Shown here: positions 1 to 64,000 of the stretch, piece after piece
How the letters are laid out: every line of letters begins with the position of its first letter
How positions within the stretch are numbered: the first letter of the stretch is position 1
NCBI GenBank assembly: GCA_951406725.2
Contig: OX597820.1
Span: forward strand, 17,670,001 to 17,734,000
Source of the DNA: Octopus vulgaris
Taxonomy: Eukaryota
DNA length: 64,000 bases
Direction of reading: 5' to 3'
Translations under genes and position numbers: made by a program
Notes under the pieces: model-generated
Seen by the model: only the letters and a program-made list of their open reading frames with translations
What the model was told of the DNA's origin: nothing
The model's database searches: none

Positions 1-13664: not shown

Positions 13665-13840
13665 ATGTATTTTTTCCTCCATCTTCCTTTTCTCTTGGAC
13701 TTTCCTCTGTCTCCTTTTTCTGGAGAGGAGCGTCTGCTCGAAACTCAAACTAACTCTCTTTCCTCCCCTGAGCGTCTGTTAATACTTTGCACGCACTACG
13801 TCCTCGTGTTGTTGCTTTTTTTCTGTGTTTTGGAGATTAA

Positions 13841-13842
<2 letters not shown>
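13665..13842 (+). mobile_element. Family F copy (diverged)
   Basis: CTGGAGA-G-GAGC-GTCT-GCTC-GAAAC at 13720-13744, TA-flanked. Confidence 0.5.
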
Positions 13843-13919
<77 letters not shown>

Positions 13920-14387
13920 TGTATATATGTATGTATATGTATATATAAATATGAGTGTATGTGCGTATACTTATATATATGTATACGTATGTATATATAT
14001 ACGTGTATGTACAGATGTACGTGTGCACGTATGTATGCATGTATGTATACATGCTTGTATGCACCTATGTATGTATGGGTGTACCTATGTATATACGTAT
14101 GTATATATGTTTGTATGTATGCATGCATGTATGTATTGGTGTCATTACGTTATTTCAAATCTCGCCGGAGCCAAAACTGCTTTTCATTTTCTTAAAATAG
14201 ACCCTAAAATAAATGTTCGATATTATGTTGAAATCGTAGCAATTATATAGCAAATATAAGAAAATAATTCCCTTTACTAATCTCGTGATTTCCAGTTCAA
14301 GTATCTTCTACTATTGCCCCAGGTCGACCAATACGTTGTGAGTCAATTTGGTAAAATATATGGACTCCGGTACTTTTTGAAGAAAAA

Positions 14388-14560
14388 GGAGGAGGAGGAG
14401 GAGGTCGAGAAGACGAAGAAGAAGAAGAAGAAGAAGAAGAAGAAGAAGAAGAAGAAGAAGAAGAAGAAGAAGAAGAAGAAGAAGAAGAAGAAGAAGAAGA
14501 AGGAGAAGAAGAAGAAGAATTTTTATGATAATGATGACAACGACGACGATGATGATGTTG
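14388..14560. repeat. (GGA)/(AAG)n microsatellite followed by (GAT/GAC)n
   Basis: Read directly. Confidence 0.9.
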
Positions 14561-15006
14561 ATGAATGTGGCCCAGTAGATTCATATTTGCTACATATATT
14601 CCAAGATGACGAAATAGTCCGTGTTTTGCTCTTCAAAGGAATTAGTGGATTCTTCTGACACTCCCATTAATTAATGATGGGGAAGACATGAAAACGAAAT
14701 TCACTCTGAAAGAAAACAGACAGACGAGCAAAAAGCGTTAAATGCTTTGTGAGCTAATTGGCAAACACACATACAACTCGTTTTCAGGAATTCCAAAATG
14801 TAACCTCGAATCATAAGAGTTCGAATACATGGCAAACCATTTTTGTGTTTTGCTGTTTAATTAAATTCTTTCTCTTTTATTTTTTTTTACTCCGTCTGTT
14901 GAAAATGTTACTAGGTGTAAATGTGGTTTTGCGCATTGACATAGGTGGTGTATCTGTGTGTGTGTGCATACCTATAATTACATATATATCCTATCTATCT
15001 ATCCTC

Positions 15007-15061
<55 letters not shown>

Positions 15062-15391
15062 CTCTCTCTCTATATATATACATTAGTCGACTGCTGTATC
15101 TAGTTCTGGAAATTGTGTTTTGTAAACGACAGACTATGCTGATGATCTTGCAGATATTTACGTGCTCGTATACGTAAATATTAACAAGTGAAACTAATTA
15201 GTACATAGGTAATCGTTTTTTTATTTCGTTTATTTTCATTTGTCTTGCTTATTTTGACACTTTGATTTTTGGGTGAGTTTTCCTTGAGAACACATTCTTC
15301 CTGGAAAATGGCTATTTGACGTTTATATCTAGCATATAGGCTGTCCACTTTTAGTGGTCAGTCCTCTAAATTTTGTATATATATATCAGTC

Positions 15392-15588
15392 GCCATGATA
15401 GATCGGTAGCCACTACACAAAATTTTTGTCTCTCCTTGTTTCTCTCCTTCTTTCTTTCTGTGTTTCTTTATGTGGAAGAGCGTAGGCTCGAAACGTAAAA
15501 GACTTTTTCCATTTCTGAGCGTTATACTAATACATCTGTTTGTTTTCTACACCACCTGCCTTCGTCTTTTGTTTTCTTCGTGAATTAT

Positions 15589-15592
<4 letters not shown>
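15392..15592 (+). mobile_element. Family F copy
   Basis: GAAGAGCGTAGGCTCGAAACGTAAAAGAC at ~15475-15503 plus the shared downstream CACCTGCCTTCGTCTTTTG; TA-flanked. Confidence 0.6.
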
Positions 15593-15655
<63 letters not shown>

Positions 15656-15673
15656 TATATGTATGTATATATG

Positions 15674-15712
<39 letters not shown>

Positions 15713-16329
15713 ATATGTATGTATGCATGTATATATATATATATACATATACATACACATGCACATGTATGAGTTTGTATTGTGTATATATGTGTGTGTA
15801 TGTATATATGTATGTATGTATTTATATATACTTCGTTTCCAACTGACAATCATAGAAATTTGCTGAAATATATATTTTTTTAATGCAAAAAGTTATTCAC
15901 ATTTTCGCTAATCTAATTAGGAAGGAATTTTGGGAAATTAATTATAAAACGAACATTGCTTTGAGATACGTTTTTACAGTAGAGTTTCATTTCTTGTTTA
16001 CTGTATAATATATTAAAGCAGAATGTAAGTAATGGATTTAAAGCTCAACGTGGCATTTTATAGATTTACCTACAGCCATAATTATATATACTCACGTGAA
16101 CAGAGATGGATATAAGTATGTCTTATATACTTATATACGCATTTAAGGAAACCATATAATATGCAACGCACGCTTATGTATGGTTGTATTTTTATGCGTG
16201 TGTGTGTGTAAGTGTATACAAACGTGCGTACATATGTTCATATATACTCATACACACATACATATAAACATATAAAATTGATTTAAATCACTAGTTAACC
16301 TTCGAAGTCACTGTCAGTCTTCTCCTGAT

Positions 16330-16731
16330 ATATATAGGAGTGGCTGTGTGGTAAGTAGCTTGCTTACCAACCACATGATTCTGGGTTCAGTCCCATTGCG
16401 TGGCACCTTGGGCAAGTGTCTTCTACTATAGCCTCGGGCCGACCAAAGCCTTGTGAGTGGATTTGGTAGACGGAAACTGAAAAGAAGCCCGTTGTATATA
16501 TGTATATATATATATATAAGTGTGTGTGTGTGTGTCTGTTTGTCCCCCCAACATCGCTTGACAACCGATGCTGTTGGGCTTACGTCCCCGTATCTTAGCG
16601 GTTCGGCCAAAGAACCGATAGAATAAGTACTAGGCTTTCAAAGAATAAATCCTGGGGTCGATTTGCTCGACTAAAGTCGGTACTCCAGCATGGCCACAGT
16701 CAAATGACTGAACAAATAAAAGAGTAAAAGA

Positions 16732-16732
<1 letters not shown>
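16330..16732 (+). mobile_element. SINE family A
   Basis: Full head-to-tail homology with 6541-6950. Confidence 0.9.
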
Positions 16733-16785
<53 letters not shown>

Positions 16786-16823
16786 AGATAAAGTGAGAGA
16801 AAGAGAGAGAGAGATACACACAT

Positions 16824-17290
16824 ACATATATTGTTATATTTCGGGACGGTCACTTTTTTTTCATGAGAAATAAACATGAACTCTATATATTCGTTCTTCA
16901 CTCGTTTATTATTTTTCTTATTTCATCTTACGTCCATTGTCCGGAAATCTTTTGTCACACACCTGTGACCTCTTCAGCGGGTCTTTCATCCTACGTGTTT
17001 CCTCCTGTTCCGTTTAGTCCATTCTGTTCTTTCATGATATGTATCCTTATCTGCGCGTGCGTTCGCGCAGATAAGGATACATACCATAGAAAGAGGAGAC
17101 ACGTGCGATGAAAGAGTCGCTAAAGAGATCACAGGCGTAAGACGAAGATTTCCACACAATGGACATAGAATAAAATAATAACAATGATAAACGAATGAAG
17201 AAGAAATATGTAGTACGTGTGTTTGTTTGACAAGAAAGAAATGACCGTCCCAAAATATAACAATATATGTTTCAACACACGATTTCACAT
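16824..17290. mobile_element. Family G: palindromic element with hammerhead-like motifs (Penelope-like inverted pLTR arrangement)
   Basis: Terminal inverted repeat 16824-16852/17242-17270; perfect 20-bp central hairpin 17038-17083; hammerhead-like motif at 16941-16980 (-) with a decayed mirror at 17117-17154 (+). Confidence 0.65.
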
Positions 17291-17617
17291 TAGGAATCTA
17301 TGAGGAATCTTACAAACCAAATTCATAAACGCAACATATATACATACATACGTACGTAGGTATATATGTATGTATGTACACACATATACACACACACACA
17401 CTTGTTAGTACATATATACACAGGTATGTTATTTAGTTCTGTTTGTAGATTTATTGCCAACGGAAAAATGATTCAGTTTCTAACCTACATCCAATGCTCT
17501 TTCATTAGAATTTCAGCAACACCAATAGGTTTGTTGTTAATGTATATGTGTATATATGAAAGAATTTGGTTTCAGTGCATATACAGATCCGTCTGTTTTG
17601 TTGTAGATATATAATAT

Positions 17618-17906
17618 ATATATAAATTAGAGAAAAACCACTATTATGTAATTCAAACAATGGTAGATATAAACCATATCATATAGAAAAAATATAATAT
17701 ATTATAAAACATATTTAGATCACAAAAAATGCGAAAAGATGAATAAACATTATATAATAAGTAAAAAGACTTGGTTTATGTCTATCATTGTTTGAATTAC
17801 ATAATAGTGGTTTTTCTCTAATTTATATATATTATATATTTATATTGTGAAATTTGATTTAATACTAAATTGAATTTTTCCCCTGTAAGTTTGGAGTTAT
17901 ACATCC

Positions 17907-17915
<9 letters not shown>
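17618..17915. repeat. Family H inverted-repeat element
   Basis: ~58-bp inverted repeat 17618-17676/17772-17830; related sequence at 45790-45915 and 49117-49205, all beside (TA)n. Confidence 0.6.
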
Positions 17916-17982
<67 letters not shown>

Positions 17983-18791
17983 TTGTATACTGTCAACCCA
18001 ACGTGACAGCAAGGGAATTACACCACCGCTGTTTAGCCCTAGGAAGCATCGACGCTTCCTGTCGGCCTCGACACATTTCCTGTGTCCTTATATATTTACG
18101 AAGGAGAGACAAATACCCCCAACAGCTAGGCCTGCATCTAGAGACACGCATGTTTCAGGGTCTTATAAATATAGCTGCACGTCTAGACATGTGTAAATTC
18201 ATTTATATGCTAAATTTTTAGAAAGTTATGCGTATTTTGTTAGTAATATTGATGGCTTGTACCTGTGGTTGGCGTACCCTTTCTGGTTTTGGGAATCATA
18301 ATTTCTCAATATTCGTACTGAGGCAGTTTAAATTATGTATAAGGCTTTAACTCGAAGGAAATAATTCTATAAATAATAGCATTTAGATTAATGAGTTCAG
18401 AAATCCCTTGGGTTAAAAAAATGCCGTTCCCACCAAGGAATTTTTTTTAGACATTACTCTCCATAATTTTATAGATATATTTATTTCAAATTCTACCGTT
18501 AAGAGTAATTTACTTTAGACTCAGCAGAAATTCTGTAACATAACCAACGAGAAAACATGACAATTTATTCTAAGAAAAAACAAAAATATGAAAATAAACT
18601 TAGAGCCTAAAATGAAATTTATTTATAAGTTTCTAAATGCTTGTAATATATATATATAATTATGCGTGTATATATGCATGCATGCAGGCATATATTGTTG
18701 TATAGTAAAACTGTATAGCTCTCCCAATAAAAAGTGGTAGGAGTTAGCCATTATAAATAGACCAGTAGCTGGTCGTCAAGAGAGAGTTAAG

Positions 18792-18850
<59 letters not shown>

Positions 18851-18860
<10 letters not shown>

Positions 18861-19150
18861 ATTTAGGAATGGTCATATTGCCAGTTTAGCCAATAAAAAC
18901 ACACACACTATATATTTGGTGTTATTTCGCTTCAGTTTTATTTATTTTTTACATTAATCTTAATCTTATTTCGGCCAGAGTTCTTTCGTCACACCCCTGT
19001 GACCGCATCAGTGGTCCTTTGTTTTCTTCTTTCTTATTTGTGTCTCTCCTTACTAACCGTCAGCCATTTTGTATTCATTTTATTGGCTAAACTGGCAATA
19101 TGACCATTCCTAAATACAACAATATCTGTTTCAACACACGATTTCACATA
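18851..19150. mobile_element. Family G, second copy
   Basis: Perfect 48-bp inverted repeat 18851-18898/19078-19125; hammerhead-like motif 18975-19014 (-); same TGTTTCAACACACGATTTCACA extension as at 17268. Confidence 0.65.
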
Positions 19151-19181
19151 AAAATCTTGCACAACAAATATCTAAACGTAC

Positions 19182-19255
<74 letters not shown>

Positions 19256-19256
19256 T

Positions 19257-19411
19257 ACGACAGGCTTCTTTCAGTTTCCGTCTACGAAATCCACTCACAA
19301 GGCTTTGGCAGGCCCAAGGCTATAGTGGAAGACACTTGCCCAAGGTACCATGCAGTGGGACTGAACCCGGAACTATGTGGTTGGTTAGCAAGCTACTTAA
19401 CACACAGCCAC
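19257..19411 (-). mobile_element. SINE family A, 5' half
   Basis: Head and body homology. Confidence 0.8.
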
Positions 19412-19742
19412 GGAACGAATTTACACATGGTACAAAAAATGCAGAAAACTAAGAAAAGAGGACAAATTATTTCAGGTCTGATAGCTGTCTGAAGAAGTGT
19501 ACGTAGACTTTGCTACCGTCTTTCATATAAATGTCGTCTCTGGGCTTTTTCTAAACAATTCTATGAAAGTACAAGCAACACAGCTGGTGACAGGACAGAT
19601 ACGAGGAACGAGGCCGGTAAAGCAATGAACAACGCAAGTTCAAATGACTTCAGTGGAGTAATTGATGGAGTTTAATCGGAGCGCAAAACACATAGGATGT
19701 GACTGTGGTTGAAGCAACGACTGAAAACAAGGATCAAATGTA

Positions 19743-20644
19743 CATTAATGCTTCGATATACGAATTAATTTGTTCCTGGAGACCGCTCGTAAAGCGAAAA
19801 CTCGTAAAGCAGATCAATACTTTCTAATAGTATCAATGTTATAAATTGTAATTCGTCCGCAGAAAATATTTTACCTGTAAAATTTATAATACTCATAAAT
19901 AACCGCCAATAAAACGGCAGTAAAATTGTAAAGAGTATTTGTTTTTATTTATGCGCTGTTTTCAAGCCTAGCCAGGCTCATGGGCCCGGTTTCCGGTTTC
20001 TGTGGCGTATGTGTTCTCCCCAGCTTGACGAGACTACAGTTCATCACAGCGTTACTCAAGAAACAGGAAGAGAAAGTGAGAGAGAGTTGGGGCGAAGGAG
20101 TACAACAGGGGTCGCCACCACCCGCTGCCGGAGCCTCTTGGAGCTTTAGATGTTTTCGCTCAATTAACACACACAACGCCCTGTCTGGGAATCGAAACCG
20201 CGATCCTCCGACCGCGTGTCCGCTGCCCTAACTACTGGGCCATTGCACCTCCACAAAGAGTATTTTATGAAAAGTAAACAGAATGTCAAGATCATTTATA
20301 ATACAAAATATTATTATTATTATCATCGTTTGCTGAATGAATTTCACTCGCACTAGACTTGAGCATACCGTCACTTGTAGACGCGATCGCCGATTCACAA
20401 GCACTCGTGGACGGACTTGTAGATTTCTTTTTAAGAAAACAAGTCCAGATTTGTTTGGTTAGAAGGAGCTTTTTTTCGCTCTCTATAAATTTCTCGGTAA
20501 CAGGCAGAAGCATTTGCTATAGCAGTAGAAACTTTTGCACTTCGTTCAAGATTTGGATCTTGTGCTTGAAACATTTATCATAAAATATAACTCTTAAATC
20601 TGGGATCTCATAAAGCAGCTCCTCATAAAGTAAAGTATAACTGT
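19743..20644. mobile_element. Decayed Tigger/pogo-like DNA transposon interrupted by a SINE B
   Basis: TA-flanked degenerate termini with repeated CTCGTAAAGC/CTCATAAAG subterminal motifs; a minus-strand peptide (EKKLLLTKQIWTCFLKKKSTSPSTS) loosely resembles pogo-type transposase C-termini. Confidence 0.4.
19950..20254 (-). mobile_element. SINE family B, tail type 2
   Basis: B head and body; tail CCGGGCCCATGAGCCTGGCTAGGCTTGAAAA; apparent target-site duplication AAAGAGTATTT on both sides. Confidence 0.85.
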
Positions 20645-21409
20645 AATTGTGGAGAGATGCAATGATGCTTTAGTGGCAACCACGGAGTAAATGGGTAAGA
20701 ATCTAGTCGAAGAGACGATATAACATACAAAGTATAGGAGGCTCAGTGTAGTAAAGAACGGAGATTCCCGAAATTTGGGGTAGTATAATTATAGAGATAT
20801 AATTTTGCGGTAGCTAGAAGTTTTTCTTACCCTGTGGTAATGATGTATCAAGACGAAAAAATGCATTCATAACAAAAGACAACAAAATCTATAACGTAAA
20901 TATTTTTACGCAACAATGAATGGAGAGGGAAGAGTTTGACATTTCGAACAATTATCCTTCGTAGGAAACATTAATACTGAAAAGAAGTGAGAGAAACAAA
21001 ATGTTGCCTCGTCTCAATCTAGCGTTTTAAGCGGATATCATAGAAGGTTGCAGAATGATGTTTAGACAAAAAAAAAACGAGTAAAAGAAGTTAACATAAG
21101 CGGGATGCGTATTTCTGTGTGTGTGTGGAGTCTAAGTGCATGTGACTATTTTGTGTGAATGTGCATCGCAGTGTGAGAAGGACATATAGAAATGCGTTAT
21201 ATTGTTAATCACTGCTAGCATACAGTATGTTTTGCAAACAAGTGGTGTGTTACTGTTTGTGTATTATAACGACACTAGCTAACCACCTGCCGTAGCATTT
21301 TATATATAAAGTACACCTGTTCACACACTACCCATGATTCTATACTAACCATTTCTACAATATATATATACTATACTGGATCGACTTTCTTCCCCTTTTA
21401 TTTCTAGTC

Positions 21410-21452
21410 ATTAATGTATCCGACGAAAGACAAATGTCCGAAACGTTAAGCT
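21410..21452 (+). ncRNA. Minimal hammerhead-like motif (U4C core variant)
   Basis: CCGACGA-A-AGACA-AA-TGTCC-GAAAC-GTT; inverted homologue at 20933-20975. Confidence 0.4.
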
Positions 21453-22234
21453 TTTTATAAATCTTCTTCTATAGCTTGAAAACATTTATCTAATATTCTT
21501 GTTCACTTCGTAATTTTGTTTCGGTTTGGTTCGTTGTTTGTCTTCAAAAAGTATTTTTGAATATTGATATTTACATCCAAACTGAATAAATTTTCTAGTT
21601 CGGATGTAATAGTAAGTATGTGTGTGAGTGTGGATGTGTGGATGTTCCAAGTTCTCGGCCATACATTTGCACTTAGTTAACTGCAAGTTTGCGTAGGGGC
21701 TCACATTTTTAAGAAGAATGGCAAAAATGCTATGTTGCTGTTTCTCTTATACGCTCTATATTCTTCGGAAAAAACTTGGAATATTCAATACCCCGAAGCA
21801 CTCCAATAATCATTGGAAAATTTATTGATTACAAAATTAATTCATTTTAAATAATTATGAAAATTAACCAATTTTGAGGCAATGAGGAGAAAATGTTTTC
21901 CCGGAAAATGGAAAAGTGTTAGAGCAAAATTTTATTTTACGTTCTACGTTTATTTTTATATTTTTGTATAATTGAAACGTTTTCTGGATGGTTTCGACGC
22001 AAGATTTTTGCTGAATCATCATACCTGTATCAACAAATATTTTCGGCGTTTTTGTAAAGTAATTTATTGAAAGTTTAGTTAATTCGTGTGTTTGTATTTA
22101 TAGATAGAGAGTAGGCTCGAAACGTCAAAAACTCTTCCATTTTTCCTGAGCCTCAAACTAATACACCTTATTTGTTATTCCTTCCCCTGTCTCAGTCTTT
22201 TGTTTTCAGGGGTATATTTTGTACAATTTTGAAC

Positions 22235-22273
<39 letters not shown>

Positions 22274-22575
22274 TGTATTTTTTTATTGTATTTATATTTG
22301 TGTAATGTTGTCCGTCCATGTTTTTGTATACATTCGCTGCTTTCTTCCAAGGAATCTAATGCTCTTAACTTAGTTTTTTTTTCTTGGGGCTGGTCAGATT
22401 GGAGCAATCTCAAGAATAATCAGCCGAAATTTCGAGGATAATCTGGTGCTTGAGTGAAGAAAGAAAACTTCGAATGACCCGTCCTTGTTTTCTTTGTATC
22501 GTCTAGCTTGATGTTTTGTTATCCCTTTTTGTATCACCTAGATGTCCTGATGTTTTGCGTTCTTGTCCCATTTTG

Positions 22576-22617
<42 letters not shown>

Positions 22618-23469
22618 GTAAATGTAGAACGATGGAATGAGTTCTCAACACTGCATCGGTGGATTAATAATTTCTTTATTTGTGAAATAAGGCTACCATT
22701 GGTTTCATGTTCATAAGAATAGGAAAATATCCAGGTACCTTAACAAAGTTTTCAAGCCGATCACATAGAGATAGGTGTTCGCCTCCATGCATACACACAC
22801 ACGTATTTATATATATGCATATACATATACATACATACATGCATATATCATATGTGTATGCATACATACTTACACTCATATAATTCCCATAGAGGAATTG
22901 AACCTCGAATCTACTGTAAATCATACAACAGAAGTGTATGTGTGTGTATGAGTTGATGGGTGGGTATGTGTTTTTTGATGCGTCTGTATGTTTGTTTGTT
23001 TGTTGCTGGATGTGTCTGTGTTTGTTGATGTGTGTGTGTGGTTGTGTGTGTCAGTGTGTGTGTGGGGGTGTTGGTACAGCAGTATTTTCTCAGACCTAAA
23101 ATGTCTGTGAGTTGACATAAGTCTGCCACACTCACCAGTGAGTCTCGTATAATTATTTCAACGTTGCTGGAGAGTCACGCTTGAGTAACCCCCAGCCTCA
23201 CGCAAGATTTACGCCTGAAGAAATATTCTATTTTACCAACACACAATTTAATTACAACAGATTCTACATGTACGTACTTGTAACACTGGTGTCCGTCAAA
23301 TGCGTTGCGTGTTTTCACAAATGCCGACGCAAATACTTTATATCTATTTATCTTGTGGATCTCCGTCACTTGAGATGCACCTCAGTATTTACCAGCCTTG
23401 CTATTCTTCTTTGATTTTAAACCAGCAGATGGATGGTGCATTAGCAGAATCGTTAGGCATCCCTTTATT

Positions 23470-24069
23470 CTTATTTCTTTACTGCCCACAAGGGGGCTAC
23501 ACACAAAGGGGACAAACAAGGACAGACAAATGGATTAAGTCAAGTATATCGACCCCAGTGCGTAATTGCTACTTAATTTATCGACCCCGAAAGGATGAAA
23601 GGCAAAGTCGACCTCGGTGGAATTTGAACTCAGAACGTAGCGGCAGACGAAATACCTATTTCTTTACTACCCACAAGGGGCTAAACACAGAGAGGACAAA
23701 CAATGGCAGACAAACGGATTAAGCCGATTACATCGACCCCAGTGCGTAGCTGGTACTTAATTTATCGATCCCAACAGGATGAAAGGCAAAGTCGACCTCG
23801 GCGGAATTTGAACTCAGAACGTAATAGCAGACGAAATACCTATTTTTATTTCTTTACTACCCACAAGGGGCTAAACACAGAGAGGACAAACAAGGACAAA
23901 CAAACGGATGAAGTCGATTATATCGACCCAATGCGTAATTGCTACTTATTTAATCGACCTCGAAAGGATGAAAAACAAAGTCGAACTTGGCGGAATTTGA
24001 ACTCAGAACGTAGCGACAGACGAAAAAGCATTTCGCCTGGCGTGCTAACGTTTCTGCCAGCTCGCCGCC
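23470..24069 (-). mobile_element. SINE family C trimer
   Basis: Three ~185-bp units, only the 5'-most with the full head GGCGGCGAGCTGGCAGAAACGTTAGC; one target-site duplication CCTTTATTCTT around the whole array. Confidence 0.85.
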
Positions 24070-24111
24070 TTTATTCTTTTATATATTTCACACCAAAAGT
24101 TGTAGCTATGT

Positions 24112-24320
24112 AGGGGCACCGCCATTATCATTACATTTTCAATGGGCCTTCTTATTTGATTGGCTTTTGATGAATGAGGGACTTTGATATTGTTGCCCTA
24201 ATTTGGCTTTCTTGGCGTGATATAGGCTCATCTGGAATCTTGGAAAACAGAATAGCAAGGTTCTTCTTGAATACATCTTCCTCATTTAAACCAGTCTGCA
24301 TCTTTTTTGCTTTGGAGAGT
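24112..24320 (-). mobile_element. Older CR1/L2-type LINE 3' fragment
   Basis: Peptide DVFKKNLAILFSKIPDEPISRQESQIRATISKSLIHQ is homologous to the 6185-6527 copy; GGCGGTGCCCC tail remnant. Confidence 0.6.
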
Positions 24321-24488
24321 TTCTGTCTACCGAATCCACGCACAATCCTTTAGTCCCGCGAGGTTTAAAAAGGAGTCACTTGCTCAACTTGCTACGCAGT
24401 GGGACTGAACCATAAGACCAGGCGGTTGGAAAGAAAACTTCTTACCATACAACCACGCCTGTAAGCATATGTGTGTATGCATATATGC

Positions 24489-24548
<60 letters not shown>

Positions 24549-24563
24549 ACATGTGTGTGTGTG

Positions 24564-24606
<43 letters not shown>

Positions 24607-24636
24607 ATATATACATCTATATATATATATATACAT

Positions 24637-24800
24637 TTAAAGGAATTTACAGAAAAATAAAAGACGAAGACAGATGTATAAACAACAAACAGGTGTATTA
24701 GTTTGACGCTTCGGAAGGTGAGAAAGTCTTTTACGTTTCGAGCCTATGCTCTTCAGCAGAAAAGGAACACGAGGAAATAAACAAAAAGAGAATAAATAAG
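24637..24800 (-). mobile_element. Family F copy
   Basis: Reverse complement of 24726-24764 = CTTTT-CTGCTGA-A-GAGC-ATAG-GCTC-GAAAC-GTA-AAAGAC. Confidence 0.6.
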
Positions 24801-24887
24801 AGGGAATAAAACTCTTTTGGAATTAGCTGTCAATCAAGGTGACTGTGTGTATGCGCGCGTGTGTGTGGGTGTGTTTGTGTGTGTGTT

Positions 24888-24924
<37 letters not shown>

Positions 24925-25044
24925 ACGCGCGCGCGCGTGAGTGTGTGTACGTATATATTTCTATGTGACAATTGGCAATACAAATTTTTTTTTTGTATTA
25001 CTAAAACAAAGATAGTTTCTTATATATTATATCACATTATGTTT

Positions 25045-25342
25045 GTTCCTTCTCGAGCCACCCCTGGCTCATAAGGGCCGGTTTCCCGATTTCTTTGGCG
25101 TATAGGTTCCCCACTCGGACGGGACCCCGATCCGTCGCAGGTGAGCTGCAAGATGCAGGAGGAAAGAGTGAGAGAAAGTTGTGGCGAAAGAGTCAGCAGA
25201 AGTTCGCCATTACCTTCTGCCGGAGCCGCATGGAGCTTAGGTGTTTCGCTCATAAACACACGCATCACCCGGTCTGAGATTTGAACCCGTGATTCCTCGA
25301 CCGCGAATCCTCTGCTCTAACCACTAGGCCATGTGCCTCCAC
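25045..25342 (-). mobile_element. SINE family B variant, tail type 2-like
   Basis: Diverged B head and body; tail GAAACCGGCCCTTATGAGCCAGGGGTGGCTCGAGAAGG. Confidence 0.75.
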
Positions 25343-25372
25343 ATATTAAATTATATATCACATTATATATAT

Positions 25373-25787
25373 ATTTCTTTATTACCCACAAGGGGCTAAA
25401 CATAGAGGGTGCAAACAAGGACAGACAAAGGGATTCAGTCGATTACATCGATCCACAGTGCGTAACTGGTACTTAATTTATAGACCTCGAAAGGATGAAA
25501 GGCAAAGTCGACCTCGGCGGAATTTGAACTCAGAACGTTACGGCAGACGAAATACCAATTTCTTTACTACCCACAAGGGGCTAAACACAGAGGGGAGAAA
25601 CAAGGACAGACAAAGGGATTCAGTCGATTACATCGACCCCAGTGCGTAACTGGTACTTAATTTATCGACCCAGAAAGAATGAAAGGCAAAGTCGACCTCG
25701 GCGGAATTTGAACTCAGAACGTAACGGTAGACGAAATATGGCTACGCGTTTCGCCCGGCGTGCTAACGTTTCTGCCAGCTCGCCGCC
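25373..25787 (-). mobile_element. SINE family C dimer
   Basis: Two units; one target-site duplication TATATCACATTATA flanks the dimer. Confidence 0.85.
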
Positions 25788-53610: not shown

Positions 53611-53988
53611 ATAATAATAATAATAATAATACATACATACATACATACATACATACACACACACAAACACACACACATGCATACACACATACACATACAC
53701 ACACGCATTCACACATACATACATACATACATACATATGCCCTTCCCGTGGTGTAATCTCATAAGGCCGATTTTCCGGATTCTGTGGCGTACATATTATT
53801 CGGCTGGAAGGGACAACCGTCCGACACAGATTTACTTATTTTGCCAGCTGAGTGGACTGAAGTAATGTTAAACGAAGCGCTTTCCTCGAAAGCAGAATGC
53901 ATCGGCCGGACCAGATGTCGAAACTTCAATCTTACGATGTTGTGTGCGTCACTACAAACACATACTCACATGCATACATATGCACATT

Positions 53989-54040
<52 letters not shown>

Positions 54041-54142
54041 TCAGGGTGGATACTTGATAATTGTAAGCACCTGTATATACCATTTGGTGGTGTAGGTGGT
54101 AGAGTATATTAATCAAAATAAAAACATGATGCCAAGAATTCA

Positions 54143-54218
54143 GCGGTACATATGTTTCGGGCCTTTATTAGACGGATTTAACAATGCATAATGTGTGTCT
54201 ATGGCCTTCTTCAGCCGC
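54143..54218 (-). ncRNA. Type I hammerhead ribozyme motif (left arm)
   Basis: Mirror copy of 54476-54553. Confidence 0.6.
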
Positions 54219-54475
54219 GCACAATTACTACTTCAAGGACATGTATTACATCATAAATTCTACGTTGAGGATGCAAATCCTCACAGTCGCGTACGACAGA
54301 GTGGGGCACCAGCACAAAAACGAAGCGTCTTTCACTCATTCTACATTGAGTGAAAGGCGGGATGGACGCTTCGTTTTTGTGCTGGTGCCCCACTCTGTCG
54401 TACGCGACTGTGAGGATTTGCATCCCCAACGTAGAATTTATGATGTAATACATGTCTTTGAAGTAGTAATTGTGC

Positions 54476-54553
54476 GCGGCTGAAGAAGGCCATAGACACA
54501 CATTATGCATTGTTATAAATCCGTCTAATAAAGGCCCGAAACATATGTACCGC
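54476..54553 (+). ncRNA. Type I hammerhead ribozyme motif (right arm)
   Basis: GCGG-CTGAAGA-AGGCC...GGCCC-GAAA-CATATG-TA-CCGC: stem I GCGG/CCGC, palindromic stem III ACATATGT, GUA site at 54549; A-C mismatch at the base of stem II. Confidence 0.6.
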
Positions 54554-54586
54554 TGAATCCTTGGCATCATGTTTTTATTTTGATTA

Positions 54587-54659
<73 letters not shown>

Positions 54660-54669
54660 TTTAAAAAAA

Positions 54670-54975
54670 GCGTCGCCCTTTTCAAGCCTAGCCAGGCTCA
54701 TGGGCCCGGTTTCCCGGTTTCTGTGGCGTATGTGTTTTCCCCAGCTGGACGGACGCCAGTCCATCACAGCGTTACTCAAGAAACAGAAAGAAAGAATGAG
54801 AGAAAATTGTGGCGAAAGAGTACAACAGGGGTCGCCACCATCCCCTGCCGGAGCCTAGTGGAGCTTTTGGGTGTTTTCACTCAATACACACGCACAACGC
54901 CCGGTCTGGGAATCGAAACCGCGATCCTCCGACCGCAAGTCCGCTGCCCTAACCACTGGGTCATTGCGCCTCCAC
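54670..54975 (-). mobile_element. SINE family B, tail type 2
   Basis: Homology with 19950-20254. Confidence 0.85.
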
Positions 54976-56477
54976 TATATACATATATATGAGACTTTAT
55001 ATGAATTAGTGTTGAATATATATTCTATAATTCTAAAGAGAAAAAAATGTGTGCTGATAAAGATATGTATGAGTAAAAGACAAGTCATAACACCAATAAT
55101 GTTGTCTATTGTTTGTGATGGAGAATCCATTTGCTCTTCTAAGTAAGGATTTTTACCACTGTTACGATTTATTTATATTGACATTTTCTGCTTCCGTTTA
55201 AGTACAAGCATTAATTTGTGTGTTTGATGTAAACAAACGTAATGTATCTATTATTTTCTCTTTGAATATTTAGTCAGGAAATAGTCATTGTATTACTGGG
55301 GGCTCTCTTTGTACTGTTCAGGATATTGAATTTTTAATCAACGAGTATATTCTTACAAAATAATAGAACAATACGGTAGGAAATTCAACGAAACAAATAG
55401 ATCAGACAGTACACTTATTAAAAATACACAAACCACGCATTAAATGTATTATATAAAACAAATGAATATTAACTACAGAACAGTCTAACGCGTTTTCAAA
55501 AGCCTTGTAAAAGGTAGCATAAAATACATAACACGAAACCATTATCTAGCAGAAATAACATACTACAAAATTTAAAAACTGATTTACCAATAACAAATTC
55601 CAAAGACGAAAGCATATGAATAAGCTGCTAGTAACCAACTTGTTTTATAAATTCGATTGGAAACGAAGGATTTGTCTACTTCGTGACTTCTACGGTTGTA
55701 CTGTTGCAATATTCTCCAGCCGACTCGCCTTGCACTTATATGGAGCTACTACAACGCACAACATTATGTAGTAAAAAAAACAAGACCAGATAAGAAACAT
55801 TAGTTGACAACATATCTATGCTACAACGTATTCCTCATTAAAATATAGGAAAGAAGTAGCGCTTTGCCAAATATATAAACCTAAAGAACAAATATACACG
55901 AATCACAAAGAAATTATATATTTAGCAGATGATGAATGATTTAAATGTCGGCTGCATGTATACAGTTTCATATAGAATTTGTCTACGGTAAAGAAGCAAC
56001 ATCGCTTCATGTATATGATGAGAAAGGGAAGATCTAGAAACGTTAATAATGGATTCAGGAACAGTTGTCTTCCAAACAAACTGCAAGAAACTCATAGATA
56101 AACGCGAAAGAAAAATCTTGATTAAAAAGATAAACACAGAACACAGATATGTTTTCAGCACAATGTTTCTGAAAGAAACGTAGTGAGCATGTATACAAAT
56201 ATTTTTCCTTTTCTTTTAGAGATGTACTGAAAACACGTCTAAAATTTTTACATTAATCTTTATTTTTTTATTTATCACGATATTTTTCATATCCTCATAT
56301 GAGTTCATTGCTGTTTGGAATAATGAAGTTCTTCAATCGATATGTGCGTAGGTGTATAAATGTGTATTTGTATGCATTTATGTATGAGTATGAAGGTGTG
56401 TACACGTGAATATGTATAACATATATATATATATATTTGCATGTGTATGTATATATGTATGTATGCATAGATTTGCC

Positions 56478-56690
56478 ATGAAAGATCGCGAGCCACTACA
56501 CATTCTATATTTTCTCTCGCTTTATTTTCTCTCCCTGTTTCTTTCTGTGTTCTTTTCTGCGGAAGAGCGTAGGCTCGAAATGTTAAAGACTTTTTTCACT
56601 TACCGAGAGTTAAACTAATACACATGTTTGCTGGCTACACCACCTGTCTTCGTCTTTTGTTGTTGTTTTTTGTAAATTTCCCCCATATAT
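56478..56690 (+). mobile_element. Family F copy
   Basis: CTTTT-CTGCGGA-A-GAGC-GTAG-GCTC-GAAAT-GTT-AAAGAC at 56552-56590. Confidence 0.6.
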
Positions 56691-56722
56691 CTGTGTGTAT
56701 GTGTGTGTGTGTGTGTGTGTGT

Positions 56723-56838
56723 AGAGGCGCAATGGCCCAGTGGTTAGGGCAGCTGACTCGCGGTCGGAAGATCGCGGTTTCGATTCCCAGACCGGGCGTT
56801 GTGTGTGTTTATTGAGCGAAAACGCATAAAGCTCCACG
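56723..56838 (+). mobile_element. SINE family B head
   Basis: GAGGCGCAATGGCCCAGTGGTTAGGGC...AAGCTCCACG. Confidence 0.8.
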
Positions 56839-56940
56839 GTGTATTTGATCCAGTTCTTGTTACTTGCACTTAAATTAACCTCATCGTTACTTAATTGCTT
56901 GCTTTCTTGTTTCCTTACTTATTTTCTTACATTTTTACTA

Positions 56941-57443
56941 ACTCTTTTACTCTTTTAGTTGTTTCAGTCATTTGACAGCGACCTTGCTGGAGCACCGCCT
57001 TTAATCGAGAAAATCGACTCGAGGTCTTATTCTTTGTAAGCCTGGTACTTATTCTATCGTTCACTTTTGCCGAACCACTAAGTTACGAGGACGTAAACAC
57101 ACAAGCATCGGTTGTCAAGCGATATTGAGGGGACAAACACAGACACAAAAACACATATATATATACATATACATATATGCGACGGGGTTCTTTCAGTTTC
57201 CGTCTACCAAATCCACTTACAAGGCTCTGGTCGGCCCGAGGCTATAGTAGAAGACACTTGCCCAAGAAATAGGTATTTCGCCTGTCTTTACCTTCAGAGT
57301 TCAAAATCCGCCGAGGTCGACTTTGCCTTTCATCCTTTCGGGATCGATAAATTAAATACCAGTTACGAACTGGGTCTATCAAGTCGACTGGCTCCTCTCC
57401 CCCAAAATATCGGTCCTTGTGCCGAGAGTAGAAAAGAATATAT
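56941..57443. mobile_element. SINE A (minus, to ~57265) joined to a head-truncated SINE C (plus)
   Basis: A homology up to CCCAAG, then AAATA|GGTATTTCG and the C body with the alternative tail. Confidence 0.7.
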
Positions 57444-57669
57444 TCTATTGTTTATCATTACAAAGCTTGAGAAATACAGTCTGTGTTAGAAATCAATAGA
57501 TAGACAGGCGCAGGTATGGCCGCAAGGCTAAGAAGCTCACTACTGTTTCGGGTTCAGTCCCAATGCGGGACTTATCTCCTATAGCTCTGACACAACCAAT
57601 GGCTTGTGATTGAATTTTCTACACGGAAAATGCATATAAATCCGTCGTATGCATACATACATACATACA

Positions 57670-57705
<36 letters not shown>

Positions 57706-57796
57706 TATATACCTGGCACTCCATCGGTTACGACGACGAGAGTTCCAGTTGATTCGATCAGCGGAACAGCCTGCTCGACTATATATGTATATATGT

Positions 57797-57863
<67 letters not shown>

Positions 57864-57905
57864 ATCAACTGATCGAATCAACTGGAACTCTCGTCGTCGT
57901 AACAG

Positions 57906-58005
<100 letters not shown>

Positions 58006-58585
58006 AAGGTGGCAAGGCTCTCGTTGCGGGTTAACGGTGGGAGGGAGGATGAGGATGCCACCTTCTTTCTCGCCTAACCTTCTTGATGTGTGGACGGCAA
58101 TTTTCTTTGCTCCCTTCGCCGTCCACAAAAATAGCGTTCGTAATACTTTTTCGTTCGGCTTAACAGCCCTTCTTGTCTTGTAATTTTCTTTGCCCTGTCT
58201 TTTACTGCTTATATTTTGTACTGTCGTTACTGTCCTGTTTTTGTTACCATTTTTACCCCTCTGCAAAAAGATCTCAAATTTTATTTGATTTGCTTTTCGC
58301 AGGAAGGAAAGTTTCTATCGAAGATACGTCTCGCCTTCACCTGCGAAACGTAGAGTAGATGAAACCATGGCGACTGAAGAAGGGTTTTTTTCCTTGTGTT
58401 ATTTGTCCTGTACTCTATTTTTTTATTGTTTAAGAAAAATGTCCAGTTCCTTGGGTTTGTGTCTATGTTTTCGTTTCTCATTGTGTCCGACGTTTTTTTG
58501 GTATCCTGTACTCATATATGCGTGTATATATACATGTAGAGGTAGGTACGTACATATATGTATATATATACGCATATGTTTTATT

Positions 58586-58678
<93 letters not shown>

Positions 58679-58681
58679 CAC

Positions 58682-58738
<57 letters not shown>

Positions 58739-59387
58739 TATAATATACATACGTATAAATACAAGTATTTGTATATGTGTGTTTGTGTGTGTATATTTAT
58801 TCATAACTCGGTCGTTTTCTCTCCTTCTTTCGAAACAGAAAAATCTCAAGGGCTTTCCATCGACATTCTGTTTTCCGTTTTCATACATTAAACAATATTG
58901 TCATCGGGATTTCGTAGAACATTTAACGAAATGCAGGACTGTCATTTCAATACGTAACGGAGAGATTTCATGCCTGTTAGATGTTCTACCTTGCAGAAAA
59001 TCGGATCGCTGTCATGTTATGAAACTGAAAGATGCTAAACTGAAAGATGCGTTTATAGCTATCAAAATATTAGAGCAATCTTCTGTAAATGTTGTCTGTG
59101 GGAGTAAACAAAAAAAAAACAGCAATGTTTACCTTGAGTCTACAAATCGCTTCAATTGAAACATTGCTGTAATGTATTGTAGTGATGTAGATAATCTCAC
59201 AGTTGTAATAACTCGGGAAACTAGAATATGTTAATGTTATGCTAATGTTCTATACTTACAAGCCCACACTTACACACGAACGGAGACAGGCTCACACATA
59301 CATCTCACAAACATGTAGATACATAGTTTACATACATACATACACACACATACGAACACAATTATTTGGAGTCTTCCTGTAAAGAAG

Positions 59388-59690
59388 TGGAGGCGCAATG
59401 CGCAATGGCCCAGTGGTTAGGGCAGCGGACTCGCGGTTGGTGGATCGCGGTTTCGATTCCCAAACCGGGCGTTGTGTGTGTTTATTGAGCAAAAACATCT
59501 AAAGCTCCACGATTCTCCGGTAGGAGGTGGTGGCGACCCCTGTTGTACACTTTCACCACAACTTTCTCTCACTCTTCCTGTTTCTTGAGTAATGCTGCGA
59601 TGGGCTGGTGTCCCGTCCAGCTGGAGGGGACACAGAAACCGGGAAACCGGGCCCATGAGCCTGGCTAGACTTGAAAAAGGGCGCATAAAA
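59388..59690 (+). mobile_element. SINE family B, tail type 2
   Basis: Full head, body and tail. Confidence 0.85.
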
Positions 59691-59925
59691 AATGTAAAGA
59701 AGTAGTTGGTTTCTCTCACAGGTACAAAGTTTCGTCATTGAAATGTAGTAGATAACGAAAACATTTTGAAATCGAGAAAGTCTTGCATATTTTTACTGTT
59801 CCTCTCACTGATTTAATTCGTAACGTACGTGTTAGGTGGTCGATTTCTTTTTTCTGAAACCCCTAGCTTATCGAGATTGTCACCCAGGCATTTATTCACA
59901 CAATCGAGTGCACCAATTATTATTG

Positions 59926-59956
<31 letters not shown>

Positions 59957-60822
59957 TATAATTTTTGCTGAAGATTTCGAAGCAGCCGCCCCAAGTTATC
60001 CGGTATTCCAGGCATTGACAGTTTTGCAGATTCTGGATGGGAAAAAGATTTTCTTTGCGTCTTTCTTCAACAACTGGATTTAATCTCGGCCTGACAAGAA
60101 GGACATTTAGAAGTCTAACAAGTTTAGCCCTCGGCCACTTGATATTGTTACAGAGAGTATTGAAGGTCTCGTTGATTCTATGGCTTTGTTTCGGAAAGAA
60201 TCAGTACAAGGACATCAACTAAGCATCTCCAGTAGGGTGTGGATGCATACACTGCCCAGAGCGCAGCATCCAGCGCTTCCGATCATCTTGTGCTAGCGTA
60301 ACCAGGATCCCGCTAAATTTCGATCCAGTTGAAAGGGTTGATGGTTTGCCAGTGGGTAATCTTCGATACGTGAAGAGCGCACTGGTAATACGGAGATGAT
60401 CCCCAAAAGGTCCAGTCATAATTGCGATCTGGTGGCTTGTGTGCCTCAATGACACTGAGAACTATGCCAATGGAATGCAAGTGCGTGGTCAGACCATGCA
60501 TGCTGGACATGTCAAAATATAGAGGCCAAACTGATATGGACCACGGCTTCCCAAAGGTAAAAATGAGCTTGCATTGAGCCAACATCTTTACCGTGAAAAA
60601 AAGGTAACAGAAGTATCGTAACAGAAGTTATGTTGGCACACAAGCAACGAATGTAAGATAATCTAATCCATTTTGCAAAAGCTGGCATTTGGTGCTTACA
60701 ATGACCGGACATACTTTTGGTGGTCTCAGATCCCGTCTGTTATATAAAGGGCAATATGCCAGAAAGCTTTTGTATCACATTCATTTCTAATATTCTAAGT
60801 TAATGAACACAGCCGTTAATAA

Positions 60823-61438
60823 TGGTTTCAATTTTTTCCACAAGGGCAGCAGTTTTGGGGAAGGGTATGAGTCGATTACATCGACCCCCGGTGTTCAACA
60901 GGAACTTATTTTATCGAACCCGAAAGGATGAAAGGTAAAGTCGACCTCGGCAGAATTTGAACTCAGGACGTAACGGCAGACGAAATACCTATTTCTTTAT
61001 TACCCACAAGGGGCTAAACATAGAGTGGACAAACAAGGACAGACAAACGGATTAAGTCGATTATATCGATCCAAGTGCGTAACTGGTACTTAATTTATCG
61101 ATCCCGAAAGGATGAAAGGCAAAGTCGACCTCGGCAGAATTTGAACTCAGAACGTAACGGCAGACGAAATATCGCTAAGCATTTCACCCGGCGTGCTAAC
61201 GTTTCTTATTTCTTTATTACCCACAAGGAGCTAAACATAGAGGGGACAAACAAGGACAGACAAAGGGGTTAAGTCGATTACATCGACCCCAGTGCGTAAC
61301 TGGTACTTAATTTATTGACCCCGAAAGGATGAGGCAAAGTCGACCTCGGCGGAATTTGAACTCAGAACGTAGCGGCAGACGAAATACCGCTAAGCATTTC
61401 GCCCGGCGTGCTAACGACTCTGTCAGCTGGCCACCTTA
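60823..61438 (-). mobile_element. SINE family C trimer
   Basis: Three units showing both junction types; AACACAGCC(G/A)TTAATAAT flanks the whole array. Confidence 0.85.
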
Positions 61439-61976
61439 AACACAGCCATTAATAATCACGTCCTGCAACACCTTGAACTTTTCTCTCTCCTTTACCAGTA
61501 CAGTTTTCGTTAAAACGAATCAACATGGACCCTCTTTTTATCTATCACCCATCAGTGGTCTCTTGCCTTGGACAAATTTGGTGAAATCAGTGTTATCAAC
61601 CTCAGTATCATTTAAGCTTGCTTATGACTCTCTTTCTGAAACTGCTCGTCACTCAGATGCACCCTCTCTCAGCTCATGGATTGCTATTTCTTGCAATCTC
61701 TTGGATTAACAGAGTGACTGACACACGTTGATGACAGTAATGTAATACTTTATATAACTAAATAAATTTTAAGTATATTTAAAAGCAAAGAAATAGTGAA
61801 AATAATTTTCTTTCCACTCTCTATCAGAAAATATAATCATGGAAATGTATTTACGAGTATAAAAATAAATACAAGAAGAATATAACTTTCTGTTCATAAA
61901 TGCACATACTGACGATTTAAAAGACATAGGTACACTAAACATATGTATACGCGTAGAAAGTACAAAAGATAGATGA

Positions 61977-62035
61977 TGCGTCGGCCGGATCGACTGCTTG
62001 GAAGGCAACCATGCTAACCGTTACACCACCGACGC
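61977..62035 (-). pseudogene. tRNA-Gly(TCC) pseudogene lacking most of the T arm and the B box
   Basis: Identical to 62573-62644 except for a 13-nt deletion between CCGG direct repeats. Confidence 0.85.
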
Positions 62036-62572
62036 CGCAATAATTACGCGCGCAATATCTGAGTAAAGACTAAATCTTCGACATTGGTAACTGCTTTTCA
62101 AGATTTCTTCGTTTCTCGTTTTCATAAATATTATCACAAATTACAATGCATATATACAGGACTGAAATACACACGCATGATTTAAAAGATGCATATTTGG
62201 CGTATAGGCGCATGTACTGCCGTGTGATAGAAGGCTTGGTCCTTTTCTATTGACCAATGTTGGCTATTGATGTCGGAGTTTCTTATGCATTTCATCCATT
62301 TGCTGACAGCACTCCTACGCCGTAATGGTTTCGCCTGGATCCAAAAAGCTGTGATGGATGAGACTGGCCTAATTATTCAAAAAGAAAAAAAGAGTAACAC
62401 GATTAGATAGAGCGAAAAACGGGCTTTAAAATGATATAGGAAGTCAAAATAATTTAACGAAAATTAATTTGAAAATACATCATTTAAAACTAAAATTAAA
62501 AATTCCACAAGAACTTTCTTGACAACCTAATATATAGTAGAAAAACTAGATTCAAAGAATAAAAAACACAAT

Positions 62573-62644
62573 TGCGTCGGCCGGGAGTCGAACCCGGATC
62601 GACTGCTTGGAAGGCAACCATGCTAACCGTTACACCACCGACGC
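62573..62644 (-). tRNA. tRNA-Gly-TCC: tRNA-Gly (anticodon TCC)
   Basis: GCGTCGGTGGTGTAACGGTTAGCATGGTTGCCTTCCAAGCAGTCGATCCGGGTTCGACTCCCGGCCGACGCA, 72 nt, full cloverleaf, T6 terminator a few nt downstream. Confidence 0.95.
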
Positions 62645-63272
62645 CATACGTTTACACATACTAAATATTTGAATAAATACGCAATATTCAACATTGATTT
62701 CTTCTTCCTTCTTTTTCTTTGATGTCATTTCAAATTACAAAATTGCATTACTTTGTTTAGATCAGAAACATCTAACACGATGCTCGCACATGCGTGTGTG
62801 TTTCTTTGTGCTTGCTCGTCCACTCTACTTGATAACCGATGCCGGTTTGTTTACGTCTTCGTAACTTAGCTGCTCGGCAAAAGACGGGGATGGAATAAGT
62901 ACTAGACATGAGAAAAGGAAAAGTATTTGGGTTGATTTTTTTCGTCTACGACCCTTTAAGGAGATGTCCCAGTAAAAACGGACGAAATGCCGCTAAGCAT
63001 TTCGTCCGTTCTTACTGGGGCGTCCGTCTTTATGTTGCGAGTTCAAATTCGGACGAGGTTGAATTTGCCTTTTATCCTTTCGGGATCGATAAAATAAGTA
63101 CCAGTTGAGCACTGGGGTTGATGTAGCCCACTAGACCCCTCCACCAAATTTCAAGCCTTGTGCAAGGAGTAGAACGGGTTATTACTACTGCCATTTTTAC
63201 CTTAAATCTGCATTTTGAGATGTTTGATATAAACACGTGATTCAAAGGATAAAAGTAATGCATTTAAAACAT

Positions 63273-63344
63273 TGCGTCGGCCGGGAGCCGAACCCGGATC
63301 GACTGCTTGGAAGGCAACCATGCTAACCGTTACACCACCGACGC
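63273..63344 (-). tRNA. tRNA-Gly-TCC: tRNA-Gly(TCC) copy with A58G in the T loop (possibly non-functional)
   Basis: Same 72 nt but GGTTCGGCTCC instead of GGTTCGACTCC; T4 downstream. Confidence 0.75.
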
Positions 63345-63584
63345 TGCACGCCTTTTTACCCGAAATATCTGATTAAATCTTAAATCTTCACATTGATGAA
63401 CGTCTTGCTCTTCAAGATTTCTTCGTTTTCTGTTTTCTTAAATATTATCACTAATTACAATGCATCTGCAGGATTGAAATATACACGCATGGGATCTTTT
63501 CGGTTTGAACGGCAGTTTTTAACATAATTTCTAGGTAACTAAATCATTTTAAACTTCGTATACTGGTAGAATGTGTTTATAAAA

Positions 63585-63920
63585 TCAACGGAACAGCCTG
63601 CTCGTGAAATTAACGTGTAAGTGGCTGAGCAATCCACAGACACGTTTACCCTTAACGTAGTTCACGGGGAGATTCAGCGTGACACAGAGAGTGACAAGGC
63701 CGGCCCTTTGAAATACAGGTACAACAGAAAAGGAAGTAAGAGTGAGAGAAAGTTGCGGTGAAAGTGTACAGCAGGGATCACCACCATCCCCTGCCGGAGC
63801 CTCATGGAGCTTTAAGTGTTTTCGCTCAAAAAACACTCACAACGCCCGGTCTGGGAATCGAAACCGCCATCCTATGACCGCGAGTCCGCTGCCCTAACCA
63901 CTGGGACATTGCGCCTCCAC
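63585..63920 (-). mobile_element. SINE family B, tail type 1
   Basis: Homology with 1435-1815; extreme tail truncated. Confidence 0.85.
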
Positions 63921-64000
63921 TCTACCGCTAAACCATCTGTGCTACACTATTAAAGGAGCTTGTGTGTGTGCGTATGTGTGCGTGTGTGTGTGTGTATGTG

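Follow-up and report, generated by a model that had tools for sequence, protein, structure and literature searches.

How two near-identical arms, each carrying a hammerhead ribozyme motif that points outwards, came to lie back to back was the question raised by this locus of Octopus vulgaris. The window, meaning the whole stretch of 64,000 nucleotides analyzed (contig OX597820.1, positions 17,670,001 to 17,734,000), comes from a 2.8-Gb genome rich in microsatellites, and the best protein relatives are those of an octopod. This genome was searched for relatives, of which 40 were scored out of 1559 candidates, and 30 loci were compared to set the limits of the element. By comparison with other genomic copies, the insertion was found to run from 54037 to 54591 and is larger than the palindrome first outlined (Table 1). 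The two arms originally predicted at 54105 to 54329 (225 nt) and 54365 to 54591 (227 nt) were confirmed by pairwise alignment, in which they differ by 3 substitutions and a single 2-nt gap, and in the 30-locus comparison the left arm extended a further 68 nt, an extension common to about half of the copies. A (TA)n tract had been noted on the right; it is present there, but the insertion is flanked by a second one on the left. The 35 nt between the arms had been described as a spacer with its own hairpin. They proved to be element sequence: the left arm is interrupted by a 9-nt deletion between CGTC repeats and then resumes, until it overlaps the start of the right arm in the four bases CTCA, a microhomology joint. 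Since the spacer consists of element sequence, its hairpin is a mere continuation of the arms. The 9-nt deletion was considered as a haplotype marker and dropped, as its one other exact occurrence in the genome likewise lies at a joint; it is read as repair slippage. The description of the palindrome as young holds in a relative sense only, other pairs having 0 differences (L156, 0/193 columns). We are nearly certain that the locus is a doubly 5'-truncated insertion of a Penelope-like element (PLE), with both stumps back to back.

Table 1. Features of the inverted insertion and its target, in window coordinates
Feature	Position	Strand	Basis or remark
(TA)n target microsatellite, left	54009..54037		sequence
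68-nt tail of left arm	54037..54104	-	minus arm of window locus (L001) reaches reference 295
Left arm, 5'-truncated pLTR (3' end) of element fitting the Hydra clade	54105..54338	-	2-nt deletion near 54178; 9-nt deletion between 54329 and 54330
Left-arm type I hammerhead motif	54143..54218	-	predicted cut between 54147 and 54146
CTCA microhomology at arm joint	54335..54338		joint unique in genome
Right arm, 5'-truncated 3' end of same element, untailed	54335..54591	+	ends at reference 227
Putative initiator-like TCATTC, candidate transcription start	54336..54341	+	upstream edge of 5' breakpoint pile-up
Right-arm type I hammerhead	54476..54553	+	predicted cut after 54549
(TA)n target microsatellite, right	54587..54660		sequence

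Following the longer copies upstream, across about 2 kb of low-complexity 3' untranslated region (UTR), led to the parent element and its GIY-YIG domain. The arm was found downstream on the same strand in 19/20 endonuclease-anchored loci, the 20th reaching its contig end. At two loci (L077 and L078), stop-free frames of 835 and 842 amino acids contained the motifs FIQFD, YRDD, and VIY..YIG, that is, a reverse transcriptase (RT) followed by a C-terminal GIY-YIG endonuclease within one open reading frame (ORF), the arm being linked downstream. A profile search gave a retron RT match at E 3.8e-4, and a Pfam search of the 835-amino-acid frame gave no RT or GIY-YIG match, its lone weak match being spurious. 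A linked RT and GIY-YIG Penelope ORF had been named as a check in the original prediction and is present; the predicted Penelope-type origin and inverted pLTRs are supported. The insertion had also been called non-autonomous; the parent family is autonomous, however, and the central joint of the window palindrome occurred once genome-wide in a search allowing up to 1 mismatch. A MITE-like, non-autonomous palindromic family was rejected on that single occurrence and on the finding that all 20 abutting joints differ. The element measures ~4.7 kb, including ~2 kb of microsatellite-rich 3' UTR and an ORF of ~835 amino acids. The subfamily of the open-frame copies is 85 to 88% identical to the window arm, and a closer copy (L064, 94%) is frameshifted. 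One locus (L067) combines an inverted stump, a direct pLTR with a hammerhead, and a tail running into leader and ORF start. The window copy itself lacks an ORF and is most likely dead.

Section 11 of PMC8557442 defines the Hydra clade of PLEs by DKT, a CxCx5C linker, CxxC and CxH around E and N, and the lack of CCHH. In the octopus frame, DKT replaces DKG (within PADKTG), the linker CNCICASEC conforms to CxCx5C, CQLC..E..N..CIH flanks E and N, one Cys only lies inside the core, and there is no CCHH. By these motifs the family fits the Hydra clade, and by eye it is apparently an undescribed member, set apart from the printed protein and hammerhead of Hydra-1_Obim. With elements such as Hydra-1_Obim and Penelope-13_HM it shares the C-terminal GIY-YIG, DKT, CxCx5C, CxxC/CxH, the (TA)n target, and a pLTR hammerhead, but the clade has RWK, a length of <3 kb, and a tail of 30 to 40 nt, whereas the octopus family reads RWA in the column where homologs have RWK, is ~4.7 kb long, and has a 68-nt tail and a stem-loop II of ~50 nt (PMC8557442). 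Two Asn-rich inserts in the thumb-to-linker region (L077:3151-5655), absent from most homologs, recall the N-rich inserts that parts of PMC3846280 describe in Adineta Penelopes. Remnants of the Hydra clade are highly abundant in the genome: at L031:7861-8229 (minus strand) lies another Hydra-type endonuclease, similar to Hydra-1_Obim, which yielded 16001 candidates when used as a query. Just upstream of the GIY-YIG core, in its coding region, the parent element has an internal inverted repeat of ~60 nt (L031:3851-3918 and matching loci). A disrupted ORF fragment of a Neptune-type PLE lies upstream of the arm at L042:4280-5660; it terminates in a (TA)n of its own, 1.6 kb before the arm, and was rejected as unrelated.

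The hammerheads were identified as motifs. Each arm contains CUGAAGA, GAAA, and the palindromic ACAUAUGU, and the CUGANGA and GAAA core, the UH site, a closing helix I, helix II, and a palindromic helix III were all present, which bears out the prediction of an outward type I hammerhead on each strand. On the plus strand, stem I pairs 54476-79 with 54550-53, CUGAAGA (54480-86) is followed by an extra A (54487), stem II pairs GGCC (54488-91) with GGCCC (54533-37), and GAAA (54538-41) leads into the palindromic helix III (54541-48) and the predicted cut after A54549. The original caveat of an A-C mismatch at the base of stem II may largely dissolve, since the motif can be read either with an extra nucleotide, a G10.1-C11.1 pair, and a bulged C or with a known type of basal mismatch. 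The first register was computed at -7.5 kcal/mol and the mismatch register at -9.7, the model preferring the mismatch by 2.2. Parts of PMC4209133 describe PLE hammerheads as typically having an extra nucleotide between 9 and 10.1 plus G10.1-C11.1, and the supplement of PMC8557442, in part, shows mismatches at the stem base in several Hydra-family hammerheads. The octopus motif resembles the minimal type I PLE hammerheads described in those parts of Cervera and De la Pena (2014, PMC4209133) in its short helix I and palindromic helix III and, in the first register, in the extra nucleotide between 9 and 10.1. The extra nucleotide and bulged helix II were also found in other hammerheads of the genome (L039/L082 and L187). 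Other type I hammerhead families were observed at L039:8352, L082, L181:1130, L182:3008, and L187, some with a CAUAUG helix III and the same bulged helix II design; a cross-family alignment with MAFFT did not register and was uninformative.

The helices were near-invariant within the family: core and stems carried 8/722 minor alleles, compared with 157/2090 upstream and 35/582 downstream, in 19 copies that were found through the endonuclease and are related rather than independent. Rfam scans of the locus, another check named in the original prediction, gave no hammerhead model at E ≤ 5 or E ≤ 10. The minimum-energy fold of the monomer is not a hammerhead, and the preferred fold hides the core (z +1.09 and +0.60 versus shuffles). 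The Rfam miss and the modeled fold are in line with low or protein-assisted activity. One transcript would be unable to form a hammerhead dimer with itself, because the two ribozymes sit on opposite strands. In the window copy, the hammerheads are most likely passengers, formerly selected in the source elements.

To place the locus among its relatives, an exact hammerhead 38-mer was used, which had 420 matches in the genome. The first 100 in chromosome order (contigs C1 to C4) corresponded to 82 loci. Two-armed loci made up 32/82 of this sample, a proportion that is not a genome-wide rate because the 38-mer has to match exactly, two-armed loci get two chances of being sampled, and 3 to 6.5 kb was covered per locus (9.9 kb for one). 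All 32 were outward-pointing, with 0 inward. The 3' ends fell at two sharp reference sites, 295 (50 ends) and 227 (44 ends), hereafter tailed and untailed, and one of each was paired in 30/32 two-armed loci (binomial P of 1.2e-7 against 0.5). Of the two exceptions, L133 conforms on its outermost ends and L166 does not, having two untailed ends 1.7 kb apart. Among further two-ended loci, the window included, 15/16 obeyed the rule; L067 breaks it, both of its outer ends being untailed and one of them not lying at (TA)n. The lack of untailed/untailed pairs is not due to the loss of unstable palindromes, because their arms would be no longer. Single-armed loci comprised 22 tailed and 28 untailed ends, and a duplicated insertion reduces the former to 19 independent tailed ends. 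No remnant of a second end was called beside 49 single-armed loci (L142 has a short tail remnant by eye, below threshold), and most insertions are therefore not visibly two-ended. Four copies (L089, L118, L119, and L120) share a 5' joint and were considered as a mini-family, which was rejected as their flanks are also shared. They represent one truncated copy within a duplicated unit of C1 that spans at least 3 kb, with 95 to 99% identity between the duplicates; the left flank has at its end a GC-rich, hairpin-like stretch with CTAG, which resembles a Helitron 3' end and is itself followed by (TA)n.

The longer arm was the tailed one in 13 pairs and the untailed one in 13, with 4 tied at the reference limit or equal. 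Among the 26 decided pairs, the tailed arm was thus the shorter in 13, in the extreme reduced to the tail alone (L157, L163, and L152), and full ORFs may sit on the untailed arm (L068 and L077). Arms that consist of the tail alone and stop at the second start site occurred in 3/32 pairs, versus ~1 expected from the breakpoint rate, which is not significant. Mates shared subfamily alleles in 863/880 diagnostic columns of 43 pairs, with 17 discordant, compared with 36% discordance on shuffling. At abutting joints, 12/20 had an overlap of 0 to 2 nt and 8/20 had 2 to 45 nt between the arms, and 105/116 ends were followed by (TA)4 within 24 nt. With 32/82 loci two-armed, the palindrome is the routine footprint of the family and not a rare event. 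An artefact of assembly is scarcely credible: no public contig spans the joint among the pieces listed (with 2144 further pieces), and the matches listed from 4 public sequence runs against 54038-54364 gave family-wide cover with none across the joint, but substitutions, two deletions, and a tail set the arms apart, and the asymmetric design is seen again at 32 loci whose joints differ. The public runs listed were contigs throughout, with no RNA run among them.

Much of this architecture is already on record. Inverted 5'-truncated PLE copies with a tail at one end appear in parts of PMC8557442, PMC3846280, and PMC8969392, opposite-strand hammerhead pairs 100 to 700 bp apart are noted for Schistosoma in part of PMC4209133, and part of the supplement of PMC8557442 lists Penelope-13_HM as having one hammerhead per strand along with an inverted copy that is 5'-truncated. 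The insertion units described in parts of Arkhipova et al. (2013, PMC3846280) and Craig et al. (2021, PMC8557442) have a head-to-head inverted truncated copy, a one-sided tail, and an Inr-like pLTR motif, as here, and 5' truncation, a direct pLTR tandem, an adjacent inverted copy, and a tail at one end were all found in the octopus family. Published accounts already cover inverted truncated copies, one-sided tails, and pLTR hammerheads; the architecture is routine. In those parts, however, the units are described as optional or frequent, whereas the octopus family is near-strict in having one end of each kind, with either arm longer. The counts add the near-strict pairing, the free choice of longer arm, and the shared alleles. 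A non-LTR retrozyme was ruled out: such retrozymes are head-to-tail tandem arrays in the parts of bioRxiv 10.64898/2026.07.22.740005 used here, while this family bears an ORF and forms inverted pairs, with no short direct tandem among the first 100 of the 420 matches.

The 5' breaks of the arms clustered at reference -33 to -2 (25 breaks, 1.63 per 100 nt at risk), compared with 0.28 to 0.44 per 100 nt downstream and 0.11 just upstream (P of 1.4e-8, for an interval chosen after seeing the first 30 loci and with six arms that have a subfamily boundary at -49 dropped). Both window arms terminate in this zone. At its upstream edge lies TCATTC, which resembles the initiator (Inr) consensus, and GGACG at +27 is DPE-like but is one base short of the canonical spacing, and is not claimed as a DPE. 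The pile-up is likely to be caused by a transcription start, the alternative cause being a pause of the RT.

We think it probable that the locus arose by twin target priming, with two cDNAs from two start sites joined by microhomology. The enzyme would nick both strands of the (TA)n target, and each nick would prime one cDNA, one starting at the far end of the tail (295) and the other 68 nt upstream (227), on one RNA. Both cDNAs would be antisense and attached to opposite target strands, so that their 3' ends could only join head to head, and repair would join them through a few complementary bases, leaving outward arms. Under this mechanism, one RNA with two single-use start sites would explain the one-of-each rule and the shared alleles of mates. 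A more specific version, in which a dimeric enzyme assigns the tail-bounding start sites one per target strand on one RNA, many templates starting at the initiator ~140 nt upstream of the hammerhead, appears to us evenly balanced between right and wrong; if true, it would explain the inverted pLTRs, the outward orientation, and the one-sided tail in one step. We infer the two primings, the dimeric enzyme, the strand displacement, the single RNA template, and the joining by microhomology. The family identity, the (TA)n on both sides, the outward orientation, the one tailed and one untailed end, the shared alleles, and the short joints support twin priming, all of whose steps are read from genomic scars, and concordant mates would also be expected if subfamilies were active successively or arms were homogenized later. 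LINE-1 twin priming uses a single RNA for priming from both target strands, and microhomology joins the resulting cDNAs, which produces an inversion. LINE-1 inverts non-overlapping parts, whereas the octopus PLE cDNAs would copy the same 3' segment, yielding a palindrome and needing strand displacement or two templates.

Biochemical evidence comes from the Poseidon PAc protein of Anolis, which, according to parts of Frangieh et al. (2024, PMC11167929), cuts and extends both strands in vitro, begins reverse transcription at two sites on either side of the tail, has a predicted dimeric form, and works with uncleaved RNA. The proposed mechanism would resemble it in the two tail-bounding start sites, the cutting and extension of both strands, an AT-rich target, and a protein-assisted hammerhead. 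PAc belongs to another clade, and inverted units are not analyzed in those parts of the paper; the start site did not differ between strands, and the in vitro data therefore do not reproduce the coupling (PMC11167929). PMC8557442 treats the way in which PLEs build inverted repeats and tails as an open question; for the in vitro system of PMC11167929, the near-strict pairing with either arm longer gives a sharp prediction. Neither the rule nor twin priming of PLEs was found stated in the literature searched, although Arkhipova 2006, Evgen'ev and Arkhipova 2005, and supplements may state it. The window locus is itself an ordinary dead copy, and its value is that of a countable scar.

The same counts bear on two other routes to a palindrome. 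The published reading is a fold-back, with self-priming for head-to-head repeats in part of PMC3846280 and endonuclease-mediated resolution for the tail in part of PMC8557442; here a hairpin or palindromic DNA intermediate, possibly from an antisense template, would have its tail trimmed at one end by the endonuclease. This would explain the shared alleles of mates and the short microhomologies, and the untailed end is AT-rich and target-like. Fold-back of a target-primed tailed cDNA, however, predicts a longer tailed arm, which is not what the 26 decided pairs or the two full ORFs on untailed arms show, and the two tail-bounding start sites measured in vitro (parts of PMC11167929) also count against it. 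A fold-back copy of an untailed cDNA would be unable to gain a tail, and the one version left is extrachromosomal, with trimming at random. We regard fold-back as possible but doubtful. A second route, which we consider improbable, is that two RNAs paired through the palindromic helix III each templated one arm, the ribozyme motif being a dimerization signal. The 12-nt helix III segment self-pairs at -9.0 kcal/mol, helix III and the stems are near-invariant in the 19 related copies, and PLE hammerheads are proposed in part of PMC4209133 to act as dimers. On the other hand, no clearly mixed pair was seen among 43, none having more than 2 discordant substitutions at its diagnostic sites; two equivalent RNAs alone do not account for the fact that the ends never share a start site; and Naiads, which lack the hammerhead, make the same structures according to part of PMC8557442. 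Twin priming from two start sites remains the preferred reading.

It had further been proposed that RNA of the palindrome could silence the ribozyme and feed ADAR or Dicer. The RNA of the whole palindrome was computed to fold at about -425 kcal/mol. A read-through transcript would form a hairpin of about -423 kcal/mol, and in either direction the antisense arm would be made before the ribozyme. Such RNA would contain double-stranded RNA (dsRNA) trivially, and a role of this kind is a possibility. Retention of the palindrome as a regulatory dsRNA source for the host, with a self-silenced ribozyme, is nevertheless very unlikely: no host exon was recognized among window frames of at least 100 amino acids, the structure is one of many, and its arms are decaying. 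The A-to-I imprint looked for did not appear, as sense-strand A>G changes (24/7895) were not in excess of T>C changes (31/9277; P of 0.79) among the rare changes in 147 arms, with tail-only fragments left out. Long hairpins of this type are present ready-made in large numbers in the genome; for dsRNA and editing studies they matter only if transcribed.

Other repeats were observed in the window. A SINE-like dispersed family of 184-bp tandem units occurs in both orientations at 23470-24025, 25373-25738, 34506-34872, 42890-43189, 50284-50620, and 60886-61206. An inverted pair of 438-nt repeats, 90% alike and adjoining (AAT)n tracts, lies at 9605-10042 and 53193-53630. A frame at 52303-52848 resembles, by its motif, the restriction-like endonuclease of a non-LTR element.
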